Shown: positions 1 through 64,000 of the stretch, piece by piece
Numbering within the stretch: position 1 is the first letter of the stretch
Layout of the letters: each line of letters opens with the position of its first letter
From: Candidatus Hydrogenedens sp.
Lineage (GTDB): Bacteria > Hydrogenedentota > Hydrogenedentia > Hydrogenedentales > Hydrogenedentaceae
NCBI GenBank assembly: GCA_049968235.1
Contig: JBMFRC010000006.1
Coordinates: 96,001-160,000, forward strand
Length of the DNA stretch: 64,000 nucleotides
Direction of reading: 5' to 3'
Program-made: the position numbers and the translations under genes
The notes under the pieces: generated by a model
Seen by the model: only the letters and a program-made list of their open reading frames with translations
What the model was told of the DNA's origin: nothing
Databases searched by the model: none

Positions 1-3000
1 ACTTATCCTTTTCTTATATTAGTTAATCCAACAGTAACTCAAAAATTAATAGGTACTCACTATATCTTTGGTAATGGAACCGATATAATAACTGATATAA
101 AAACACCTAGTACCGATTCAAGCACATTTTTCATTGTAGGTTATACCAATAGTTATTTTGAAAATTTTAATTGGAATAACACCGAATTTACTTCCAATCC
201 GTTTGATACCTCGCTCAATAATGGGGCAAATGAAAACTTTGATGCAATGGTATGGAGACTTCAATGGAACAGCATAGAAAATACAATCACGCCTACATGG
301 GGAACATTTTTAGGGGGAACTTTAAATGATACAGCATTGTCCATAGGTACTGTTGATAGTAATCACATTTGCTTTTCGGGTATAACAAATTCTCCTGATT
401 TCCCATTACAGGGGTGTCAAACTATAGCACCAGCATATTTACCAAGCCATTATTTATCTGCTTTTAATATATCGGGTAAAGTTATATATGTAAATCCTGA
501 CAGTTCTGTTGATCCCACTGATGGCAGTTCATGGGAAAAAGGTTACCATACTATTTCAGAAGCCATTAGTTCTGCTAACAACTATGATGAAATATGGATA
601 AAATCTGGATATTACAATGAAAGGCTTACAATTAATGGATTTTCAAATCTTATCTTGCGAGGTGGTTTTTCAGGTTTAGAAACGAATATAGATGAAATAA
701 ATCCATGGGAAAATCCAACAAAGATTTCCCCTATACAGGTAAAAGGAACGGGAAACTTAGGAACACCCACCTTAAATATTACATCGTGCATGAATATTGT
801 ATTAAATGGACTTGTTTTTGAAAGTGGAACTAATATACTTGGTGATGGTGGAGCCATAAATATTTCTAATTCCACTGTTCGTATCCTATGTTCTCAATTT
901 TACAAAAACAATTCAAATGGGAACGGTGGGGCTATCTATATTAATAATTCGTATGCAAACATCGCAAACTGTGTATTTGTTCAGAATTCTTGTTCAGGAA
1001 ACGGTTCGGGTATTTCTGCTAACGAATCTACAGTTAAAATTATACATTGCACATTTGCTAACAATTTTAATTCCGTTAGCGAAGATGTTAGCACTGTAGA
1101 CATTCAAGGTTCTACATCTATGCTAATGATACTCAACTCTATAATCTGGGCTAATGAGGGAAATACTCATGTTCAGATAAATTATCCTGAAATTATTCCT
1201 CCTGTAAATCTTCTATTCAGCCATTCAATTATCCAAAATTTCAGTTTATTATCTACACCACCATCACCCAATACCGTACTTGATACTAACCCTCTATTTA
1301 TTGAGAACCCGTCCGAAACAACACCTGGCGACTTAAATTTAAATCTGGAATCACCAGCGGTAAATCTTGCTGACCCAATCTCACTTACAATAGAATACGG
1401 TGCTGTTAATGAAGATATTCGTCGCAAACCGCGAATATTTATGGGAGAGAGTTGTAAACCTGATGCAGGAGCCTTCGAAATATTTCCTGCTCCCACACCT
1501 GTAATCACACTCTTGGGCGATAATCCCTTATATTTAACTATAAATAATCCCTACATTGAACCTGGATATGTATCTAAAGATGGATGTGATGTTGATATAA
1601 CATTTTTAGTAGATGTTACTTCCAATGTAAATACAGAACAGACAGGAGAATACACTGTAGAGTATTCGGTAATAAGTCCGTATGACCAGGGACAGATAAT
1701 AAAAGCAATCCGGAGAGTTATAGTCATCACTGCTTCATCGCAAATCATCCTTAACGGACCATCCGATGTGGTAATAGAATGTGGAAACTTTTTTATTGAC
1801 CCCGGTGCAGTAGCATTTGATTTATTGGGGAATAATATTTCCAATGAAATTATTGTTACGGATAATGTTGATTATTCAACTCCTGGAACATATACCATAG
1901 AATATAGTGTAACAGAGACAGAAAGCCATCCTGCCCTTCATGCTGTAAGAAATATAACGGTTCAGGATACAACTCCCCCAATACTTATTCTAATAGGTCC
2001 TCCGCAGATTACCATTCCTTGTGGTTCAACATGGTCTGACCCGGGATACATTGCATTTGACCAATGTTCACTTAATAATGTGCAGGTAAATGTAACAGGT
2101 AGTGTAAACACTTCTGCCACTGGAACCTATACGATTACTTACACTGCCTATGATGAGAACGAACATACATCCACTCTCACAAGAAAAGTCGTTGTTGATT
2201 GCAATATTCCTCAATTACAACAATGCCAGAATCAATGTTCTAATGATACTTCTCCTGTAGATAACGATGGAGATGGTCTATCATTTTGTATAGAGACTTG
2301 TTTGGGGACATCCGACCAGGATATAGATAGCGATGATGATAGTATGCCGGATTATTTTGAAGCAACATATAACTTAAATCCACTATTTAATGATGCGAAG
2401 GAAGATGCAGATTTAGATGGATTATCAAATCTTGAAGAATTTCTTACAAAGACCAATCCTATTGATTCCAATTCTCCATGGGAAGCCCATTATGTATCTA
2501 ATTCTGGCGATGACGATAATCCCGGGACATTGCAGTCCCCTCGTGCTACTATAACAACTACTCTTGGCAATATTAATACAAATCAAAATAAACAATCCTC
2601 TATTGTGCTGTTTCCAGGGAATTATTATGAAGATATTGTTTTATCAGAAAATATTGTTTTAATTGGAATCACAGCCTACGGTGAAAATAACAGACCTGTT
2701 ATCTACGGAAAAATTACGGGGGCTAATGGAGCAAAAATTTATAATGTTGATATAAAATCCAGTACAACCTCACCTGCAATAATTCCTGTTAAAGCCGAAG
2801 TTGAGAAGCCCATACTTCTGAATTGTGGTAATACTTCCATGCATATACGAAATGTCCGCTTTTTAGGTACAGGTTCGGAGATAGGTATATCTGTAGAAGG
2901 TGGAAATTGCTATAACACCATTATAGAGAGATGCCTCTTCCAGGATTTAAGTATTGGAATTCTAATAGGTGATAGTATCCCTGTTATCAGGAGATGCATT

Positions 3001-3957
3001 TTTAAATCATCACTTTCAACAAAAACTGATTCAACAGGTATTTATATTGAAGATAATTCAGGAAGTTACAATCCATCCAATTCTTTAGGTGATGTTAATG
3101 ACCCCAATACAGGTTGGAATACATTTAATCTTAATGGAGGAAAAGCGATAGTATGTAAAAGAGCCGAGGAGATTAAGGCTCATAACAATGACTGGGGAAC
3201 AGAGGATAGTGGAGAAATTTTAAATCAAGTTGAAGGAAATTTAGATACCCAATATTATCTGGGGAAAGGTAAAGCCATGATTGCTTCTTCACTTGCATGT
3301 GTTGTGTGGAATGCCAATAACAGAGACCCTATCATCAACGCCACGGTAGCAATAAATCCTTCTGTCTATCCACCATTAACACAAAATACAAAAGGCGTTT
3401 ATACTTTCTCATCCATTCCATCAGGGACCTATACCATAACAATATCTGCCCCTAATTTTTTAACACGACAGATTAATACAAATATACCTGAAGGAGATTT
3501 AAAATCTGAATCTGTAGCATTAAAACCTGTTGAAGGTGAAGGAACGGCTGATGGAGAAGGAACTACCGAAGGAATTCAAGAAGGTTCTACGGAAGGAACA
3601 ACTGAAGGTGAAAAAGAAATATTAATTCCTGATGTAAGAGGAATGTCTGTAGAGGAAGCAACTCAAGTATTAAATTCTGCAGGACTTCGTGTTTCAAATA
3701 CTATAAAAGAAGAATATAACCAGGAAGTTTCCAGAGGGAAAGTTACTCGAACGGAACCAGCAATCGGGACAAAAGTAGTCCAAAATACAGAAATAACTCT
3801 GGTAGTTAGTAAGGGGGCAAAAAGAAGATTTATTATTTCCTGTGGTCCTAATTACAATAGAAACTCGTATTGGGGCGATATAATCATTTGTATCTTTGCA
3901 TCCACCTTGCTTTTGTACAATCGTCCAGGAAAAGTATCTATAAATAAGAACAAATAA
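1..3957 (+). CDS. Giant secreted/surface multidomain protein, 5'-partial. It contains right-handed beta-helix repeats, three Ig-like (DUF5011-like) repeats, thrombospondin-type-3-like Ca-binding aspartate repeats, a second beta-helix, a carboxypeptidase-regulatory-like beta-sandwich, an acidic E/G/T linker, a C-terminal PASTA domain and a short hydrophobic tail.
   Basis: Frame 1 is open from nt 1 with no stop before the first ATG at 247, so the gene starts upstream of the window. Beta-helix NxxGGAI-type repeats are present (GGAINISNS, GGAIYINNS). Three repeats of about 80 aa have the form G.Y.DPG..A.D...tG.YTI.Y. Aspartate repeats read DNDGDG / DSDDDSMPD / DADLDGLSN. Residues near the C-terminus (IPDVRGMSVEEATQVLNSAGLRV...TLVVSKG) fit the PASTA consensus closely. 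Confidence 0.7.
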   Translation, partial: TYPFLILVNPTVTQKLIGTHYIFGNGTDIITDIKTPSTDSSTFFIVGYTNSYFENFNWNNTEFTSNPFDTSLNNGANENFDAMVWRLQWNSIENTITPTWGTFLGGTLNDTALSIGTVDSNHICFSGITNSPDFPLQGCQTIAPAYLPSHYLSAFNISGKVIYVNPDSSVDPTDGSSWEKGYHTISEAISSANNYDEIWIKSGYYNERLTINGFSNLILRGGFSGLETNIDEINPWENPTKISPIQVKGTGNLGTPTLNITSCMNIVLNGLVFESGTNILGDGGAINISNSTVRILCSQFYKNNSNGNGGAIYINNSYANIANCVFVQNSCSGNGSGISANESTVKIIHCTFANNFNSVSEDVSTVDIQGSTSMLMILNSIIWANEGNTHVQINYPEIIPPVNLLFSHSIIQNFSLLSTPPSPNTVLDTNPLFIENPSETTPGDLNLNLESPAVNLADPISLTIEYGAVNEDIRRKPRIFMGESCKPDAGAFEIFPAPTPVITLLGDNPLYLTINNPYIEPGYVSKDGCDVDITFLVDVTSNVNTEQTGEYTVEYSVISPYDQGQIIKAIRRVIVITASSQIILNGPSDVVIECGNFFIDPGAVAFDLLGNNISNEIIVTDNVDYSTPGTYTIEYSVTETESHPALHAVRNITVQDTTPPILILIGPPQITIPCGSTWSDPGYIAFDQCSLNNVQVNVTGSVNTSATGTYTITYTAYDENEHTSTLTRKVVVDCNIPQLQQCQNQCSNDTSPVDNDGDGLSFCIETCLGTSDQDIDSDDDSMPDYFEATYNLNPLFNDAKEDADLDGLSNLEEFLTKTNPIDSNSPWEAHYVSNSGDDDNPGTLQSPRATITTTLGNINTNQNKQSSIVLFPGNYYEDIVLSENIVLIGITAYGENNRPVIYGKITGANGAKIYNVDIKSSTTSPAIIPVKAEVEKPILLNCGNTSMHIRNVRFLGTGSEIGISVEGGNCYNTIIERCLFQDLSIGILIGDSIPVIRRCIFKSSLSTKTDSTGIYIEDNSGSYNPSNSLGDVNDPNTGWNTFNLNGGKAIVCKRAEEIKAHNNDWGTEDSGEILNQVEGNLDTQYYLGKGKAMIASSLACVVWNANNRDPIINATVAINPSVYPPLTQNTKGVYTFSSIPSGTYTITISAPNFLTRQINTNIPEGDLKSESVALKPVEGEGTADGEGTTEGIQEGSTEGTTEGEKEILIPDVRGMSVEEATQVLNSAGLRVSNTIKEEYNQEVSRGKVTRTEPAIGTKVVQNTEITLVVSKGAKRRFIISCGPNYNRNSYWGDIIICIFASTLLLYNRPGKVSINKNK

Positions 3958-3974
3958 TCCGACTTATCGTTTTT

Positions 3975-5021
3975 TTAAGGCTCAGATTTTTTGTTGTGCT
4001 GTTTCTTTTTAATTGCCTTACGGTAATGCATAACCGCATCTGTGTGGGTATCAATATCTTTACTAAATGTATGTGTCCTCCCATCTGCATTAGATACAAA
4101 ATAAAGATATTCCCCTAATTCAGGAAATAAAGCAGAGCGTAAACTGGTAAGACCGGGATTTGATATAGGAGTAGGAGGTAAACCTTTATATTTATAGGTA
4201 TTATATGGGGAATCCACTTCCTTATCGGCATTGGTTAGTAATACTCCATATTTTTGATTGGCATATTGCAATGTCGCATCAATTTGGAGAGGCATGTCTT
4301 TCTTTAATCGATTATATATAACTTGTGCAATAAGAGGTCGTTCTTCATCTATTTTTGCTTCTTCTTCAATTAAAGAGGCTATTATAACTTTTTGATATTT
4401 CTCTTCATTGGAAAGTTCAAAGCCATTTTCCTCCATCAATTTTTTCCATTCTTTATCAAACTGACTAATCATTACATCAGCAAGGGTTTTAGCATCAGGT
4501 ATCTCTTCAAATAGATATGTCCCCGGCATTAAAAATCCTTCTACGGTAGGACCCGCGATATTTTTCTCTTTTGCATACTCACTAGAATTTACAATTTTTA
4601 GAAATTCTTCCGGGTCTGGAGCAATCATTGATATTTGTTTATTTGTTAAACCCTCCGGAACAGTTATTTTATATGCACATATAGGACGAATAGGACCTTT
4701 TAGTAGAAGTTCATATATTTGTTGAACAGAATATCCTTTGGGAATAGAATATATACCATATTTTATATCTTTATCCCCTCCTTTTATTCTTAACAAGGCT
4801 AAAAAGAAAATTTCATGGGGAATAAGTCCTTTTTCTTTAAGTAGAAACGCAATATCTTGTGCGGTGTTTCCTTTATTTACGGTTATTTCAACAGGTTCTC
4901 CCGGAACCCCTTCCCTTACTATATATACATACCCCCCTGCAATAACAATGCCCATTACCAATAATAAACATATCACTATAAATAAACCCACAAGTAATAT
5001 TTTTAATATGATTCTTTTCAT
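3975..5021 (-). CDS. mltG: Endolytic murein transglycosylase MltG (YceG family)
   Basis: The protein has an N-terminal TM helix and the YceG-like body including KGLPPTPISNPG. It lies adjacent to ruvX/yqgF, which is a conserved pairing. Confidence 0.85.
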   Translation of the reverse strand: MKRIILKILLVGLFIVICLLLVMGIVIAGGYVYIVREGVPGEPVEITVNKGNTAQDIAFLLKEKGLIPHEIFFLALLRIKGGDKDIKYGIYSIPKGYSVQQIYELLLKGPIRPICAYKITVPEGLTNKQISMIAPDPEEFLKIVNSSEYAKEKNIAGPTVEGFLMPGTYLFEEIPDAKTLADVMISQFDKEWKKLMEENGFELSNEEKYQKVIIASLIEEEAKIDEERPLIAQVIYNRLKKDMPLQIDATLQYANQKYGVLLTNADKEVDSPYNTYKYKGLPPTPISNPGLTSLRSALFPELGEYLYFVSNADGRTHTFSKDIDTHTDAVMHYRKAIKKKQHNKKSEP

Positions 5022-5032
5022 ATCTCTACTTT

Positions 5033-5560
5033 TTATTTACTTTTATGCAATTCTAGATATGTTTCTAATAGTTTTGCAGCTGCAATTTTATCAATAATAC
5101 CTCTCTGTTTTTTTTGTCCTACGCCGATGTTTGTCAACGCTCGTTGGGCTACAGTAGTTGTTAACCTTTCATCTATCTTTTCAATGTCTACATTAATTTT
5201 TCCTTTGATTTCTTCTATAAAACTTTTCACTTTTTCCGTTTGTATCCCTTCACTTCCATCCATTTTTAAGGGATAACCAATAATCACTTTTTTTACCTCT
5301 TTTTCTTTAATAATCTCCTGTATTGTTTTGATGAAATCTGTGGTTTTCCGCAAATCTATTACCATCAGCGGAAATGCAAAAATCCGGAGTGGGTCACTTA
5401 TGGCAAGTCCTATGCGAACTTCACCATAATCAATTGCAAGTATTCTTCCTTCTTCCAATTCAGGTTCCTTTCTTATTTTAATATTTAAACATTTTATTTT
5501 ATAATTGTATAAATCTGTTAATTTTTCACAAGAATTATAACGCTCTTGGGAGTTTTTCAT
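5033..5560 (-). CDS. ruvX: Putative pre-16S rRNA nuclease / Holliday-junction resolvase-like YqgF (RuvX)
   Basis: The protein contains ILAIDYGEVRIGLAISD and a C-terminal GYPLKMDGSEG...AAAKLLETYL. The annotated ATG at 5560 overlaps the divergent ATG at 5559. The real start is probably the TTG at about 5458 (aaggaa RBS upstream), which gives an about 141-aa protein. Confidence 0.75.
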   Translation of the reverse strand: MKNSQERYNSCEKLTDLYNYKIKCLNIKIRKEPELEEGRILAIDYGEVRIGLAISDPLRIFAFPLMVIDLRKTTDFIKTIQEIIKEKEVKKVIIGYPLKMDGSEGIQTEKVKSFIEEIKGKINVDIEKIDERLTTTVAQRALTNIGVGQKKQRGIIDKIAAAKLLETYLELHKSK

Positions 5561-6239
5561 GCATATCGAAGATAGACCTATTCATTTTTCAGTTGAATTG
5601 ATACACAATCCGACACCTATAAATAAAGAAATTTTACAAAGATTTTACTATGATTTAATCGGTTCACCTGTTTCCTATGACAGTATTGATTTTAGTTTTC
5701 CTATGCAAACACGATTTTACTCAACACGAGGGAATCGAAGCCAATCCATGGTTCTTTTTCTTTTAGACCGCAGTATAATTATAGAAGAATGGACAACCAT
5801 CACTTTTAATGAATTCCTGAATAAAGTTAATGAATTAGGACCCAAAATATTACAGGTTAGAAATCAAATGGCTTTTCTCGCTCATACTGGGACTTTACGC
5901 TCAACTTTTGCACTAACTCGATATGACGATGCAAAGTCTTTTATTGTAGAAAAATTATTAAATCAATCCCAGGAACTGATGATTGACCATTTTGGACGAC
6001 CCTTAGCAACAACGGGAATACGATTTGTTTTTCCGGAATCAAACGATACTCCCGGAATATATCATGTGCTAATTGAATCTTTTCGCCACAGTAAAAAAGA
6101 ACTATTTGTTGAAGTACGGGGGATTTTTGGAAGGCAACCTGTCTCGGCACAAAATATAGATCTGATAATTGAAAATTTAAAAGAAATGCGTGAATTCCTT
6201 ACTCAACGATTACAGCCTTATCTAAATCAATACGATTAA
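5559..6239 (+). CDS. Hypothetical protein (226 aa), no recognisable motif
   Basis: An intact ORF that fills the gap between ruvX and the AKR gene. No family recognised by eye. Confidence 0.45.
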   Translation: MHIEDRPIHFSVELIHNPTPINKEILQRFYYDLIGSPVSYDSIDFSFPMQTRFYSTRGNRSQSMVLFLLDRSIIIEEWTTITFNEFLNKVNELGPKILQVRNQMAFLAHTGTLRSTFALTRYDDAKSFIVEKLLNQSQELMIDHFGRPLATTGIRFVFPESNDTPGIYHVLIESFRHSKKELFVEVRGIFGRQPVSAQNIDLIIENLKEMREFLTQRLQPYLNQYD

Positions 6240-6242
6240 TCT

Positions 6243-7223
6243 TTACCATCCCCGTAAACGATATACATCAAGAGGTTCTCTATCTGTTGGTAAAGGAGGT
6301 TGATAAGACAGTTTTGAAATCTCTTCCCGTTGTTCAATCGATAGATTCAAATCAATACATGGTATTACCTCTTTGAATTGTTCCAGAGTTCTTGCCCCTA
6401 ACAAAATAGATGTAACAATAGGATTGCTTTTTACCCAACTTGCTGACAGAACAGCAGGTGAATAACCTTTCTCCTCCGCATAATGGACAAATTTTCGGGT
6501 TATTTCTTCATACATGGGGTTATTGTAACGCTGTTGATACATCTTATTTTCATTTAATCTCCCCTTCTCTCCTTTTAAATATTTTCCGGTCAACATACCT
6601 GCACCCAGAACATTATAGGGTATAACTGCCAGACTCTCATGTTTGGCTAAGGGTAATATTTCTACTTCTACCTGTCTTTTAATAAGGCTATACATAGGTT
6701 GGATACATATAACGGGTGCATAATGGAATTCTCTTGATACTGCAATTGTCTTCATTATTTGCCATGCAGAGAAGTTAGAAATACCCATATAAAGGACTTT
6801 TCCCTGCATGATTAATGTATGTACTGCTTCTAAAGAATACTCTATGGATGTGTATTCATCCCAATGATGGAGATAAAGTATATCAAGATATTCTGTATTT
6901 AATCTTCGTAAAGATTCTTCTACAGATTGTATAATGTTTTTCTTTGATAATCCTTCATTATTTATCCCTTTTTGGGAGGGGAAAAATACCTTCGTTGCAA
7001 GAATAATATCTTTTCGACTGTTACCTATCCATTCTCCTACAATCTTTTCTGTTTCTCCTTTATTGTAATTATGAGCAGTATCAAAGAAGTTTATACCAAT
7101 ATCATAGGCATAGTCCATAATTTTGAAACTAACATCTTTATCTGCCTCATTACCAAATGTCATTGTCCCCAGACATATCTCAGAAACTTTCAGACCTGAT
7201 TTCCCTAATGGAACATATTTCAT
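6243..7223 (-). CDS. Aldo/keto reductase (Tas/YajO-like NADP-dependent oxidoreductase)
   Basis: The protein has an N-terminal LGKSGLKVSEICLGTMTFG motif and carries AKR signature residues across its length of about 326 aa. Confidence 0.8.
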   Translation of the reverse strand: MKYVPLGKSGLKVSEICLGTMTFGNEADKDVSFKIMDYAYDIGINFFDTAHNYNKGETEKIVGEWIGNSRKDIILATKVFFPSQKGINNEGLSKKNIIQSVEESLRRLNTEYLDILYLHHWDEYTSIEYSLEAVHTLIMQGKVLYMGISNFSAWQIMKTIAVSREFHYAPVICIQPMYSLIKRQVEVEILPLAKHESLAVIPYNVLGAGMLTGKYLKGEKGRLNENKMYQQRYNNPMYEEITRKFVHYAEEKGYSPAVLSASWVKSNPIVTSILLGARTLEQFKEVIPCIDLNLSIEQREEISKLSYQPPLPTDREPLDVYRLRGW

Positions 7224-7263
7224 AGATTATCTCCCTCATAAAAAATCTTACATAAAGAGAAAG

Positions 7264-7337
7264 TGGCGGCGCAGGGATTCGAACCCCGGACACGCGGATT
7301 ATGATTCCGCTGCTCTAACCAACTGAGCTACGCCGCC
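7264..7337 (-). tRNA. tRNA with CAT anticodon (elongator tRNA-Met, or tRNA-Ile2 if lysidinylated)
   Basis: The reverse complement reads GGCGGCGTAGCTCAGTTGGTTAGAGCAGCGGAATCATAATCCGCGTGTCCGGGGTTCGAATCCCTGCGCCGCCA. It has a cloverleaf with a GTTCGAATC T-loop, the anticodon loop is ATCATAA (CAT), and CCA is encoded. Position 1:72 is a G-C pair, so it is not an initiator. Confidence 0.9.
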
Positions 7338-7504
7338 GTAAGGAATATTATTATAACAAATGTGTTTTTTATTATACAACAGTTCAAAAAATCTATACTT
7401 ATAACTTATGATGCGAATTCATATAATATTAGGTTTGAAGTCGTTTTATTCTACTTTTTTTTCTTATACTATTTAGAAATTTATTTAGGATTAGGAATAC
7501 GTAT

Positions 7505-8269
7505 ATGACGGTTATACTTTCCTGGAATGTTAATGGATTCCGTTCTGTCTTAAAAAAAGGATTTATGGAATGGCTTGAAACAGTTTCTCCTGATATTCTT
7601 TGTTTACAGGAAACTAAATTAAAGCATTCTGATATAAATGACAATTCTTTCCCGATACCTTCACAATATCACGCTTATTGGAGTTGTGCTAAAAAACCGG
7701 GCTACAGTGGAACCGCTTTTTTCTGTAAAAATAAACCCATTCAAATCATAGAAATAGAAGAACCTGATTTTACACATGAAGGGAGGGTGCAAATAGCTGA
7801 TTTCGGTGATTTTATCCTTTTTAATTCCTACTGGCCTAACAGTCAGGAAGAAAAAAAACGGCTTCCTTATAAACTCAGGTTTATTGATAAATTGCAGAAA
7901 ACACTTCTTGATTTCGTTAAGAAAAAGAAAAACATACTCGTATGTGGAGATTTTAATATAGCCCATACAGAGATTGACCTTGCTCGACCTAAAGAAAATG
8001 AAAATCATGCAGGTTATTATCCTGAAGAAAGAGAGGCTATGACAAATTTCTTACATTCAGGTTTTGTAGATACTTTTCGTATGTTTTGCAAAGAAGGAGG
8101 TCACTATACATGGTGGTCGTATCGAACAAATGCCAGGGCTCGGAATATTGGTTGGAGAATTGATTACCATGTCGTAAATGAATCGTTTAAGAAGCATATT
8201 AAACGGTCTTGGATTTTATCGGATGTTTCTGGGTCTGACCATTGTCCAATAGGTGTTGAAATTATTTAA
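7505..8269 (+). CDS. xth: Exodeoxyribonuclease III (AP endonuclease, Xth family)
   Basis: N-terminal ILSWNVNGFRS...LCLQETK, central NxYWPN and C-terminal SDHCP motifs are present, and the length of about 254 aa fits. Confidence 0.9.
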   Translation: MTVILSWNVNGFRSVLKKGFMEWLETVSPDILCLQETKLKHSDINDNSFPIPSQYHAYWSCAKKPGYSGTAFFCKNKPIQIIEIEEPDFTHEGRVQIADFGDFILFNSYWPNSQEEKKRLPYKLRFIDKLQKTLLDFVKKKKNILVCGDFNIAHTEIDLARPKENENHAGYYPEEREAMTNFLHSGFVDTFRMFCKEGGHYTWWSYRTNARARNIGWRIDYHVVNESFKKHIKRSWILSDVSGSDHCPIGVEII

Positions 8270-8283
8270 ATAGGTATATTTTT

Positions 8284-8865
8284 ATGAATAAATCTTATGT
8301 TACAACCAAACAAGGGGACACCGGAAAAACAAAATTACCCGCTGGACATTGGATATCAAAGGATTCGGAAATTATCGAATGTCTCGGCTCTTTAGATAGT
8401 CTCCGCACCAACTTATCTTATCTTCGATTGCAAATTTTACAATCTGATAATCCTCACAAGATATTTCTTTCTGAGGTACTTCTATGGCTTATTCATTGCT
8501 GTTTTATAACCGGGACACAAATATCCGACCCTTCTGGAACGATTATCCCCTCTAACCATCCAAAATTAAGTCAAAAACACTTAGAACAATTAGAACAATG
8601 GCAGGCTCAATTGGAAGAGCAAATTCAATTGCCAAGAAAATTTATTGCATCTGCCAGTAATTCTGTTTCTGCGTATGCTGATATAGTAACCACAGTTGCA
8701 AGAGAATTTGAACGCCGACTAATCGCTTTAGAGAAAAACCAACCTCACAAAACCAATAATGTATTTATTCCTTTTTTTAATCGTTTAAGTGATTTTTTAT
8801 TTATCATTGCACGAATTTTAGATAATAATAATTTCCATACTGTAGATTATACTCTTATCCAATAA
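8284..8865 (+). CDS. ATP:cob(I)alamin adenosyltransferase, PduO/MMAB type
   Basis: The N-terminus contains TTKQGDTGKT and ECLGSLDSL, a helical-bundle pattern typical of PduO-type adenosyltransferases. Confidence 0.7.
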   Translation: MNKSYVTTKQGDTGKTKLPAGHWISKDSEIIECLGSLDSLRTNLSYLRLQILQSDNPHKIFLSEVLLWLIHCCFITGTQISDPSGTIIPSNHPKLSQKHLEQLEQWQAQLEEQIQLPRKFIASASNSVSAYADIVTTVAREFERRLIALEKNQPHKTNNVFIPFFNRLSDFLFIIARILDNNNFHTVDYTLIQ

Positions 8866-8868
8866 ATT

Positions 8869-9714
8869 CTATCCTTGCCCAGATAACTTTAATACTTTAT
8901 TTATAAAATTTTTCAGTCCATTTATATATTTATCTCCCGTTATAACAAACCCTTCATTATGGTCGCCTGTAATTTCTAAAAATTCTTTTTCACATTCTAA
9001 TAAATCAAATATTTTTTGCCCATGGTAATATTTAATAAGCGTATCCTGAGGACTATGAATAACTAAAACCGGGGATTTTATATTTTTTAACTTCTTTTTT
9101 GTATAAAATTCATTTCCTCTGGCAAAACGCTCTGGAAACCATGAAAACATATCTTTTGCCACATCAATTGTAGAAAGGAAAGTACTTTCAAGGATTACTC
9201 CTGCACATTCTACTTTCGTCGCTAAATCTGCCGTTACAGCACCCCCTAAAGAACGACCAAAAAGAATTACATTCTGTGGTGAATATCCCTTCCTTCCTAT
9301 TAAATACTTCCACATTGCTAAAGCATCGTTGCAACATCTTTCTTCTGAAGGTCTCCCCGTTGACTTACCGTATCCGCCATAATCGTAAACCAGCACGCTG
9401 AGACCTAACTTTCGGAATATGCCAACAGATTCCAATCGGTCTGCTATATTTCCAGCATTTCCATGTGAAAAAAGAACCACACCTTTTGATTCTTCACAAG
9501 GAATATACCATCCGTGAGTCTTCTTCTTATCTACCTGAACCACAATATCTTCATATTCCCACTGATAAAAATCGGGGGTTCTGTAAATATAAGTTGACTT
9601 TTGATACAGGATGTTAGGAAATATATATTTAGCAAACAAAGAGAATGAAATCATAGCAATAGTGATAGATAGTATTAAAATAATACATAAATATTTATAT
9701 TTAACTATTTTCAT
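8869..9714 (-). CDS. Alpha/beta-fold hydrolase with N-terminal membrane anchor
   Basis: An N-terminal TM helix is present, the HG box reads FSHGNAG, and the nucleophile elbow reads GRSLGG. Confidence 0.7.
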   Translation of the reverse strand: MKIVKYKYLCIILILSITIAMISFSLFAKYIFPNILYQKSTYIYRTPDFYQWEYEDIVVQVDKKKTHGWYIPCEESKGVVLFSHGNAGNIADRLESVGIFRKLGLSVLVYDYGGYGKSTGRPSEERCCNDALAMWKYLIGRKGYSPQNVILFGRSLGGAVTADLATKVECAGVILESTFLSTIDVAKDMFSWFPERFARGNEFYTKKKLKNIKSPVLVIHSPQDTLIKYYHGQKIFDLLECEKEFLEITGDHNEGFVITGDKYINGLKNFINKVLKLSGQG

Positions 9715-9734
9715 TTACATATTGATTAATGAAA

Positions 9735-10415
9735 CTATTTTTGACCATAATAACCGTCTTTCCCCCATTTTCGTTCATAATGTTTCCTTAAATACACCTC
9801 TTCTATTGTTTTTATATTTCCATCACTTATCATAATTGTATGGTATGCCATTTCCGCTAACTGTTCAAGAACAAAGGCTGTTTCAACTGCTTTCTCTACA
9901 TTTTCTCCCCAAACGAAAGGTCCATGTCCTGGAATAAGAACCGCCTTACATCTTTCTTCATTATTTTCCAAAATACATTGAACGACCTTTTCACCTATTG
10001 AATTTTCATAGTCTTCTGTATCAGGTATTTTTGTTAATGGAACATCTCCGAAAAAATAATCTGCATGAGTAGTTCCCAAACATGGGATTGGTTTTCTTGC
10101 CTGAGCCCAACATGTTGCAAAATGGGAATGTGTATGAACAACACCACCTGCACCGGACACATTTTTATATATAGATAGATGAACGGGTAAATCTACAGAT
10201 GGTTTTAAATCTCCCTCAACAATTTTTCCGTCTATATCTACAACGACCATATCCCTTACTTTTAGTTTGTGATAAGGAACTCCACTGGGCTTAATCACCA
10301 CCAGGTTACTTTCTCTATCTATTCCACTGGCATTTCCCCATGTTAAAATTACCAGTTTTTCTTGAACTAGTTGCAAATTGGCTTCCAAAACTTCCTTTTT
10401 CAATCGCTCTAACAT
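9735..10415 (-). CDS. araD: L-ribulose-5-phosphate 4-epimerase (class II aldolase/adducin family, AraD-like)
   Basis: The protein aligns nearly end to end with AraD: LEANLQL...LTWGNASG..IKPSGV...HTHS.HAT.WAQA...GTTHADYF...LRKHY..K.G..AYYGQ. Confidence 0.8.
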   Translation of the reverse strand: MLERLKKEVLEANLQLVQEKLVILTWGNASGIDRESNLVVIKPSGVPYHKLKVRDMVVVDIDGKIVEGDLKPSVDLPVHLSIYKNVSGAGGVVHTHSHFATCWAQARKPIPCLGTTHADYFFGDVPLTKIPDTEDYENSIGEKVVQCILENNEERCKAVLIPGHGPFVWGENVEKAVETAFVLEQLAEMAYHTIMISDGNIKTIEEVYLRKHYERKWGKDGYYGQK

Positions 10416-10427
10416 TGTACTTACCTT

Positions 10428-11426
10428 TTATTCATCTGCATTTGATTGAATCATATTACTGACTTTTTCTGGATTTTCCATAACAGATATTAATATTTCT
10501 TCTATCTTTTGGGCACATTTAAGATTCATAATTTCTGTGCGTATTTTTCCGATATATGGGTAACCATGTAAATAACCATTATAAAACTTTCTAAATATGG
10601 GAACTCCTCTTTGCTCGCCATAGTATTCAATGTGCTTGCGGAAATGTATAAGACACCAATGTATTCGTTCTGTAATGTCAGGTTCAGGAGTATATTCACC
10701 TTTTTCCAGATATAATTTACAGCGTTTAAATAAAAAGGGATTTCCAATAACAGCCCTTCCTATCATAACTCCATCCGCGCCCAATGCAAAGCATTTTTCA
10801 ACATCCTGCGGTGTTTTTATATCCCCGTTAGCAACAAAAGGTATTCTCGTTTTTTCTTTTATTTTAGGTACCCAGGACCAATCTACATCTCCTTTTAATC
10901 CCTGTTGTCTTGTTCTTAAATGTACTGTGATAAAATCAATACCTATGTTATAAGCAATTTCTAAAACATCAAAAATAGTAATATTATTATCGTCCCAACC
11001 TAATCGTGTTTTTAATGTAACAGGTAGTTCTATATTTGATTTTACTTCGTATAAAACGCGTTCCAATTTTTTTAAGTCCCTCAACAAACCTGCACCATCT
11101 CCCCTATTTGCAATTTTTTTAACCCAACAACCTGCGTTAATGTCAATAAAATCCGGAGCATAACTTTCCGCTGTTTTCCCTGCATTTACCATTGATGTTT
11201 CAGAACTACCATATAATTGAATACCGATAGGTCTCTCCTGTTCATTAAAACTCATTTTCTTTAAGGACCTATCTACATTACGGATTACCGCCTCTGCACT
11301 GATAAATTCAGTAATAACGACATCCGCACCCCATTCTTTGCATATGTTGCGAAACGGGAAATCAGTTATATCATCCATAGGGGCGAGAAACAAAGGCTTT
11401 TCTATTTCATATTTTCCAATTTTCAT
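10428..11426 (-). CDS. dusB: tRNA-dihydrouridine synthase (Dus family)
   Basis: The protein contains LAPMDDITDFPFR, a TIM-barrel FMN site and C-terminal helical Dus features. Confidence 0.85.
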   Translation of the reverse strand: MKIGKYEIEKPLFLAPMDDITDFPFRNICKEWGADVVITEFISAEAVIRNVDRSLKKMSFNEQERPIGIQLYGSSETSMVNAGKTAESYAPDFIDINAGCWVKKIANRGDGAGLLRDLKKLERVLYEVKSNIELPVTLKTRLGWDDNNITIFDVLEIAYNIGIDFITVHLRTRQQGLKGDVDWSWVPKIKEKTRIPFVANGDIKTPQDVEKCFALGADGVMIGRAVIGNPFLFKRCKLYLEKGEYTPEPDITERIHWCLIHFRKHIEYYGEQRGVPIFRKFYNGYLHGYPYIGKIRTEIMNLKCAQKIEEILISVMENPEKVSNMIQSNADE

Positions 11427-11437
11427 TGTATTGAATT

Positions 11438-13153
11438 TTATTTATTCATTTTAAAAAGTTTCATGGCACAAAATTTAGGTCCACACATCGTGCAATAATT
11501 TTGATTTATTTTATCTCTCCCGTCTTCCTTTATACATGGATTACTTTCTATAAACATTTGCAATGATTTTTCGGGGTCTAATGCAAGAGCAAATTGGTCC
11601 TCCCATGAGAATTTAACCCTTGCTAATGCCATAAGGCAATCCCGAAGAAAAGCGGAAGGCAAACCTTTTGCAATATCTGAAGCATGTGCCGAAATTCGAT
11701 AGGTAATTACGCCTTCTCGTACATCCTCCCTATTGGGTAAACCTATATGCTCTTTGGGTGTAACATAACATAACATAGCGGTTCCTGCAGAGCCGATAAG
11801 CGTTGCCCCGATAGCAGAGCTAATATGGTCATAACCTGTTGCAATATCTGTTACAACGGGACCCAATGTATAAAATGGAGCGGAATTGCACAAATCCTTT
11901 TGAATTTCAATATTATCCATAATTTTATTCATAGGGATATGCCCCGGCCCCTCATGCATCACCTGAACATCGAATTTCTCTGCCCTTCTGGCAAGTTCAC
12001 TTTGAATTTTTAATTCTGCAAATTGGGCTTCATCATTTGCATCATAAATACATCCCGGCCTCAAGCCGTCCCCTATCGAAACCGCGACATCATAGGCAGA
12101 TAATATTTCACAAATTTCATCCCAGTGGGTATATGTAAAATTCTGTTGTTTATGCATTTTCATCCATTGTGAAATAATTGCACCTCCACGACTGACAATA
12201 CCTGCTAATCGTTTTTCCACCAGTGGCAGGTGTTCTTCCAGTAATCCGGCATGAATTGTGAAATAATCTACTCCTTGTTCCGCTTGTTTAATTAAAACAT
12301 CGCGATATAATTCCCATGAAATTTCTTCTGGCTTTCCTTCTACCTTCTCTAATACTTCATAAATCGGTACTGTTCCAACAGGAACGGGTGAATTCCGAAT
12401 TATTGCTTCTCGAATGGTTTCTATTTCTTCCCCTGTGCTTAAATCCATAACTGTATCAGCACCACACATTACTGCCCAAATCATCTTTTCTACTTCTTCT
12501 TTAATCCCGCTACGAATAGATGAATTTCCTATATTTGCATTAATTTTTGTTCGTAGTCCTTGCCCTATTCCCATCGGTTCTAATTCCGGATGATTAATAT
12601 TTGCAGGTATAATAATTCTTCCTTCTGCTACTTGTTTACAAATCCATTCCGGGGAAATCATCGATTCTTTTATGATTTTCTCTGCTTTCTCTTTCCACAA
12701 CCAATCTATCCACATTTTATTTTGTGTTATTTCAATACTTTCTCGATGTGCTACATATTCCATCTCCGGAGTAATAATACCTTTCTTTGCATAGTACCGT
12801 TGTGTTACCCTTTTCCCACATTTTGCTTTTCGTATTATTTTATTTCCTTTTTGAAAACTTTGTATTTCTTCCCTTAACTTTATCCATTCATCTCGTATCT
12901 TTGATATTCCAATCTGAAAATCCGATAATTCTGTTATACTTTCATAAGGTCCTGCTGTATCATATATATAATATTCAAAAGCATGTGAAGAATATTTCTC
13001 TTTTAACGCATCCGGGACAATGTTTTCGTTAATTTTTATTTTCCTTGTAGGTATTAAAAAATTAAATTCCTTCCCATTTATATTTATATATTCTTTTTGA
13101 ATTTTAGATTTCAAAACATCACTTTTTATAAAGTTATTCATTCTTCTACCCAA
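11438..13153 (-). CDS. thiC: Phosphomethylpyrimidine synthase ThiC (long N-terminal form)
   Basis: The C-terminal [12 protein letters not shown] radical-SAM-like motif is present and the ThiC core is conserved. Confidence 0.9.
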
Positions 13154-13208
13154 TACTAATTAGACTATACATTCTTCTTAATTATAGCAATAAAAAATTA
13201 GAGATATT

Positions 13209-15827
13209 TTAAATGTAAACAAGAACTTCTATCTTTTCATTTCCTTCTATCAAACGATATTCTTTTACATGAAGCATTGCAACAACATCTTTCAAGAGTA
13301 TTTGACATGCTTCATTTTTCGTGGTTGGACATTTAACTTCTATCTTTGAGACAGGTGCTGCCAAACTTATATTCGCATCCGCTTTGGCTTTTCTAATGGG
13401 GTTAATCAGCAAGATAAGGTCTTCATATAATTCTGGATATTTTGTTGGAGGCACCTCATTAAACTCTTCAATAGATGGCCATGGACTCCTGTGAATAGAA
13501 TTTGCCATGTCTTTATCATTTGAATATTCCCAACTCCAAATCTCCTCTGTAATATAGGGTAAATAAGGAGCAAATAAACGAATAATAGCACGATGTATTA
13601 GTCTTAACGCACTACAAGCGGAGAGCCGTTCATTATTTAATTCCGGTTGATAAACACGAGGTTTTATAATTTCCAGATAATTATCACAAAAGACATTCCA
13701 GAAAAATTCTTCTGTCAACATTAATGATTGAGCATAATCAAATTCCTCAAAACTGGCGGTTGCTCTTTGAATACATGTTTTTAGTTCATTTATAACTGAA
13801 ATGTCAATAGGATTTTGAATAATTCCTCTTTTTAGTAATCCTCTATCCACATTTTGGAGTTGCATAATCGCAAATTTACTTGCATTAAATAATTTTGTAC
13901 ATAGTTTTCTACCTACTTTAAAAGCCTGTTCATCGTAAGCAGTGTCCACCCCCAATCGTGCCTTTGCTGACCAATAACGAACGCTATCTGCACCGTGTTG
14001 CTCAATCAGCGGTTCAGGAGTTACTACATTCCCATGACTTTTTGACATTTTTTTTCGGTCAGGGTCTAATATCCAACCACTTAACACCACATTTTTCCAG
14101 GGAATTTCACCATCATGAAGATATGCTTTTACAATAGTGTAAAATGCCCATGTTCGGATAATATCATGCGCCTGGGGGCGTATATCCATGGGGAACAATT
14201 TTTTATGTCTTTCTGGATTTAAAAACCAATGTGTTGCTATCTGTGGAGTAAGAGAACTTGTTGCCCATGTATCTAATACATCTGGTTCTCCGGTAAAGCC
14301 GTTCGGTTTATCTCTTTGTTCTTCTGTATAACCGTGAGGGACATCCGATAGGGGGTCAATAGGTAAATCTTTAATATCAGGTAAAATGGGCTTACTATAT
14401 ACAATTATTCCCTCTTCATTTATTGGGTACCATACCGGAATAGGGACACCAAAAAATCTCTGTCGGCTCAAACACCAGTCCTGATTTAATCCTTCAACCC
14501 AGTGTTCATATCGTTTATACATATAATCGGGATGCCAATTTATCTTTTTACCCTGTTCAATAAGTGCCTCTTTTTTATCAATAATTTTTGTGTACCATTG
14601 TCGTGTTGGAACAATTTCCAGAGGTCGGTCACCTTTTTCAAAGAAACGAACTGCATGCGTAATTTGCGTTTCAGGACGGTCAATTACACTCTCCGTTTGG
14701 TTTGCAATTTCGATAATGACCTTCTTGGCATTTCCTGTATATAGTCCCTCCATTCTGGAATAGACTTCATTGGCTTTTTGTGGATTCATGGAAGGGACAA
14801 TCAAGTGGCCTTCATCTAAAGAATTGTTTGGTTTTTCATTGACACTTACAAATTGCACATGTAATAAAGTGCCATTCCTCGCCACAATTTGTCGGAGAGG
14901 TAAATTGAATTGTTTCCACCATTCCACATCCGTTTGGTCTCCGAATGTACATACCATGACAACACCTGTTCCTTTTTCGGGCTCCGCTTTTTCATCTGCC
15001 ATAATAGGTACGGGAACATGAAACAAAGGCGTTAAGATTGTTTTCCCTATGTATTTCTTATACCTTTCATCATCTGGATGTACCAGAACTGCAACACAAG
15101 CAGGAAGTAATTCGGGACGTGTAGTTGCTATTATGAGATAATCACTACTATCAGGGAAAGGAAAGCGAAAATAATAAAAAGCAGAAGGGACATCCTTATC
15201 TACAAGTTCCGCTTGTGCAATTGCTGTCTGATAATCGATATCCCACAAAACAGGTCTCTCTTCTTGATATACCTCCCCTTTTTTGTAAAGTTCAATAAAA
15301 CTTGCCTGAGAAATTAAACGGCAATGTCGGTCTATCGTTGCATATTCTAGGTCCCAGTCATAACTCATTCCGAGCCTTGTCCATAAGTTCCGAAATGCTT
15401 TTTCATCTTCAATAATAACCTGGTCGCATAACTCAATAAAGTTTTTCCTACTTACTGCCATAGGGGGTGTCCCTTTTTTACCGGGAAAGACTTTAAGATT
15501 GGGGTCATATGGCATTGAAGGTTCACAACGGACATTAAGATAATTTTGAACTCTTCGTTCGGTTGGCAATCCGTTATCATCCCATCCTATTGGGAAAAAG
15601 ATATTTTTACCTTTCATTCTTTGATAACGAACAATAAAATCTTGATGGGAATAACTGAACATATGTCCAACATGCAAAGAACCACTTACAGTAGGGGGAG
15701 GAGTATCGACAACGAAGGTCTCCTCACGGTTTTTTGTAGGGTCCCAACGATATATCCCTGTTTCTTTCCATGTTTTTATCCAATTCTCTTCAATTTTCTT
15801 TACATCATAATTTTGAGGTAAATCCAT
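13209..15827 (-). CDS. valS: Valine--tRNA ligase (class I aaRS)
   Basis: A HIGH-type PPTVSGSLHVGH motif and a KMSKS motif are present, and the length is 872 aa. ValRS is the best fit; another class-Ia aaRS (Ile/Leu) is less likely. Confidence 0.75.
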   Translation of the reverse strand: MDLPQNYDVKKIEENWIKTWKETGIYRWDPTKNREETFVVDTPPPTVSGSLHVGHMFSYSHQDFIVRYQRMKGKNIFFPIGWDDNGLPTERRVQNYLNVRCEPSMPYDPNLKVFPGKKGTPPMAVSRKNFIELCDQVIIEDEKAFRNLWTRLGMSYDWDLEYATIDRHCRLISQASFIELYKKGEVYQEERPVLWDIDYQTAIAQAELVDKDVPSAFYYFRFPFPDSSDYLIIATTRPELLPACVAVLVHPDDERYKKYIGKTILTPLFHVPVPIMADEKAEPEKGTGVVMVCTFGDQTDVEWWKQFNLPLRQIVARNGTLLHVQFVSVNEKPNNSLDEGHLIVPSMNPQKANEVYSRMEGLYTGNAKKVIIEIANQTESVIDRPETQITHAVRFFEKGDRPLEIVPTRQWYTKIIDKKEALIEQGKKINWHPDYMYKRYEHWVEGLNQDWCLSRQRFFGVPIPVWYPINEEGIIVYSKPILPDIKDLPIDPLSDVPHGYTEEQRDKPNGFTGEPDVLDTWATSSLTPQIATHWFLNPERHKKLFPMDIRPQAHDIIRTWAFYTIVKAYLHDGEIPWKNVVLSGWILDPDRKKMSKSHGNVVTPEPLIEQHGADSVRYWSAKARLGVDTAYDEQAFKVGRKLCTKLFNASKFAIMQLQNVDRGLLKRGIIQNPIDISVINELKTCIQRATASFEEFDYAQSLMLTEEFFWNVFCDNYLEIIKPRVYQPELNNERLSACSALRLIHRAIIRLFAPYLPYITEEIWSWEYSNDKDMANSIHRSPWPSIEEFNEVPPTKYPELYEDLILLINPIRKAKADANISLAAPVSKIEVKCPTTKNEACQILLKDVVAMLHVKEYRLIEGNEKIEVLVYI

Positions 15828-15955
15828 AAAAAACCTTCCTTTAATAATTAAAATCTCTTACAAAAAAATCTGGAAAATCGAAAGGACAGGTAAATAGTAT
15901 ACTAAATCAGAATATTCTTTGGAAAGTTGTAAGTAAAAAATGAATATTTTCACTT

Positions 15956-16615
15956 TTATAGTAGATTAAAACCTGTTAAACCGAAAGTGAGTAAAAAACC
16001 TGCTATATAATGCAAAGGAGGCGAGATAATTCGTGAACCTAATGTTATCGCAATAATAAGTCCAAAGGGGCCCATTTGTTGTAAGAATCGTTGTCCTTCC
16101 GGTGGAAGAAAATAATTTAAGACATGATGTCCATCTAAAGGAGGTAGTGGAATACAATTGAAAAGTAGTAAAACAAGATTTATCATTACAATGGAAATGG
16201 ATACTAAACAGGCTGGAGAGGAAAACATTTCATCCGGGGTTGAAATACCATTAATGATAACGGTTAATCTTAAAACGAAAGTAAATGCTATAGCCAATAA
16301 TAAATTTGCTGAGGGTCCTGCTATAGCAACAAAAACAGAATGAAGTCTTGGATTTCTTAAATTCCGAATGTTTACAGGAACAGGTTTTGCCCAACCAAAT
16401 AGAAATGGGAATTGCGTTATCATCATCATTAACGGCAAAATAAAAGTTCCCAACAGGTCCGCATGTTTTATGGGATTTAATGTTAATCGTCCCAACATTC
16501 GTGCTGTATGGTCACCAAATCGGTCTGCAGCAGCTGCATGTGCCGCTTCATGTGCGGATAAGCAAAATAGCAAGCATATATATTGTACCAAGATTTGTAA
16601 AATATGGTCAGCCAC
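15956..16615 (-). CDS. Site-2 protease family intramembrane metalloprotease (peptidase M50)
   Basis: The HEAAH zinc motif lies in a TM helix, followed by the downstream NxxPxxPLDG motif (NCIPLPPLDG), in a polytopic membrane protein. Confidence 0.8.
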   Translation of the reverse strand: MADHILQILVQYICLLFCLSAHEAAHAAAADRFGDHTARMLGRLTLNPIKHADLLGTFILPLMMMITQFPFLFGWAKPVPVNIRNLRNPRLHSVFVAIAGPSANLLLAIAFTFVLRLTVIINGISTPDEMFSSPACLVSISIVMINLVLLLFNCIPLPPLDGHHVLNYFLPPEGQRFLQQMGPFGLIIAITLGSRIISPPLHYIAGFLLTFGLTGFNLL

Positions 16616-16726
16616 TTAAATAACCCTCGTATAATATTGTGTAAGTATACTTTATATATAATATGACATGTCAAAAAGGTATAATGTTTCTAAAATCTAT
16701 ATAATCTATATTTTTTACAACTATAT

Positions 16727-18238
16727 ATGATTGATACATTATTATTGAAAACATATATCACTATTCTTTCAGTCTTATCTAAGAATAAAGATAATCTATC
16801 CGAAAATTTCATTTCGCTTAACGATTTTTTACATCTTTTTTCTCAACCCAAACTCAACCTCATAAATACGAAAGACTTCTTACAACAGGTAGAAGAGTGT
16901 TTTAATCTTCACATAGAAACTGGAAATAAGCTACATTCTGTTCATTTGAATATTGATAAAATGATTGTATTAAATTGTCTGTCTATCTTTAATAAACTTA
17001 TCGGTAAAAATATTTTTTCTATTTATTATGAGGAAACACAAGAAGGTGGTTTTCTCATTCCGAATCTCACTTTGTTTTCATCGAATAATCTGGAGCAATT
17101 GTCAAATTTTATCTTGGTTAATAATTTTTTACCTTTAAATACTTCATTCATTAATACACAGTGGACTAAAATCACAAATGGTGGAAAAATACAAATCAAA
17201 CAAAATCAAATTATATTCAAGCTTGCTGGTTTTAAATTACCAGCCAGGAACAATCCTTTATGTGAATTTGCCCCTGAATTTTCTTCTGCATTAGAAGAAG
17301 AAATCGAAAGTCTCATCTCTAATTATATATCCTCATGGGATTTTAATAAGATAATTGATATTCATGTATTTTTCAATTCTATATGGGAATATTTAAGACC
17401 GTTTATAACTAATCCTAATAAAATAGAGATTAGAATAGATAAACCTATCCCTATACTAAAGATATCGGAACTCAGTTTATCTTCAATACTTCTTTGTAAT
17501 ATTTCTCCATTTATCATTTTGCATAACCTTCTAACAGGGATATTCAGTATTAGTTATGAGACAAAAGGGAAAAACTTTATGGTCGAAACAGTAATAAGAA
17601 CGGAGAAACCTTTTGAATATCCTTTAATTGCCCAAAGGGCAATTAAATATTTCGTGGAACAAATAAAAGGAAGTCTAACCATTGAAAGTAAACAAATAAA
17701 AAATGATTGTATATTTACAACTACACTTTCTATTCCCGACAATATCGGCATTTTTTTAGATACCGAATTACATGGTTGGGAGTGTCTAACAGCAGAAAGT
17801 CAGGATATTTTACGACGATTGAGTTATGAATGTTCAATACCTTATGAACATCCATTTATTTCAGAACTTATTCGATTTGAAATAGAAAATTATTTTCGTG
17901 AACTTTTCTCAAAGCCTCTATTTATCAATCTTTCCCATGAATTATTGGAGAGAAACAAGCGTTATATCAGTCATACTATAAAATCTATGTTAGAGGAAAT
18001 AGAAAAAGGAAAAATCAAAAAGAATTCTTTTAATCCTTTATCCATAGGACAAATAATGGATGCCTTTTTAAGTTTACCTGACGTAGAAAATAGATTTCGT
18101 AAAATTTTTAATACAGATACAGTCAATATGACACATTTATTAGAATTATCGAAAACATTAAAAGAATTCCCCCACTCCAGCAAATCATTGATTTCTATAT
18201 TAATTTTCTTTATACAAAATACAAAGAAGTCCAATTAA
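16727..18238 (+). CDS. Hypothetical protein (503 aa), orphan, very AT-rich
   Basis: The long ORF has no recognisable motif. It is flanked by a strongly AT-rich 110-bp upstream region and ends 6 nt before the convergent hydrogenase-like regulatory operon. Confidence 0.5.
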   Translation: MIDTLLLKTYITILSVLSKNKDNLSENFISLNDFLHLFSQPKLNLINTKDFLQQVEECFNLHIETGNKLHSVHLNIDKMIVLNCLSIFNKLIGKNIFSIYYEETQEGGFLIPNLTLFSSNNLEQLSNFILVNNFLPLNTSFINTQWTKITNGGKIQIKQNQIIFKLAGFKLPARNNPLCEFAPEFSSALEEEIESLISNYISSWDFNKIIDIHVFFNSIWEYLRPFITNPNKIEIRIDKPIPILKISELSLSSILLCNISPFIILHNLLTGIFSISYETKGKNFMVETVIRTEKPFEYPLIAQRAIKYFVEQIKGSLTIESKQIKNDCIFTTTLSIPDNIGIFLDTELHGWECLTAESQDILRRLSYECSIPYEHPFISELIRFEIENYFRELFSKPLFINLSHELLERNKRYISHTIKSMLEEIEKGKIKKNSFNPLSIGQIMDAFLSLPDVENRFRKIFNTDTVNMTHLLELSKTLKEFPHSSKSLISILIFFIQNTKKSN

Positions 18239-18244
18239 TAGCTT

Positions 18245-18784
18245 CTAAACTTTTAATGTTTTGATAATGTTATTTATTTCATTCTCTATTAACTTATATA
18301 TCTCTATATCATTCATATTCGAGAATCTTTCTCTACATTCTCCCGTGTGAATTGATAAAAGTGTGTGTGTATTGTGGATAATATAAATTTGCATATTAAT
18401 ATTGGGATTCGTAATAAACATTCCGGCAATGGAATTCCCTAAATCTCCTACTGGCATCCTGTCAATATTTGATAACACAAAAGTCAACGCAACCCTGGCA
18501 CCTCCTAAATCTTCACTTTTACCAATTACAACATCGCCACCGGCTCTTTCTGCTGAACCTTTAGCCAAACTTAATCCCATTCCCACTATTTTTGATTTTT
18601 TTGTTGTATAAAATGGGTCAAACAACTGTTCTTCATCAACGCTAAAACCTTTTCCATTATCTTCAATTATCAGGGTAAGCAAATCAGTTTCCTCATTTAT
18701 ATCCAACAAAATTCGTATCTCATTTGCACCTGCATTAATTGAATTTTCTATCAAATCAAGGATATGTAAAGAGAGTTCAATCAA
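18245..18784 (-). CDS. Stand-alone GHKL/histidine-kinase-like ATPase (HATPase_c) with no HisKA domain
   Basis: N, G1 (DNGKGF) and G2 (GMGLSL) boxes are present. There is no H-box or dimerisation domain, and an 80-aa C-terminal extension follows. It overlaps the upstream PHP gene by 8 nt. Confidence 0.7.
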   Translation of the reverse strand: MIELSLHILDLIENSINAGANEIRILLDINEETDLLTLIIEDNGKGFSVDEEQLFDPFYTTKKSKIVGMGLSLAKGSAERAGGDVVIGKSEDLGGARVALTFVLSNIDRMPVGDLGNSIAGMFITNPNINMQIYIIHNTHTLLSIHTGECRERFSNMNDIEIYKLIENEINNIIKTLKV

Positions 18785-19547
18785 TTTCTATGACCTCCAA
18801 AACAGTATTTGTCCTTATTCCTTTTTTTATACCGTCAAAAGTGAGACTATCCACGCATATTTCTGTTCGAACATGCCCAATTTCATCTATAGAATGTGCA
18901 TCTGAAGAAGTAATTACCGGAAGATTTTGAGGTAGTGAATATATGATACTTTTTAAAAGAAACTCTTTCTTTTCGATAACCCTTTTTACTGATATAGGTG
19001 ATATTTCTAACACATCAAACACATTGTCAGGAATAATACCCAGCTGGCTTGTAATAGAAAAAGAAGGGCGGTCAACATGACTGGCAATAATCATTGCGTT
19101 ATATTTTCTTAATAATGCAATTACATTTTCTAAATTCATACCCGATGATAAATACAGCGATTTTTCTTCTTCTCCTATAACTTCTCCTTTTGAATTAATA
19201 ATTAGCTGAGGTTCTAAAAAGTCTTTCTTGTTTAACTCTTCACTTAAAGTTTCTCTTATAATTTTTCCAACCGACTCTGCATCTTCTAAATCGGGAAATA
19301 TCCCTAAAACATGTACTTCTTCTTCAGTTGTAATCTCTATTCCTGGAAGAAATAATATCTGTGGGAACCAATTCTGTCCATATTCATAAAATGCCCGCAC
19401 ATTCCTCGTGCTATTGTGATCACATATAGCAAATGCATTTATCCCTTTTTTTATTAAGCGTGGATATATATTCTGGGGTAGCATCATTCGGTCTGCACAT
19501 GGGGATAAAACAGAATGAATATGTAAGTCAGAAAATAATATGGACAA
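18777..19547 (-). CDS. PHP-domain metal-dependent phosphoesterase
   Basis: The N-terminal DLHIHSVLSPC...ICDHN histidine motifs are typical of the PHP family. Confidence 0.75.
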   Translation of the reverse strand: MSILFSDLHIHSVLSPCADRMMLPQNIYPRLIKKGINAFAICDHNSTRNVRAFYEYGQNWFPQILFLPGIEITTEEEVHVLGIFPDLEDAESVGKIIRETLSEELNKKDFLEPQLIINSKGEVIGEEEKSLYLSSGMNLENVIALLRKYNAMIIASHVDRPSFSITSQLGIIPDNVFDVLEISPISVKRVIEKKEFLLKSIIYSLPQNLPVITSSDAHSIDEIGHVRTEICVDSLTFDGIKKGIRTNTVLEVIEID

Positions 19548-19551
19548 AACA

Positions 19552-19902
19552 CTACCCTCTTATACCCAACTCATACAATTTTCCAACAATATTAAATGCA
19601 GTATCGGAAGATGAAAATAATAATATTTTTTCTTGTTCTGCTTTCTTCATGACATTATCATCGGGATGGCGGTTTTGTATAAAAATGACTGCAGAAATTT
19701 CTGCATGGACACATACCGCTATTACATTGATATGTGTCTGTAAAGTAATTAGAATAGAGCCTTTTTTCGCATTTGCTAAAACATCACTCAGTAAATCCGA
19801 TACATACCCTTCACTAACTTCTCTATCTAATAAGTCAGCAATTTCAGGAGTAAGTAATTCCAATTGTAATTCCTCATAAATTTCTTTTAATTTCTTACTC
19901 AT
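19552..19902 (-). CDS. DRTGG-domain protein
   Basis: A small (about 116 aa) protein with a DRTGG-like core (ILITLQTHINVIAV...). It is a paralogue of the 21496-21840 product. Confidence 0.6.
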   Translation of the reverse strand: MSKKLKEIYEELQLELLTPEIADLLDREVSEGYVSDLLSDVLANAKKGSILITLQTHINVIAVCVHAEISAVIFIQNRHPDDNVMKKAEQEKILLFSSSDTAFNIVGKLYELGIRG

Positions 19903-19918
19903 ACATTTATCTCCATTT

Positions 19919-21499
19919 TTACATTCTATTCAAATATGGGCAGTTGTTTATATCTTTCTTCATTATTACAATGTCTTCTGCAAAATTCAAGCATGCGGGT
20001 GCTCCACAAACTCCACAATCATAGCCGGGTAATTTTTTATTTATTTTTTCTATCTCACTAAGTTTCTGAATCGCTATTCTTACATCCTCATCAAGTCGCA
20101 CACCTTTCCGTGAATTGATAGTGGATACACGGTATATTGCATCTATTTTTTGATTTTCATATTTATGCTTCTGTTCATTCCAGAATGAATCAAAAATTAT
20201 TTTTGACATGGTGGGTTCTTCACCCCAATATGGAGAGCCAAAACAGCCATTATAGCAAGCATACAATTCCACCATTTTTATAGGGACAGGTAATTGTTTC
20301 TTTTCTATATTTTCTAAAAACGTTTTTACCTGCTCTATTCCAGATATTGTTACTATGCCATCATTGCTATTTTTGTCAATATTTATATTGTGTATTTTAT
20401 CTTTTTGTTTTTTCTTATTTGTTTCTTTATATATATCCATTATCATTTCAAATGATTTCTGGGGAGAAATCATTTGAATAGAAATATCTAAATTTTTATT
20501 GTTATTAACTGCGGATATCTGAGCAGGACAAGAAGGTATAAAAAAGATATTTCGTCTTTCAGCGAAACTACTTATCGCTGTTTCTATAGGTCCCAAATAG
20601 GGAGCAATATTATCAATCAATGAAGGATATTCCGTTTGTATCCAGTATAGGACTGCGGGACAAACGGGTAATATTAAAGGGAAATTAATTTTTTCATTGT
20701 TCTCAATATATTTTTGTGTTTCTTTTTGTAATACTTCCTCCCATAATACTAATGGAAATACTTCCAATCCTTTTCTGTGGAATTTTTCTTCGAACTCATC
20801 CCATGAATAATAAAGTAGAATAGAAGCAATCCATGGTGAGGGGGCGATAAGTATTCCCTGCTTTTCCTTTTCATGATTTTTCTCGCAATCCTCCAAATCA
20901 AATACTTTCGTAGGACATATCTTTATACATTCATTACAATTGATGCAATGGTGAGACAAAATATACAAGTTTTTTTCATACAGTCTTATGGCTTTTGTGG
21001 GACATCTTGATAGACATTGCAAACATTTTTTACATTTCTCTGCCGTTACATGAACATAACTATCAACTTTTGAAAAATCTTTGTCTGACTTTACAAATAT
21101 AAGTATTTTTAACAAAGTGCCTGTGGGCTCGCTATGTATAACAAAGTAGTCTGAATTTTTCCTTATGTTAGGTAAACCCATTCCTGCTCCGAAACCCATT
21201 TCTCTTGCTTCGTCGGGTGCAGTAGAGTACCCTTCCTGAACAGCAAGGTCAATTCGGGGAATACCGGGTCCTGTATCCTTAACTACAATCTCAATTTTTT
21301 CATCATCTATTGTAAAATTAATTTCTCCTCCATAAGAATGGATAATAACATTCATCTCCGACTCATAAACGGCAATCATAATCTTTCGGATTATTTCGGG
21401 GGCTATTGCCAACTTACTTAATATTTCTTTAATTTTTGAAGAAACCTGTCCGCCACCTAAATAATCTCCTTTTTTTACTGGATATGAACCTGTAATCAT
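19919..21499 (-). CDS. Fusion protein: GHKL ATPase (anti-sigma/serine-kinase-like) + 2x[4Fe-4S] ferredoxin + [FeFe]-hydrogenase large-subunit-like domain with degenerate H-cluster motifs + RnfB-type Fe-S domain
   Basis: The N-terminus has HATPase motifs (DTGPGI, GFGAGMGLP). Two ferredoxin motifs follow: CKKCLQCLSRCP and CINCNECIKICP. The next domain carries PVCPAVLYW, IPSCPAQ and ELYACYNGCFGSP, which correspond loosely to the hydrogenase motifs TSCCP, MPCxxK and ExMACxxGC. The C-terminal DCGVCGAPACLNFAE...NCP matches the RnfB N-terminal Fe-S (Cx2Cx4C...C) domain. Confidence 0.65.
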   Translation of the reverse strand: MITGSYPVKKGDYLGGGQVSSKIKEILSKLAIAPEIIRKIMIAVYESEMNVIIHSYGGEINFTIDDEKIEIVVKDTGPGIPRIDLAVQEGYSTAPDEAREMGFGAGMGLPNIRKNSDYFVIHSEPTGTLLKILIFVKSDKDFSKVDSYVHVTAEKCKKCLQCLSRCPTKAIRLYEKNLYILSHHCINCNECIKICPTKVFDLEDCEKNHEKEKQGILIAPSPWIASILLYYSWDEFEEKFHRKGLEVFPLVLWEEVLQKETQKYIENNEKINFPLILPVCPAVLYWIQTEYPSLIDNIAPYLGPIETAISSFAERRNIFFIPSCPAQISAVNNNKNLDISIQMISPQKSFEMIMDIYKETNKKKQKDKIHNINIDKNSNDGIVTISGIEQVKTFLENIEKKQLPVPIKMVELYACYNGCFGSPYWGEEPTMSKIIFDSFWNEQKHKYENQKIDAIYRVSTINSRKGVRLDEDVRIAIQKLSEIEKINKKLPGYDCGVCGAPACLNFAEDIVIMKKDINNCPYLNRM

Positions 21500-21840
21500 T
21501 GTTGTATTTTTCCCTTTTCAAATATTCCATAAATGACACCACAGGTTTCATACATCTCTAAGGAAGATACTAAAAGAAAGGCTTTATTTTCTTCCGCACT
21601 TTCTATCAACTCATGGATAGGTTCTGAGTCTGTAATAAGACATATAGCAGGAACATCAAATATATTAAACAACTGAACTAGAGAGATATGATTTAAGTGT
21701 GTAATTATCAATGTGTTTTCGCTGGCTGAATGAATTAAATCACTAATTCGGTCCCCTGCAAAAACTTTCCCTATTTCTGTTTTTTCCCCTTTAACAACAA
21801 CCTCTATACCTAATACCTTTATAATATCCTGTATATCCAC
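21496..21840 (-). CDS. DRTGG-domain protein (first gene of operon)
   Basis: A 114-aa protein whose stop overlaps the start of the downstream fusion gene by 4 nt (ATGA). Confidence 0.6.
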   Translation of the reverse strand: MDIQDIIKVLGIEVVVKGEKTEIGKVFAGDRISDLIHSASENTLIITHLNHISLVQLFNIFDVPAICLITDSEPIHELIESAEENKAFLLVSSLEMYETCGVIYGIFEKGKIQQ

Positions 21841-21907
21841 CTGAAAAACTCCAAAGTATATATCTATTCTATCAAAGATTTACTCTGGAGTGTATTTGAA
21901 AAAAGGA

Positions 21908-23431
21908 TTACTGTTCTTCTTCAGATTCCTTATCCTCTTTATTATTTCTTCCTGTTATTTTCATCTTTTCTAAATACTCATCTAAAGTAAGCCCACTTTC
22001 TCGGATTTTTTCAATATATTTAGATACTGCTTCAAAATAAGTAAAATCACATTTTCTTAGTCCTTCTTTAATCTCGTCTGTATTATTTCCTTCATTTCTT
22101 TCCAAAGAGCGTAGCAGTCGATTTTCAAATTCCATTTTTGAGAGCACTACTTTATATGTTTTATCTGCCACTAAATCTGTTTTTACTGCAACTTTATCTG
22201 GGGGGAACGACCTTTCATATTCTGCGTTTATTCCTGCCCATTCCGTTCTACTCCAGCCGTATTTAAGCAAATCAATTAAATATTGCTCAATTTGCTTTCC
22301 TGTCAATGTTATTTCGACCAGTTCTTTAGCGCGGTGTCCTGCTGTTAGATAGACAGCATTGTAATCTAATTTAGTGGGTGGAAATGTACTTCGAATAAGT
22401 AATCGCGGATGACAAAAGGCAATATCAGCATTGGCTCTTTCTTTAATTGCATTAGCACTTAATACTCCAATTTGACTTGTATTAATTAATTTTCTGTTAT
22501 CTATCAAAAACTCTGATGCGATTGGACATATCTTCTTCTCTTCTGCTGATACCCAATTTAAAATTCCTTCATCAGGTTTTATAATATCATGTTTCATTTC
22601 CACTACCTGGTTCGTATATCTACTAATCTTTTGCTTCTCATTATCTATCACCAATTTTAAATGCCCCGCATACATAGCATAGGAACCCGCCTGAACGATG
22701 ATTGCATTTGTATCTTCACACTGCCTTGCTTCCTTCAATAACTCGTGAGTATGTCCGGAAATAAACACAGAAATTTCAGGGATTTTTTTAGATATTTCTG
22801 CACAGGCGTTACTTCCAAGATGGCATAGTGCAATAATGAAATGACAACCTTGTTTTTTTAATTCATCAATCGCTTTTTTTAGTTCGGGAACAGATTCTCT
22901 GGCAACTTTCATTTCTTCACCACCTAATTTCACAACACCGATAAAACCTATGGGTAAATTTCCCACTTTTTTTACAACCCACGGCTTATAACAATGTTCT
23001 AAACCTTCTTTATAATTTGTTCCTACAAATTCTACTGAAGGTGACAGTTCCCTTAACTTGCAAAGTCGTTCAATTCCTTTATCATAATCATGATTTCCGA
23101 TAACCATCACATCATATTTCATTTGCTCTATGATCTTATACATCATTTCTCCATCAGTTAAATCCGCAACCATGTCTCCTTTATCTGTCAAATCACCTGC
23201 ATCAAGCAACAATACATCTGGATTTTCTTCCCTTACATTATTTACAAATCCTGCAATATAGGGAATTCCTCCTACACCCAAATAACCCGGTCGTATATGG
23301 TCGTGAATATCATTTGTATAAACAATATTAACTTCTACATCTTCTGAAAATAAATTAAAAGAAACCAAAAACAGTAAAATTACACTCAAAAGTACCCTCA
23401 AATAATAATTTTTGTTATTCTTTGTCAACAT
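21908..23431 (-). CDS. Secreted bifunctional metallophosphatase / 5'-nucleotidase (UshA-like)
   Basis: A signal peptide precedes calcineurin-like motifs (NDIHDH, GNHDYD), and a C-terminal 5'-nucleotidase substrate-binding domain follows. Confidence 0.8.
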   Translation of the reverse strand: MLTKNNKNYYLRVLLSVILLFLVSFNLFSEDVEVNIVYTNDIHDHIRPGYLGVGGIPYIAGFVNNVREENPDVLLLDAGDLTDKGDMVADLTDGEMMYKIIEQMKYDVMVIGNHDYDKGIERLCKLRELSPSVEFVGTNYKEGLEHCYKPWVVKKVGNLPIGFIGVVKLGGEEMKVARESVPELKKAIDELKKQGCHFIIALCHLGSNACAEISKKIPEISVFISGHTHELLKEARQCEDTNAIIVQAGSYAMYAGHLKLVIDNEKQKISRYTNQVVEMKHDIIKPDEGILNWVSAEEKKICPIASEFLIDNRKLINTSQIGVLSANAIKERANADIAFCHPRLLIRSTFPPTKLDYNAVYLTAGHRAKELVEITLTGKQIEQYLIDLLKYGWSRTEWAGINAEYERSFPPDKVAVKTDLVADKTYKVVLSKMEFENRLLRSLERNEGNNTDEIKEGLRKCDFTYFEAVSKYIEKIRESGLTLDEYLEKMKITGRNNKEDKESEEEQ

Positions 23432-23560
23432 AAACTACTCCTTTAAATGTTTTACATGTATATATAAAAATTTGACTATAATTACCTTTTTTAGGTTTAT
23501 TTTTCTTATATTTATATTTAAACAATTTGCTCTCAAAATTTATTGTAATAAGGAATAAAA

Positions 23561-24181
23561 ATGTCATTTCTTTCAAAACAGCCGTTTTTCTTATTCATAA
23601 CTTTATTTCTCTTTTCCTGCTCCAATGCTATTGTTCAGGAAACAAATCTAAAAGGAGAATTTAAAGTATTAGAAGTCCAACCTGTATCAGCCCCAATAAA
23701 TAATATCATTAAAAATGGTTCTTTTATAGAATGGCTCTCTGGAACGCGGGTTCCCTCAGGTTTTCTACCTCCTTTTTCTCAATACTCTTATGTAAATAAA
23801 AAAGCCAAAAAAGGAACCGGCTATGAAGTTGTTCAAAAGTGGATAAAAGCCGATGTAGGTGTGGACATAGGGAATATGTTTCGTACTTCTTTATCTGATT
23901 TACAACCGAATAGTTACATCTTTTCTGTAAATGCCACATTATTAAAAGGTCCAAAAGTTAATATAGGGATATGGAAAATATCCGAACCTGGCAAAATGGA
24001 ACCTTTTATAGACCCTCTTATAGAAGTCTTGGGCGAATTGAATAAACCTATTCATCTTGAAAAAGAATTCAAAATAGACCAAGGTGACACATATTTTTTA
24101 TGTGCCTATGCACCTGAAGGAACACCGCAAATTATCTGGTCAGACTGGATACTATCCGTAGCACCTACAAATAATAAGTAA
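23561..24181 (+). CDS. Hypothetical lipoprotein
   Basis: A signal peptide with a lipobox-like LFSCSN is present. No other motif was recognised. Confidence 0.45.
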   Translation: MSFLSKQPFFLFITLFLFSCSNAIVQETNLKGEFKVLEVQPVSAPINNIIKNGSFIEWLSGTRVPSGFLPPFSQYSYVNKKAKKGTGYEVVQKWIKADVGVDIGNMFRTSLSDLQPNSYIFSVNATLLKGPKVNIGIWKISEPGKMEPFIDPLIEVLGELNKPIHLEKEFKIDQGDTYFLCAYAPEGTPQIIWSDWILSVAPTNNK

Positions 24182-24186
24182 ATTTA

Positions 24187-24612
24187 TTATTCCCCTGTAA
24201 CTGTAATTCTTTTCCCTATAGAGACTGATTTCTTAGGTAGTGTTATTTTAAGTAAACCCATTTGCATTTCTGCGCTAACTTTATCTTCATCTATCTCATC
24301 AGCGAATTCAATAATCTTTTCAAAACTTCCATATAAACATTCGCAAAAAACTGTTTTTTCATCGCCTTCATCTGCTCTTCTTACTTTATTTCCGCGTATA
24401 CTCAATTTGTTTTTATCAATAGTCAACACAATATCTCCTTTCTTTACACCTGGCAATTCTACAAAAACATAATACTCTGCATTTGTTTCATAAACATCAG
24501 CAAGAGGTTCCCAGGGTTCACCTTCATTTAAACCTGTATTGAGACGACGCCATACTTCCATCATCAATTTTCGAGGCAATACTCGTAATGTATCAAAAGG
24601 GGAAATAAACAT
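24187..24612 (-). CDS. Small heat-shock protein, Hsp20/alpha-crystallin family
   Basis: An alpha-crystallin domain (DVYETNAEYYVFVELPGVKKGDI...ITV) is present in a protein of about 141 aa. Confidence 0.85.
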   Translation of the reverse strand: MFISPFDTLRVLPRKLMMEVWRRLNTGLNEGEPWEPLADVYETNAEYYVFVELPGVKKGDIVLTIDKNKLSIRGNKVRRADEGDEKTVFCECLYGSFEKIIEFADEIDEDKVSAEMQMGLLKITLPKKSVSIGKRITVTGE

Positions 24613-24748
24613 GGCATATTCTCCTATTTATATTTAGTTGTATCTACTATTATTATATACCAATAATGACTGGAAGTGTTTCGTTTTTCTGATAAAAATA
24701 TTCAATGTCCAATATATTTTTGAAGACAATTAATTGGAATTTACGAAA

Positions 24749-25957
24749 TTAACCGAATATTTCTCTGGCTGTATAAAACAACTTCGGAATATCTAAATAA
24801 TAAGGACATTGCTCCATAGCAGTTCTAATCTGCTCTTTTGATAGATTTTCGATATATTTTTGAATATCTTTATAACAATAACGAGCCCAACTTTCATCTC
24901 CGTATCTCTTTGCATACAAAATACATCGCCAGACATCTTGCACATGTAGTTCTTCCTGCATACCTTTTTCACAATGCTGGTTACAACCGGCACAATAAAG
25001 ATGTTGTGTCCTTTCTGCTATATTTCTCAACTGTTGTTTTTCCAACTCTGTTAATTTCATAGGTGTTATCGCTGCATACGCATTTTCATGAACATGTTGT
25101 ATATTCCCCATTTGGGATGCAATACCTGCAATCCGTTCATCTTCCCACACTGCTTTCAATTTTGCCTGTATTTTTGTAAAATTTTTTGATGTCCATGGTA
25201 ATAATTCTTCGCCATCATCCGGAATACTACCTAATGTTTTAATTGCTACCAGCCCTATTCCTGCTTCTGTGCATGCATCTATTGCTCTATTTAAATTATC
25301 CTTTCCCATTTCACGAAAACTATACTTAAACATAATCACATCAATTCCTCCTCCTAGCTTGCTGGCTTTCATCATAAGTTCATGTGCATTCCCGTGATGA
25401 GCACTAAAACCAAAATAGCGTATTTTTCCCTCTTTTTTTAATTTATCCCCCATATCTATAAACTCTTTGTCCAAAAATCGTTCGTGCTTAACAATATGCA
25501 TGTAAAAAATATCTAAATAATCTGTCTCCAATTCCTGCAACGACAAATTTATATTCTCAACAAACTTTTCAGGAGTGGCTTTGTCCTCTGTTTGATGAAC
25601 TTTGGATGCAATTATCAACTTTTTTCTATCCCCAATTTGTTTAATAAAAGGAGCTATCGTTTTATGAGATTGTCCTTCTGCATACATTTGGGCAGTATCT
25701 AAATGATTTACCCCTAATTCGTATGCACGATGCAATCTTCTATCATATACCGGATCCAAATTTTGACAACATCCCATAATCAGGATAGGTGTTACAATAT
25801 CCGTTTTACCTAATTTCCTGACTGGAACCTTAGTTCCGGGAGGTATTTTCCAGGAACTCGGCTTATTTTCAGTCTCTTCCGAAAAACTTGTTTTAGTTAA
25901 TATGCTTGCTGTAGTTACTGTTTTAATTGTTTGTTCGATAAAATCTCTTCGATTCAT
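24749..25957 (-). CDS. Tat-signal aldo/keto reductase with Cys-rich C-terminal extension
   Basis: The N-terminus reads MNRRDFIEQ..., a twin-arginine RRxFI motif followed by a hydrophobic stretch. An AKR core follows (HLDTAQMY, GFSAH). The C-terminal 80 aa or so contain CAGCNQHC, C...C and CPYY. Confidence 0.7.
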   Translation of the reverse strand: MNRRDFIEQTIKTVTTASILTKTSFSEETENKPSSWKIPPGTKVPVRKLGKTDIVTPILIMGCCQNLDPVYDRRLHRAYELGVNHLDTAQMYAEGQSHKTIAPFIKQIGDRKKLIIASKVHQTEDKATPEKFVENINLSLQELETDYLDIFYMHIVKHERFLDKEFIDMGDKLKKEGKIRYFGFSAHHGNAHELMMKASKLGGGIDVIMFKYSFREMGKDNLNRAIDACTEAGIGLVAIKTLGSIPDDGEELLPWTSKNFTKIQAKLKAVWEDERIAGIASQMGNIQHVHENAYAAITPMKLTELEKQQLRNIAERTQHLYCAGCNQHCEKGMQEELHVQDVWRCILYAKRYGDESWARYCYKDIQKYIENLSKEQIRTAMEQCPYYLDIPKLFYTAREIFG

Positions 25958-26043
25958 TTTAATATACCTTAAATACAGTTGCTTTTATAATTCACACTTT
26001 GTTATAAATTATAATTAAACTAAAACACATAAGGAGTACTTTT

Positions 26044-26451
26044 ATGCCATTAATTCAATGGAACGATTCTTTAAGTGTCGGCATTCCTTCTATGGATACA
26101 CAACATCAAAAATTAATCAATATTATAAATCGACTACATGATGCTATGCGTGAAGGAAAAGGGAAAGATATTATATCCCCCGTATTAACGGAGTTACATA
26201 ATTATACCGTTACTCACTTTACAGCAGAAGAAAAATTAATGGAACAATGTAAATACAGTGGTCTTGCCGTTCAGAAACAACAACATAATAATTTTGTCAA
26301 TCAAATTAAAAAGTATCAGTCTGACTATGAAAAAGGTTCATTAACTCTTCCTCTTTCGGTTTCCAATTACTTAAAAGACTGGCTTATTAATCATATTCAG
26401 GGTCTGGATAAAAAATATGAGACATCTATGAAATCAGCAGGAATTAAATAG
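26044..26451 (+). CDS. Bacteriohemerythrin (hemerythrin-like di-iron protein), copy 1
   Basis: The protein contains MDTQHQ...HFTAEE...QHNNF...WLINHIQGLDKKY, a His/Glu/Asp iron-ligand pattern. Confidence 0.85.
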   Translation: MPLIQWNDSLSVGIPSMDTQHQKLINIINRLHDAMREGKGKDIISPVLTELHNYTVTHFTAEEKLMEQCKYSGLAVQKQQHNNFVNQIKKYQSDYEKGSLTLPLSVSNYLKDWLINHIQGLDKKYETSMKSAGIK

Positions 26452-26462
26452 GAGAAATATCT

Positions 26463-26870
26463 ATGGCTTTTCTCAATTGGAACGATAATTTTAATATTGG
26501 AATATTTCAAATTGATGCTCAACATAAAAATCTGGTTAATATTATTAATCAGTTATATGAAGCGATGAGTGTAGGGAAAGGAAAAGAAATTATTGGGAAA
26601 ATTGTAAAAGAATTGGCGGGTTATACAATTACTCATTTTGGCACTGAAGAGAAACTCATGCAGGAACATGGCTATCCTGAATTGCCTCAACATAAAAAAG
26701 AACATGAACTTTTTGTTAAAAAAGTTCAGGAATTTAATAATGAAATTCAAAAAGGGAATCTTATCATTGTTTCTAATGTTGCCAATTTCTTGAAGGAATG
26801 GTTGATAAAACATATTCAAGGAACCGATAAGAAATATGGTCCATTTTTAAAGGGAAAAGGGGTAAAATAG
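26463..26870 (+). CDS. Bacteriohemerythrin, copy 2 (tandem paralogue)
   Basis: It has the same length and motif pattern as copy 1 (IDAQHKN...HFGTEE...WLIKHIQGTDKKY) and starts 12 nt after copy 1 ends. Confidence 0.85.
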   Translation: MAFLNWNDNFNIGIFQIDAQHKNLVNIINQLYEAMSVGKGKEIIGKIVKELAGYTITHFGTEEKLMQEHGYPELPQHKKEHELFVKKVQEFNNEIQKGNLIIVSNVANFLKEWLIKHIQGTDKKYGPFLKGKGVK

Positions 26871-26948
26871 GAACTGTTATATATACCGTTTTTTAGCATG
26901 TTATAACCAATATATTTGAAATGACACTACATTAACTATGAAACCGAC

Positions 26949-28217
26949 ATGTTTGAACCTAAATATATTTCGTTATTAATTTTTATTTTATTGTATCTCC
27001 TGTTCTTCATCCTGCCTTCGCGTAGAAGTATTACTGCTATTATTGCATCTACTATTATCCTAATTACAGGAATAATGGCACCTACAGAATTTTTCTTAGC
27101 CATTAACTGGAATGTGATGGGTATTTTTGTAGGTATGCTTTTTCTTGCAGATATTTTTATTGATAGTCGCTGTCCTGCTTTCTTAGCCACTTATCTCATT
27201 CATAAAAAAATGAGCACGCCTGTTGCTTTATTAGTAATTTGTGGACTAGCTTCATTTATTTCTGCATTTGTAGAAAATGTTGCTACTGTTCTCATTATCG
27301 CTCCTATATGTTTTGAATTGGCAAAACGATTAAAAATTGACCCGCGTGAATTAATAATCGGTATTGCGATTTCGAGCAATTTACAGGGAACAGCAACTTT
27401 AATTGGAGACCCACCCAGTATGCTTTTAGCGGGGTATGTGCATCTTAACTTTTTAGATTTCTTTTTTTACCATGGTAAACCCGGAATTTTCTTTGCAATA
27501 CAGATAGGTGCTATTACTTCCTTAACTTTTCTTTACTGGACATTCAAAAAATATAAAAGTGAACAGGAAGTAAGTATTGAACCTATAAAATCGTGGATAC
27601 CTACTTTCCTTCTTTTATTGTTAATTTTCCTGCTTGCCCTTGCATCGTTTTTTGAAGAAAGTTTTTTCACATCCGCAGGATTTATTTGTATGGTAATTGC
27701 AGGTATAGGTCTTATCTGGGCAAAGTATACCAGTAAAATCTCTATAATAAATAGCATTAAAGAACTCGACTGGGACACTACTTTGTTTCTTCTTGGTGTA
27801 TTTATAATGGTGGGCACTTTAAATAAATTTGGCTGGACGAACGATATTGCAGAATTAATATACAAATATGTGGGAAATAATAAAATTGTGATATATTTTG
27901 CTCTTATCATTATATCCATTGTTTTATCTGGATTTATTGATAATGTCCCATATCTCGCAGCAATGCTACCTATTACAACAATCCTTGCAGAAAAAGGAGG
28001 TTTCAATCCTACCTTACTTTATTTCGGCTTGCTTATCGGTGCCAGTCTTGGAGGAAATATAACTCCTATTGGGGCATCAGCAAATATTGTGGGAACAGGG
28101 TTGCTAAAAAAGGAAGGCTATCCTGTATCATTTATGCAATGGATAAAAATTTCCATTCCATTTACCCTTATTGCGGTTATCCCCGCATCTATATTTGTTT
28201 TATTTATATGGTTATAG
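26949..28217 (+). CDS. ArsB/NhaD-superfamily ion/anion permease
   Basis: A polytopic membrane protein with GTATLIGDPPSMLLAG and GGNITPIGASANIV motifs, typical of ArsB/NhaD/CitMHS permeases. Confidence 0.7.
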   Translation: MFEPKYISLLIFILLYLLFFILPSRRSITAIIASTIILITGIMAPTEFFLAINWNVMGIFVGMLFLADIFIDSRCPAFLATYLIHKKMSTPVALLVICGLASFISAFVENVATVLIIAPICFELAKRLKIDPRELIIGIAISSNLQGTATLIGDPPSMLLAGYVHLNFLDFFFYHGKPGIFFAIQIGAITSLTFLYWTFKKYKSEQEVSIEPIKSWIPTFLLLLLIFLLALASFFEESFFTSAGFICMVIAGIGLIWAKYTSKISIINSIKELDWDTTLFLLGVFIMVGTLNKFGWTNDIAELIYKYVGNNKIVIYFALIIISIVLSGFIDNVPYLAAMLPITTILAEKGGFNPTLLYFGLLIGASLGGNITPIGASANIVGTGLLKKEGYPVSFMQWIKISIPFTLIAVIPASIFVLFIWL

Positions 28218-28264
28218 GTAAGATAAAATTGAGCATTAATAAATTTCTATCAAGGAGTCTTGCT

Positions 28265-29347
28265 ATGCCATTATTCTGTTTGCTTATCTCTTCATGCGTT
28301 GTTCTACATAATCCTCCTATCCTATCAACTGAAGATTTCATATCAATAGTTCAAAATAGCGGGGGAACTGTAAACTATATTTTTGAAGATGAACGACCCT
28401 TCAAAGAATGCCATGCCTCTACAATAGTCGAAACAGCGGAAGGGAATATCCTATCCGCATGGTTTGGAGGAACAAAAGAAAAAAATCCAGATGTGGCTAT
28501 CTGGCTATCCCGATGGGACGGCAAAGAATGGACCACACCTAAAAAAATAGCCAAAGTACGTGAAGAAGCACATTGGAATCCTGTTCTATTCAAAGACCAG
28601 GATAATATTATCTATTTGTTTTTCAAGGTAGGGAAAGATGTACCCATTTGGTCCACTTATTGGATGAAAACAGAGGATAACGGAAAGACCTGGTCAGAAC
28701 CGATCGAACTGGTACCGGGTGATATTGGCGGTAGAGGTCCCGTAAAAAATAAACCTATCATCCTGCATGACGGGACATGGCTTGCTCCTGCTTCGACCGA
28801 AATTAAAGGTTGGCGTTGTTTTGCGGACAGGAGCAATGATAAAGGCGTAACATGGATACGAAGTGATGATTGGAATATCGAATCCTCCGGAATTCGTGGG
28901 AAAGGCGTTATCCAGCCTACTTTCTGGGAATCTCAGCCTAATTATGTTCATGCACTCATGCGTTCCACAGGTGGCTGTATTGCCCGCTGTGACTCAGAAG
29001 ATGGCGGAAAAACATGGGGAAAAGTTTATCGTACCGATTTGCCAAATAACAATAGTGGTATTGACCTTATCAAAAATACAGACGGCGTTCTCTGGTTAGT
29101 TTATAATCCCATCAGCGGGAACTGGGGACCTCGCAATTCTTTAATGTTTGCATATTCCAGAGATAATGGCAAAACATGGACAAATTTCGTTTATCTCGAA
29201 AAGAATTTAATCCCCACTCATGAATACTCTTATCCTGCCATTATTACCACACATAAAGGGATTGCTATTTCTTACACATGGCGTCGAGAACGAATAAAAT
29301 TCTGGGAAATCCCCAATGATGTCCTAAAAAAATATATAACCCTATAA
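28265..29347 (+). CDS. BNR/Asp-box repeat exo-alpha-sialidase-like glycosidase, secreted
   Basis: Four Asp-box motifs (TEDNGKTW, SNDKGVTW, SEDGGKTW, SRDNGKTW) are present with a hydrophobic N-terminus. I chose the ATG at 28265, which has an aaggag RBS, over the upstream ATG at 28139, which overlaps the permease gene. Confidence 0.75.
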   Translation: MPLFCLLISSCVVLHNPPILSTEDFISIVQNSGGTVNYIFEDERPFKECHASTIVETAEGNILSAWFGGTKEKNPDVAIWLSRWDGKEWTTPKKIAKVREEAHWNPVLFKDQDNIIYLFFKVGKDVPIWSTYWMKTEDNGKTWSEPIELVPGDIGGRGPVKNKPIILHDGTWLAPASTEIKGWRCFADRSNDKGVTWIRSDDWNIESSGIRGKGVIQPTFWESQPNYVHALMRSTGGCIARCDSEDGGKTWGKVYRTDLPNNNSGIDLIKNTDGVLWLVYNPISGNWGPRNSLMFAYSRDNGKTWTNFVYLEKNLIPTHEYSYPAIITTHKGIAISYTWRRERIKFWEIPNDVLKKYITL

Positions 29348-29468
29348 TTTCTTCTATCCCTCTGCAAATGGATATTTACATCCACAACGAATAAATCCGT
29401 TGAAACAATTTGTTTTCTATTCGTGTCTTATATGAAACACAAAATTCTCATACTTTAAGGATTTTATC

Positions 29469-30782
29469 ATGCTTTCACAGACCCTAAAAATAACTTTCTT
29501 TTTTATTTTACTTCTTTGCTTGCTCTCCTTTCCTTATGCCTTTTCTGAACCTGTTTTCAAAGCAGGCTTTGCAATGGTAGATATTACCCCTCCTGCGGGC
29601 ATCCCAATGTGGGGGTATGGAGCAAGACATGATTTACCTTCCGAAGGTACAAAATATCCACTGAATTTCAAGGTTGTCGTATTTGATGATGGAACAAATC
29701 GTCTCGCTATTGGCGGATTGGATTTAGGTCGTTCACCTACACAATGGTCAATGGAAAAAATCACAGAACGCCTGAAAAAAGAATGTGGCGTTTCTTATGT
29801 CATGCTTGCCGGCTCACATACCCATCACGGACCTGTTATAGAACTAATAAATGAACCCAACTGTGGACAGGGTAAATTTGATAAAGCCATTCAATATGTT
29901 GACGAGCTCGAAAACAAGATTTGTACGGCAATATCCGAAGCAACAACAAGACTTATTCCCGCAAAAATTGGCTGGGCAAGTGAGCAAACTGACTTGAATC
30001 GCAATCGTGTATCAAAGAAACCGCAAAAAATGCGAGACCCGGAACTAACCATAATTCGGATAGATACAATAGATGGTAAACCTATTACAGCAATAATTAA
30101 TTTCTCTGCACACCCAGTACTCGATGATATATTTGACCGTCGCTGGAGTTCCGACTGGGCAGGTATTATGCAAAAAAGATTTGAAGAATTATTAAATGTC
30201 CCCTGTATATTCCTTCAAGGTTCCACAGGTGATATGTCGCCCAATACCAATGACCAACGAAAAGGAATGGTCGGATTTGGAAACGCTATCGGAGAATATT
30301 CCGCCGAACTTTATAAAAAAATATCAACAACTGTTCCTACACAACCACAAATACAATTCATATCTGAACGATTTACATACCCTTCCCGCATGGATACAAA
30401 CAATCCCCTCGTTATGGCTGTTTACAAACAAGGATTTTTCCCGGAACTTATCAACGCACTATTAAAAGAATTCTCCAATAACACTGTCTCCGTAACCTTA
30501 TCAACTGCCCTTATAAACAAAGAATTAGCACTTGTTGGTGGTTCCGGCGAATTCTTCTCTGGTCTTGCCATCCGTCTAAAAACCAATTCACCAGCAAAAA
30601 AGACAATATTCTTGGGATATTGCAACGGACATTCCCTTTACATCCCCACTGTAGAAGCGGTCGAAGAAGGTGGATACGGTGCCGACCCTATGTTTTCATG
30701 GGTCCCCCCAGGAACAGGTGAAAACCTAATAGACAAAGCCTGTGCAAACATCAAAGAAATGCTAACCCAAACTGCCAATTAA
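29469..30782 (+). CDS. Neutral/alkaline ceramidase-like hydrolase, secreted (putative)
   Basis: After a signal peptide the protein reads GFAMVDITPPAGIPMWGYGAR...GTNRLAIGGLDLGR, which resembles the N-terminal catalytic region of neutral ceramidases. The assignment is tentative. Confidence 0.5.
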   Translation: MLSQTLKITFFFILLLCLLSFPYAFSEPVFKAGFAMVDITPPAGIPMWGYGARHDLPSEGTKYPLNFKVVVFDDGTNRLAIGGLDLGRSPTQWSMEKITERLKKECGVSYVMLAGSHTHHGPVIELINEPNCGQGKFDKAIQYVDELENKICTAISEATTRLIPAKIGWASEQTDLNRNRVSKKPQKMRDPELTIIRIDTIDGKPITAIINFSAHPVLDDIFDRRWSSDWAGIMQKRFEELLNVPCIFLQGSTGDMSPNTNDQRKGMVGFGNAIGEYSAELYKKISTTVPTQPQIQFISERFTYPSRMDTNNPLVMAVYKQGFFPELINALLKEFSNNTVSVTLSTALINKELALVGGSGEFFSGLAIRLKTNSPAKKTIFLGYCNGHSLYIPTVEAVEEGGYGADPMFSWVPPGTGENLIDKACANIKEMLTQTAN

Positions 30783-31308
30783 TTTTACTTAGTTCGACAT
30801 TCAACAATCTCTAACAAAAAGCCCCATTTACATCCAGTAATTGTTTACACAATTAATAAATAAAACCTTATATCAAAACATCCCATTTTTTAAGCAGGGG
30901 CTTTTGGTATGCAAGCGTATTAATGTATAGGCGAAATTTTTTTGCCTCCCTCTCGGATAAATATTATTTTTTCATCGGGTATGTGAGAATATGCGTGTTG
31001 ATGCAATAAAAATGTCTGTATCACAATATTTTTTTATTCATTTATGCGTTTTTTAATTTATCTAGGACGGATTGATGTATATTTGCGTATTTATTAGTGC
31101 GAATGATTATTCGCCACTACATTTTTCTGTGTTCATGATAAATGCATCTTGTGGGAAATTCTATAAATTTGAATAGGGATTGCTGGTAAGGATTATATTG
31201 TTTTCGATAAGATAATCGAATAAAATTTATTAGATAGACAGAGGAAATAACATTAAAAGTCATAAAAAGAGGAATATATTAGGTCTCCACTAAGGGGATA
31301 AGTTTTAA

Positions 31309-31374
31309 TTATCCATTTTGTTATCTATCTGGTCGCATTATTTTTTCTATCTATCCAATTTTGTTATATCTATC
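31309..31374. repeat. Imperfect direct repeats (TATCCAtTTTGTTATCTATC / TATCCAaTTTTGTTATaTCTATC; three TATCTATC cores) inside a 680-bp noncoding region
   Basis: Read directly from the sequence. TATCTATC cores sit at about 31322, 31348 and 31367. Confidence 0.5.
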
Positions 31375-31403
31375 TCTCCTGTTTAACCCATTACAAAATA
31401 ATT

Positions 31404-31437
31404 AGCCCTTGTTGTTATTTTTTTTAGAACAAGGGCT
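31404..31437 (-). terminator. Rho-independent-type hairpin downstream of pntB
   Basis: AGCCCTTGTT, a 14-nt loop and AACAAGGGCT form a perfect 10-bp stem about 25 nt after the pntB stop. The flanks are T-rich. Confidence 0.55.
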
Positions 31438-31461
31438 ATGAAATTTTGCGATGATATATTA

Positions 31462-32880
31462 TTACTCTTGTGCTTCTTTGAATTGATTAATGATTGCTGT
31501 TAAGGTTTGTTTAGCGTCTCCAAAAATCATGCGTGTATTTTCTTTGAAGAAGAGCGGGTTTTCTACGCCGGAGAAACCGGAAGCAAGAGACCGCTTTAAG
31601 ACAAAACAGGTTTTGGCATAATCTACATTAATAATAGGCATTCCGTAGATGGCACTCTTGGGGTCTTCTCTTGCGGAGGGATTAACAACATCGTTTGCAC
31701 CGACTACGATACAAACATCTATCGTGTCAATTATCGGATTAATATCATCCATCTCCAGCAATTGGTCATAAGGGACATTGGCTTCTGCTAATAGGACATT
31801 CATGTGTCCTGGCATACGACCGGCAACAGGGTGAATGGCGTATTTTACTTCCGCTCCATTTTTTTCTAATAGGTCTGCTAATTCTTTTACTACATGTTGT
31901 GCTTGTGCAACTGCCATGCCATAGCCCGGAACAAAAACTACAGAACGAGCTGCTTCCAATACGAAATAGGCATCTTCAGGTGTTAATGCTTTCACTTCAC
32001 CGGTCACAGAAGTGCTCACTGCTCCTTCCGATGAACCAAAACCGCTGAACAGCACATTTGCAAGGGAACGGTTCATAGCTTTGCACATAATCGCTGTAAG
32101 GATAATACCACTGGCACCGACTAAGGAGCCTGCTACGATTAATACGGTGTTATTTAATACGAAACCGGAGGCACATGCTGCCATACCTGAATAACTGTTT
32201 AATAGACATATCACAACAGGCATATCTGCCCCGCCGATAGGGATGGTTACTAAAATACCAAGGATATTTGCTAATATCATTAGCAATATAACTGCGGGAT
32301 AAATTACAGTACCATTGGGACTTGCAAAGAAAAGGACTCCCATCAGGATGCCTAATCCTAATACAACAGCATTTACTAACTGTTGTCCCTTAAATAGGAT
32401 GGGCTTCCCTTGAATTTTTTCTTCTAACTTTGCGTAGGCAACCATACTTCCTGAGAATGTAACTCCACCAATCAGCATTGCTAAATAGGTGGCAAGTATT
32501 AAAACAATATTCTCAAGGCTATATTCACCATAACCTTTGCCGGTATAGGTAACATGGAAATCCGACCAACCAACTAACATACTGGCAAGTCCACCTGTTC
32601 CATTGAAAAATGCAACGAAGCCGGGCATGGAGGTCATCGGAACTTTAATTGCAGCAATGGCTCCAATAACAGTTCCGATAAGTCCACCGATTATTATCCA
32701 TTCGTAGGATTTAATTACCGGATTTACAAGCGTAACAGCAATAGCAAGGCACATTCCTAATCCGGAGATGATGTTTCCTTTAATGGCGGTTGTCGGTTTA
32801 CTGAGCATTTTCAGCCCAAGAATAAAAGTAACCGCCGATACCATATAGGCGACTTCAATTAATATTTTAATCTCGTTCAC
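31462..32880 (-). CDS. pntB: NAD(P) transhydrogenase subunit beta
   Basis: A polytopic N-terminal half is followed by a C-terminal NADP(H)-binding domain (GYGMAVAQAQH...VGANDVVNP). Confidence 0.9.
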   Translation of the reverse strand: MNEIKILIEVAYMVSAVTFILGLKMLSKPTTAIKGNIISGLGMCLAIAVTLVNPVIKSYEWIIIGGLIGTVIGAIAAIKVPMTSMPGFVAFFNGTGGLASMLVGWSDFHVTYTGKGYGEYSLENIVLILATYLAMLIGGVTFSGSMVAYAKLEEKIQGKPILFKGQQLVNAVVLGLGILMGVLFFASPNGTVIYPAVILLMILANILGILVTIPIGGADMPVVICLLNSYSGMAACASGFVLNNTVLIVAGSLVGASGIILTAIMCKAMNRSLANVLFSGFGSSEGAVSTSVTGEVKALTPEDAYFVLEAARSVVFVPGYGMAVAQAQHVVKELADLLEKNGAEVKYAIHPVAGRMPGHMNVLLAEANVPYDQLLEMDDINPIIDTIDVCIVVGANDVVNPSAREDPKSAIYGMPIINVDYAKTCFVLKRSLASGFSGVENPLFFKENTRMIFGDAKQTLTAIINQFKEAQE

Positions 32881-32882
32881 GG

Positions 32883-33374
32883 TTATTTCCTTTCCTTCCC
32901 TTTAAACATTCTTAACATTCTGTCTGTAACAAGATAACCACCTGCAACATTTATCATGGCACAAATCATTGCGATAACACCGATACCTATTAATAACACT
33001 GAATCTCTCCCCTGTCCTGCTGCCAGACAGGCACCGACAACTGTAATTCCTGATATAGCATTTGACCCGGACATAAGGGGCGTATGAAGTTGGGATGGAA
33101 CTTTGGTCAATATTTCCACTCCGAGAAATACCGCTATCAAAAAAGTAAATAGAAGTAATGTCATGGGGTTTAATGCCCTGGTACCGGGTGATGTTTGTTC
33201 TGTTGCACATTCCGTAGCAGTAATAGCGGGTATCATTCCTGTCCCTGCATTACTATCCGCTTTTACTTTTGTGAAACTTCCTAACAATAAAAGAGATAAG
33301 ATGGAAGCAAACACTACCAAACTTATCCATCCCATCAGTGGAATTTTATTTAGTTTTATTACATTTTTTTTCAT
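32883..33374 (-). CDS. pntA: NAD(P) transhydrogenase subunit alpha, part 2 (membrane)
   Basis: A small TM protein between pntA-I and pntB with an ATGA overlap with the upstream gene. Its N-terminus is longer than usual, so the true start may be internal. Confidence 0.7.
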   Translation of the reverse strand: MKKNVIKLNKIPLMGWISLVVFASILSLLLLGSFTKVKADSNAGTGMIPAITATECATEQTSPGTRALNPMTLLLFTFLIAVFLGVEILTKVPSQLHTPLMSGSNAISGITVVGACLAAGQGRDSVLLIGIGVIAMICAMINVAGGYLVTDRMLRMFKGKERK

Positions 33375-34504
33375 TGTGAACTCCTTGCCTTTTGTATTAA
33401 TTCATTTCTCAATTTGCCTTCATGAATTATCAAACATCCATTTAGAATTTCATCTTCTATTTTGTAATTGAACGATTTTGTTTCTTTATTCCAGAAATGT
33501 TCTATGAGATTCCCTAAATTAGCAGAATACATTTGACTTGCATGAACCGCCACGCGTCCCGGAAAATTCTCTGCTCCAATCACAATAACATTGTCTATTA
33601 TCACCTCTTCGCCGGGTTTTGAACCTTCGACATTTCCTCCCGTTTCTGCTGCAAGGTCTACAATAACACTGCCCGGCCTCATTGCTTTTATCATATCATT
33701 TGTAACCAATAGCGGAGCCTTCTTACCGAAAACCTGAGCGGTTGTTATTACAACATCAGACTGGGCTATAACTTTTTTCATGCCTTCCCGTTGTTTTTGT
33801 TTCTGTTCCTCTGTGAGTTCCAGTGCGTAACCATCTTTTGTTTGTCCGGTAGGTCCCACATCAATCTTCACAAATTTTGCCCCTAATGATAAGACCTGTT
33901 CTTCTACCACAGGTCTTGTATCGAATGCTTCCACTCGTGCACCTAATCGTTTTGCGGTGGCTATTGCCTGCAACCCAGCAACACCACAACCGATAATAAA
34001 AATGCGAATGGGCTTTAAAGTTCCCGCCGGTGTCATCATCATTGGAAATACCATCGGCAACCTATTTGCAGCAACTATAACCGCAACATAACCTGCTAAA
34101 TTTGCCTGTGAACTTAACGCATCCATCTTCTGGGCTAATGTGGTTCGTGGAATCATTTCCATCGAAATCGCGTTAACTTCACTTTTAATAAATTCATCCT
34201 GTATAGCAAAATCAAAGAAAGGTTCTAAATAACTAATATGCAAAGAACCTTTCTTTTGTAATTTAATTTCCTCGATAGGGGGTTTTCTTAATCGTAAAAC
34301 AATATCTGCGTTTTTCAATCCATCTTCACGTGATACCACCTTTGCACCTGCTTCAGTATATTGTGCATCTGAATAACCACAATTCCACCCCATATTGGAT
34401 TCAATACATACCTCTGCTCCCAACTTGACTAATTTTTTTACTGTATCGGGAACTATAGGTATGCGAGTCTCTTTAGAGTAGACTTCCTTTGGAATAAAAA
34501 TCAT
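33371..34504 (-). CDS. pntA: NAD(P) transhydrogenase subunit alpha, part 1 (AlaDH/PNT domain)
   Basis: The protein has an AlaDH/PNT N-domain and a Rossmann GxGxxG motif (IIGCGVAGLQA). Confidence 0.9.
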   Translation of the reverse strand: MIFIPKEVYSKETRIPIVPDTVKKLVKLGAEVCIESNMGWNCGYSDAQYTEAGAKVVSREDGLKNADIVLRLRKPPIEEIKLQKKGSLHISYLEPFFDFAIQDEFIKSEVNAISMEMIPRTTLAQKMDALSSQANLAGYVAVIVAANRLPMVFPMMMTPAGTLKPIRIFIIGCGVAGLQAIATAKRLGARVEAFDTRPVVEEQVLSLGAKFVKIDVGPTGQTKDGYALELTEEQKQKQREGMKKVIAQSDVVITTAQVFGKKAPLLVTNDMIKAMRPGSVIVDLAAETGGNVEGSKPGEEVIIDNVIVIGAENFPGRVAVHASQMYSANLGNLIEHFWNKETKSFNYKIEDEILNGCLIIHEGKLRNELIQKARSSQ

Positions 34505-34674
34505 AAAAATACCCTCTCAATCATTTAATTATTCGTTTGAAAAAGAATTTATCTTTTTACCAAATTAAATATAGTATAAGAGAACGTGAGTAAAAAGTTC
34601 AACTTATCAAGCAATATACTTACCATTAAATAATTAGAAATAATACAATGATTTTTAAAAAATTAAAAAATACT

Positions 34675-34704
34675 TGACAAACTACTATATATTGTGCTAC
34701 TATA
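34675..34704 (+). promoter_or_regulatory. Candidate sigma70-like promoter (TTGACA - 18 nt - TACTAT) in the pntA / LPS-kinase divergent intergenic region
   Basis: Hexamers read by eye. The direction and the gene served are uncertain. Confidence 0.2.
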
Positions 34705-34868
34705 TATTTGGTGTTTGGGAATTGCGTATGCCCGATTCCTCAGACCAGCCCAAAACTTCAATATAAAAATTGAATATGAATTTTCCTCTTGCGCCTACAG
34801 AGCAATTTCTCAGACACCCCCCGCAAATATAGCGGCAGGAAGCCCAAACCTGCCGCTCCTCCCTTTCA

Positions 34869-35756
34869 ATGTTTCTCTTTTTTATTTCCATGTATGTGTT
34901 TTATAATTTATTATTCTTTTATTACTTACAAATGAGATGTAATAACAATATGCCTATACAATTACCTGCTGTTTATAAAATATTTTCAAATAACATGGGG
35001 CATATAGTTTTAAGAGAAGATTTATCCCATGACCTAATTGAAATACTATCTGCATTATTATCTAATTCTACACCGGACAAATTAATCCTTTTATCGGGTG
35101 GCAGAAATAATGTATTCTTATACAATTTCAATACTCACTTTTCCATTTTGATAAAGCAATATTCGCATGGTGGCATCTATAGAAATATTTTTCCCCGATA
35201 TTATTTTTTTTCTAATCGTTTTTTGAATGAATTTTATATGTATATAAATATATTAAAAAATAATTTATCTGTGCCTGAATATCTTGGGGGATTTTGGTCA
35301 AAAAAATTTGGACTTTACAAGTGTGGAATAATCACGAAGTACATCCCGTATACATATACATTAGACGAATATTTAAATAATAATTTCTATTCAATTGAAG
35401 AAAAATATGACATATTAATCAAATGTGGAAAAATTATTAAGAATATGCACGATATAGGAATTTTTCATAATGATTTACAAATTCGAAATTTATTAATCAG
35501 TTCTACAGAAAAATCTGTTTATATAATTGATTTTGACAATGCAAAAAAGGTATCCACATTAAATAGTTATTATTGTTCACAAAATTTATTACGATTAAAA
35601 CGCTCTTTTCTAAAAAGGGGTATCAGTACAGAATTTTTTAATATCCTGTTAAATGGTTATGGTATTTCTCATCTCTCTTTCCTTGCAGAAGTCTTTTCAT
35701 TTCCTCATATACAATGGATAAATTATAAAAATCGTTATATTAATAAAAACAAATAG
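34869..35756 (+). CDS. Kdo/WaaP-family lipopolysaccharide kinase-like protein (protein-kinase-like fold), copy 1
   Basis: Catalytic-loop and DFG-like segments are present: IFHNDLQIRNLLI ... YIIDFDNAK. An alternative start at the ATG at 34950 would remove the hydrophobic N-terminal 27 aa. Confidence 0.65.
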   Translation: MFLFFISMYVFYNLLFFYYLQMRCNNNMPIQLPAVYKIFSNNMGHIVLREDLSHDLIEILSALLSNSTPDKLILLSGGRNNVFLYNFNTHFSILIKQYSHGGIYRNIFPRYYFFSNRFLNEFYMYINILKNNLSVPEYLGGFWSKKFGLYKCGIITKYIPYTYTLDEYLNNNFYSIEEKYDILIKCGKIIKNMHDIGIFHNDLQIRNLLISSTEKSVYIIDFDNAKKVSTLNSYYCSQNLLRLKRSFLKRGISTEFFNILLNGYGISHLSFLAEVFSFPHIQWINYKNRYINKNK

Positions 35757-35762
35757 ATAATA

Positions 35763-36542
35763 ATGAAATACAGTAAGAAATCAAAATATCATATTTGGTC
35801 AAATGAAGATAACTTTGACCCAGATGTTTTTTTGACTGAAATATTCAATACAGGAAAAGTATTAAAAGAAACAGATAAAACTTCTTCTCTCCAATGGTAT
35901 TCTTACTTTGTAAAAAAGACAAACTATTCTCTTTCTGAAGGGATATTCAGGCATCTCTTTTTATCAAGCCGTTGTAGAAGTGCATGGAATATTAGCAACT
36001 ACTTAATAGATAATCATATACCTACACCAAAACCTGTTGCATATCTTGAATTGTTAAAATATTCATTACCTTATCAGCATTTTTTCATTTCAGAATATCT
36101 ACGCGGTAGTTATAATATTGAGGTATTCATTAGAGATGGTATTTATTTGAGTAAAGGTATAACATTAGAATACTTCTTTGAGATAATGAAAAGATTTCTT
36201 ATTCTTTTGTGGGATAAAGGAGTATATCATAAAGACCTATCTGGTAAAAATCTATTGACAATGGAAGGAGAACCTATATATTTAATTGATTTAGATGCTA
36301 CCTATTTGATAAATCATTTTGCGATAAAATATAAAATAAGGAATTTAACACAGATTTATGATTCCTTCTGTGATTTCGTTAATGAAAAAATACTGAAAGA
36401 TTTCATTTTCACAATGCTTGATGATTTATCATTAAAGGAAATAAAGATAATCTATACTAAGATACAACAACTCCAGAAGCAACGAAGAAACCAACATTTA
36501 AGGAATATTCAGCGGTATAATAAAAAGGATAATTTATCATAA
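35763..36542 (+). CDS. Kdo/WaaP-family lipopolysaccharide kinase-like protein, copy 2 (divergent paralogue)
   Basis: The protein contains VYHKDLSGKNLLT ... YLIDLDATY. It starts 7 nt after copy 1. Confidence 0.65.
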   Translation: MKYSKKSKYHIWSNEDNFDPDVFLTEIFNTGKVLKETDKTSSLQWYSYFVKKTNYSLSEGIFRHLFLSSRCRSAWNISNYLIDNHIPTPKPVAYLELLKYSLPYQHFFISEYLRGSYNIEVFIRDGIYLSKGITLEYFFEIMKRFLILLWDKGVYHKDLSGKNLLTMEGEPIYLIDLDATYLINHFAIKYKIRNLTQIYDSFCDFVNEKILKDFIFTMLDDLSLKEIKIIYTKIQQLQKQRRNQHLRNIQRYNKKDNLS

Positions 36543-37810
36543 TGGAAAAAGAGAATGAAATTACAAAATTAGATTGGCTGGACGACAATATCCGGAATTA
36601 CATTCAATCCATATATCGAGTTCAGCACTTTTATTCAAATTTAACGGATATTGAACAACTTATTGTAATTATTACAGAAGAATGTAAAAAAGCATGTAAT
36701 GCGGAAGCAGGTTCTTTACTACTCTATGATGAGAAAAAGGAAGAACTCTTTTTTCAGGTAACTTTAGGTCCGGTGGGTTCTGAAATAGTAAAGAAAGAAA
36801 TTCGCATACCTGTAAACTGTGGTATTGCCGGGGAAGTTGCAAGAACAAAAAGACCTTTGATTGTTAATGATGTCAAAAACGATTCTCGTTTTTTCCCGGG
36901 GGTAGACATAGCAACTCAGTTTTCGACACGGAATATTCTTGCAGTCCCATTGATTGACCGCCAACGATTAATTGGCGTTATTGAGATGGTTAATAAAATA
37001 GGTAATGCACCCTTTTCGCATGAAGACCTCCGTTTCCTGGAAATATTAGCATCATGGGCTGCTTCTGCTGTTGTAAGTTCACAATTAATACAAGAGAAAT
37101 TACAGGCGGAACGATTTGCTACAATAGGTTATACATTAACCGCATTAGCACATCATTTGAAGAATATACTTACGGGAATGTTAACCAGCACAGAACTTAT
37201 CGAAAAATCATTGAACCAAAAAAATTATGAGGTTGTTCATAAAGCCTGGCCTGTCCTTAAAAGGACTTCCCTTTATGTTTTTGAGTTTGTCAAAGATTTA
37301 TTATTATTTTCAAAATCTCGAACCCCACAAAAAGTATATTGTCATTTAGAAGATATAACCAATAAGGTATCCGAATTTTTTTTCGACCTTTTTTCAAACC
37401 GTCAAATCGAACTCATCATTGATATTTCTCGGGTGAAGGACAAAGTATTCCTTGACCCCAACGGCATTATTCATTGTTTAACCAACTTACTTCTAAATTC
37501 TGGTGAAGCAGTTCCAGAAAAGAAAGGAGTTGTAAAAATTGAAGGGGAATTGTCTCAAAACAAAGATTTGATTATTACAGTATCTGATAATGGAAAAGGA
37601 ATTCCATCGGAAGATATTGAACATATTTTTGAACCGTTTTTTACAACAAAGGGTTATCGGGGAACTGGTTTAGGTTTGTCTGTTACCCAAAAGATAGTAG
37701 AGGAACATGGCGGTAGAATTAAGGTTGTTAGCGAAAAGGACAAAGGAACAAAATTTATTATTACACTTCCCCAGACAAATACAGAAATAAATAGAAAGGA
37801 GACAACTTAA
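36542..37810 (+). CDS. GAF-domain sensor histidine kinase (orphan; no response regulator nearby)
   Basis: A GAF domain in the N-terminal half is followed by an H-box (LTALAHHLKN) and HATPase G-boxes (DNGKGIP, GTGLGLSV). Its start overlaps the stop of the upstream kinase gene. Confidence 0.8.
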   Translation: MEKENEITKLDWLDDNIRNYIQSIYRVQHFYSNLTDIEQLIVIITEECKKACNAEAGSLLLYDEKKEELFFQVTLGPVGSEIVKKEIRIPVNCGIAGEVARTKRPLIVNDVKNDSRFFPGVDIATQFSTRNILAVPLIDRQRLIGVIEMVNKIGNAPFSHEDLRFLEILASWAASAVVSSQLIQEKLQAERFATIGYTLTALAHHLKNILTGMLTSTELIEKSLNQKNYEVVHKAWPVLKRTSLYVFEFVKDLLLFSKSRTPQKVYCHLEDITNKVSEFFFDLFSNRQIELIIDISRVKDKVFLDPNGIIHCLTNLLLNSGEAVPEKKGVVKIEGELSQNKDLIITVSDNGKGIPSEDIEHIFEPFFTTKGYRGTGLGLSVTQKIVEEHGGRIKVVSEKDKGTKFIITLPQTNTEINRKETT

Positions 37811-37813
37811 GCA

Positions 37814-38080
37814 ATGAAACAATTTAAAAACCTTGAATCAGTAGGATGGATTTTCTGGGCGGTTTGTAGTGTTTTATTACTTGTTCCGAATTACTTTCTC
37901 TCTGGGTTACTGCTGTATGATAACTCCCTTGGTGCTTATATAGGTTTCACTATAGGAATGTCTGCTGTTATAGGTGCCGTTATTGCATGGGTTGTCAACG
38001 AAATTCTTTATAGGATAAATCTTGCAAAATACAAAGAAACAAAGAAGAGAGAAAGAAAAAAGAAAAAGAAAGCCAGTTAA
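37814..38080 (+). CDS. Small membrane protein with Lys/Arg-rich C-terminal tail
   Basis: An 88-aa protein with two TM helices followed by KETKKRERKKKKKAS. It starts 4 nt after the HK gene. Confidence 0.45.
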   Translation: MKQFKNLESVGWIFWAVCSVLLLVPNYFLSGLLLYDNSLGAYIGFTIGMSAVIGAVIAWVVNEILYRINLAKYKETKKRERKKKKKAS

Positions 38081-38103
38081 ATGGTTTATTTTGGAGAACA
38101 GCC

Positions 38104-39582
38104 TTGAAACTACTTGATTTGCTTGATTATGTGGAAAAAAATCCGAAAGATTATGAAAAACGTTGGAAATTAGCAAAGAAACTGTATCAAAACAAAGATT
38201 ATACATTAGCATTAGAACATTTGAAGGTGCTTATAAATGAATGGGAGTGCCATATCAATGTTTATCGGTTCTTATCTGCCACATTATATCGTCTCGGAAA
38301 ATATGAAGAATCTATAAATGAGTTAAAAAAAGCCATTAAAAAATGGGATAAAGAACCCGGACTATATGAACAATTAGGAAGAGTATTGATTTCATCCGGG
38401 AAAATTGAAGAGGCAAAAAAAGTTTATGAAAAACTTGCTGAAATTTGTCCTGAACATAAATGGGCACAAACGACGGTATCACGAATAGAAAGTTTTTTGA
38501 GTAAAAAACATGTTCGAAAGACACCCTTTCCGTTTACTTTTGGCTCTGATTTCGATTTACTCCCTGAATCTATCTGTAAGCGTTGTGGAGCAGAAAATCA
38601 GGGGTATATTGACCGTTGCTGGAAATGTGGAGAAATACTAACATCTGAAACAAATCCGTCCGATGTAACTACTACTGAAATCTGTTTAAACCCCGTTACT
38701 ATATTAACACCAGAAATCATAACGCTTCTTCTTGGATTGGTTACTATTTCATTTATATCTATAAATATTTTTATGTCTCTCAAGTTTTTTTTAGGAGATT
38801 ACAAATCCGTTCATGTTAGTTTGACCTTCTGGGATATTTATCGGTATGACCTTTTCCCTGCTCGCTTCCTTACCAGTATTATTCTACTTTTCATTTCACC
38901 TATTTTTATCAAGTTAGGGCTAAACATTACAGGTTTACGAGATAAAATTCCTTATAATCTAATCGTTTTAACAGGACTGGTTATTGCTTCTTTTATCAAT
39001 TTAGCATCATGGTTATCCAAACCTTTATTTTTATGGGGCTTTATACTGGTTCCAATCTTTTCTTTCCTTGTTATTTTCGGAACATTTGCCATATCTCTTA
39101 TAAAAACACTAAATCTTTGTTTATTTCAGATGTTTATGTTATTCCTATCAACTGTTATTATTTTTAGTGCTGTTGAATCTCATATCCTGAATACCTTCAT
39201 AAATCCTTTTACTCAAATTCCTACTGTTGCCCGCTTCTTCAAATACCAGTATATACAACCACCCCACACGATAGAATTAAATAGTCCGGATGGTTCCCCT
39301 ATAATCAAAAATATATCCTTTGATAAAACAGGTTCTTATTGGCTTGACATGAGAGCCAATAAAATGAAGATAAACCTATTTTTAGACAACCCCGACACAT
39401 TCATCCTTGAAGTTAATAAAGGTGAAACAAAACCTATTATCTACCAAAAAAGTAAAGATAATAAATGGTCTGCGATCTGCTTTGTAAATACAGATGAAAT
39501 CTTTACGATTAAAATCTCTACGGAAAATAAAACTCCATTTGTTGCCCGAATACAAAGTCTTTTTATTTTAAGTCCCCAGTAG
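38104..39582 (+). CDS. TPR-repeat / zinc-ribbon / polytopic membrane protein (hypothetical)
   Basis: The N-terminus has TPR-like helices. A Cx2C...Cx2C ribbon (CKRCGAENQGYIDRCWKCGE) follows, then about six TM helices and a C-terminal soluble domain. Confidence 0.5.
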   Translation: MKLLDLLDYVEKNPKDYEKRWKLAKKLYQNKDYTLALEHLKVLINEWECHINVYRFLSATLYRLGKYEESINELKKAIKKWDKEPGLYEQLGRVLISSGKIEEAKKVYEKLAEICPEHKWAQTTVSRIESFLSKKHVRKTPFPFTFGSDFDLLPESICKRCGAENQGYIDRCWKCGEILTSETNPSDVTTTEICLNPVTILTPEIITLLLGLVTISFISINIFMSLKFFLGDYKSVHVSLTFWDIYRYDLFPARFLTSIILLFISPIFIKLGLNITGLRDKIPYNLIVLTGLVIASFINLASWLSKPLFLWGFILVPIFSFLVIFGTFAISLIKTLNLCLFQMFMLFLSTVIIFSAVESHILNTFINPFTQIPTVARFFKYQYIQPPHTIELNSPDGSPIIKNISFDKTGSYWLDMRANKMKINLFLDNPDTFILEVNKGETKPIIYQKSKDNKWSAICFVNTDEIFTIKISTENKTPFVARIQSLFILSPQ

Positions 39583-41197
39583 AGAGCAAAAATTCTCGTG
39601 CAATTTTATTGTCTGGGAAGCGATACAGACATTCGCGATACCATTTTATACTCTCTTCTTTTTCATCTAATTCTTCTGCACATCTACCTAATAATAAATA
39701 AATATTTCCATCATCTATTTTTGTAAGGGCTTCTTTCAAAACTTTGTAAGCGTTATAGTAATCTTTTTTTCTTATCAATTCTTGAGCATAACCTTCATAC
39801 ATAGCATAAGTTGCAAATTTATAACTTACAAGATTTCGATATTTTTCTTCACAATCCTGCCCTAATATTAGTAGTTTTTCTGCTTGCCGAAGTTTATAGT
39901 CGGGAACCCATAATTTATAAGTAAGAAATACAATAGATATAAGTCCGAAAACAGAAAGAATAAATCTTGTTTTCGTGTTAGCATTCAATAACTTATTAAT
40001 TTGTATATTTTCCCTTTTGAACATTCTTTGTTTCTCATTACACAATGACAACAACGCTACGACCAGATGAGAGGAACTAATTAAAATCGGGTTTAAAAGA
40101 GAAACTAATATGAATACCAACCATACATAAGGATTTCTATAAATAAAAATAGGAGAAAGATAAAATAAACTTACAAATATAAGTCCGGATACTCCTGTTT
40201 CCGATAACAACTCAAGTATGTCATTATGGGCATGTAAAGTCAATAGTTCATTCCGAATATGCATACTTCCATAACTTGAATGTAAGGCATCAGCCAGATA
40301 TTTCGGACTCCAATAATAAAAATTTCCCCAACCCACACCTAAAAACGGATTAGATAAAAACATTCGAATAGAACCATCGTATATCCACAAACGCACACGA
40401 AATCCCACATCCATATCAGAAAAACTATACCTTAAACGCTCATATATAAATGGTAATGCAAGTAACATTCCCAATAACATAGATACCAAAATGTATGTGT
40501 TTTTTTTATTAAACCCTCTATTTTCTTTATATATATTTGTGAAATAAAAAGTCATTATTATTAAGATAGAAAACCATGAACTCCGTGAATTGCTTAAAAT
40601 TAGTCCGCATCCCAAAACAAAAAAACTAAGAAACTTAAACATGTCTCTCATTGGAAACTTATCCCAGCGAACCAGAATACCTACCATCACCATAGCGATA
40701 TATGTTCCAGCAAGATTTTGATTTCCGAAAACAGAATACAACTGTTTGTAAAATGAATAATTTGGAAATAAAACAGGTAACAAATCGAGATATTGCACAA
40801 TTAATGAAATAGCGACAAATACCCCAGATAATAAAATCCCATACTCTATATATGTTTCATATTTTCCATCCCTATTTAAATCGGATATTAAAACAAGTGT
40901 AATAAAAACTAAAAACAACTCCATAGAACGGAGTAATGTTTGTTCTGGAACTTTCGCATAAAAAAAAGTTAAAAATAAATATAAATTTAGGATAAAAAAG
41001 AAAATGAGAGGTATAGGTGTAAATAATCTTTCTCTATTTTTCAGGAAGTAAGGTAACAATAATATTAAAAAGATACTTAACATAATCTCTTTTGGATAAA
41101 GAAATGATGTAAATTCAAAAGAAAATACAATCGGAGGAATAAGTAAAGTGAAAAGTAGAATAATTCCAACTACTTTTTCCTTCCCCACTAAATTCAT
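39563..41197 (-). CDS. O-antigen ligase/polymerase-like (Wzy_C family) membrane protein with C-terminal TPR
   Basis: Ten or more TM helices with a large periplasmic loop, and a C-terminal TPR-like region. It overlaps the convergent upstream gene by 20 nt. Confidence 0.55.
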   Translation of the reverse strand: MNLVGKEKVVGIILLFTLLIPPIVFSFEFTSFLYPKEIMLSIFLILLLPYFLKNRERLFTPIPLIFFFILNLYLFLTFFYAKVPEQTLLRSMELFLVFITLVLISDLNRDGKYETYIEYGILLSGVFVAISLIVQYLDLLPVLFPNYSFYKQLYSVFGNQNLAGTYIAMVMVGILVRWDKFPMRDMFKFLSFFVLGCGLILSNSRSSWFSILIIMTFYFTNIYKENRGFNKKNTYILVSMLLGMLLALPFIYERLRYSFSDMDVGFRVRLWIYDGSIRMFLSNPFLGVGWGNFYYWSPKYLADALHSSYGSMHIRNELLTLHAHNDILELLSETGVSGLIFVSLFYLSPIFIYRNPYVWLVFILVSLLNPILISSSHLVVALLSLCNEKQRMFKRENIQINKLLNANTKTRFILSVFGLISIVFLTYKLWVPDYKLRQAEKLLILGQDCEEKYRNLVSYKFATYAMYEGYAQELIRKKDYYNAYKVLKEALTKIDDGNIYLLLGRCAEELDEKEESIKWYRECLYRFPDNKIAREFLLSTGDLK

Positions 41198-41215
41198 AGA
41201 TATACCCTGTAATTA

Positions 41216-42109
41216 TTATATTCTTATTTTACTTATATGCTTCTTTAACAAACTAAGAAAAGTTTTTTCAGTTTTTGACATGTATAAAAATCGTGGATAA
41301 ATACACACATAAGGAATGGTAGGTGCTTTTTTGATTCTTATTATTTCTACTTTTTCTTGCCAGTCTACAGCCACCATTCTTGGAACAAAAGATATACCAA
41401 ATCCTTCTGCAACATACTTCATAATTACATGAAAAGACCCACCATCAATAACACATTTCGGTTCTATTTTAAGCGTATTTAAGTATTTATTAATTATTCG
41501 TCCCGTCCTTGTTTTTACATCTATCATAACGATAGATTCATTATGCAATTCATAAATTATATTGTTCGTATTTTTTTTTATAAAAGGATGCTTTCTAGAG
41601 GTTACAAGGTAAATGGGGTCCTCACATATCTTTACTTCTTTTAAGTTATTATGTCCTACAGGTTGTGTAACAACACCAATATTAATTTCACCCTTGTATA
41701 CCATATTTTCTATTTCATCTGAAGAACGGGTTATGACTGATAACTGGATATGGGGATACTTTTGTAAAAATTCTCGAATTACTTTTGGCAATAGATGAAA
41801 TGCAAAAGTATCACTTGTCCCTATTTTTAATTCTGAAGAAAATCCCTGTGTTGCTTCCTGAAAAAGCATGTTAAATTTTTTCTGCATTAATGTAAATTCT
41901 TTTGCCAACTCATAAAAATTTTTTCCTAATGGAGTCAGGCATTTCCTTCTTCGGTCAAATAGTTCTCCTCCTAGGTTTTCTTCAATACTTTTTATTCGCT
42001 GACTTAAGGCAGGTTGTGTCCTCCCTGTTTTTTCTGCAGCTTTCCCAAATGACCCGGTTTCTACCAACGCACAGAAACATTGTAATGCATCGTAAGAAAA
42101 AATATCCAT
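41216..42109 (-). CDS. LysR-family transcriptional regulator
   Basis: An N-terminal wHTH (FGKAAEKTGRTQPALSQRIKSIEENLG) and a LysR substrate-binding domain are present. The gene is divergent from purM. Confidence 0.85.
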   Translation of the reverse strand: MDIFSYDALQCFCALVETGSFGKAAEKTGRTQPALSQRIKSIEENLGGELFDRRRKCLTPLGKNFYELAKEFTLMQKKFNMLFQEATQGFSSELKIGTSDTFAFHLLPKVIREFLQKYPHIQLSVITRSSDEIENMVYKGEINIGVVTQPVGHNNLKEVKICEDPIYLVTSRKHPFIKKNTNNIIYELHNESIVMIDVKTRTGRIINKYLNTLKIEPKCVIDGGSFHVIMKYVAEGFGISFVPRMVAVDWQEKVEIIRIKKAPTIPYVCIYPRFLYMSKTEKTFLSLLKKHISKIRI

Positions 42110-42269
42110 AAGTTTTACTTATAGTTTTTATAATTAAAATTCATTAGAATTATACCTTAATATATGCTATTATATCTCCAATATTCTGAACAAGTTTGTA
42201 TTCAATGTGAAAGTATTATACAAAAGATTGCCTTAAAATTATTACTTATGATAGTAAAGGAAACTTCTA

Positions 42270-43337
42270 ATGGATGAACAGTCAAAATTAAGTTATAAAG
42301 ATGCTGGTGTTAATATTGATGTAGCCAATGAAGCCGTTAATGAAATAAAAGAATTGGTAAAGAGGACTTTTAATGACCAGGTTTTATCTAACATTGGTTT
42401 GTTTGGCGGTTTATTTCAACCTGACTTGAATGGGATAGAAGAACCCGTTCTGGTGTCAAGTATTGACGGTGTTGGAACCAAAATAAAACTTGCCATTATG
42501 GCAAATAAACACGATACCGTTGGTATAGACCTTGTTTCACACTGTGTAAATGATATACTGGTTCAGGGAGCCAAACCACTTTTCTTTTTAGATTATATTG
42601 CTATGGGAAAACTAAATCCTACCACAATTGTTGAAGTGGTAAAAGGATTAACATGGGGGTGTGGTCAGGCAGGATGTGCTTTGATTGGTGGAGAAACAGC
42701 AGAAATGCCTGATGTGTATAAACAGGATGAATATGATTTAGTCGGGACGATTGTAGGTATTGTAGACCGTAAAAAAATTATTGATGGGAGCAACATTCAG
42801 GCAGGGGATATTATTCTTGGTTTGGCATCATCTGGACTTCATACCAATGGATATACACTTGCAAGAAAAATATGCTTCGATATTGCCAAACTAAAATTAG
42901 AAGATACTTTTCCCGGGACAAATCAATCTGTATACGACACATTAATGGCTCCTCATATTTGTTATTCTAAAATTATGCAAATTGTTATAAAACTCGCTGA
43001 TGTGCGAGGTATGGCTCACATAACCGGCGGAGGAATTACCGAAAATCTACCGAGAATCCTTCCCGAAGGTATTGGAGCGGAAATAGACCTCTCTTCATGG
43101 CAGGTCCCCCATTTATTTTATTTCTTAAAAGAAACAGGCAATGTTGATGACATGGAGATGCTTCGAGTTTTTAATATGGGTATCGGCTTACTATTTATAA
43201 TTCCGGAAGACCATTTACCAAAAGTATTAAAGGCGTTTGAGCAAGCCGGTGTTTCTTCATACATTGTAGGTAAAACGATTCCAGGAGAAAGAAAAGTATA
43301 CTATAAAGGTAATTTGAAATATGGTAAACCGAATTGA
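42270..43337 (+). CDS. purM: Phosphoribosylformylglycinamidine cyclo-ligase (AIR synthase)
   Basis: The protein contains YKDAGVNID...GIGGFG-like motifs and PurM N/C domains. Confidence 0.9.
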   Translation: MDEQSKLSYKDAGVNIDVANEAVNEIKELVKRTFNDQVLSNIGLFGGLFQPDLNGIEEPVLVSSIDGVGTKIKLAIMANKHDTVGIDLVSHCVNDILVQGAKPLFFLDYIAMGKLNPTTIVEVVKGLTWGCGQAGCALIGGETAEMPDVYKQDEYDLVGTIVGIVDRKKIIDGSNIQAGDIILGLASSGLHTNGYTLARKICFDIAKLKLEDTFPGTNQSVYDTLMAPHICYSKIMQIVIKLADVRGMAHITGGGITENLPRILPEGIGAEIDLSSWQVPHLFYFLKETGNVDDMEMLRVFNMGIGLLFIIPEDHLPKVLKAFEQAGVSSYIVGKTIPGERKVYYKGNLKYGKPN

Positions 43338-46287
43338 AGTAACAATCCGTCCTGAATTAGAAGACCCTATAGGGAAAAGTTTGTGTTCGCAAATTAAAGA
43401 TGACCTATCTATTAACTGCAAATCAGTTCGAGTTGTAGATGTTTATACTATTTTAGCAGAATTAAATCCAGATGAACTTGAAAAAATAGCAGAAGAACTT
43501 TTTTCAGATTCTGTTATTCAAATTGCTTCAATAAACCAGCATATACAATTTCCTCCAGAATACCAATATGTTGTCGAAGTGGGATTTCGTCCCGGAGTAA
43601 CAGATAATGTTGGTAAGAGTGCACGGGAAGGCATACAGGACACACTATCAAGAAATCTCAAGCATAACGAATTTGTATTCAAATCCACAATGTATTGGTT
43701 CGCAGGTCTATCAAAGGAAAACTGTTCGCATATTGCTCAACAACTTCTCGCCAATGAACTGATACAACACTGGACACTTTTGTCTCTCGATGATTTACAT
43801 TGCAAAAAAGATATTTCTTTATTACCTATTCCATTAGTAAGTGAAATGACCGAATCTATAGTTGAAACCATACCTCTAAATCTCTCTGATTCGGAATTAT
43901 TAGAGTTAAGTCAAAAAAGACTATTAGCACTCGATTTACACGAAATGAGAGCCATAAAAGCGTACTACGAAAATTCTACTACAAAAAAACATCGTAAAGA
44001 ATTAAATCTCCCTGAATATCCAACAGATATTGAACTCGAAATCTTAGCACAAACATGGTCAGAACATTGTAAGCATAAGATTTTCAACGCAGAAATTAAC
44101 TATGAAGATGATAATGGAAATTCAACAATAATCAACAGTTTATTTAAAACTTTTATCAAATCTACAACGGAAAAACTAAAATCTGAGATTCAATGGTTAG
44201 TTAGCGTTTTTCACGACAATGCAGGATTAATAGAATTTGACGATGAACACCTTATATCAATGAAGGTTGAAACTCATAACAGTCCTTCTGCATTAGACCC
44301 CTATGGTGGTGCTATTACAGGAATTGTGGGGGTAAATCGGGATATATTAGGTGCCGGTTTAGGATGTCGTTGTATCTTTAACACAGATGTTTTTTGCTTT
44401 GCCTCACCTTTCTATGAAGATAAAATTCCTGAACGATTACTCCATCCGAGACGCGTATTAAGAGGCGTTCATGCTGGGGTTCGTGATGGTGGAAATCAAA
44501 GCGGTATTCCTACGGTTAACGGTGCCATTGTTTTCCATGAACGATTTTTAGGAAAACCTCTGGTGTTCTGTGGAACAGGCGGTATTATTCCCAAAAAAAT
44601 AAATAATAAATTGTCCCATGAGAAACAAACATATAAAGGGGACCTAATTGTAATGATAGGAGGACGAATTGGTAAAGATGGCATTCATGGAGCAACATTT
44701 TCCTCCGAAGAACTACATGAAGGTTCTCCCGTAACTGCTGTTCAGATAGGTGACCCAATTACACAGAAAAAGTTATCGGATTTTCTTTTTGAAGCAAGAG
44801 ACCGTGGATTATATAACTCAATAACAGATAACGGTGCTGGAGGCTTATCTTCAAGTGTTGGTGAAATGGCAAGAGGTTCGGGAGGTGCAAAAATTTATTT
44901 AGACCGTGCTCCTCTTAAATACGCCGGATTAGCACCCTGGGAAATTTTCTTATCGGAATCTCAAGAACGAATGACTGTTGCAGTACCCCCACAACACATT
45001 GATGAATTTATGAAACTTGCTCAAAAAAGAGATGTTGAATCTACTGTATTAGGAGAATTTACCGATTCTGGTTTTTTGGAATGTTATTTTAGTGGCAAAC
45101 TAATTGCATCTTTGTCTATGGATTTCTTACATAATGGCGTTCCTACAATGAATTTACGAGCAAAAATAAAAGGTTCGGAACCAAAGCCTTTTTATATCCA
45201 ACATAAAAACGATATTACAGATGACCTGATACGGGTATTGGGCAGTCTGAATGTTTGTAGTAAAGAGACTTTTGTAAGAATGTATGACCACGAAGTTCAA
45301 TCTCAAACAGTAATTAAACCGTTTCAAGGGATTAACCAGGATGGTCCCGGTGATGCAACAGTAATTCGTCCTGTTTACAATTCCAACCGCGGTCTGGCTA
45401 TTAGTTGCGGTATTTGTCCAAAATATAGTGATTTAAACTGTTACCAGATGTCCGCAAATGCTGTGGATGAGGGCATAAGGAACTTAGTGGCAGTAGGGGT
45501 AAAATTGGGTGATATTGCAGGATTGGATAATTTCTGCTGGCCTGATCCGGTAGAAAGTGACAAAACGCCTGATGGTGCTCATAAATTAGCCCAATTGGTT
45601 TTAGCCTGTCAGGGGTTGCATGATACCTGCCTTGCTTATAAAGTCCCTCTTATAAGCGGGAAAGATAGTATGAAAAATGATTACAAAATAGGAGACATTA
45701 AAATATCTATTCCCCCCACATTGCTCTTCACTGCGATTGGATTCGTAGAAGATATTCAAAATACCATGACGATGGATGTAAAAAATCCCGCTGATAAAAT
45801 TTATCTCATTGGCAAAACTGTTGAAGCATTAGGCGGAAGTGAATGGGCAGAAATACATAAATTTGAAGGGGGAAGTGTTCCGACAGTAAATACAGATAAA
45901 GCGATACACCAATACAATCGGATATATGAAACCATTAAAAATAAATGGATTTCCTCCTGTCATGACTGTTCGGATGGTGGACTTGCAGTTGCATTGGCAG
46001 AAAGTGCTTTTGCAGGTGGACTTGGGATGAAGATAGATATTAATACAATGGGTGTCCATAATGATATTATCGCACTGTTCAGCGAGACACCCTGCCGACA
46101 TATTGTAACTGTTCCTCCTCAGTATGAAAATGATTTTCTATTATTAATGAAGGACCTAGATGTCTTCTATTTGGGCGAAGTAATAGAACAACCTCAATTC
46201 TTAGTTTACGGCACTACAAATAACCTCATTATTAATACTTCCATTTATGAACTTAAAGAAGCATGGCAGAAAACTTTACGGATATAA
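43321..46287 (+). CDS. purL: Fused PurS-PurL: phosphoribosylformylglycinamidine synthase subunit PurS + synthase II PurL
   Basis: The N-terminal 80 aa or so are PurS-like (MVNRIEVTIRPELEDPIGKS...). They are followed by PurL AIRS/AIRS_C duplicated domains, giving 988 aa in total. Confidence 0.85.
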   Translation: MVNRIEVTIRPELEDPIGKSLCSQIKDDLSINCKSVRVVDVYTILAELNPDELEKIAEELFSDSVIQIASINQHIQFPPEYQYVVEVGFRPGVTDNVGKSAREGIQDTLSRNLKHNEFVFKSTMYWFAGLSKENCSHIAQQLLANELIQHWTLLSLDDLHCKKDISLLPIPLVSEMTESIVETIPLNLSDSELLELSQKRLLALDLHEMRAIKAYYENSTTKKHRKELNLPEYPTDIELEILAQTWSEHCKHKIFNAEINYEDDNGNSTIINSLFKTFIKSTTEKLKSEIQWLVSVFHDNAGLIEFDDEHLISMKVETHNSPSALDPYGGAITGIVGVNRDILGAGLGCRCIFNTDVFCFASPFYEDKIPERLLHPRRVLRGVHAGVRDGGNQSGIPTVNGAIVFHERFLGKPLVFCGTGGIIPKKINNKLSHEKQTYKGDLIVMIGGRIGKDGIHGATFSSEELHEGSPVTAVQIGDPITQKKLSDFLFEARDRGLYNSITDNGAGGLSSSVGEMARGSGGAKIYLDRAPLKYAGLAPWEIFLSESQERMTVAVPPQHIDEFMKLAQKRDVESTVLGEFTDSGFLECYFSGKLIASLSMDFLHNGVPTMNLRAKIKGSEPKPFYIQHKNDITDDLIRVLGSLNVCSKETFVRMYDHEVQSQTVIKPFQGINQDGPGDATVIRPVYNSNRGLAISCGICPKYSDLNCYQMSANAVDEGIRNLVAVGVKLGDIAGLDNFCWPDPVESDKTPDGAHKLAQLVLACQGLHDTCLAYKVPLISGKDSMKNDYKIGDIKISIPPTLLFTAIGFVEDIQNTMTMDVKNPADKIYLIGKTVEALGGSEWAEIHKFEGGSVPTVNTDKAIHQYNRIYETIKNKWISSCHDCSDGGLAVALAESAFAGGLGMKIDINTMGVHNDIIALFSETPCRHIVTVPPQYENDFLLLMKDLDVFYLGEVIEQPQFLVYGTTNNLIINTSIYELKEAWQKTLRI

Positions 46288-46296
46288 GGAAAGTCT

Positions 46297-47082
46297 ATGA
46301 TTCAAGTTCTTGTTCTAACAGGTTTCGGAATAAATTGTGAACGGGAAACAGCACATACCTTCCAACAAGCAGGGGCAGAACCTTTACTCATTCATCTCAA
46401 CGATTTAATAGAAAAACCAGATTATCTTGATATATCCAAAATTCTTGCTATTCCCGGAGGGTTCTCTTTTGGCGATGACATAGCATCAGGCAGAATCTTA
46501 GCGAATAGAATTCGTTATCGTTTAGAGAAACCTCTCCAAAAATTTATCAATGATGGAAAACTTATCATTGGTATATGCAACGGCTTTCAAGTTATGGTAA
46601 AAATGGGTATTCTACCGCTGTTTCAAAAAGAATTTAAACAATTAGTAACATTAACCCATAACAACTCCGGGCGTTTTGAAGATAGGTGGGTTTGTTTAAA
46701 TGTAAACAAAAACTCACCATGTATATGGACACAAGGTATAGAAAACATAGAACTACCTGTTCGACATGGGGAAGGTAAATTTATTGCAAAAGACGACATT
46801 GTCTTAAAACAACTTAAAGAAAACAATCAAATCGTGATACAATATGCAAAAAAAGATAAGTCATTGGCAAAAGGAGAATATCCCGCTAATCCCAATGGTT
46901 CAATAGAGGATATTGCTGGTATTTGCGACCCATCTGGTAGAATTTTGGGTTTAATGCCACATCCAGAAGCCTTTTGGGATGCCAAATTACATCCTTTATG
47001 GAATCGTCTTCAACTTAAAGGTCCTGGAGATGGATTAAAAATATTTGAGAATGGAGTTTCCTTTGCCAATTCTCATCTATAA
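46297..47082 (+). CDS. purQ: Phosphoribosylformylglycinamidine synthase I (glutamine amidotransferase PurQ)
   Basis: The class-I GATase motifs GICNGFQ and MPHPE are present. Confidence 0.9.
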   Translation: MIQVLVLTGFGINCERETAHTFQQAGAEPLLIHLNDLIEKPDYLDISKILAIPGGFSFGDDIASGRILANRIRYRLEKPLQKFINDGKLIIGICNGFQVMVKMGILPLFQKEFKQLVTLTHNNSGRFEDRWVCLNVNKNSPCIWTQGIENIELPVRHGEGKFIAKDDIVLKQLKENNQIVIQYAKKDKSLAKGEYPANPNGSIEDIAGICDPSGRILGLMPHPEAFWDAKLHPLWNRLQLKGPGDGLKIFENGVSFANSHL

Positions 47083-47111
47083 CATAGTAACACTAACTTG
47101 ATTTGTAATAT

Positions 47112-48290
47112 ATGCCTAAGAGAAAAACTGACTTTGCCATAAATGATTACAACCTAATACAAACAAGAAAAGACTGGGAAAAAACTCTCAAGGTTATTTC
47201 GATTGAGTCTAAAATGGCTATTGACCTTGAGGCAAACTCTTTGTACGAATATCCCGGTGAAATCTGTCTTATTCAAATTTCTATACGTGGTTATGATTTT
47301 CTGTTAGACCCATTAGCCCATTTTTCATTCCCTGAATTAGGGGAATTGTTAGCCGACAAAAATATTTTAAAAATATTCCATGCATCCGAATATGATTTAC
47401 GACTGTTCTGGAAACAATATAAATGGCAAATTGTAAATCTTTTCGACACAATGTGGGCAGGAAAACTTTTAGGTTGTAAACAACTTGGGCTTGTTTACCT
47501 GCTAAAAACATTCTTAAATGTTCAACATGATAAAAAATTTCAAAAATCAAATTGGAAACATCGTCCTCTTTCCAATCAACAACTAAGTTATGCTTACCGT
47601 GACTCTCACTACCTAATCCCCTTAGCTGAAATTTTGCAAAAGAAACTTGAAGAGAAAGACTTGTGGGATGAGGCACAAGAAATTTTCAATGATTTTGCAA
47701 AGGGAATAGTCATAGAAGAGGAAGAACAAAAATCCATTCAATTCTATAAAACATTTAGAAGTAAACATCTGCCTGAAAAAAACTTAAAAGTCTTACAGGA
47801 ACTTTTCTTTTTCCGCGAAGAATTAGGTCAATCCTTGCATATCCTCCCTAATAAGTTAATTTCCAACAAATGTCTCTTAAACATTTCTAAAAGAATTCCT
47901 GAAACCCTTGATGAACTAAATAATTTAATAACAGGTATATATTCGATATCCAATAAGATAAAAAAAGAAGAACTACTCGAGATTATATTGAAAACGAAAA
48001 ACTTAAATGAACCCCTATATGCACCTCCAATAGCCGACAATCCTAAAATAAAAAGCCGTACCTCTCTTCTTTTACAATGGCGCAAACAAAAATCTATCAT
48101 GCGAAATATTGATTCGGATGCTATACTCCCTAAAAACAAACTCTTTTTATTAGCATTATACGGACCTAAGACCATATCTGAACTGGAAAAGTTAGAAATT
48201 CTGGGACCTGTACGTTTAAAAATGTATGGAGATGAAATAATCAATATTTTTAAGAAATCCGATGAGTTTTCTGAACAAGAACAATTATAA
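47112..48290 (+). CDS. rnd: Ribonuclease D (DEDDy 3'-5' exonuclease + HRDC)
   Basis: Exo motifs (AIDLEAN, YAYRDSHYL) are present. The C-terminal part is HRDC-like. Confidence 0.8.
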   Translation: MPKRKTDFAINDYNLIQTRKDWEKTLKVISIESKMAIDLEANSLYEYPGEICLIQISIRGYDFLLDPLAHFSFPELGELLADKNILKIFHASEYDLRLFWKQYKWQIVNLFDTMWAGKLLGCKQLGLVYLLKTFLNVQHDKKFQKSNWKHRPLSNQQLSYAYRDSHYLIPLAEILQKKLEEKDLWDEAQEIFNDFAKGIVIEEEEQKSIQFYKTFRSKHLPEKNLKVLQELFFFREELGQSLHILPNKLISNKCLLNISKRIPETLDELNNLITGIYSISNKIKKEELLEIILKTKNLNEPLYAPPIADNPKIKSRTSLLLQWRKQKSIMRNIDSDAILPKNKLFLLALYGPKTISELEKLEILGPVRLKMYGDEIINIFKKSDEFSEQEQL

Positions 48291-48338
48291 TACAATGTTA
48301 TAAACAACACATGTCTTCTTTATAGAAGGAATATAATT

Positions 48339-49814
48339 ATGCAAATAAGTATAAATAAGTCCCTTTATAAATTTATTCTCTTTCTGTCTATAATTTTTTC
48401 GATGTTTATTATAACTTTCCACAGTTATACAGATGAACCTGCTTTACCTAAAGGATTATCTTCAAGTGAAAATACAACTTCTCCACAGTTAAAAGACAAT
48501 AATGAACCTGATCTACCTCAAGGATTACAATCCCAACCGACAAATGAACCTCAACTTCCACAGGGACTGGGGGAAATCGCCATAAAAGAAGAAAAAAAAG
48601 AAGAGAATAAACAAAAAAAACCGACGCCTCTTAATATAGACATAAAGGGATTTTTGGATAATCGTGCCGGTATTCGTTATAGAGAAGACAAGCAACAGTC
48701 AAAAGATTTAATCCTTGGGGAATCTCGTTTACAATTAAGAGCGGATAAATTCTGGGATAAGGTGGGTATTGAAACCACAGGGGACTTTTATGGAGATTTT
48801 GTTCAGGAGAAATTAAATTTTGACCTGCGTCAGGCACGGTTAACATGGACATTATCACCTACTTTAGACTTACGGATAGGTCGTCAAATCCTTACATGGG
48901 GAACAGGAGACCAAATCTTTATAAATGACCTCTTTCCCAAGGATTGGAATTCATTTTTTGTAGGTAGAGAACAGGAATATTTAAAAGCTCCTTCTGATTC
49001 TATAAAATTAGGTTGGTATCCTGAATGGTTTAACTTTGAACTTGTTTATACTCCTCGTTTCACACCGGATAGATATATCACAGGAAACCCAATTACATTT
49101 TGGAATCCTCTTTTTAATAGACTTCAGGGAGAAGAGCAAGAAATCCGACCTGACCATCCCGGTCCTCGATTTCGTGATGATGAATGGGCTTTCCGTGCGT
49201 ATAGAAAAATTAATAACTTTGAATTTGCCTTGTATGCTTATTCTGGAAGATGGAAAAGCCCCGGCGGTCAAAAATTATTACCTCCACTACAATCATACTT
49301 CCCAAAACTAAATGTTTATGGGACCAGTTTAAGAGGCCCTGTGTGGAAAGGAATATTATCTTTAGAAATGGGTTACTATGACTCTAAAGAGGACCGCGAT
49401 GGGACAAGTCCCTTTATTAATAACTCGGAAATTCGTTTCTTAGTAGGTTATGAACAGGAATTAGCAAAGGACTTTACAGGTGCTTTCCAGGTTTATTTAG
49501 AACATATGTTAGATTACAGAAATTATGAAAGCAATCAACCTTTCTGGATACATAATAAAGATGAAAATCGTCTATTGACTACAATCCGTCTTACCCGACA
49601 ATTGATGAATCAAAATCTTATTTTGTCATGGTTCATGTATTATTCCCCAACAGACCAGGATTTCTTTTTAAGACCTAATGTTCGTTATAAAATAAATGAT
49701 AAATGGTGGGTTGAAGGTGGAGCCAATATATTTATTGGAAACGAACCTTATACTTTCTTCGGACAATTTATGGAAAACTCAAACATCTATATAGGTGCAA
49801 GATGTTATTTTTAA
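48339..49814 (+). CDS. Putative outer-membrane beta-barrel protein with N-terminal EPxLPxGL repeats
   Basis: A signal/anchor sequence is followed by three EP.LP[KQ]GL repeats and a Lys/Glu-rich segment. The long beta-rich body ends in ...IGARCYF, a C-terminal aromatic residue typical of OMP barrels. Confidence 0.5.
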   Translation: MQISINKSLYKFILFLSIIFSMFIITFHSYTDEPALPKGLSSSENTTSPQLKDNNEPDLPQGLQSQPTNEPQLPQGLGEIAIKEEKKEENKQKKPTPLNIDIKGFLDNRAGIRYREDKQQSKDLILGESRLQLRADKFWDKVGIETTGDFYGDFVQEKLNFDLRQARLTWTLSPTLDLRIGRQILTWGTGDQIFINDLFPKDWNSFFVGREQEYLKAPSDSIKLGWYPEWFNFELVYTPRFTPDRYITGNPITFWNPLFNRLQGEEQEIRPDHPGPRFRDDEWAFRAYRKINNFEFALYAYSGRWKSPGGQKLLPPLQSYFPKLNVYGTSLRGPVWKGILSLEMGYYDSKEDRDGTSPFINNSEIRFLVGYEQELAKDFTGAFQVYLEHMLDYRNYESNQPFWIHNKDENRLLTTIRLTRQLMNQNLILSWFMYYSPTDQDFFLRPNVRYKINDKWWVEGGANIFIGNEPYTFFGQFMENSNIYIGARCYF

Positions 49815-49843
49815 TCATCTAACACTATACAGGACACTGTATA

Positions 49844-51583
49844 ATGCAAAAGCAAAAAAAAGTAAGATTTTATTATATTTTCTTATTGCTAACAATTCCT
49901 TTTCTTATAACAAATAATGTCTTTGCTAAAAAGAAATCTGCAGATAAAAAAACGCCTTCTCAACCGTCTATACCCATCAATCAATATGAGAACCAAAAAT
50001 ACAGTGAATATTCAGGACCTAAAGGCATATTGGATATAGATGTAACCGATGTCGTAGGGAAGTATTGGGGAGCAAGAGTTGATTTATTAAATATAGAGGA
50101 TGGGAAACGATATCGTTTTGATTTTCCGGAGGGGAAAGGAGAACAAAAAGTCCCTATTGGAAGTTTTAGGGCTTATATTTTTGCATATGATAATGGGGTA
50201 CCTATAATGGTGCAAATCAAGGATATTACAATAAAAGAAAATCAACCCGTTTTTATTCCAATTACACTTCTGGAAGGGACAACAGGTCCTCTTGTTTTGA
50301 GAGATTTCGACAGTGATGCTGACCTTGTGCTGGATAGAGTTGAAATAGAATCAGGGACAGACCCTTACAATCCTCTGGATGTCCCCGGTAAAAAGACAAT
50401 ACCTGTCGAAAACAAAGTTATACAAAATAAACCGGGATGGTACAAAGGTGAATTATGTTGCTTTTCTAAATATAGCATCGGTAGTGAAACAGTAGGAGAA
50501 CTAATCAAAAGGGCAGAAAAAGATGGGCTTGATTTTCTCGCTATAACAGATATAAACACATTGAAATCCATTGAAGACCCCGAATATCATTCCGATAAAC
50601 TTGTTCTCATACCTGCAATGAAATGGGGAAATGAACAGATGGGATATGCTCTGGTGTATTGTCCTCGAACACCTTTAGATAGTCCGACAACAATTCCTGA
50701 GGCACAAGCGGAATGTATTCGTGTCCAGGCACAGGGTGGAATTTTTGCTATCGCTCATCCTTGTTTTCCGACAGGCTTCTGGCGTTGGGGTTTAAATTAT
50801 GTAAATGCTATTCAAGTGTGGTGTAGAGAGTGGAGAGCCATTCCACCTCTTACTATAGATAAATTAGATGACTGGCTCAAGGAAAAGAAAAATGGAAAAT
50901 TTATATATTCACTTACAGCCGCAGTAAATGAATCGAAGATTGCATCTGTTTCTGCCAATTCTCAATCAACACGCTTCTGGGATTATGAAGTAGCACGAGG
51001 TGCTATGGTATGTGGCATTGCAGGAAGTCATTCTTCAAACCCTTCAGTTCCCTTAGGAAAGCCCATAACCTATATACGAGCAGAGAATAAATCATTAGGG
51101 GCTATCCTTGAAGGACTTCGTTTGGGAAGAACTTATGTATCTTCTGGGATTAATGGCCCAAAATTAAGTTTTATGGCAGATTCATTAGCGGATAATAAAA
51201 TTGATGTAAGCATTGGAGGTATTGTCCCTCTGGGAATAGATATTCGTTTTGAAGCAATTGCTGAAAATGCAAAAGGAAAAAAATTAGAAGTGTTATTTAA
51301 CGGAAGACCTATCGTTACAAAAATCATTGAAAGTGATAACTTTGCAATCCGTTTTACGGACAAACCTATACGTAGTGGTGCCTACCGACTTCGCATTATT
51401 GGTGCTCCGGAGAATACAAAAGGCTTTGGTGATATAGAAGTCTATGCAATGACCAGCCCTATATATGCACAGGATATTACTCCCGAATTACTCTGGCGTT
51501 TGCCCAAATTTGACCCCAAAAAAGCATGGATAGAAATTAAGCCCAGTGAAGAAGGTTCATACCTCAATCTCCCTGAAAACTAA
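49844..51583 (+). CDS. Secreted PHP-like (CehA/McbA-family) metallohydrolase, putative
   Basis: A signal peptide precedes the segment LDFLAITDINTL...IFAIAHPCFP, which resembles PHP/CehA-McbA metal-binding strands. The assignment is tentative. Confidence 0.4.
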   Translation: MQKQKKVRFYYIFLLLTIPFLITNNVFAKKKSADKKTPSQPSIPINQYENQKYSEYSGPKGILDIDVTDVVGKYWGARVDLLNIEDGKRYRFDFPEGKGEQKVPIGSFRAYIFAYDNGVPIMVQIKDITIKENQPVFIPITLLEGTTGPLVLRDFDSDADLVLDRVEIESGTDPYNPLDVPGKKTIPVENKVIQNKPGWYKGELCCFSKYSIGSETVGELIKRAEKDGLDFLAITDINTLKSIEDPEYHSDKLVLIPAMKWGNEQMGYALVYCPRTPLDSPTTIPEAQAECIRVQAQGGIFAIAHPCFPTGFWRWGLNYVNAIQVWCREWRAIPPLTIDKLDDWLKEKKNGKFIYSLTAAVNESKIASVSANSQSTRFWDYEVARGAMVCGIAGSHSSNPSVPLGKPITYIRAENKSLGAILEGLRLGRTYVSSGINGPKLSFMADSLADNKIDVSIGGIVPLGIDIRFEAIAENAKGKKLEVLFNGRPIVTKIIESDNFAIRFTDKPIRSGAYRLRIIGAPENTKGFGDIEVYAMTSPIYAQDITPELLWRLPKFDPKKAWIEIKPSEEGSYLNLPEN

Positions 51584-51683
51584 CCTTTTACAATCTCTTT
51601 TTTGATAAAATATAATACATCAATCGAAATGATATTGGATTATCCTTTGTTATATCAGTAATCATTCTAATAAGGCATATCAA

Positions 51684-52505
51684 ATGGAAGAAGTAAATAA
51701 CATATACTTAAATGATGACCCGCTTATCATAGCGGGGAGAAAATTTAAGTCACGACTTTTAATTGGCACCGGTAAATTTCCGTCTGCCGAAGCATTACGA
51801 AGAACGATAAAGGCCTCCGGTACAGAGATTGTAACCGTAGCTCTAAGACGCGTTGACCTGAAAAAGCCAGAAAATGATAGTATCCTTTCTGTTCTCAATC
51901 CTAAAGAAATTCTTATTTTGCCCAATACCAGTGGAGCCAGAACTGCAGAAGAAGCATTAAAGTTAGCACGCATTGCCCGCTCTGCAGGATTAGAACCATG
52001 GGTAAAATTAGAACTGACACCAGAACCAAAATATTTACTACCTGACCCTATCGAAACACTAAAATCAGCAGAACTATTAATTAAAGATGGATTTACAGTC
52101 CTTCCTTATATTCAGGCAGACCCTATTCTTGCGAAAAAATTAGAAGAATTAGGCACGGCAACAGTCATGCCTTTAGGTTCTCCCATCGGTAGCAATAAAG
52201 GATTAAAAACAAAAGAACTTATAAAAATTATTATTGAGCAATCCAATATCCCGGTAATTGTAGATGCGGGATTAGGTGCCCCATCCCATTCCGCAGAAGC
52301 AATGGAAATGGGGGCAGATGCCGTCCTTGTTAACACTGCTCTTGCTGACGCTCAAGAACACGAAAAAATGGCGCTGGCTTTCCGTCTATCTACTGAAGCA
52401 GGACGGTTAGCTTTTCGTGCCGGATTGGGTCCGCAACGAGATATAGCAGAGGCTTCTTCTCCATTAACAGGTTTCTTATTTAACACAAAGAACAAATCCG
52501 AATAG
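51684..52505 (+). CDS. thiG: Thiazole synthase
   Basis: The protein contains LIGTGKF...LPNT.G.....A and a Schiff-base Lys region, in a length of about 273 aa. Confidence 0.85.
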
Positions 52506-52528
52506 CAACACTATCATGGTGTAATGAT

Positions 52529-53683
52529 ATGGAACCCTACTCTTTTGCAAATATTCTCAATAAATGGAATTCAGAACTTATTAACGAGGTATATGAAAAA
52601 ACCAATGAAGACAAAGTATTGTATGCGTTAGGGAAAGAATCTTTATCTATTGAAGATTTAATTGCCCTTCTTTCACCAAAAGCATTACCTTTCCTCGAAA
52701 AAATGGCTCAAAAAGCAAACCGATTAACACGCTGGCATTTTGGAAGAACTATATCCATATACGCACCTATATATCTTTCAAATCTTTGTGCTTCGGATTG
52801 TGTATATTGCTATTTTGCATCGCACTCCGGTATTCGTGAAAAACGAGTTACACTTACCGAAGAAGAAATACGAGGGGAATGCATTGAACTGAACAAAAAA
52901 GGTATTCAAACCATATTACTTTTGACAGGTGATGCCCCTAAAATAGTTACTGTGGACTATATATCTCAGGCAGTCCGTATCGCAAAAGAGTACTTTAAAT
53001 CGGTTAGTATCGAGGTATATTCTATGGATGAAGAGCATTATACTCAATTAGCAAATGACGGGACAGAAGGGGTCACCTTATATATGGAAACTTATGATAA
53101 AGAAACTTATGATAAAGTGCACTTATCTGGAAAGAAAAAAGACTATCTATATCGACTCGATGCTCTGGAAAGAGCGGGTAGAGCCGGTATCCGCAGGCTT
53201 ACTTGCGGAGTCCTGCTTGGATTAAGTGACTGGCGTCTCGATGTTGTTTGGCTTGCTTTACATGCAAAATATTTAGAAAAAATGTGCTGGAAAAGTGTGA
53301 TTTCACTTTCTTTCCCAAGACTAAAACATACACCTTCTCGATTTAAAGTACCTCATTTAGTCAGCCTTCAAGAATTGGTTCAAATTATTACCGCAATGCG
53401 ACTTTTTATGCCTTATTCTCCTTTTAACCTAAGTACTCGAGAAAGTGCAGAAGTACGAAATCATCTAATTCCGTTAGGGATTACTTCTATGAGTGCTGGC
53501 TCGTCAACACGACCCGGAGGATATAAAATTTACCAGAATGTTACTGATACACAACGTCCCGTATTAGAACAATTCGAAATTGATGACCACCGAACTGTGG
53601 AAGGAGTTATATCTGCCATTAAAAATAAAGGATACGACCCTGTCTGGGTTGACTTTGAACCCGGTTTTATAAAATCATTATAG
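52529..53683 (+). CDS. thiH: 2-iminoacetate synthase (radical SAM, tyrosine lyase)
   Basis: The radical-SAM CASDCVYC motif is present, and the gene lies directly downstream of thiG. Confidence 0.85.
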   Translation: MEPYSFANILNKWNSELINEVYEKTNEDKVLYALGKESLSIEDLIALLSPKALPFLEKMAQKANRLTRWHFGRTISIYAPIYLSNLCASDCVYCYFASHSGIREKRVTLTEEEIRGECIELNKKGIQTILLLTGDAPKIVTVDYISQAVRIAKEYFKSVSIEVYSMDEEHYTQLANDGTEGVTLYMETYDKETYDKVHLSGKKKDYLYRLDALERAGRAGIRRLTCGVLLGLSDWRLDVVWLALHAKYLEKMCWKSVISLSFPRLKHTPSRFKVPHLVSLQELVQIITAMRLFMPYSPFNLSTRESAEVRNHLIPLGITSMSAGSSTRPGGYKIYQNVTDTQRPVLEQFEIDDHRTVEGVISAIKNKGYDPVWVDFEPGFIKSL

Positions 53684-53703
53684 AAAACAATAGGAGTCCT
53701 AAA

Positions 53704-55308
53704 ATGAATAAATACTTTTTGCTCATTTTCTTGTTTGCTTTAACCTTTACCATAAGTGCTCAAACAGCAAATCCAACAGAATTAAAGGAATTTTCACGCG
53801 AGAAGTACATTGACAAATGTAAAGGGGCATGGTTAGGACAAATGATAGGAGTTACTTATGGAGATAAATATGAATTTCGTTCCAATGGAATTCCCATCCT
53901 TGAACCCTTAGATGAATGGACATCAGAAGCATTAGAACGAGCCTTTGCTCAAGATGATTTATATGTAGAAATGACCTTTTTAGAAGGTATCGAAAAATAT
54001 GGCGTTAATATCTCATTTGAACAGGCTGGAAAAACCTTTGCTGATTCAAAATATCCTCTATGGCATGCCAACAAAGCAGGTAGAGAAAATGTCAGAAAAG
54101 GGATTATGCCCCCTCTATCCGGACATCCTCGTTTTAATTCTCACGCAGATGATATTGATTTTCAGATTGAAAGTGACCTATTCGGGATTATTACTCCCGG
54201 ACTATTCAAAGAAATGCAACAACTGGGAGAAGTTTTCGGTTCTATCATGAACTATGGTGATGGACTTTATGCCGGGTATTTTATTGCAGGAATGTATTCC
54301 GCAGCGTTTTTTATTGATGATAATGTCGAAGAAGTTGTTCGTATGGGACTGTCGTGCATTCCGCCGGAAAGCACCTATCGCAAATGTATCGAAGATGTGA
54401 TAACATCGTATCATCAGCATCCGGATGATTGGCTGGAAACATGGAAATTTATTGAACATAAGTGGCAAGATGATATTGACTGTGAACCAGGAAATCTTGT
54501 AAATATTGATGCCAAAATTAATGGCGCTTATGTTGCTATTGGGTTACTTTATGGTAAAGGGGATCTGAAAAAAACGCTTGAAATTACAACCCGTTGTGGT
54601 CAGGATGCCGATTGTAATCCTTCATCATCCGCAGGTATATTATGTTGTATGAAAGGTTTCTCCGCTTTAGAACCTCTATGGAAAGAACATTTGCCAAAAG
54701 TTAGTGATAATAAATTCATTTTCACCAACTACTCATGGAACACACTTATTGACGCTTCGGTTCGTGTTGCTGAGCAAATTATTGTAAAAGCAGGTGGAAC
54801 TATAGAAAATAATATCTACAAAATCCCTGTTCAAACACCAACTCCACCACCTACATTAGAACAATGGGTCAATAAAAAAGATATGTTTAAACTACCTATT
54901 CCGCCAGAAGAAGTGGCAAAATGGAACGCTCTCTGGAAAGTAAAATCATGCAAAAAATCGGAAGAAGTGGGTGTGTTTCAAAACAAATTTGAGCGTAGCA
55001 ATGTAATTATGATTACACCTCCAGAAGAAGGTGTCCCAGCTCTTATTGAATATTTCTCCGAAATACCCGCAAATACTAAACAATTATTAATAGAGACATG
55101 CACCCCTAACAATCAGCCCTTCTCACTTCGACTTAGAGTTGATTATCTTCCTATTTATGAACAAACTATAAATAATACCCAATGGGTAATATTACCGGTC
55201 AATATAGAAAAATGGGCTGGCAGGAAACATGTGATAACCATCGAGATTATGTCCACCGAATCAAAAAATAAAATAACTGCTTGTTTAGGTAATATTACAT
55301 TTCAATAA
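53704..55308 (+). CDS. Secreted ADP-ribosylglycohydrolase-family protein (putative)
   Basis: A signal peptide is present. GAWLGQMIGVTYGD and GQDADCNPSSSAGILC resemble the N- and C-terminal metal-binding motifs of ADP-ribosylglycohydrolases. The assignment is tentative. Confidence 0.45.
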   Translation: MNKYFLLIFLFALTFTISAQTANPTELKEFSREKYIDKCKGAWLGQMIGVTYGDKYEFRSNGIPILEPLDEWTSEALERAFAQDDLYVEMTFLEGIEKYGVNISFEQAGKTFADSKYPLWHANKAGRENVRKGIMPPLSGHPRFNSHADDIDFQIESDLFGIITPGLFKEMQQLGEVFGSIMNYGDGLYAGYFIAGMYSAAFFIDDNVEEVVRMGLSCIPPESTYRKCIEDVITSYHQHPDDWLETWKFIEHKWQDDIDCEPGNLVNIDAKINGAYVAIGLLYGKGDLKKTLEITTRCGQDADCNPSSSAGILCCMKGFSALEPLWKEHLPKVSDNKFIFTNYSWNTLIDASVRVAEQIIVKAGGTIENNIYKIPVQTPTPPPTLEQWVNKKDMFKLPIPPEEVAKWNALWKVKSCKKSEEVGVFQNKFERSNVIMITPPEEGVPALIEYFSEIPANTKQLLIETCTPNNQPFSLRLRVDYLPIYEQTINNTQWVILPVNIEKWAGRKHVITIEIMSTESKNKITACLGNITFQ

Positions 55309-55395
55309 TTACAAAAATGAAAGAACTACCTTAAATCGTTTAAAATATATACGTGTAAAAAATAACGAAACCTCTCTCAAAAAGGAGTTGTGAAT

Positions 55396-56853
55396 ATGGC
55401 TGTTGCACCCATTAACTTTCCCAAAATTCATTCAGGTCTTCCATACAAAATCAAAGATATTAAATTAGCAGAATTGGGCAGAAAAGAAATTGAATTAGCA
55501 GAGCATGAAATGCCCGGATTAATGGCTCTTCGCGAAAGATACGCTACGAAACAGCCATTAAAAGGTGCCCGTATTATGGGCTCCCTCCATATGACAATCG
55601 AAACTGCTGTTCTGATTGAAACTTTAAAAATATTAGGTGCAGATGTCCGTTGGGCTTCGTGTAATATTTACTCTACTCAGGACCAGGCTGCCGCTGCTAT
55701 TGTTGCTACGGGAACTCCTGTCTTCGCATGGAAAGGTGAAACACTGGAAGAATATTGGTGGTGCACCTACCAGGCAATGTGCTTCCCAAATGGTCAAACA
55801 CCCAATATGATAGTAGATGATGGAGGAGATGCAACATTACTTATTCATCGTGGATACGAATTAGAAGAATATGCCCGCAAAAATGGAAAACTTCCTCCTA
55901 TTATCGATGGACATAAAGAACTCCAAATTATAGACAGTTTGCTTCATCAGATTTATCAAGAAGACCCTGATCGCTGGCATAGGACCGTCGAAAACTGGAT
56001 TGGCGTATCCGAAGAAACAACCACAGGCGTTCATCGACTATATCAAATGATGAAAGAAGGAAAACTACTCACCCGTGCTATGAATGTCAATGATTCCGTA
56101 ACCAAATCTAAATTCGATAACCTTTACGGCTGTCGTGAATCGTTAGGCGATGGGTTAAAACGAGCTACCGATGTGATGATTGCCGGAAAAACAGTCGTCG
56201 TTGCTGGTTATGGTGATGTTGGCAAAGGTTGTGCCCAGGCAATGCGCGGATTAGGTGCTCGTGTTATTATTACTGAAATTGACCCTATCTGTGCTTTACA
56301 AGCGGCAATGGAAGGTTATGAAGTAATGAGAATGGAAGACGCAGCTCCGATTGGCGATATTTTTGTTACTGCAACAGGCTGTTGCGATGTTATTCGTGGC
56401 GAACACATGCTTAAAATGAAACATCGGGTTATTCTCTGCAATATCGGACATTTCGACGCAGAAATTGATGTAGATTGGCTCGAAAAACAGGAAAATATTC
56501 GTGAAGAAAACATCAAACCGCAGGTAGACAAATTCATCTTCCCAGATGGCAAAGAAATCATTTTACTTGCCCGTGGTAGATTGGTTAATTTAGGCTGTGC
56601 AACAGGACACCCCTCCTTCGTTATGTCCAATTCATTCACAAATCAAACACTCGCACAAATCGCCTTATTTACCGAACCCGAAAAATATGAACGAGGAAAA
56701 GTTTATACACTACCTAAAAAATTAGATGAAGAAGTTGCCCGTTTACATCTTGAAAAAATAGGAGTAAAATTAGACCAGCTTACTCAAAAGCAAGCAGACT
56801 ACATTGGCGTCCCTATTGATGGACCCTACAAACCCGACCACTATCGCTACTAA
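55396..56853 (+). CDS. ahcY: Adenosylhomocysteinase (SAH hydrolase)
   Basis: The NAD-binding [10 protein letters not shown] motif is present and the AhcY core is conserved. I chose the ATG at 55396, which sits 8 nt after an AAAGGAG RBS, over the GTG at 55390. Confidence 0.9.
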
Positions 56854-57195
56854 TACCATATAACAAATCCATTTTTTATCCATTTAATACAATTAAAACA
56901 ATATACCATAACCATTACACTATAACAAGTTTACTTATATCTGTATAATTTAATTAGAATTATAATCCCCAACACTACTGATACTAGTTACCAGACAATT
57001 AATTCATGTTTTATCCGCATAATGCGAATATAATGATTAACTTTATTTTTTGATTTAAAAAAAATTTAATTTAACCCACATTTTTTATTATAGGTGTGAA
57101 TAATCATTTGCCCAAAAAATCCCTAAATTTACATATGCCTGTATGTATCCGCCCCGCATAAAATTGGGTATTGTTATTGTTTTGTTATAAAAAAA

Positions 57196-57230
57196 GTAAT
57201 GGAGAACATGTTTGCTCTCCATTACTTTTT
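57196..57230. terminator. Bidirectional rho-independent terminator (GTAATGGAGA / loop / TCTCCATTAC) flanked by an A-run and a T-run
   Basis: A perfect 10-bp stem lies about 30 nt downstream of the glmS stop on the minus strand. It is preceded by an A7 run and followed by a T5 run on the plus strand. Confidence 0.7.
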
Positions 57231-57258
57231 ATCGTTTTGTTAAAAAATTTTATTGTTT

Positions 57259-59094
57259 TTATTCGACGGTAACGCTTTTGGCTAAATTGCGAGGTTGGTC
57301 TACATCACAGCCACGATTTACGGCAATGTAGTATGCAAAAAGTTGTAAGGGAACGGCAACGATAATGGGACTAAAGGGTTCGTAGCAATCGGGAACATAA
57401 ATTACATCTCTGCTATGGGCTACAATATCATCATCACCTTCTGTGGCTACACTGATAACCAACCCTCGGCGTGCTTTTATTTCCTGTATATTAGATACCA
57501 TCTTTTCATAAGTATCGCCTTTTACTGCTATACAAATAACCGGGAAGGTTTCTGTTACCAGAGCTATTGGACCATGCTTCATCTCTCCGGCGGCATAGCC
57601 TTCTGCATGGATATAACTGATTTCTTTTAGTTTCAATGCCCCTTCTAATGCACTCGGAAAATTGAAGTTTCTTCCTAAATAGAAGCAACTCTCTGCATCT
57701 TTATACTCGGGGCGATTTGCCAGTTCTTTTACTTTTTCGTGGTTTTTCAATATATAATCAACTTTTGCTGGAATTGTTCTTAAATGTTCAATCATTTCAC
57801 GGGCTTGTTGTTTGGTGAGTGTCCCACGAATTTGCCCTAACCATATTGTAAAGAGAGCAAATGCCATACATTGCGAGGTATATGCTTTTGTAGAAGCCAC
57901 ACCGATTTCGGGTCCCGCTTGCTGATAGATAACACCGTGAGATTCGCGTGCAACACTGGAACCTACAACATTAACAATTGACGCGACTTTTGCACCACGA
58001 CTTTTAGCGATGCGTATGGCTTCTAAGGTATCCGCAGTTTCTCCTGATTGTGAGACAGCAATTAGGATTGTATTGGGAGGGATAATCGGGTCTCGATAAC
58101 GGAATTCCGATGCTAAATCCAATTCAACCGGGACACGGGCAAATTTTTCTATGAGATATTTGCCTACCATTCCAGCATGCCATGCAGTCCCACAGGCAAC
58201 AACATAAATTTTTTGACAGGCTTTTAATTCATCTTCGGAAATGTTCATATCTCTTAACTGCACTTTATCGGAACCTTCTTCTACCCGTCCCCGAAGTGTG
58301 CTCTGAAGGACTTCTGCTTGTTGGAAAATCTCTTTTAACATGAAATGGGGATAACCTTCCTTCTCTGCTGCTGAATCGTCCCATTCTACATTGTGAACAT
58401 GGACAGGAATAGAGTTTCCATCGACATCTTCAATACAAATAGTATCTCTTCTTATTTCACAGACATGTCCATTATCAATATAAATAACTTTGCGGGTATA
58501 TTTCATAATGGCAGGGACATCCGAAGCGATATAGCCTTCGCCATCTCCAATACCTACAATAAGAGGACTTCCATTTCGTGCTGCTATTAACACATCGGGA
58601 TTGTTTTTACATATTACACCAATGGCATAGGCACCTCGTAAATCTTTAAGGGCTCGTTGAACCGCTTTGAACAAATCTCCGTCATAATATTTTCTTACCA
58701 GATGCACTATGGTTTCGGTATCAGTTTGACTTCTGAACTTAATACCTTCTGCCTGTAATTGTTCACGAAGTTCATGAAAATTTTCGATAATCCCGTTATG
58801 AACCACGGCTATTTCCATTTTCATATCAAAATGCGGATGGGAATTTACTTCTGAGGGTTCTCCATGGGTTGCCCAGCGTGTATGTCCAATTCCCAATTGT
58901 CCCTGTATGGGGTGCTGTTCCAATTTTGCGTCGAGAACTTTTAGTTTTCCAACACTTTTTATATACTCTAAACCATTGTTATTTACGACAGCGACACCAG
59001 CAGAGTCATAGCCACGATATTCCAGGCGGTGCAGACCTGAAAGGATAATTTCTACTGCATTTTTAGGACCTATATAACCCACAATTCCACACAT
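57259..59094 (-). CDS. glmS: Glutamine--fructose-6-phosphate aminotransferase (isomerising)
   Basis: The protein starts MCGIVGY and has a GATase-2 domain followed by two SIS domains. It ends ...VTVE. Confidence 0.95.
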   Translation of the reverse strand: MCGIVGYIGPKNAVEIILSGLHRLEYRGYDSAGVAVVNNNGLEYIKSVGKLKVLDAKLEQHPIQGQLGIGHTRWATHGEPSEVNSHPHFDMKMEIAVVHNGIIENFHELREQLQAEGIKFRSQTDTETIVHLVRKYYDGDLFKAVQRALKDLRGAYAIGVICKNNPDVLIAARNGSPLIVGIGDGEGYIASDVPAIMKYTRKVIYIDNGHVCEIRRDTICIEDVDGNSIPVHVHNVEWDDSAAEKEGYPHFMLKEIFQQAEVLQSTLRGRVEEGSDKVQLRDMNISEDELKACQKIYVVACGTAWHAGMVGKYLIEKFARVPVELDLASEFRYRDPIIPPNTILIAVSQSGETADTLEAIRIAKSRGAKVASIVNVVGSSVARESHGVIYQQAGPEIGVASTKAYTSQCMAFALFTIWLGQIRGTLTKQQAREMIEHLRTIPAKVDYILKNHEKVKELANRPEYKDAESCFYLGRNFNFPSALEGALKLKEISYIHAEGYAAGEMKHGPIALVTETFPVICIAVKGDTYEKMVSNIQEIKARRGLVISVATEGDDDIVAHSRDVIYVPDCYEPFSPIIVAVPLQLFAYYIAVNRGCDVDQPRNLAKSVTVE

Positions 59095-59175
59095 AAAAAC
59101 ACTCCTTTATCTCTTTTGTTTTTTTAGATATGCAATTAATGTTCGTTACAAAAATTTTATTTGAATAAAAAAATA

Positions 59176-60216
59176 TTACTTTTTGTAATAAGACTTTATA
59201 TCGTCAAGGGTTAATGGTTTATAGTCACCGGCATGTCCCGATTGTCCAAAAGCCTTCATTCTTTCAACATATACTTGATATGCCGCTTCACGAGCCGGTT
59301 TTAAATAATCTCTGGGGTCAAATTTATCCGGCTGTTCCCATAAAACTTTACGAATGGCGCCGGTTATTGCTAAACGACTATCGGTATCAACATTTATTTT
59401 ACGGACACCATTTTCAATACCTTTTTTAATCTCTTCTAATGGAATACCTTTGGTCCCTGGCATTTTACCACCATATTTGTTAATTATGTCTACTAATTCC
59501 TGGGGGACAGAACTGGAGCCATGCATAACCATGTGGCAATTGGGCATTCTTTTATGAATTTCAATAATACGTTCCATAGCTAATTTTGGCGGTAATACTT
59601 CGCCTGTAACGGGGTCTTTTCTTGAGGATTTATATGCACCATGACTTGTTCCGATAGCAACAGCAAGCGCATCTACACCCGTTATTTTTACAAATTCTTC
59701 TGCCTGTGCGGGGTCTGTTAAATGGGCTTCTACATCTTTATCGGACAAACCTGCTCCATGTCCATCTTCAATTCCACCCAGACAACCTAATTCCGCTTCT
59801 ACTGTAACACCTAACGGGTGTGCTAATTCAACAACCTTCATTGTAACTTCAAGGTTATCCTGATATGTATTTGGTGTTTTTGCATCTTCTTTAAGAGAGC
59901 CATCTATCATGACAGATGTAAAACCAAGTTCTATTGCTTGCTTACATGTTTCTACACTGTTTCCATGGTCTAAATGCAATGCAACGGGAATATGGGGATA
60001 TTCCTCTACTGCCGCTTCCATCAGTTTTTTAAGGTAAATCATCTTACTATATTTCAACGCTCCCCGACTTGCCTGTATAATAACAGGGCTGTTGGTATCG
60101 TTTGCAGCCTGCATAATTGCCTGGATTTGCTCCATATTATTTACATTGAAAGCACCAACACCGTAGCCACCTCTGGCTGCTTCATCAAGAATTTGTCTCA
60201 TAGGAACTAATGGCAT
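59176..60216 (-). CDS. fba: Fructose-bisphosphate aldolase, class II
   Basis: The protein starts MPLVPMRQILD... and contains HLDHG and the zinc-binding His motifs. Confidence 0.9.
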   Translation of the reverse strand: MPLVPMRQILDEAARGGYGVGAFNVNNMEQIQAIMQAANDTNSPVIIQASRGALKYSKMIYLKKLMEAAVEEYPHIPVALHLDHGNSVETCKQAIELGFTSVMIDGSLKEDAKTPNTYQDNLEVTMKVVELAHPLGVTVEAELGCLGGIEDGHGAGLSDKDVEAHLTDPAQAEEFVKITGVDALAVAIGTSHGAYKSSRKDPVTGEVLPPKLAMERIIEIHKRMPNCHMVMHGSSSVPQELVDIINKYGGKMPGTKGIPLEEIKKGIENGVRKINVDTDSRLAITGAIRKVLWEQPDKFDPRDYLKPAREAAYQVYVERMKAFGQSGHAGDYKPLTLDDIKSYYKK

Positions 60217-60353
60217 AACATTTCTCCTTAATTTAATTGTTTATAGTATTATTACTCTTACAGTTTTTATAGATTTCATTTACACTTAAACTTATAGGAT
60301 TATAGACGGGTAGATATAAGTTGAGTAATTATAACATTTATCGAAAATATAAA

Positions 60354-61052
60354 TCAAACACCTTTTTCTAAATTAAAAACAGGGTATTTGTTTAAGGGGC
60401 ATTGTGAGCATTTAGATATTTTTCTACAATAATCTTTTCCTGTCCAGACAATAAGCCCATGATATTCTTTATAAATATGGACATCTCGAGGTAAATATTT
60501 GTGAAAATAGTTTTGTATCTCATTATAATTTAATTTTTCATTGAGAAGTCCATGTCTTGAAAAGATTCTTTTGGTGTATGCATCTACAACAAAAATCTGA
60601 TGTCCACATGCATATAGTAAAATATCATCAGCAGTTTCGGGACCGATACCTTTTATATTTAGTAGTTCATTTCTCAATTCAATTGTATTTTTGTGTTTCA
60701 TTTTTTCAATTTTTCCATCATATTTGTCAATCAAATAATTACAAAATATGATGAGCCGTTCCGCTTTTTGTCGGAAATATCCTGAGGGGCGAATAGCCTG
60801 TTCTAATTGATTTTTATTACATTGGACTATTTTATAAGGGTTGAGTAATTGTTGGTTTTTCAAATTCTCTATGGCTTTTTCCACATTAGTCCATGCTGTA
60901 TTTTGTGTTAATATAGCACCTATAGCTATTTCAAATGGGGTATCACCGGGCCACCAGCCTGTTGGGCCATAAAAATCCGATAAGGTATTATAAATATCCA
61001 TTAATTTTGGTTGTTCTATTGTCTCTCTCTTCTTCCTATTACAAAACTTCAT
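60354..61052 (-). CDS. HhH-GPD superfamily DNA glycosylase (endonuclease III-like)
   Basis: A helix-hairpin-helix LLNIKGIGPETADDILLYA is followed by the catalytic Asp (VVDAYTKR) and C-terminal Cys residues. Confidence 0.65.
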   Translation of the reverse strand: MKFCNRKKRETIEQPKLMDIYNTLSDFYGPTGWWPGDTPFEIAIGAILTQNTAWTNVEKAIENLKNQQLLNPYKIVQCNKNQLEQAIRPSGYFRQKAERLIIFCNYLIDKYDGKIEKMKHKNTIELRNELLNIKGIGPETADDILLYACGHQIFVVDAYTKRIFSRHGLLNEKLNYNEIQNYFHKYLPRDVHIYKEYHGLIVWTGKDYCRKISKCSQCPLNKYPVFNLEKGV

Positions 61053-61054
61053 GT

Positions 61055-61987
61055 TTATGTTATTCTTTCAACTTCATTCCGTATTGCTCGGATGTGTTCA
61101 GGTGTGGTTCCACAACATCCGCCAATAATTCTGGCTCCATTTTTATAAAAATTAAAAACATATTTTGCCAATATTTCCGGTGTTTCCGGATAATGAATTC
61201 CTTCATCAGTTAATTGAGGTTGCCCTGCATTGGGATATACTAAAAAGGGTATTTCTTTTTCAAAAGCATACATTTTTTGCAATAGGATATTCATGTCCTC
61301 AACGCTTAATGTGCAATTTACCCCAAGAATAGAAACTCCTATTTGTTTCATCTCTTGAATAAACATTTCCGGTGTTGTACCCATAATCGTGTTAAAACGT
61401 TCTCCGATACTACTTCTCATAAAAGTAAAACTGACAACTATCTCCAATTTTGTATTTTCTTTTACAGCATATACAGCACATCGAGCTTCATCCAAATCGG
61501 ACATTGTTTCAATTGTGCAAGAATCTGCTCCCCCTTCTTCTAAGGCAATAGCCTGCTCACGGAATGCTTCATACAACTCATCTTCGGATACATCACCCAT
61601 CATTATAAATTTACCACTGGGACCGATAGAAGCAAGAACATGATGCTCTTCCCCTATTGCTTTTCTTGTTAGATAAGCAGATTTCCTGTTGATTTCTTTT
61701 GCTTCATCTTCTAAACCAAAAGACTTTAATTTTATCCGATTTCCACCGAAACTATTCGTTGAGACCAAATCGGCTCCTGCTTCCTTATACGCAATGGCAA
61801 TATCACCTATGATGTCCGGATGTTTAACATTCCATAGTTCTGGACATTCCCCTGCCTGCATGCCTGCTTTTATTAATAATGTTCCCCATCCCCCATCACC
61901 GACCAGAATTTTACCCGCCTTTATTGATGCTAAAATACTATCCATTAACTTTTTTCTTCTCCCATCCTTTTTATTAAGTGTTTCCAT
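61055..61987 (-). CDS. Homocysteine S-methyltransferase domain protein (MetH N-terminal-module-like)
   Basis: The protein contains ILVGDGGWGT, DLVSTNSF and a C-terminal GGCCGTTPEHI, the zinc/Hcy-binding cysteines. Confidence 0.8.
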   Translation of the reverse strand: METLNKKDGRRKKLMDSILASIKAGKILVGDGGWGTLLIKAGMQAGECPELWNVKHPDIIGDIAIAYKEAGADLVSTNSFGGNRIKLKSFGLEDEAKEINRKSAYLTRKAIGEEHHVLASIGPSGKFIMMGDVSEDELYEAFREQAIALEEGGADSCTIETMSDLDEARCAVYAVKENTKLEIVVSFTFMRSSIGERFNTIMGTTPEMFIQEMKQIGVSILGVNCTLSVEDMNILLQKMYAFEKEIPFLVYPNAGQPQLTDEGIHYPETPEILAKYVFNFYKNGARIIGGCCGTTPEHIRAIRNEVERIT

Positions 61988-62784
61988 GTTTCTTTCACTA
62001 AAAAACTATTTGGGGCATCTTTTTCAACCTGTAAAAACAATTCCCATGGGAAAGCAATTGTTAAATAGTTATCACCTATCTGCTTTTTAACATTTAATCG
62101 TGCAGAAATATCTGTCAAACCAATAACCGATTTAGGCTCTTCACCTTCTTTTATATATGCCCAAATACCTATTGTCTGACATCCTGCTGAATACGGAGCA
62201 ATGACGCTATTCATTGTTCTACTACGGAAATTGGCAAGGATTATTAATGCTGACAACTGATGTGGCTCCACTAAAAAAACGACCGTCCTGGGTTGTTCAA
62301 TATCAGAATTCACTTGTGATAAAGGCTTGAAGATAACATAATCATATGGGATATCGATAATGGGTAATGATTGAATAAAATTCTGAACTTGCTCCGGTGC
62401 GGATAGATACCCTTCTCCATATAAGAAATCCTGTATAAATTCAGGTGTAACTAAATTTCTAATTTGTTCTGCGACACCTTCGCCAATAGGATTCCCCTTA
62501 TTACCTGTCGAAAGAAATCTACAAAAACAATCTTCACCTCCGGGAAAATCTTTATAACAATTTCCGAAACCAAGTCCGATACCACCACCCCAACAGCCAT
62601 AGGTCTCCCGAGAGAATACCGCTGTCTTCCCCTTGGCAGAACTAACGAACCACCACATTACACAACCCCATTTGCCAGGTTTAAATTCTATCGCATGTTC
62701 TGGTTTTTGATTTGACCATAATATCGCTACAGGCTCATATTTCAAAGATAATAAATCCGAAAGAATCGTTTTCATACTTTTCAC
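61945..62784 (-). CDS. DUF169-family protein
   Basis: A conserved uncharacterised family recognised by overall pattern. It lies between the corrinoid protein and the Hcy methyltransferase genes. Confidence 0.5.
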   Translation of the reverse strand: MKSMKTILSDLLSLKYEPVAILWSNQKPEHAIEFKPGKWGCVMWWFVSSAKGKTAVFSRETYGCWGGGIGLGFGNCYKDFPGGEDCFCRFLSTGNKGNPIGEGVAEQIRNLVTPEFIQDFLYGEGYLSAPEQVQNFIQSLPIIDIPYDYVIFKPLSQVNSDIEQPRTVVFLVEPHQLSALIILANFRSRTMNSVIAPYSAGCQTIGIWAYIKEGEEPKSVIGLTDISARLNVKKQIGDNYLTIAFPWELFLQVEKDAPNSFLVKETWKHLIKRMGEEKS

Positions 62785-63462
62785 TTAACTTGCTAATCCT
62801 AATTTTTCATCGAGATATTCAATACAACCTTGTGGGTCTGGGGAATAGGCATCTGCACCTATTTTATTGCAAAAGTCTTGTGTCAATGGTGCTCCTCCTA
62901 CTACTATGGTAACATCAGGAACTTCCGATTTCAGGACTTTAACTGCTTTCTCCATGTTAATCATTGTAGTTGTTAACAGGGCACTCATTCCGACAACAGC
63001 ACCCGGATTTTCTTTTAATACTTGAAGGAATTTTTCAGGGGAAGTATCAACGCCCAAATCTATAACTTTCCAGCCAGCACCTTCCATCATCATTCGAACA
63101 AGATTTTTACCTATATCGTGTAAATCCCCCTGAACTGTTCCTATAATAAAAATTCCTTTATGTTTTGCTTCGCCCCGTTCAAAAGCACTTTTTAAAAAGG
63201 GCATACCCGCATTCATTGCTCGCGCTGACATTAAAACATCCGGAACAAACACTTCATTACAACTAAACTTTTTACCAATAACACTCATACCTTTCATCAA
63301 GCCATCACTTAATATTTGACTTGCAGGTATTCCCATTGCAAGTGCTTGTTGAACTAATTCTTCTGCTCCATCCTGTCCTTTTAAGTCAGGTGGATAAGGA
63401 GAATTTTTGTTAATTTTCCCTCTTTCAACGCAAGTTGCAATTTGTTCCAAAATATTTTCCAT
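62785..63462 (-). CDS. Cobalamin-binding corrinoid protein (B12-binding cap + Rossmann domain, MetH/MtaC-like)
   Basis: The DxHxxG motif (DLHDIGKN), SALLTTT and GGAP are present. An N-terminal helical cap domain is also present. Confidence 0.85.
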   Translation of the reverse strand: MENILEQIATCVERGKINKNSPYPPDLKGQDGAEELVQQALAMGIPASQILSDGLMKGMSVIGKKFSCNEVFVPDVLMSARAMNAGMPFLKSAFERGEAKHKGIFIIGTVQGDLHDIGKNLVRMMMEGAGWKVIDLGVDTSPEKFLQVLKENPGAVVGMSALLTTTMINMEKAVKVLKSEVPDVTIVVGGAPLTQDFCNKIGADAYSPDPQGCIEYLDEKLGLAS

Positions 63463-63525
63463 AGTTATTTCCTTCTCTTGTTTATAAACCTTTGTTAGAT
63501 AAACTCTCTTTTAATTATTAATAAA

Positions 63526-63849
63526 TTAAGAAATCCTTTTCCAATTGTGACCCCCGCCTTTTTTACATGGGACATTGCCATAAGGGCTATCCTTTGACCT
63601 TATTAGTAAGCCACATTTACTACATTGATAATTTCTATCTCCGACTTCACCCAAACAACGCCAGGAATGTCCACCGCCTGCATTATAACTTCCCATCATG
63701 GGTTGATTTACTGATTCTATATGCGTCCCACATTTGGGGCAATAATAGTTTTTTAGGGATTTTACTTCGGCTAATGTGGAATGAGTAAGAAGAAATAGAA
63801 AAAGAATTAAACACATTATAGTTATGAGAAAATATATTTTTCGTTTCAT
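63526..63849 (-). CDS. Small secreted Cys-rich protein with internally duplicated CxxC...GGGHxW module
   Basis: After a signal peptide the sequence reads CPKCGTHIES...GGGHSWRC and then CSKCGLLIRS...GGGHNWKR, a two-fold internal repeat. Confidence 0.45.
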   Translation of the reverse strand: MKRKIYFLITIMCLILFLFLLTHSTLAEVKSLKNYYCPKCGTHIESVNQPMMGSYNAGGGHSWRCLGEVGDRNYQCSKCGLLIRSKDSPYGNVPCKKGGGHNWKRIS

Positions 63850-64000
63850 AATAAATCTCCTTTCCAGATTGTTATATTTTCTATAATAACATAGTTAATA
63901 TATAAAAATGATATAATTCCTCCGTTCAAATCAAATTCAATCTTTAAGTATTAGCATGAATATTCCAGTACAAGAAAATAAAAAAGAGATTTCTAACCTA

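What the first reader, a model, noticed from the sequence alone, without database searches (positions are those of the whole stretch)
3535..3957. PASTA domain and hydrophobic Arg-flanked tail at the C-terminus of a giant beta-helix/Ig-repeat surface protein
PASTA domains are classically found in penicillin-binding proteins and PknB-type Ser/Thr kinases, where they bind peptidoglycan fragments. Here one follows an E/G/T-rich flexible linker at the end of a protein of more than 1300 aa. That protein is built from pectate-lyase-like beta-helices, DUF5011-like Ig repeats, thrombospondin-type Ca-binding repeats and a carboxypeptidase-regulatory-like domain. After PASTA comes KRRFIISCGP...IIICIFASTLLLY, a short hydrophobic stretch that could be a C-terminal membrane anchor or sorting signal. 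This suggests a cell-wall or PG-tethered adhesin or enzyme anchored through PASTA, which is an uncommon architecture.
Basis: partly seen in the sequence, partly recalled or inferred. Interest (0 to 1): 0.55.

Follow-up and report, generated by a model that had tools for sequence, protein, structure and literature searches.

The report
PASTA plus cysteine sorting tail module
The end of this giant secreted protein from an uncultivated Hydrogenedens bacterium carries a genuine PASTA domain followed by a short cysteine-containing tail that recurs on several unrelated secreted proteins of the same bacteria, which suggests an apparently undescribed surface-anchoring signal.

Summary
The frame +1 ORF (window 1-3957) is the last 1318 aa of an 1877-aa signal-peptide protein of Candidatus Hydrogenedens. 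It ends with an E/G/T linker, a real PASTA domain (Pfam 64 bits; about 1 A rmsd to PknB/PrkC PASTA) and a 45-aa tail.

The tail is not an artefact. It is kept in all orthologues and is under purifying selection.

The same tail closes at least seven otherwise unrelated secreted protein families. Its pattern is K-R-R-F-I-[IV]-S-C-G, a 10-11-residue polar spacer, Asp, about 13 hydrophobic residues, then Lys/Arg. The families include an M4 protease, GLUG-repeat proteins and cohesin proteins. At least 2-3 occur per genome, and most have a PASTA directly upstream.

A syntenic orthologue lacks PASTA but keeps a Cys tail, so PASTA is an optional inserted domain.

No Pfam or NCBIfam sorting-signal model matches the tail, and no paper mentions it.

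Best reading: a lineage-specific tripartite C-terminal sorting signal with an invariant Cys, related in kind to MYXO-CTERM. It differs by having a spacer and a lipobox-like motif. Its processing enzyme is unidentified. PASTA-mediated peptidoglycan tethering is untested.

The parts
1..3957 (+). 3' part (1318 codons plus stop) of the gene for an 1877-aa secreted surface protein. The N-terminal 559 aa, with the signal peptide and DUF7948, lie outside the window.
   Evidence: ORF. Full length comes from the near-identical P0001.
478..1494 (+). First presumed right-handed beta-helix region (approximate limits).
   Evidence: Homologues that hit this region carry PF13229 Beta_helix or PF02415 Chlam_PMP. 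There is a weak PemA pectinesterase hit. No direct Pfam hit was obtained. Limits were set by sequence landmarks.
1498..2200 (+). Three Bact_surface_Ig-like (DUF5011-type) domains.
   Evidence: PF16403, E=4.2e-48, 3 stretches. Landmarks.
2251..2484 (+). Thrombospondin type-3-like Asp-rich calcium-binding repeats.
   Evidence: Partial NCBIfam NF047639 (throspo3_MtsD) hit at aa 747-824, E=2.8e-9.
2485..3270 (+). Second presumed beta-helix region (approximate limits).
   Evidence: Inferred from the sequence pattern and from homologues. No direct Pfam hit.
3304..3519 (+). Carboxypeptidase-regulatory-like (transthyretin-like) beta-sandwich.
   Evidence: PF13620, 30.9 bits against a 32.3-bit cut-off. 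AF2 pLDDT is about 88, and Foldseek hits carboxypeptidase D domain II at E=2e-4.
3529..3618 (+). E/G/T-rich disordered linker.
   Evidence: Read from the sequence. AF2 pLDDT is below 50 over residues 86-108 of the model. The same type of linker reaches about 400 aa in family B.
3625..3813 (+). PASTA domain.
   Evidence: PF03793, E=1e-17, 64.3 bits. Fold match to PrkC and PknB PASTA at 0.9-1.0 A rmsd.
3820..3846 (+). Signature motif K-R-R-F-I-I-S-C-G of the tail. The invariant Cys is at 3841-3843.
   Evidence: Invariant in orthologues P0001-P0007 and in non-homologous families B-E. The core F-I-[IVF]-S-C-G holds in all variants. The motif fits the lipobox pattern [LVI][ASTVI][GAS]C.
3847..3879 (+). 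Polar spacer (PNYNRNSYWG) ending in an invariant Asp (3877-3879).
   Evidence: Alignments A2 and krr.aln show a spacer of 10-11 residues with Asp invariant.
3880..3918 (+). Short hydrophobic segment IIICIFASTLLLY, the presumed membrane helix.
   Evidence: Kyte-Doolittle mean of 2.59 over 13 residues. AF2 places a helix over YWGDIIICIFASTLLLY at low confidence.
3919..3957 (+). Lys/Arg-rich C-terminal end (NRPGKVSINKNK) and the stop codon.
   Evidence: A basic end is present in all families.

Best explanation
Window 3529-3957 encodes the C-terminal anchoring module of a Sec-exported 1877-aa surface protein of Candidatus Hydrogenedens. The module is a flexible linker, one PASTA domain and a 45-residue tripartite sorting signal.

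The signal has four parts: a signature K-R-R-F-I-[IV]-S-C-G with an invariant cysteine, a 10-11-residue polar spacer ending in an invariant Asp, a short hydrophobic helix, and a Lys/Arg-rich end.

Shown:
- The tail is a separate, portable unit. It closes at least seven otherwise unrelated secreted protein families of this genus, several per genome.
- It is under purifying selection.
- PASTA is an optional partner placed directly before it.

Inferred mechanism:
1. After export through Sec, the hydrophobic helix stops transfer and holds the protein in the cytoplasmic membrane, with the basic end in the cytoplasm.
2. A dedicated machinery recognises the signature. The cysteine is modified, most likely lipidated, because it sits in a lipobox-like I-[IV]-S-C context.
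3. The membrane helix is cut off.
4. The lipid-anchored protein is passed to the cell surface of this diderm bacterium, as proposed for MYXO-CTERM proteins.

In this picture PASTA is the membrane-proximal stalk and possibly contacts peptidoglycan or its precursors. The polar spacer suggests that recognition or cleavage happens outside the bilayer rather than within it.
For: The PASTA domain is real.

The tail is conserved in seven orthologues, with about 10 synonymous and 1 non-synonymous change in the motif.

A DNA pattern for KRRFIISCG was scanned over 185,579 species genomes and over metagenomes. Every true hit lay 42-49 codons before a stop, at the end of a long ORF.

The passengers differ between families:
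- a beta-helix/Ig giant protein;
- a GLUG-repeat protein with four PASTA domains;
- a thermolysin M4 peptidase with a TIG domain and no PASTA;
- cohesin-like proteins.

One MAG (CAKZKR01) holds three such genes, and the H. terephthalaticus genome holds two.

An HMM built only from the non-orthologous families scores the window tail over its full length at 33.7 bits (E=2.7e-9 in 1958 sequences). Chance pattern matches reach 16 bits or less.

The full-length members start with signal-peptide-like N-termini.

The syntenic orthologue P0008 lacks PASTA but keeps a Cys tail. The terminal PASTA of this family is 58-70% identical to that of an unrelated cohesin protein.

The mechanism has precedent. 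Invariant-Cys tripartite signals are processed by myxosortases, with proposed Lgt-like lipidation and type II secretion export (bioRxiv 10.1101/2023.06.07.544157; PMC11980579).

Diderm markers lie in related contigs: Lip_A_acyltrans, Alginate_exp and a T2SSE-family ATPase.
Against: No processing enzyme was found. The window has no CPBP, rhomboid, sortase or exosortase gene. About 347 kb of related loci hold no multi-pass ORF with the three CPBP motifs. The genes flanking this protein are housekeeping genes.

Cleavage and lipidation are pure inference.

All four described Cys-type signals lack a spacer, so the analogy may not extend to the enzyme.

The hydrophobic stretch is only 13 residues and fails a classical transmembrane criterion.

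Most families were found by searching for the motif itself, so its invariance is partly an ascertainment effect. Variants found independently (KRTFIVSCG, KPRFIVSCG, KRKFIFSCG) show that only F-I-x-S-C-G is strictly constant.
Confidence: 0.55

Rival explanations
1. The tail is a permanent, uncleaved C-terminal membrane anchor. The protein stays in the cytoplasmic membrane. The adjacent PASTA binds peptidoglycan or lipid II in the periplasm and tethers or positions the protein. KRRFIISCG would be a juxtamembrane motif, acting through lipid head-group contact or a disulfide.
For: The architecture of helix plus basic end fits a stop-transfer anchor. PASTA lies one residue from the motif in most families. 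That position resembles the membrane-proximal PASTA domains of PknB-type kinases. No sorting enzyme was found.
Against: A plain anchor does not need a nine-residue motif kept identical across unrelated proteins while the helix itself varies freely. The passengers are typical extracellular domains: M4 protease, cohesin, GLUG, Ig and beta-helix, up to 1,900 aa. They are hard to place in a periplasm. PASTA is absent in the syntenic orthologue and in the protease family. The 13-residue hydrophobic core is short for a stable anchor.
Confidence: 0.28
2. The tail is simply a member of an already described Cys-containing signal. The candidates are CGP-CTERM, since it literally reads C-G-P, and MYXO-CTERM. 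It would be processed by a known type of myxosortase.
For: It has an invariant Cys after a small residue, a tripartite layout and a disordered linker upstream, as in those families (bioRxiv 10.1101/2023.06.07.544157).
Against: NCBIfam release 20 gives no hit to TIGR04288, TIGR03901, JDVT-CTERM or Synerg-CTERM, even at E<=10. The same search did recognise the control tails P0040 (Synerg-CTERM, 33.8 bits) and P0043 (IPTL-CTERM). The Pro of C-G-P is not conserved: the position reads P, S, A, V, N, E or R. A 10-11-residue spacer separates the motif from the helix, whereas those signals have none. The taxa also differ, being Thermococcales and Myxococcota.
Confidence: 0.07
3. The tail is an artefact of a frameshift or of read-through at the end of the gene.
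For: None beyond its odd composition.
Against: The same frame is kept in orthologues of 70-80% identity, with mostly synonymous changes in the motif. The other frames carry stops.
Confidence: 0.01

Closest known systems
MYXO-CTERM sorting signal and myxosortase MrtX (Myxococcota)
   Same: Both are tripartite C-terminal signals with an invariant Cys after a small residue. Both sit on many unrelated Sec-exported proteins per genome, behind a disordered linker. The host is diderm, so surface display would need passage of the outer membrane.
   Different: There is no match to TIGR03901. A 10-11-residue polar spacer and an invariant Asp precede the helix. The signature is K-R-R-F-I-[IV]-S-C-G rather than G-C-G-C. 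It occurs in Hydrogenedentota. No myxosortase was identified.
CGP-CTERM (Thermococcales, archaeomyxosortase MrtA)
   Same: This one protein literally reads Cys-Gly-Pro. It has a Cys-Gly followed by a helix and a basic end.
   Different: Pro is not conserved. The motif does not abut the helix. The domain is about 45 aa rather than about 20 aa. The organism is bacterial. TIGR04288 does not hit.
LPXTG signals and sortase A (Gram-positive bacteria)
   Same: A hydrophilic spacer lies between the signature and the helix, followed by a basic end. This points to recognition outside the bilayer.
   Different: There is no LPXTG-like motif, and TIGR01167 does not hit. The host is diderm. The key residue is Cys.
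PASTA domains of PknB/PrkC/StkP kinases and of class B penicillin-binding proteins
   Same: The fold is the same (0.9-1.0 A rmsd, 31-37% identity). The domain is extracytoplasmic and close to a membrane anchor.
   Different: There is no kinase or transpeptidase. A single PASTA lies at the end of a giant adhesin-like passenger, directly before a sorting signal. It is dispensable in an orthologue.
Bacterial lipoprotein lipobox (Lgt/Lsp pathway)
   Same: I-[IV]-S-C fits [LVI][ASTVI][GAS]C and is preceded by basic residues and a short hydrophobic run.
   Different: It lies at the C-terminus, with the membrane helix downstream. The topology is therefore inverted, and there is no full signal-peptide h-region.
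Second Hydrogenedentota tail type: G-C-x-G-C, 14-18 residues, L-G-D-L-F-L-x-G-L, then R-R (found here; also not in Pfam or NCBIfam)
   Same: The layout is the same: Cys motif, spacer, Asp, helix, basic end. It is often directly behind PASTA and occurs in the same phylum.
   Different: Homology is not demonstrable. The HMM of one type does not find the other, and hhalign gives P=0.04. This type has two cysteines and a longer spacer.

Membership tests
PASTA domain (PF03793) | Sequence match above Pfam's gathering score | tested here: met
   64.3 bits against 23.2, E=1e-17.
PASTA domain (PF03793) | Alpha/beta PASTA fold | tested here: met
   AF2 pLDDT is about 90. Foldseek matches 3py9, 3ouv and 5e10 at 0.9-1.0 A rmsd.
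PASTA domain (PF03793) | Binding of peptidoglycan fragments or beta-lactams | not testable with these tools
   This needs a binding assay.
Tripartite C-terminal protein-sorting signal (general class, Haft criteria) | At the extreme C-terminus: signature motif, hydrophobic segment, basic cluster | tested here: met
   The domain ends 0-10 residues from the stop in all members.
Tripartite C-terminal protein-sorting signal (general class, Haft criteria) | Shared by proteins with no other homology, several per genome | tested here: met
   At least seven families. There are three genes in MAG CAKZKR01 and two in H. terephthalaticus.
Tripartite C-terminal protein-sorting signal (general class, Haft criteria) | Client proteins carry N-terminal signal peptides | tested here: inconclusive
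   Signal-peptide-like N-termini were seen by eye in P0001-P0008, L119 and L096. No predictor was available.
Tripartite C-terminal protein-sorting signal (general class, Haft criteria) | Cognate sorting enzyme co-distributed with the signal | not tested
   No whole proteomes were accessible. None was found in the window or in about 347 kb of loci.
MYXO-CTERM (TIGR03901) | HMM score of at least 20 bits | tested here: not met
   No hit at E<=10.
MYXO-CTERM (TIGR03901) | Invariant Cys in the signature | tested here: met
   Cys is invariant in alignment A2.
MYXO-CTERM (TIGR03901) | Signature abuts the transmembrane helix, with no spacer | tested here: not met
   There is a 10-11-residue polar spacer. 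The criterion comes from bioRxiv 10.1101/2023.06.07.544157.
CGP-CTERM (TIGR04288) | Invariant Cys-Gly-Pro directly before the helix; domain of about 20 aa; HMM hit | tested here: not met
   Pro is variable. A spacer is present. There is no HMM hit.
JDVT-CTERM, Synerg-CTERM, LPXTG, PEP-CTERM, GlyGly-CTERM | Match to the curated HMM | tested here: not met
   NCBIfam and Pfam give no hits for these tails. The control tails P0040 and P0043 were recognised.
Lgt-type lipobox | [LVI][ASTVI][GAS]C | tested here: met
   I-I-S-C or I-V-S-C in nearly all members. One variant reads I-F-S-C and does not fit.
Lgt-type lipobox | Located at the end of an N-terminal signal peptide | tested here: not met
   The motif lies 36 residues from the C-terminus.

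The most novel reading that the evidence does not exclude
Hydrogenedentota may use an undescribed protein-sorting system. In it, a C-terminal lipobox-like Cys signal with an extramembrane spacer, usually fused behind a PASTA domain, directs dozens of giant exoproteins to the cell surface. The enzyme would be of a type not yet linked to sorting, or Lgt acting on an inverted-topology substrate. PASTA would serve as a general surface-stalk or wall-contact module in a diderm phylum.
Probability: 0.3. Interest if true: 0.75.

Novelty: new variant of a known kind. Interest (0 to 1): 0.6.

Why it matters
C-terminal sorting signals determine which proteins a bacterium displays on its surface, and each newly recognised signal has so far led to a new sorting enzyme.

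This tail is an apparently unmodelled Cys-type signal in an uncultivated phylum that is abundant in anaerobic digesters. Two features are absent from the four described Cys-type signals: a hydrophilic spacer and a clear lipobox-like context. The lipobox-like context bears on an open question in the myxosortase field, namely which enzyme lipidates the cysteine.

The results also show that PASTA, usually taught as a domain of penicillin-binding proteins and kinases, is used widely as a repeat and stalk module of sorted surface proteins. A simple HMM of the tail would improve annotation of Hydrogenedentota surface proteomes.

Tried and rejected
- An exact look-up of the window's MltG found nothing, so this strain is not in the collection.
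- A word-index search with the 117-aa PASTA+tail as a single sequence found only one candidate. This is a limit of the index for short queries. The profile version returned only proteins of about 205 aa or less, mostly PASTA fragments.
- The short 'PASTA+tail proteins' are probably gene-call fragments of larger genes. I did not count them as separate families, except P0180 and P0185.
- I tried to link the KRRFIISCG tail to the wider G-C-x-G-C...LGDLFL tail. The HMM of the latter finds the P0017-type tails (E=6e-6) but not the window type. hhalign gives P=0.04. Homology is therefore not claimed.
- No sorting enzyme turned up. The window holds only an M50 peptidase and a Wzy_C/TPR protein among its membrane proteins. 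A CPBP motif scan of the loci was negative. The neighbours of five tail genes are housekeeping or unrelated genes.
- Literature searches for the motif, and for PASTA in Hydrogenedentes, found nothing.
- CGP-CTERM membership was rejected despite the literal C-G-P.
- A link to the adjacent MltG gene was rejected. It is convergent, and the synteny is kept in the PASTA-less orthologue.
Full report
**What is in the sequence**

Frame +1 is open from window base 1 to a stop at 3955-3957, giving 1318 codons. The window has 35% G+C.

A near-identical protein, P0001, is 1877 aa. Its source names it an immunoglobulin-like domain-containing protein of a Candidatus Hydrogenedens MAG. It supplies the missing N-terminus: a signal-peptide-like start and a DUF7948 domain.

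Pfam gives the following on the window part:
- three Bact_surface_Ig-like domains (E=4e-48);
- a CarboxypepD_reg match just under its cut-off;
- a PASTA domain at aa 1209-1271 (nt 3625-3813) with 64 bits against a cut-off of 23.

An AlphaFold model of the last 224 residues shows four regions:
- a confident beta-sandwich;
- a disordered E/G/T linker;
- a confident PASTA domain (pLDDT about 90);
- an unstructured stretch followed by a 17-residue helix of low confidence.

Foldseek places the PASTA on PrkC and PknB PASTA domains at 0.9-1.0 A rmsd and 31-37% identity.

Three details need correcting:
- The beta-helices rest on the annotation of homologues rather than on a direct hit.
- The hydrophobic core of the tail is only 13 residues.
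- The protein is 1877 aa long.

**The tail is real**

Seven orthologues of 70-80% identity all end in ...SKG-x-KRRFIISCG-x10-[GSD]D-hydrophobic-basic.

Against the 79%-identical orthologue, the motif KRRFIISCGPNY.RNSYWGDIIIC has about ten synonymous codon changes and one amino-acid change. The other two frames contain stops. A frameshift artefact is excluded.

**Synteny and the status of PASTA**

The gene lies between a glutamine/glutamate-tRNA ligase family gene (outside the window) and the convergent genes for MltG (YceG) and RuvX. This order is kept in the contigs of P0003 and P0008.

P0008 is 46% identical and syntenic. It has no PASTA domain. Its D/G/S-rich linker runs straight into KKCGCNQKGNKTSISE-IAIISLAISMLGMY-RPKKNKRL.

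PASTA is therefore an insertion, or a loss, between the linker and a Cys-containing tail. The tail is the constant element. The neighbouring MltG gene is a coincidence with respect to PASTA.

**The tail is shared by unrelated proteins**

I back-translated KRRFIISCG into a degenerate DNA pattern and scanned one genome per species (185,579 species) and the metagenome contigs. About 85 matches fell in random frames and were followed by an early stop. The rest, 11 genome loci and 16 metagenome loci, all lay 42-49 codons before a stop at the end of a long ORF. Each was followed by a polar spacer, Asp, a hydrophobic run and Lys/Arg.

The passengers differ between families:
- A: this beta-helix/Ig protein.
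- B: a 1782-aa GLUG-repeat protein with four PASTA domains and about 400 aa of (EGTPEG)n.
- C: a partial PASTA protein.
- D: a 1242-aa thermolysin-type M4 peptidase with a TIG domain and no PASTA.
- E and F: cohesin-like proteins with one or two PASTA domains.
- G: a small protein with two PASTA domains.

One MAG (CAKZKR01) has three of these genes. The Candidatus Hydrogenedens terephthalaticus genome has two.

An HMM built from families B-G alone scores the window tail over its whole length at 33.7 bits (E=2.7e-9 in 1958 sequences). Chance carriers of the nine-residue pattern reach at most 16 bits.

Variants found independently of the pattern read KRTFIVSCG, KPRFIVSCG and KRKFIFSCG. They leave F-I-[IVF]-S-C-G, the spacer length and the Asp as the constant features.

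The terminal PASTA of family A is 58-70% identical to that of the unrelated cohesin protein P0185. That is closer than to other PASTA domains, so PASTA plus tail has moved between genes as a unit.

**Wider context in the phylum**

An exhaustive HMMER search with PASTA+tail gave 10,823 representative proteins at E<=0.001. The top of the list is filled with giant proteins holding up to 32 PASTA repeats. All named members of the clusters I looked up come from Hydrogenedentota.

About 25 of the top 149 end in a second Cys-containing tail: G-C-x-G-C, 14-18 residues, L-G-D-L-F-L-x-G-L, then R-R. It sits directly behind a PASTA or an EF-hand.

An HMM of that tail also finds three tandem beta-helix paralogues of another Hydrogenedens MAG that have no PASTA (E=6e-6). 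It does not find the KRRFIISCG type. Profile-profile comparison aligns the two in register at the Asp/helix boundary, but only at P=0.04. They share a design, and homology is unproven.

**Comparison with known signals**

Pfam-A (2025) and NCBIfam release 20 have no model that matches either tail, even at E<=10. The same searches recognised a Synerg-CTERM tail and an IPTL-CTERM tail among the homologues. No paper in the library contains the motifs or links PASTA with Hydrogenedentes.

[quoted passage not shown] It notes the lack of a defined lipobox (PMC11980579).

The present tail shares the invariant Cys and the tripartite plan. It differs in having a 10-11-residue polar spacer, as LPXTG signals do. 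It also places the Cys in I-[IV]-S-C, which fits the lipobox pattern [LVI][ASTVI][GAS]C and is preceded by K-R-R-F.

The literal C-G-P of this protein is not a CGP-CTERM, for three reasons. The Pro varies, the motif does not abut the helix, and the model does not hit.

**How it most likely works**

Shown:
- a portable, conserved C-terminal unit on many Sec-type exported proteins;
- PASTA as an optional partner directly upstream.

Inferred:
- The helix acts as a stop-transfer anchor with the basic end in the cytoplasm.
- A dedicated machinery recognises the signature, the Cys is modified, and the helix is removed.
- The protein is passed to the surface of a diderm cell.

Related contigs encode a lipid A acyltransferase, an alginate-export-type outer-membrane protein and a T2SSE-family ATPase.

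The main rival is a permanent membrane anchor with PASTA contacting peptidoglycan. It is weakened by the strict conservation of the motif, the extracellular character of the passengers, and the dispensability of PASTA. It is not excluded.

No sorting enzyme was found in the window, near five tail genes, or in about 347 kb of related DNA. This is expected for a housekeeping enzyme with many clients, but it leaves the mechanism unproven.

**Verdict**

[quoted passage not shown] Interest is moderate to fairly high for people who work on protein sorting and cell envelopes. All evidence is computational.

Noticed in passing
L003 2510-14659 (also L004, L005; Hydrogenedens MAG GCA_012522755.1): Three tandem beta-helix paralogues (746, 1455 and about 1470 aa) all end in KGCNC[GD].SK, then about 25 residues, then NLSDWLL-helix-RR[SR]. 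This tail is a member of the wider G-C-x-G-C...LGDLFL type, and here it has no PASTA.
   Followed up: partly
P0057-P0205, e.g. P0057, P0062, P0099: Metagenomes hold very large proteins made of up to 32 PASTA repeats. Many end in Cys-containing tails. Others end in IPTL- or PEP-CTERM-like tails (P0127, P0145) or in dockerin-like ends. PASTA appears to be a general repeat module of sorted surface proteins.
   Followed up: partly
P0129, residues about 160-215: There is an internal Cys tail (ESGCTAAVGSTTARPPNGD-CMVLLFLVLGLCAL-SRKARYR) followed by a second signal-peptide-like stretch and a second cohesin-like region. This looks like two fused genes, as reported for an internal MYXO-CTERM in MXAN_5598.
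   Followed up: no
window 3975-5021 (-) and 5033-5560 (-): Genes for MltG/YceG and RuvX are convergent with the giant gene, with only 17 nt between the two stop codons. The order is conserved in orthologous contigs (L001, L002), including the one without PASTA.
   Followed up: yes
window 48291-49814 (+) and 49823-51583 (+): Two adjacent ORFs of 507 and 586 aa have no Pfam hit. The first ends in ...NIYIGARCYF, which resembles the C-terminal signature of outer-membrane beta-barrels.
   Followed up: no
window 38014-39582 (+) and 39563-41212 (-): A multi-pass membrane protein with TPR repeats lies next to, and convergent with, a Wzy_C (O-antigen-ligase-like) membrane protein with a TPR end. Wzy_C proteins include protein O-glycosylases. 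A link to the E/G/T linkers is speculative.
   Followed up: no
window 15956-16615 (-): A small (219 aa) four-helix Peptidase_M50 (site-2 protease family) protein. It is the only intramembrane protease in the window, and nothing ties it to the tail.
   Followed up: partly
window 26008-26870 (+): Two tandem ORFs of about 140 aa have similar ends (W-L-I-x-H-I-Q-G-x-D-K-K-Y). This resembles hemerythrin-like proteins from memory and was not checked with a tool.
   Followed up: no
L124 8230-10522: The 173-aa 'PASTA+tail protein' P0220 starts 22 nt after a 582-aa CarboxypepD_reg/cohesin gene. In L126 a 5.3-kb stretch before P0215 has no called gene. Gene calling seems to break in the repetitive linkers, so tail proteins are under-counted or fragmented in databases.
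   Followed up: partly
window 7263-7337 (-): A single tRNA-Met (CAT) gene, the only tRNA in the window.
   Followed up: no

What the first reader, a model, noticed from the sequence alone, without database searches (positions are those of the whole stretch)
18245..21840. Five-gene DRTGG / GHKL-ATPase / PHP / hydrogenase-like Fe-S operon with no catalytic hydrogenase nearby
On the minus strand five genes are packed with 4-16 nt gaps or overlaps. In transcription order they are DRTGG (114 aa), a 526-aa GHKL-ATPase + 2xferredoxin + [FeFe]-hydrogenase-large-subunit-like + RnfB-type FeS fusion, DRTGG (116 aa), a PHP phosphoesterase, and a stand-alone HATPase_c. The hydrogenase-like domain keeps only partial H-cluster motifs. 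It has PVCP where catalytic enzymes have TSCCP, IPSCPAQ where they have MPCxxK, and ELYACYNGC where they have ExMACxxGC. That argues for a sensory or redox-reporting domain rather than a catalytic one. A kinase-like ATPase plus a phosphatase-like PHP plus small DRTGG adaptor-like proteins looks like a partner-switching or phospho-relay circuit gated by an Fe-S/H-cluster-like sensor. Comparable but poorly characterised modules are known next to sensory and bifurcating [FeFe] hydrogenases (hfs-type loci in Thermoanaerobacterales, HydS-associated kinase/phosphatase pairs). Here the module is isolated. Its neighbours are a 5'-nucleotidase and an orphan hypothetical, so its target is unknown. The stand-alone HATPase with no H-box and two DRTGG paralogues are unusual in themselves.
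Basis: partly seen in the sequence, partly recalled or inferred. Interest (0 to 1): 0.78.

Follow-up and report, generated by a model that had tools for sequence, protein, structure and literature searches.

The report
Fossil-hydrogenase redox sensor operon, unlinked
This five-gene operon of a Candidatus Hydrogenedens genome is the conserved regulatory module that in other bacteria sits beside an electron-bifurcating hydrogenase; here it stands alone and its sensor protein has lost the residues needed to handle hydrogen, which gives a concrete handle on how "sensory hydrogenases" might pass on their signal.

Summary
Five tightly packed minus-strand genes (18245-21840) encode DRTGG, a GHKL-ferredoxin-hydrogenase-like-FeS fusion, DRTGG, PHP and a stand-alone HATPase, and the 64 kb window holds no hydrogenase or maturase.

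The fusion protein is a relative of the published "Group D / M2e" (HydDB group C1) putative sensory [FeFe] hydrogenases, whose only characterised member is TamHydS. It belongs to a distinct sub-clade in which the SpoIIAB-like GHKL domain is fused on. In that sub-clade the H-cluster pocket is degenerate: the four cluster cysteines are kept, but the Lys358 equivalent, the Pro354 equivalent and the Group D proton-relay loop (E252) are lost.

In Planctomycetota, Actinomycetota, Spirochaetota and Bacillota the same module lies directly upstream of HydABC. In the Hydrogenedentes it is complete but unlinked, in at least three genomic contexts. A 2024 survey of this phylum had already noted the HATPase domain, the missing motifs and the frequent lack of a neighbouring hydrogenase. 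It did not describe the DRTGG, PHP and HATPase partners.

New here:
- Rex-DRTGG and DRTGG-GHKL fusion proteins in other phyla.
- Perfect co-occurrence of the stand-alone HATPase with an adjacent HydABC outside this phylum.

Most likely function: an Fe-S redox-gated kinase/phosphatase regulatory module that acts in trans.

The parts
21496..21840 (-). S1: small DRTGG-fold protein (114 aa), first gene of the module
   Evidence: ORF. No Pfam hit alone, but the family alignment A3 has 19 of 24 members hitting DRTGG. AF2 model pLDDT 89.5; best PDB match is 2ioj, a DRTGG protein, TM 0.83. Orthologues are fused to Rex in Actinomycetota and to the GHKL domain in L028 and L067.
19919..21499 (-). FUS: 526-aa fusion of a GHKL ATPase, a 2x[4Fe-4S] F-domain, a degenerate H-domain and a C-terminal Cx2Cx4Cx16C cluster. 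It is a clade II relative of Group D/M2e sensory [FeFe] hydrogenases.
21095..21499 (-). FUS aa 1-135: SpoIIAB-like GHKL ATP-binding domain. N-box E46..N50, G1 D75xGxG79 and G2 G102xGxGxG108 are invariant in the family.
   Evidence: Pfam HATPase_c_2; TIGR01925 spoIIAB E 3e-12; invariant columns; Foldseek 1til_E, TM 0.80, rmsd 2.8 A.
20885..21055 (-). FUS aa 149-205: F-domain with two CxxCxxCxxxCP motifs (C156, 159, 162, 166 and C185, 188, 191, 195)
   Evidence: Fer4 family hits; Cys invariant or nearly so; aligns to TamHydS C14-C53.
20210..20884 (-). FUS aa 206-430: H-domain remnant. The four H-site Cys are kept (C280, C324, C415, C419). V279 replaces C299, Q327 replaces K358, P322/S323 replace M353/P354, and Y413 replaces M497.
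   Evidence: Profile hits to hydrogenase H-domains only; column counts for clade I versus clade II.
20345..20437 (-). FUS aa about 355-385: low-complexity Lys/Asn-rich linker. It replaces the conserved W/FxxSGG[E/V] pocket loop that carries the Group D proton relay E252.
   Evidence: Alignment; disordered in the AF2 model (pLDDT below 50 at 363-378); E252 is present in 61 of 64 clade I but 1 of 20 clade II proteins.
19922..20092 (-). FUS aa 470-526: C-terminal [4Fe-4S] motif C495-x2-C498-x4-C503-x16-C520 (PF04060)
   Evidence: Pfam FeS E 1e-10; Cys invariant; same motif as described for M2e/M2f enzymes (PMC8163306).
19552..19902 (-). S2: second DRTGG paralogue (116 aa)
   Evidence: Weak DRTGG and Hpr_kinase_N hits; family alignment A3; 47-59% identical to orthologues in clade II loci, the best-conserved gene of the module.
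18777..19547 (-). PHP-family metal-dependent phosphoesterase (256 aa) with an intact metal site
   Evidence: Pfam PHP plus PHP_C. A family of 69 sequences conserves DlHiH, LSPC, tDHN, pGmE, H79, aHidR and sSDaH. Weak PDB match to RNase AM 7ug9.
18245..18784 (-). HATP: stand-alone histidine-kinase-type catalytic (CA) domain of 179 aa. It has no DHp/HisKA domain and carries a C-terminal extension of about 70 aa with a conserved DRxPLGD motif.
   Evidence: Pfam HATPase_c E 3e-14; PDB hits to the CA domains of YycG, ZraS, KdpD, FixL and CpxA; box conservation in 42 orthologues; perfect co-occurrence with HydABC outside the Hydrogenedentes.

Best explanation
The operon is the regulatory module that is ancestrally attached to electron-bifurcating HydABC/BfuABC [FeFe] hydrogenases. 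In Ca. Hydrogenedens it is physically uncoupled from any hydrogenase.

Shown:
- The central protein descends from a Group D (M2e; HydDB C1) sensory hydrogenase.
- It keeps the ligands for four [4Fe-4S] clusters: two F-clusters, the H-site cubane and the C-terminal cluster.
- It has lost the residues that hold and operate the di-iron subsite: the Lys358 and Pro354 equivalents and the E252 relay loop.
- It is fused to a SpoIIAB-type GHKL ATPase/kinase domain with all ATP-binding boxes intact.

Inferred:
- The protein no longer senses H2 directly. It reports the redox state of its Fe-S chain, most plausibly charged by reduced ferredoxin, and this gates the GHKL domain.
- The two DRTGG proteins are the binding partners or substrates of that domain, taking the role that STAS proteins play for SpoIIAB. 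Natural DRTGG-GHKL fusions support this.
- The DRTGG proteins carry the output. In Actinomycetota the first one is fused to the NADH-sensing repressor Rex, which points to a transcriptional output that combines NADH and ferredoxin signals, the two substrates of a bifurcating hydrogenase.
- The PHP enzyme resets the system as the opposing phosphoesterase.
- The orphan histidine-kinase CA domain is the hydrogenase-specific element. Its retention here predicts that the module still acts in trans on a BfuABC hydrogenase encoded elsewhere in the genome.
For: Descent from Group D:
- Collinear BLASTP alignment of aa 149-511 with TamHydS 7-395, E 6e-41.
- The TamHydS sequence was rebuilt from the SI of PMC13104023. 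It was validated against all published residue numbers (PMC11803613).
- The H-domain profile hits only hydrogenases. The fold search agrees.

Degenerate pocket (clade I versus clade II):
- Four H-site Cys: 64/64 and 20/20.
- K358: 62/64 versus 0/20.
- E252: 61/64 versus 1/20.
- P354: 63/64 versus 1/20.
- The pocket loop is replaced by a disordered linker.
- E252V/D abolishes H2 oxidation in TamHydS (PMC10407848).

GHKL domain:
- It is fused in 19/19 clade II loci and is a separate gene in 64/64 clade I loci.
- It is SpoIIAB-like.

Linkage to HydABC:
- The same gene order lies directly upstream of NuoE-NuoF-HydA in L001, L002 and many other loci.
- HATP and an adjacent hydrogenase co-occur in 31 loci and are both absent in 13, with none mixed, outside the Hydrogenedentes.

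Fusion proteins:
- Rex-DRTGG: Put_DNA-bind_N 6e-15 plus CoA_binding 5e-16.
- DRTGG-GHKL.

Maintained as a unit:
- The module is intact at 35-50% identity in three different Hydrogenedentes contexts.
- The PHP metal site and the HATP boxes are conserved.

Independent literature:
- Hydrogenedentota group C1 proteins carry HATPase_C and lack the P1-P3 motifs. 32 of 53 are not next to a group A3 hydrogenase, and most genomes of the phylum encode one (PMC11406978).
Against: - No phosphorylation, ATPase activity, cluster content or protein-protein contact was measured. The DRTGG proteins as GHKL partners rest on gene order and two kinds of fusion.
- DRTGG domains are not known kinase substrates. PHP enzymes closest in sequence are nucleases or nucleotide phosphatases, not protein phosphatases.
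- Gln or Glu at the K358 position could still hydrogen-bond a cyanide ligand, so loss of the di-iron site is inferred, not shown.
- Whether this genome encodes BfuABC, HydEFG or Rex elsewhere could not be checked.
- The window holds no sigma factor, no anti-sigma target and no DNA-binding partner next to the module.
- The co-occurrence statistic is not corrected for phylogeny. The 80 loci are the top-scoring subset of at least 596.
Confidence: 0.55

Rival explanations
1. It is still a true H2 sensor. The clade II protein binds a di-iron subsite in a remodelled pocket, with Gln327 replacing Lys as the cyanide hydrogen-bond partner. H2 binding reduces the Fe-S chain and switches the fused kinase.
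For: All four H-cluster Cys, including the bridging Cys equivalent, are invariant. E411, the equivalent of TamHydS E289 and CpI E-x-M-A-C, is kept. The family sits next to HydABC in most phyla. Group C and D enzymes already tolerate large pocket changes (PMC8163306).
Against: K358, P354 and the SGGE loop with the E252 relay are all lost together. E252 substitutions leave less than 0.01% H2 oxidation in TamHydS (PMC10407848). At least seven of the clade II loci also encode a separate K358-containing hydrogenase-histidine-kinase sensor downstream of hydA, which makes a second H2 sensor redundant. Zheng and Huang could not find P1-P3 either (PMC11406978).
Confidence: 0.15
2. The module is not a signalling device. 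It is an accessory, assembly or repair unit of the bifurcating hydrogenase or of Fe-S/flavin enzymes in general. In this reading the GHKL domains act as chaperone-like ATPases, the PHP as a nucleotide or cofactor phosphoesterase, and the DRTGG proteins as nucleotide-binding adaptors.
For: In Bacillota HATP lies inside the hydABC operon, between hydC and the small ferredoxin-like gene, and it co-occurs perfectly with the enzyme. The nearest PHP relatives are nucleases and nucleotide phosphatases. DRTGG domains in CBS-pyrophosphatases are regulatory nucleotide-linked modules (3l2b hit). The module has no DNA-binding protein in most phyla.
Against: The Rex-DRTGG fusion ties S1 to a transcription factor. 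The FUS GHKL domain is closest to the anti-sigma kinase SpoIIAB, not to Hsp90 or MutL. Solved HydABC complexes (7p5h, 7q4v, 8a6t, seen) are described as HydA/B/C only. Thirteen loci and the whole Hydrogenedentes set keep the core without an adjacent enzyme.
Confidence: 0.2
3. The module is an evolutionary relic, a decaying leftover after the neighbouring hydrogenase genes were lost or moved, with no present function.
For: The H-cluster pocket is degenerate. No hydrogenase lies within 64 kb. In the relative L003 the HATPase gene is split into two ORFs.
Against: All five ORFs are intact here and in L084-L087 at 35-50% identity, in three unrelated genomic contexts. ATP-binding boxes, 20 cluster Cys, the PHP metal site and the DRTGG signature residues are invariant. 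The same degenerate pocket is found in clade II proteins that still sit next to HydABC, so it predates the uncoupling.
Confidence: 0.05

Closest known systems
Group D (M2e subclass; HydDB group C1) putative sensory [FeFe] hydrogenases, type example TamHydS of Thermoanaerobacter mathranii (PMC8163306, PMC10407848, PMC11803613, PMC13104023)
   Same: Collinear F-domain, H-domain and C-terminal Cx2Cx4Cx16C cluster (27% identity, E 6e-41). The proton-transfer Cys299 is absent. The gene lies upstream of a bifurcating HydABC in most relatives. It is flanked by a small GHKL ATPase, two DRTGG genes and a PHP gene, as in Cthe_0335-0339 and TTE0887-0891 by position.
   Different: In this clade the GHKL domain is fused to the protein rather than being a separate gene. 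The Lys358 equivalent is Gln. The hydroxyl residue at M353 and Pro354 are lost. The loop with the proton relay E252 is deleted. In this genome no hydrogenase is adjacent.
Hydrogenedentota 'group C1' [FeFe] hydrogenases described by Zheng and Huang 2024 (PMC11406978)
   Same: Same phylum and evidently the same protein family. The HATPase_C domain is present, the P1-P3 H-cluster motifs could not be found, and 32 of 53 genes are not next to a group A3 hydrogenase.
   Different: That survey did not report the DRTGG, PHP or stand-alone HATPase partners. It did not separate clade I from clade II, did not map the losses to K358 and E252, and left the function open ('difficult to speculate').
SpoIIAB-SpoIIAA-SpoIIE (and RsbW-RsbV-RsbU/P) partner-switching modules
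   Same: A small GHKL Ser/Thr-kinase-type domain of the HATPase_c_2 class (structural match to SpoIIAB in complex with SpoIIAA, 1til). It is encoded with small single-domain partner proteins and a phosphoesterase.
   Different: The partners are DRTGG-fold, not STAS. The phosphoesterase is PHP, not PP2C. No sigma factor is encoded nearby. The kinase is fused to an Fe-S sensor. Phosphorylation is untested.
Group C sensory hydrogenases (TmHydS, RaHydS, HfsB) and hfs loci
   Same: The idea of a low-activity hydrogenase homologue that controls hydrogen metabolism, and the shared C-terminal Cx2Cx4Cx16C cluster.
   Different: Group C enzymes carry a PAS domain or a HisKA kinase and keep K358. Their partners are PP2C phosphatases or two-component regulators. 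None of these is present here.
Rex (NADH/NAD+-sensing repressor of fermentation and hydrogenase genes)
   Same: In Actinomycetota the orthologue of the first gene (S1) is a C-terminal extension of a full Rex protein, encoded directly upstream of the FUS orthologue and HydABC.
   Different: In the window S1 is a free-standing 114-aa protein, and no Rex gene lies in the 64 kb.
Nar1/NARFL hydrogenase-like Fe-S proteins of eukaryotes (own knowledge, not tested here)
   Same: A precedent for an [FeFe]-hydrogenase H-domain that keeps the cubane cysteines but works without the di-iron subsite.
   Different: Different lineage, domain set and role (cytosolic Fe-S assembly). There are no GHKL, DRTGG or PHP partners.

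Membership tests
Group D / M2e (HydDB C1) [FeFe] hydrogenase | N-terminal F-domain with two [4Fe-4S] motifs | tested here: met
   Eight Cys (C156-C195) are invariant or nearly so. Fer4 hits. The region aligns to TamHydS C14-C53.
Group D / M2e (HydDB C1) [FeFe] hydrogenase | H-domain homologous to [FeFe] hydrogenases, with the four H-cluster cysteines | tested here: met
   The central-domain profile hits only hydrogenases. Foldseek top hits are hydrogenases. C280, C324, C415 and C419 are conserved in 20/20 clade II and 64/64 clade I proteins.
Group D / M2e (HydDB C1) [FeFe] hydrogenase | C-terminal Cx2Cx4Cx16C cluster motif and no PAS domain | tested here: met
   C495, C498, C503 and C520; PF04060 E 1e-10; no PAS hit.
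Group D / M2e (HydDB C1) [FeFe] hydrogenase | Cys299 of the group A proton pathway is absent | tested here: met
   V279 in the window; Ala, Val, Phe or Tyr across the family.
Group D / M2e (HydDB C1) [FeFe] hydrogenase | Hydroxyl residue (Ser/Thr) at M353, stated to be well conserved in M2e, with Pro354 and Lys358 retained (S/T-P-C-x-A-K) | tested here: not met
   The window has P322-S323-C324-P-A-Q327. Clade I: S/T in 62/64, P in 63/64, K in 62/64. Clade II: K in 0/20, P in 1/20.
Group D / M2e (HydDB C1) [FeFe] hydrogenase | Group D-specific proton relay Glu (TamHydS E252) in the SGGE loop | tested here: not met
   The loop is deleted or replaced by a low-complexity linker. E is present in 61/64 clade I but 1/20 clade II proteins.
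Group D / M2e (HydDB C1) [FeFe] hydrogenase | Gene located upstream of a bifurcating group A3 HydABC | tested here: not met
   No HydA, NuoF or NuoE in the 64 kb window or in 5 related Hydrogenedentes loci. The feature is met in 31 of 44 loci of other phyla.
Group D / M2e (HydDB C1) [FeFe] hydrogenase | Binds the [2Fe] subsite and turns over H2 | not testable with these tools
   Needs cofactor insertion, FTIR/EPR and activity assays.
SpoIIAB/RsbW-type partner-switching system | GHKL kinase of the HATPase_c_2 class with intact ATP-binding boxes | tested here: met
   HATPase_c_2 E 3e-8; TIGR01925 E 3e-12; 1til TM 0.80; the N, G1 and G2 boxes are invariant.
SpoIIAB/RsbW-type partner-switching system | STAS-domain antagonist as substrate or partner | tested here: not met
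   The small proteins are DRTGG-fold (2ioj, TM 0.83). There is no STAS hit in Pfam or Foldseek.
SpoIIAB/RsbW-type partner-switching system | PP2C-family phosphatase | tested here: not met
   The phosphoesterase is PHP/PHP_C.
SpoIIAB/RsbW-type partner-switching system | Cognate sigma factor as target | tested here: inconclusive
   None found among the ORFs scanned in the window. The rest of the genome was not available.
Two-component histidine kinase | DHp/HisKA domain with a phospho-accepting His, joined to the CA domain | tested here: not met
   Neither FUS nor the stand-alone HATPase has a HisKA hit. HATP is a CA domain plus a C-terminal extension of about 70 aa.
Group C sensory hydrogenase / hfs locus | PAS domain or HisKA fused to the hydrogenase, with a PP2C or response-regulator partner | tested here: not met
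   No PAS, HisKA or PP2C in the five products. Proteins of that type occur as separate genes in L002 and other clade II loci.
DRTGG domain family (PF07085) | DRTGG fold and signature (GDR...T[G]) | tested here: met
   19 of 24 family members hit PF07085. D30, S33 and T47 are invariant. The S1 model matches 2ioj and 3l2b.

The most novel reading that the evidence does not exclude
The five genes define a widespread signalling architecture that has not been described. It occurs in at least 596 species-representative genomes. In this reading an Fe-S protein derived from a hydrogenase gates a SpoIIAB-like kinase whose partners are DRTGG proteins rather than STAS proteins, a PHP enzyme acts as the opposing protein phosphatase, and an orphan histidine-kinase CA domain couples the system to the bifurcating hydrogenase. 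This would be the missing signal-transduction route of Group D 'sensory' hydrogenases. In the fused, Lys-less clade found here, the sensor would have switched from H2 to ferredoxin or redox sensing and become free to control targets other than a neighbouring hydrogenase.
Probability: 0.3. Interest if true: 0.8.

Novelty: new variant of a known kind. Interest (0 to 1): 0.58.

Why it matters
Bifurcating [FeFe] hydrogenases set the H2, NADH and ferredoxin balance of fermenters, syntrophs and gut and digester communities. How they are regulated is largely unknown.

The papers on TamHydS, the only characterised Group D enzyme, state that the signalling route is unknown. There is no PAS domain, and the C-terminal cluster is not reduced by H2 (PMC8163306, PMC13104023).

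The comparative picture assembled here names concrete candidate partners:
- a GHKL kinase domain
- two DRTGG proteins
- a PHP phosphoesterase
- a CA-domain protein tied strictly to HydABC

It also gives a likely output, through the Rex fusion, and a natural "loss-of-H-cluster" variant that can be compared with TamHydS. That makes the question directly testable with a handful of recombinant proteins.

For this genome specifically, it predicts a trans-acting redox regulator and a BfuABC hydrogenase elsewhere.

Tried and rejected
Searches and look-ups that led nowhere:
- The search for related loci with the single protein in genome contigs found nothing.
- The look-up of encoding contigs for the exact window protein is not on record.
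- The Hydrogenedentota Data Set S1 is truncated in the held copy, so per-genome hydrogenase content for the syntenic relative GCA_026415215.1 could not be read.
- The word-indexed homologue search with S1 reached only 11 close relatives and showed no fusions.
- The promoter and terminator scan gave no signal above shuffles.
- Literature searches for DRTGG plus hydrogenase, hydABC plus PHP domain, and HydS plus kinase plus phosphatase returned nothing relevant.
- Neighbours of hydrogenase-less modules in other phyla showed no shared alternative target.

Readings rejected:
- I first noted that the GHKL domain is fused in all loci, which would have meant TamHydS was studied truncated. This was wrong. 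tblastn HSPs ran through stop codons, and in 64/64 clade I loci the GHKL domain is a separate gene.
- The 'Pizza' designed-repeat proteins that top the DRTGG profile search are artefacts of summed weak repeats.
- The radical-SAM/BATS ORF at 52529-53683 is ThiH, not a HydG maturase.
- hfs-type or PAS-HydS membership is rejected (no PAS, no PP2C).
- The upstream 5'-nucleotidase and the convergent 503-aa orphan are syntenic only within one Hydrogenedentes lineage and are absent from L086 and L087, so they are not counted as parts of the module.

Full report
**1. The observation.**

| Gene | Coordinates | Length |
|---|---|---|
| S1 | 21496-21840 | 114 aa |
| FUS | 19919-21499 | 526 aa |
| S2 | 19552-19902 | 116 aa |
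| PHP | 18777-19547 | 256 aa |
| HATP | 18245-18784 | 179 aa |

The junctions are a 4-nt overlap, a 16-nt gap, a 4-nt gap and an 8-nt overlap.

Pfam and NCBIfam confirm the FUS architecture:
- HATPase_c/HATPase_c_2 at aa 19-132
- two 4Fe-4S motifs at aa 150-200
- Fe_hyd_lg_C, with only the last third of the profile matched
- the PF04060 FeS motif

The PHP product has PHP plus PHP_C. The last gene is a HATPase_c domain without HisKA.

S2 hits DRTGG weakly and S1 not at all. They are nevertheless paralogues of one family with invariant D30, S33 and T47. 19 of 24 family members hit PF07085. An AlphaFold model of S1 (pLDDT 89.5) superposes on the DRTGG protein AF1212 (2ioj, TM 0.83, rmsd 2.3 A).

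No hydrogenase or maturase lies in the window. tblastn with HydA, NuoF and NuoE is empty. Pfam scans of the module's genes and about 40 of the other large ORFs show ordinary housekeeping genes. The one radical-SAM/BATS protein is ThiH, not HydG.

The source record names the organism Candidatus Hydrogenedens sp..

**2. What the central protein is.**

A profile built from the central region alone (A2) hits only [FeFe]-hydrogenase H-domains in the PDB. C280 aligns to the ligand Cys of TSCCP, and C415/C419 align to the MACxxGC pair.

The literature then identifies the family:
- Carere et al. list Cthe_0335, TTE0887, Csac_1857 and others as 'Group D M2e' putative sensory hydrogenases lying five genes upstream of bifurcating HydABC (PMC3561251).
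- Land et al. characterised one such enzyme, TamHydS. It has an F-domain, an H-domain and a C-terminal Cx2Cx4Cx16C motif. It lacks Cys299, carries M353S and M497L, and has low activity. Its signalling route is unknown (PMC8163306).

I rebuilt the TamHydS protein from the coding sequence in the SI of PMC13104023. Its Cys pattern and every published residue number (C20, F119, E122, K126, A137, L157, S191, E252, L291, C379) fit.

The window protein aligns collinearly with it, aa 149-511 against 7-395, at 27% identity and E 6e-41. The C-terminal motif C495x2C498x4C503x16C520 is the M2e motif.

An AlphaFold model (pLDDT 85, pTM 0.84) matches [FeFe] hydrogenases over the body. It matches the anti-sigma kinase SpoIIAB (1til, TM 0.80) over the N-terminal domain.

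**3. Two clades.**

A scan of species-representative genomes found at least 596 genomes with a relative, and 80 loci were kept. Aligning all homologues shows a clean split.

| Feature | Clade I | Clade II |
|---|---|---|
| Taxa | Bacillota, Bacteroidota, Synergistota, Chlorobiaceae, Atribacterota and others; includes TamHydS | the window, other Hydrogenedentes, Planctomycetota, Actinomycetota, Spirochaetota, Verrucomicrobiota |
| L1 motif | S[ST]xCP | xPxCP |
| L2 motif | [ST]PCxAK | xxCPxQ/E |
| Pocket loop | W/FxxSGGE present | replaced by a variable low-complexity linker |
| L3 motif | CxxGCxGG | CxxGCFGS |
| GHKL domain | separate gene of about 135 aa just upstream, 64/64 loci | fused into the same ORF, 19/19 loci plus the window |

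Column counts:

| Position | Clade I | Clade II |
|---|---|---|
| Four H-site Cys | 64/64 | 20/20 |
| K358 equivalent | K in 62/64 | K in 0/20 (Q 18, E 2) |
| P354 | 63/64 | 1/20 |
| E252 relay | 61/64 | 1/20 |

The linker that replaces the pocket loop is the only disordered stretch of the model.

In TamHydS, E252V and E252D leave less than 0.01% of H2-oxidation activity (PMC10407848).

The fused clade therefore keeps all Fe-S ligands but has lost the residues that hold and operate the di-iron site. I infer a protein with four [4Fe-4S] clusters that reports redox state rather than H2. This is inference; cofactor content was not measured.

That was wrong, because tblastn alignments had run through stop codons. 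It was corrected.

**4. The module and its usual home.**

In two other phyla (L001, L002) the same five genes lie directly upstream, on the same strand, of the genes for a NuoE-like protein, a small ferredoxin-like protein, a NuoF-GltD fusion and HydA. Across the loci the order is:
- Clade II: S1-FUS-S2-PHP-HATP-HydC-x-HydB-HydA.
- Bacillota: S1-GHKL-HydS-S2-PHP-HydC-HATP-x-HydB-HydA.

Among loci with at least 8 kb on both sides and outside the Hydrogenedentes, 31 have both the stand-alone HATPase and an adjacent hydrogenase. Thirteen have neither, and none is mixed (Fisher 2e-11, not corrected for phylogeny).

So S1, GHKL, HydS and PHP, usually with S2, form a core that can stand alone. HATP is the hydrogenase-linked element.

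The Hydrogenedentes are the exception. The window, three syntenic relatives (L003, L084, L085, at 40-50% identity) and two relatives in different contexts keep all five genes with no hydrogenase within 10 kb. In L086 the module lies between hisG and a glycosyltransferase. In L087 it lies behind a single-domain response regulator.

The second refutation criterion, a catalytic hydrogenase just outside the window, is therefore not met on the evidence available. There are 18 kb and 42 kb of flank here. Elsewhere, however, the module is indeed the conserved flank of HydABC.

**5. What was already known for this phylum.**

Zheng and Huang (PMC11406978) catalogued 179 Hydrogenedentota genomes and reported the following:
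- There are 53 'group C1' [FeFe] hydrogenases (HydDB naming).
- Their P1-P3 H-cluster motifs could hardly be found.
- They carry a HATPase_C domain that is absent from the best HydDB match.
- 21 lie next to group A3 BfuABC and 32 do not, so their role is 'difficult to speculate'.
- Most genomes of the phylum encode a group A3 hydrogenase.

It does not mention the DRTGG, PHP or second HATPase genes. My literature searches found no description of them in this context.

**6. Clues to mechanism.**

- The FUS GHKL domain has invariant N, G1 and G2 boxes. It is closest to SpoIIAB, both in sequence (TIGR01925 E 3e-12; PDB hits 1l0o and 1til) and in fold.
- In L028 and L067, S1 and the GHKL domain are one polypeptide (DRTGG plus HATPase_c_2). 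That is the classic sign of interacting partners.
- In Actinomycetota (L011, L012, L019, L020, L054), S1 is the C-terminal extension of a complete Rex protein (Put_DNA-bind_N 6e-15, CoA_binding 5e-16). This ties the DRTGG protein to an NADH-sensing repressor.
- The PHP family keeps its full metal-binding set.
- HATP is a histidine-kinase CA domain with N, G1, F and G2 boxes and a conserved DRxPLGD extension, but it has no phospho-acceptor domain.

A bifurcating hydrogenase consumes NADH and reduced ferredoxin together. A regulator that combines Rex (NADH) with an Fe-S sensor (ferredoxin or H2) makes physiological sense.

I therefore propose this sequence:
1. The redox state of the Fe-S chain gates the GHKL domain.
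2. The DRTGG proteins are its partners or substrates and carry the output.
3. PHP reverses the modification.
4. HATP links the system to the hydrogenase.

Steps 1 to 4 are all inferred. Only the homologies, fusions and co-occurrences are shown.

**7. Rivals.**

- A remodelled but functional H2 sensor cannot be excluded without spectroscopy. It is disfavoured by the joint loss of K358, P354 and the E252 loop. It is also disfavoured by a separate K358-bearing hydrogenase-histidine-kinase sensor in at least seven of the clade II loci.
- An assembly or repair role fits HATP's position inside the Bacillota operon and the nuclease-like relatives of the PHP. It does not fit the Rex fusion or the SpoIIAB-type kinase.
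- A decaying relic is contradicted by intact ORFs and invariant functional residues over deep divergence in three contexts.

**8. Verdict.**

The feature is real and correctly described. Its interpretation as a non-catalytic sensory module is broadly right.

It is not an orphan oddity. It is a fused, pocket-degenerate, unlinked variant of the Group D (HydDB C1) sensory-hydrogenase module, and the protein itself has already been flagged in this phylum.

The added value lies in three things:
- the conserved partner set
- the clade split, mapped to experimentally defined residues
- the Rex and GHKL fusions, together with the HATP-HydABC rule

Together these turn the open question of how Group D sensors signal into a set of direct experiments.

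Still unanswered is whether this genome encodes HydABC, HydEFG or Rex elsewhere. The genome collection scans were exhausted and the published per-genome table is truncated in the held copy.

Noticed in passing
L011:8872-9972, L012:8910-9974, L019:7768-8910, L020:8877-9980, L054:8896-9981: In Actinomycetota/Thermoleophilia the first DRTGG gene is fused to a complete Rex repressor (winged-helix plus NADH-binding Rossmann domain). It lies directly upstream of the FUS orthologue and HydABC. I found no description of a Rex-DRTGG protein.
   Followed up: partly
L028:9590-10402, L067:9614-10423: The DRTGG protein and the GHKL domain are fused in one 269-270 aa protein, followed by a separate hydS gene.
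   Followed up: partly
L017-L083 (64 clade I loci), about 400 nt after the match start: In every clade I locus of the top-80 set, the stop of the small GHKL gene and the start of hydS lie in the same reading frame a few codons apart. tblastn therefore reads through them. This is probably a ranking bias, but it misled me at first and could mislead automated domain calls.
   Followed up: partly
L002:19029-21074 and equivalents in L010-L013, L019, L020: At least seven of the clade II loci carry a second sensory hydrogenase downstream of hydA. It is fused to HisKA plus HATPase, keeps K358 and the SGG loop, and is followed by response regulators. So two different hydrogenase-derived sensors flank one HydABC.
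   Followed up: partly
L087:9226-9624: In Ca. Hydrogenedens sp. GCA_001577815.1 a single-domain response regulator is encoded 5 nt upstream of S1. It is a possible partner for the orphan CA-domain protein.
   Followed up: no
L003:12732-13264: In the syntenic relative GCA_017880035.1 the stand-alone HATPase is called as two ORFs (70 and 109 aa). This is a frameshift, an incipient pseudogene or an assembly error.
   Followed up: no
L001:17335-19107 (HydA) and PDB 7q4v_A: These bifurcating HydA proteins read TSCSP where the textbook L1 motif is TSCCP.
   Followed up: no
window:16727-18238 (+): A 503-aa protein with no Pfam or NCBIfam hit converges on the module, with 6 nt between the stops. It is conserved in the same position in L003, L084 and L085 but absent from L086 and L087.
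   Followed up: partly
window:24749-25957 (-), 26044-26870 (+), 31462-34504 (-): Redox-related neighbours conserved in synteny: an aldo-keto reductase with a twin-arginine-like N-terminus and a Cys-rich C-terminus, two tandem hemerythrins, and a PntAB transhydrogenase about 10 kb away.
   Followed up: no
window:34869-37810 (+): Two Kdo/WaaP-like kinase genes are followed by a GAF-HisKA-HATPase histidine kinase.
   Followed up: no
window:1-64000: G+C is 30-41% in 2-kb bins, mostly below the lowest genome value (36.6%) in the published Hydrogenedentota catalogue. This suggests a lineage at or beyond the low-GC edge of that data set.
   Followed up: no
alignment A3 against the PDB: Designed 'Pizza' beta-propeller proteins top the DRTGG profile search through six summed weak repeat matches. 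This is an artefact to ignore.
   Followed up: yes

What the first reader, a model, noticed from the sequence alone, without database searches (positions are those of the whole stretch)
24749..25957. Twin-arginine-exported aldo/keto reductase with a Cys-rich C-terminal extension
The N-terminus MNRRDFIEQTIKTVTTASIL is a textbook Tat motif (RRxFI followed by a hydrophobic stretch). Tat export usually implies a folded, cofactor-loaded protein. A periplasmic NAD(P)H-dependent AKR would be odd, because there is no pyridine nucleotide in the periplasm. The about 80-aa C-terminal extension (CAGCNQHCEKG..C...C...CPYY) may bind a metal or Fe-S centre that provides an alternative electron input. Two bacteriohemerythrins (O2/redox sensing) lie immediately downstream on the opposite strand.
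Basis: partly seen in the sequence, partly recalled or inferred. Interest (0 to 1): 0.5.

Follow-up and report, generated by a model that had tools for sequence, protein, structure and literature searches.

The report
Exported nickel-pincer-type aldo-keto reductase with iron-sulfur tail
This gene encodes an aldo-keto-reductase-fold enzyme with an export signal and an iron-sulfur tail, and it carries the two residues that in the newly described enzyme NphT hold a nickel-pincer cofactor instead of NAD(P)H, which would explain how it could work outside the cytoplasm.

Summary
The ORF is real: minus strand, 24749-25957, 402 aa, under strong purifying selection. It has three parts.

- **Twin-arginine N-terminus.** R3 and R4 are invariant in 108 relatives. 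In this copy the hydrophobic stretch is short and weak.
- **AKR barrel.** It keeps the catalytic tetrad D87/Y92/K119/H154. It also carries invariant H187 and K240, which align exactly with H144 (Ni ligand) and K200 (covalent tether) of NphT (PDB 9YEB). NphT is the nickel-pincer-mononucleotide (NPMN) AKR described in 2026. The canonical NADP-binding residues are replaced.
- **Helical C-terminal domain, about 100 aa.** It descends from a 2x[4Fe-4S] ferredoxin-like domain and keeps exactly one cluster's ligand set: C322, C325, C329 and C384-P385.

In 56 of 69 informative homologous loci from many phyla, the gene directly follows DUF6599, a Tat-signal DUF362 and a fused NapH-NapG polyferredoxin. 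In 11 loci larB/C/E genes are adjacent. The window copy and its closest relatives are orphans: none of these genes lies within the 64 kb.

The cofactor puzzle is best resolved by NPMN. The hemerythrin link is not supported. All evidence is computational.

The parts
24749..25957 (-). Complete CDS of 402 aa plus stop: Tat-type signal, AKR barrel and C-terminal Cys4 domain.
   Evidence: ORF listing and sequence; Pfam PF00248 at E = 7.6e-32; 1005 homologues; dN/dS 0.04.
25880..25957 (-). Residues 1-26, a putative twin-arginine signal. The n-region is MNRRDFIEQTIK, the short h-region is TVTTASILT, and the c-region is KTSFS.
   Evidence: R3 and R4 are invariant in 108 sequences. The box reads [S/T/N]-R-R-x-F-[LI]-K in most members. 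The h-region is weak and Pfam TAT_signal gives no hit for this copy.
25058..25831 (-). Residues 43-300, an AKR (alpha/beta)8 barrel with the catalytic tetrad D87, Y92, K119 and H154.
25397..25405 (-). S185-A186-H187. H187 aligns with the Ni-coordinating H144 of NphT and S185 with T142. Canonical AKRs have Ser-Asn-Phe here.
   Evidence: Profile and pairwise alignments to 9YEB. H187 is invariant. The canonical AKR in the same window reads GISNF. Residue roles are from PMC13524815.
25238..25243 (-). I239-K240. K240 aligns with K200 of NphT, the covalent thioamide tether of NPMN. I239 aligns with I199.
   Evidence: K240 is invariant and is kept in all 111 representatives scored (109 keep both H187 and K240).
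24752..25057 (-). Residues 301-402, a helical C-terminal domain: a degenerate 2x[4Fe-4S] ferredoxin-like domain that keeps one cluster site.
   Evidence: Alignment with two-motif relatives. Those relatives hit Pfam Fer4 dicluster families at E down to 3.5e-12. The profile hits HdrC and the ACDS alpha ferredoxin domain.
24971..24994 (-). C322-x2-C325-x3-C329, the first three Cys of ferredoxin motif 1.
   Evidence: Conservation is 99%, 100% and 100%.
24803..24808 (-). C384-P385, the last Cys-Pro of ferredoxin motif 2 and the fourth ligand of the same cluster.
   Evidence: Invariant. Its position relative to the two-motif relatives is shown.

Best explanation
The gene encodes a cofactor-loaded enzyme that is probably exported to the periplasm.

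**Steps shown by sequence analysis**
- It is an AKR-fold barrel with an intact acid/base tetrad (D87, Y92, K119, H154).
- It carries the His/Lys pair (H187, K240) that defines the NphT type of AKR.
- It has an invariant twin-arginine N-terminus.
- It has a C-terminal domain whose four invariant Cys are the ligand set of one [4Fe-4S] cluster.

**Inferred mechanism**
1. In the cytoplasm the protein receives a [4Fe-4S] cluster and a nickel-pincer mononucleotide (NPMN). NPMN is tethered to K240 and its Ni is bound by H187, in place of NAD(P)H.
2. Because both cofactors must be loaded before export, the folded protein leaves by the Tat pathway.
3. Outside, the tetrad and NPMN move a hydride between alcohol and carbonyl substrates, probably sugar-like ones.
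4. The Fe-S cluster connects the NPMN site to an electron-transfer partner.

In most relatives that partner is a fused NapH-NapG quinol-dehydrogenase-like membrane protein. It is encoded directly upstream, together with a Tat-signal DUF362 protein and a membrane-anchored DUF6599 protein. The window copy is an orphan paralogue lineage within Hydrogenedentota. Its partners, if any, are encoded elsewhere, or it works alone as a hydride shuttle.
For: **AKR fold and tetrad:**

**NphT motif**
- The family profile hits 9YEB at E = 7.4e-20.
- In the pairwise alignment, D87/Y92/K119/H154/S185/H187/I239/K240 map to NphT D47/Y52/K75/H106/T142/H144/I199/K200.
- The roles of those residues come from PMC13524815.
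- H187 and K240 are invariant in 108 sequences and kept in 109 of 111 representatives at 50% clustering.
- NADP-binding residues are replaced. Asn becomes A186. The IPKxGR Lys and Arg become Q282 and N285 (alignment). A canonical AKR in the same window keeps them.

**lar genes**
- larB, larC and larE, all above the NCBIfam cut-offs, lie next to homologues in 11 loci from at least three phyla. They sit upstream in some and downstream in others.
- No LarA-type gene is among the large flanking genes.

**Fe-S domain:**

**Tat motif:**

**Partner module**
- NapH-NapG lies upstream on the same strand in 56 of 69 loci, with gaps mostly 33-400 bp.
- The NapH and NapG halves are identified.
- DUF362 carries its own RR motif.
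Against: - No larB/C/E, NapH-NapG, DUF362, DUF6599, Tat or nickel-transport gene is in the 64 kb window. None lies within 7-10 kb of the gene (as far as each contig reaches) in the 50-87% identical relatives.
- This copy's signal h-region is short and interrupted by Lys. Pfam TAT_signal and Fer4 models do not hit the query itself.
- Identity to NphT is only 25%, and the last third of NphT is not aligned. The size of the cofactor cavity could not be checked because no coordinates are returned.
- The isolated C-terminal domain model found no significant fold match.
- Electron transfer between an Fe-S cluster and a nickel-pincer cofactor has no precedent.
- DUF362, which belongs to the LarA clan (PMC11770544), could be the NPMN user that explains the lar neighbours.
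Confidence: 0.55

Rival explanations
1. It is a Tat-exported AKR that carries a tightly bound, non-exchanging NAD(P) as prosthetic group. Glucose-fructose oxidoreductase of Zymomonas does this. The Fe-S domain would be an accessory.
For: The AKR fold and full tetrad are present. The C-terminal E291-N292 of the nucleotide motif is kept. GFOR is an established precedent for exporting a bound nicotinamide cofactor by Tat (own knowledge).
Against: The residues that bind the nicotinamide carboxamide and the 2'-phosphate/pyrophosphate are replaced. The invariant H187/K240 pair matches the NPMN ligands. lar genes neighbour the homologues.
Confidence: 0.15
2. This orphan copy works alone as a redox-neutral periplasmic hydride shuttle, with NphT-like disproportionation or transhydrogenation of sugars. 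Its Fe-S cluster would be structural or regulatory rather than a wire to a respiratory partner.
For: NphT needs no external electron partner. No partner genes lie near this copy or its closest relatives. Orphan copies sit next to glycan and lipid hydrolases: GH106 28 bp upstream on the same strand, GH127, and a BNR sialidase-like gene plus a ceramidase.
Against: The four Cys remain invariant in the orphan clade. One MAG holds both a module-linked copy and an orphan copy (L058 and L090), so partners may act in trans.
Confidence: 0.25
3. It is an ordinary cytoplasmic NADPH-dependent AKR. The RR pair would be incidental and the Cys would bind zinc or nothing.
For: Pfam TAT_signal and Fer4 models do not hit the query. 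This copy has a weak h-region.
Against: RR is invariant over 108 sequences and is followed by F and [LI]. The Cys pattern is homologous to Fer4-positive relatives. The clade-specific pair C345/C361 co-occurs 10 out of 10 times, which would suit a periplasmic disulfide.
Confidence: 0.07
4. The AKR forms a functional O2- or redox-sensing unit with the two neighbouring hemerythrins.
For: The divergent arrangement, with an 86 bp gap, is kept in relatives down to 66% identity.
Against: Hemerythrin copy number is 2, 1 or 0 among relatives of 67-86% identity. Hemerythrins are absent in all more distant loci. The whole neighbourhood is syntenic, so adjacency may only reflect relatedness.
Confidence: 0.05

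Closest known systems
NphT, NPMN-dependent hydride transferase (PDB 9YEB; Semersky et al., Nat Chem 2026, PMC13524815)
   Same: It has the AKR barrel and the same catalytic tetrad. The same His (Ni ligand) and Lys (covalent tether) sit at aligned positions, with Thr/Ser and Ile neighbours. lar genes neighbour the relatives.
   Different: NphT is 291 aa. The paper describes no export signal and no Fe-S domain, and shows NphT to be a monomeric redox-neutral shuttle; it never mentions Tat, periplasm, ferredoxin or Fe-S. This protein adds a Tat signal and a Cys4 domain, and in relatives a NapH-NapG/DUF362/DUF6599 operon. Identity is only 25% over 214 aligned columns.
[quoted passage not shown]
   Same: Fold, tetrad and overall barrel.
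   Different: They have Ser-Asn-Phe, Gln and IPKxGR nucleotide-binding residues where this family has S-A/C-H, K/R and S-x-M-x-N. They lack the Lys at the K240 position, a signal peptide and a Cys domain.
Helical 2x[4Fe-4S] ferredoxin-like domains (HdrC, the C-terminal domain of SdhB, the ACDS alpha ferredoxin domain)
   Same: CxxCxxC...CP motifs separated by helices. The profile matches 8RVV_C at E = 0.003 and ACDS alpha at E = 7e-5.
   Different: Only one of the two ligand sets survives here. Motif 1 has a one-residue insertion (CxxCxxxC). No Pfam Fer4 model hits the query.
NapG/NapH quinol dehydrogenase of periplasmic nitrate reductase systems
   Same: In relatives the upstream gene matches NapH over residues 200-308 and NapG over residues 323-529, including the RPPG motif.
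   Different: The two halves are fused into one 550 aa protein. No NapA, NapB or NapC is present. The apparent client is the AKR-Fe-S protein. The gene is absent from this window.
Glucose-fructose oxidoreductase (GFOR) of Zymomonas mobilis
   Same: It is a periplasmic, Tat-exported sugar oxidoreductase that carries its hydride cofactor with it (own knowledge).
   Different: It has a Rossmann-fold Gfo/Idh/MocA protein, non-covalently bound NADP and no Fe-S cluster.

Membership tests
Aldo-keto reductase superfamily (PF00248) | (alpha/beta)8 barrel matching the family model | tested here: met
Aldo-keto reductase superfamily (PF00248) | Catalytic tetrad Asp-Tyr-Lys-His | tested here: met
   D87, Y92, K119 and H154 are invariant in 108 sequences.
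Aldo-keto reductase superfamily (PF00248) | NAD(P)(H)-binding residues (Ser-Asn, Gln, IPKS..R..EN) | tested here: not met
   Asn becomes A186, Lys becomes Q282 and Arg becomes N285. Only S185, E291 and N292 are kept (alignments; control AKR).
NphT-type NPMN-dependent AKRs | His/Lys motif (Ni-coordinating His144, covalent Lys200) | tested here: met
   H187 and K240 align to them in both the profile and the pairwise alignments. Both are invariant.
NphT-type NPMN-dependent AKRs | Neighbourhood of larB, larC and larE without larA | tested here: inconclusive
   Met for homologues in 11 loci. Not met in this window or in the flanks of the closest relatives. The rest of the genome was not available.
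NphT-type NPMN-dependent AKRs | Short cofactor cavity that excludes the AMP moiety | not testable with these tools
   Model coordinates are not returned, and 9YEB is not in the fold libraries.
NphT-type NPMN-dependent AKRs | Covalent NPMN adduct (+450 Da) and Ni content | not testable with these tools
   This needs protein mass spectrometry after co-expression with LarB/C/E.
Tat substrates | S/T-R-R-x-F-L-K box near the N-terminus | tested here: met
   The box reads N-R-R-D-F-I-E. RR is invariant and the F and L/I positions are conserved.
Tat substrates | Uncharged, moderately hydrophobic h-region of about 12-20 residues, then a c-region | tested here: inconclusive
   Only 9 uncharged residues lie between K12 and K22. 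The hydropathy is 0.88 against a family median of 1.5. Pfam TAT_signal gives no hit. Relatives at 66-74% identity have normal h-regions.
Tat substrates | Demonstrated Tat-dependent export | not testable with these tools
   No TatP or SignalP is available. No tat genes are in the window.
[4Fe-4S] ferredoxin-like domains | Four Cys in CxxCxxC...CP arrangement that ligate one cluster | tested here: met
   C322, C325, C329 and C384-P385 correspond to Cys I-III of motif 1 and Cys IV of motif 2 in the two-motif relatives.
[4Fe-4S] ferredoxin-like domains | Match to a Fer4 family model or to a solved Fe-S fold | tested here: inconclusive
   The query itself gives no Pfam Fer4 hit. Its two-motif relatives hit at E = 3.5e-12. 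The profile hits HdrC at E = 0.003. The isolated domain model has no Foldseek match.
DUF6599 / DUF362 / NapH-NapG / AKR-Fe-S four-gene module | AKR gene directly downstream of the NapH-NapG fusion gene | tested here: not met
   Absent from the window and from relatives of 50-87% identity. Present in 56 of 69 other loci.

The most novel reading that the evidence does not exclude
This family is the catalytic subunit of an undescribed periplasmic oxidoreductase. A covalently bound nickel-pincer nucleotide takes a hydride from, or gives it to, a sugar-like substrate. The nucleotide is then recycled one electron at a time through the enzyme's own [4Fe-4S] cluster and a fused NapH-NapG polyferredoxin to the membrane quinone pool. 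Tat-exported DUF362 (LarA clan) and DUF6599 would be further subunits. That would be the first exported nickel-pincer enzyme and the first one wired into an electron-transport chain.
Probability: 0.3. Interest if true: 0.85.

Novelty: new variant of a known kind. Interest (0 to 1): 0.65.

Why it matters
Nickel-pincer AKRs were first shown in 2026, with one cytoplasmic, redox-neutral example. If this reading is right, a large and widespread branch of them is different in three ways.
- It is exported.
- It carries an iron-sulfur cluster.
- It is usually encoded with a quinol-dehydrogenase-like membrane protein.

The branch occurs in Hydrogenedentota, Planctomycetota, Acidobacteriota, Gammaproteobacteria, SAR324 and Gemmatimonadota. 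This would extend nickel-pincer chemistry to the periplasm and possibly to respiration. It also gives a concrete answer to how an AKR can work where there is no NAD(P)H. Finally, it flags DUF362 and DUF6599 as candidates for function assignment. The His/Lys, Cys4 and RR features give simple mutational tests.

Tried and rejected
- **Pfam and NCBIfam on the query.** Only the AKR domain was found, with no TAT_signal or Fer4 hit.
- **Foldseek on the isolated C-terminal domain model** (pLDDT 79). There was no significant match; the best E was 2.6, to 14-3-3 proteins. This gives no structural support for the Fe-S fold, and the Cys loop was modelled with low confidence.
- **Cys geometry.** It could not be measured because model coordinates are not exposed.
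- **DUF362 against PDB sequences.** No hit.
- **Literature searches** for AKR + twin-arginine + iron-sulfur, COG1453, DUF6599 and AKR + NapH. Nothing relevant was found; the last search was spoiled by 'naph...' word matches.
- **Search for the NapH-NapG gene in the query's own lineage.** The 120 listed hits, out of more than 7079, could not be tied to those genomes. Whether the organism has the module or lar genes elsewhere remains open.
- **Hemerythrin coupling.** Rejected as unsupported.
- **A fifth conserved module gene.** None was found by clustering all flanking ORFs.
- **Promoter and terminator scan.** Not above the shuffled background for promoters, and no terminator-like site on the gene's strand, so uninformative.

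Full report
**1. The observation**

The window has an ORF on the minus strand from ATG 25957 to the stop at 24749-24751, encoding 402 aa. The quoted N-terminal and C-terminal strings are correct.

M1 is the only usable start. The next start codons are M61 and L67, which lie inside the conserved first strand. An AAGG lies upstream of the ATG.

The gene's GC content (0.352) equals that of the window. Its dN/dS against an 86%-identical orthologue is 0.04. It is therefore a native gene under selection.

The closest database proteins are 87-66% identical 'aldo/keto reductases' of Candidatus Hydrogenedens / Hydrogenedentota.

**2. The barrel**

- Pfam finds only PF00248, over residues 74-244.
- An AlphaFold2 model built on 108 sequences has a mean pLDDT of 88.
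- The tetrad D87, Y92, K119 and H154 is invariant.

**3. The C-terminal domain**

Residues 301-402 are helical. Of the six Cys, C322, C325, C329 and C384 (followed by P385) are invariant or 99% conserved. C345 and C361 occur only in the ten closest sequences, and always together.

More distant relatives (25-30% identity) carry two complete CxxCxxCxxxCP motifs in the same place. They hit the Pfam Fer4 dicluster families at E down to 3.5e-12.

The query's four Cys align with Cys I-III of motif 1 and with the Cys-Pro of motif 2. In dicluster ferredoxins that set ligates one cluster (established knowledge). The second cluster's ligands are gone.

A profile of the domain hits HdrC at E = 0.003 and the ferredoxin domain of ACDS alpha at E = 7e-5. 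A model of the isolated domain gave no significant fold match, so structural confirmation is missing.

**4. The signal**

R3 and R4 are invariant in 108 sequences. The box is [S/T/N]-R-R-x-F-[L/I]-K in most members. Nearly all full-length representatives down to 25% identity carry it.

This copy is atypical:
- E replaces the consensus K.
- K12 and K22 bracket only nine uncharged residues.
- The best 12-residue hydropathy is 0.88, against a family median of 1.5.
- Pfam TAT_signal gives no hit at E <= 10.

Relatives of 66-74% identity have ordinary h-regions. Export is well supported for the family and likely but unproven for this protein.

**5. The cofactor**

A neighbourhood analysis led to an answer.

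- In 11 homologous loci, larB, larC and larE lie next to the gene cluster. All three are NCBIfam equivalogs above their cut-offs. They sit upstream in Gammaproteobacteria and downstream in Acidobacteriota and another lineage.
- No LarA-type gene is among the large neighbouring genes.
- Semersky et al. (Nat Chem 2026, PMC13524815) used exactly this kind of adjacency to discover NphT (PDB 9YEB). NphT is an AKR that binds nickel-pincer mononucleotide covalently through K200, with Ni on H144. It keeps the AKR tetrad and shuttles hydride between sugars without NAD(P)H.
- The family profile hits 9YEB at E = 7.4e-20.
- A pairwise alignment of the query places D87/Y92/K119/H154/S185/H187/I239/K240 on NphT D47/Y52/K75/H106/T142/H144/I199/K200.
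- H187 and K240 are invariant and kept in 109 of 111 representatives.
- Canonical AKRs have Asn-Phe and Tyr-Ser at these positions. One such AKR lies in this same window at 6243-7223.
- The Lys and Arg of the IPKxGR nucleotide motif are Q282 and N285 here.

The paper never mentions Tat, periplasm, ferredoxin or Fe-S. It is the only held paper that links nickel pincer to AKRs.

**6. The partners in relatives**

Of 69 genome loci with enough upstream sequence, 56 have a roughly 550 aa gene upstream on the same strand, usually 33-400 bp away. These loci come from Hydrogenedentota, Planctomycetota, Acidobacteriota, Gammaproteobacteria, SAR324, Gemmatimonadota and others.

The N-terminal half of that gene matches NapH and its C-terminal half matches NapG. 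An R-R plus a membrane segment and an RPPG motif lie between the halves.

Two further genes precede it. One is a DUF362 protein with its own RR signal; DUF362 shares a Pfam clan with the LarA N-terminal domain (PMC11770544). The other is a DUF6599 protein with an N-terminal membrane anchor. No fifth conserved gene exists.

By analogy with NapGH (established knowledge), I infer that the fusion links the quinone pool to the exported Fe-S AKR. The direction of electron flow is unknown.

**7. The window copy is an orphan**

None of these genes, and no lar, tat or nickel-transport gene, is in the 64 kb window. None lies within 7-10 kb of the gene (as far as each contig reaches) in relatives of 50-87% identity.

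All 13 unlinked loci are Hydrogenedentota-like. One MAG has both a linked and an unlinked copy (L058 and L090).

Unlinked copies sit near glycan and lipid hydrolases:
- GH106, 28 bp upstream on the same strand.
- GH127.
- A BNR sialidase-like gene and a ceramidase in this window and its syntenic relatives.

This weakly suggests sugar-type substrates, as for NphT.

**8. Hemerythrins**

The two hemerythrin genes are divergent from the AKR gene, not downstream of it. Their number next to the gene is 2, 1 or 0 among relatives of 66-86% identity. They are absent elsewhere. A functional link is not supported.

**9. Verdict**

The sequence features are real. The Tat and Fe-S interpretation holds at family level. 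The best explanation is an exported nickel-pincer-type AKR with one [4Fe-4S] cluster.

My confidence is about 0.55 for the whole chain. It is higher for the fold and the Fe-S cluster. It is lower for export of this copy and for electron wiring.

This is a new variant of a kind described only in 2026. Everything beyond sequence analysis remains to be tested.

Noticed in passing
window 6243-7223 (-): A second, canonical AKR of 326 aa with a full-length PF00248 match (E = 2.3e-70). It has no signal and no Cys tail, and it keeps the canonical GISNF, Gln and nucleotide-motif residues. It served as an internal control for the residues replaced in the target.
   Followed up: partly
window 26044-26451 (+) and 26463-26870 (+): Two tandem 135 aa hemerythrin genes, divergently transcribed from the AKR gene across an 86 bp gap. 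The copy number next to the AKR gene is 2, 1 or 0 in relatives of 66-86% identity.
   Followed up: partly
window 24875-24877 and 24923-24925 (-) (C361, C345): A Cys pair on neighbouring helices of the C-terminal domain. It occurs only in the query and its nine closest relatives, and always together (10 of 10). This could be a disulfide suited to an exported protein, or extra metal ligands.
   Followed up: partly
L007 4259-5941 (same gene in L019 and about 55 other loci): NapH and NapG are fused into one polypeptide. A conserved Arg pair and a membrane segment sit before the NapG-like half, which would require a cofactor-loaded domain to cross the membrane from inside a polytopic protein. More than 7000 database proteins match at E <= 1e-50.
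   Followed up: partly
L007 3219-4262; L008 3316-4362; L009 796-1932: DUF362 proteins of the module carry their own twin-arginine motif and very highly conserved motifs (KPNVAFDR, VKDHNLC, RNQFHQ). DUF362 shares a Pfam clan with the LarA N-terminal domain, so it could itself be a nickel-pincer protein. No solved homologue was found by sequence.
   Followed up: partly
L009 3641-7215: Three AKR paralogues in tandem follow the module. The middle one (307 aa) lacks the Cys domain and appears to have lost the tetrad Lys and His (TSQS and MFLG in place of TSK and FMH).
   Followed up: no
window 19919-21499 (-) with 21496-21840 (-): A 526 aa protein that, by its orthologue in L001, combines an HATPase_c_2 anti-sigma-type kinase domain with Fer4 and PF04060 Fe-S domains. 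A 114 aa protein with no Pfam match lies immediately upstream of it. The pair is syntenic in all close relatives.
   Followed up: no
L001 9210-10145 versus window 24613-24748: Relatives of 84% identity have a UvdE/AP_endonuc_2 gene inserted between the AKR gene and the Hsp20 gene. The window has only a 136 bp spacer there.
   Followed up: no
P0019 locus, genes at 5117-6973 and 7001-8215 (no DNA held); L004 9251-12079: Orphan Hydrogenedentota copies of the AKR gene lie next to glycoside hydrolases. One has GH106 28 bp upstream on the same strand, and another has GH127 adjacent on the opposite strand. This hints at sugar-derived substrates.
   Followed up: partly
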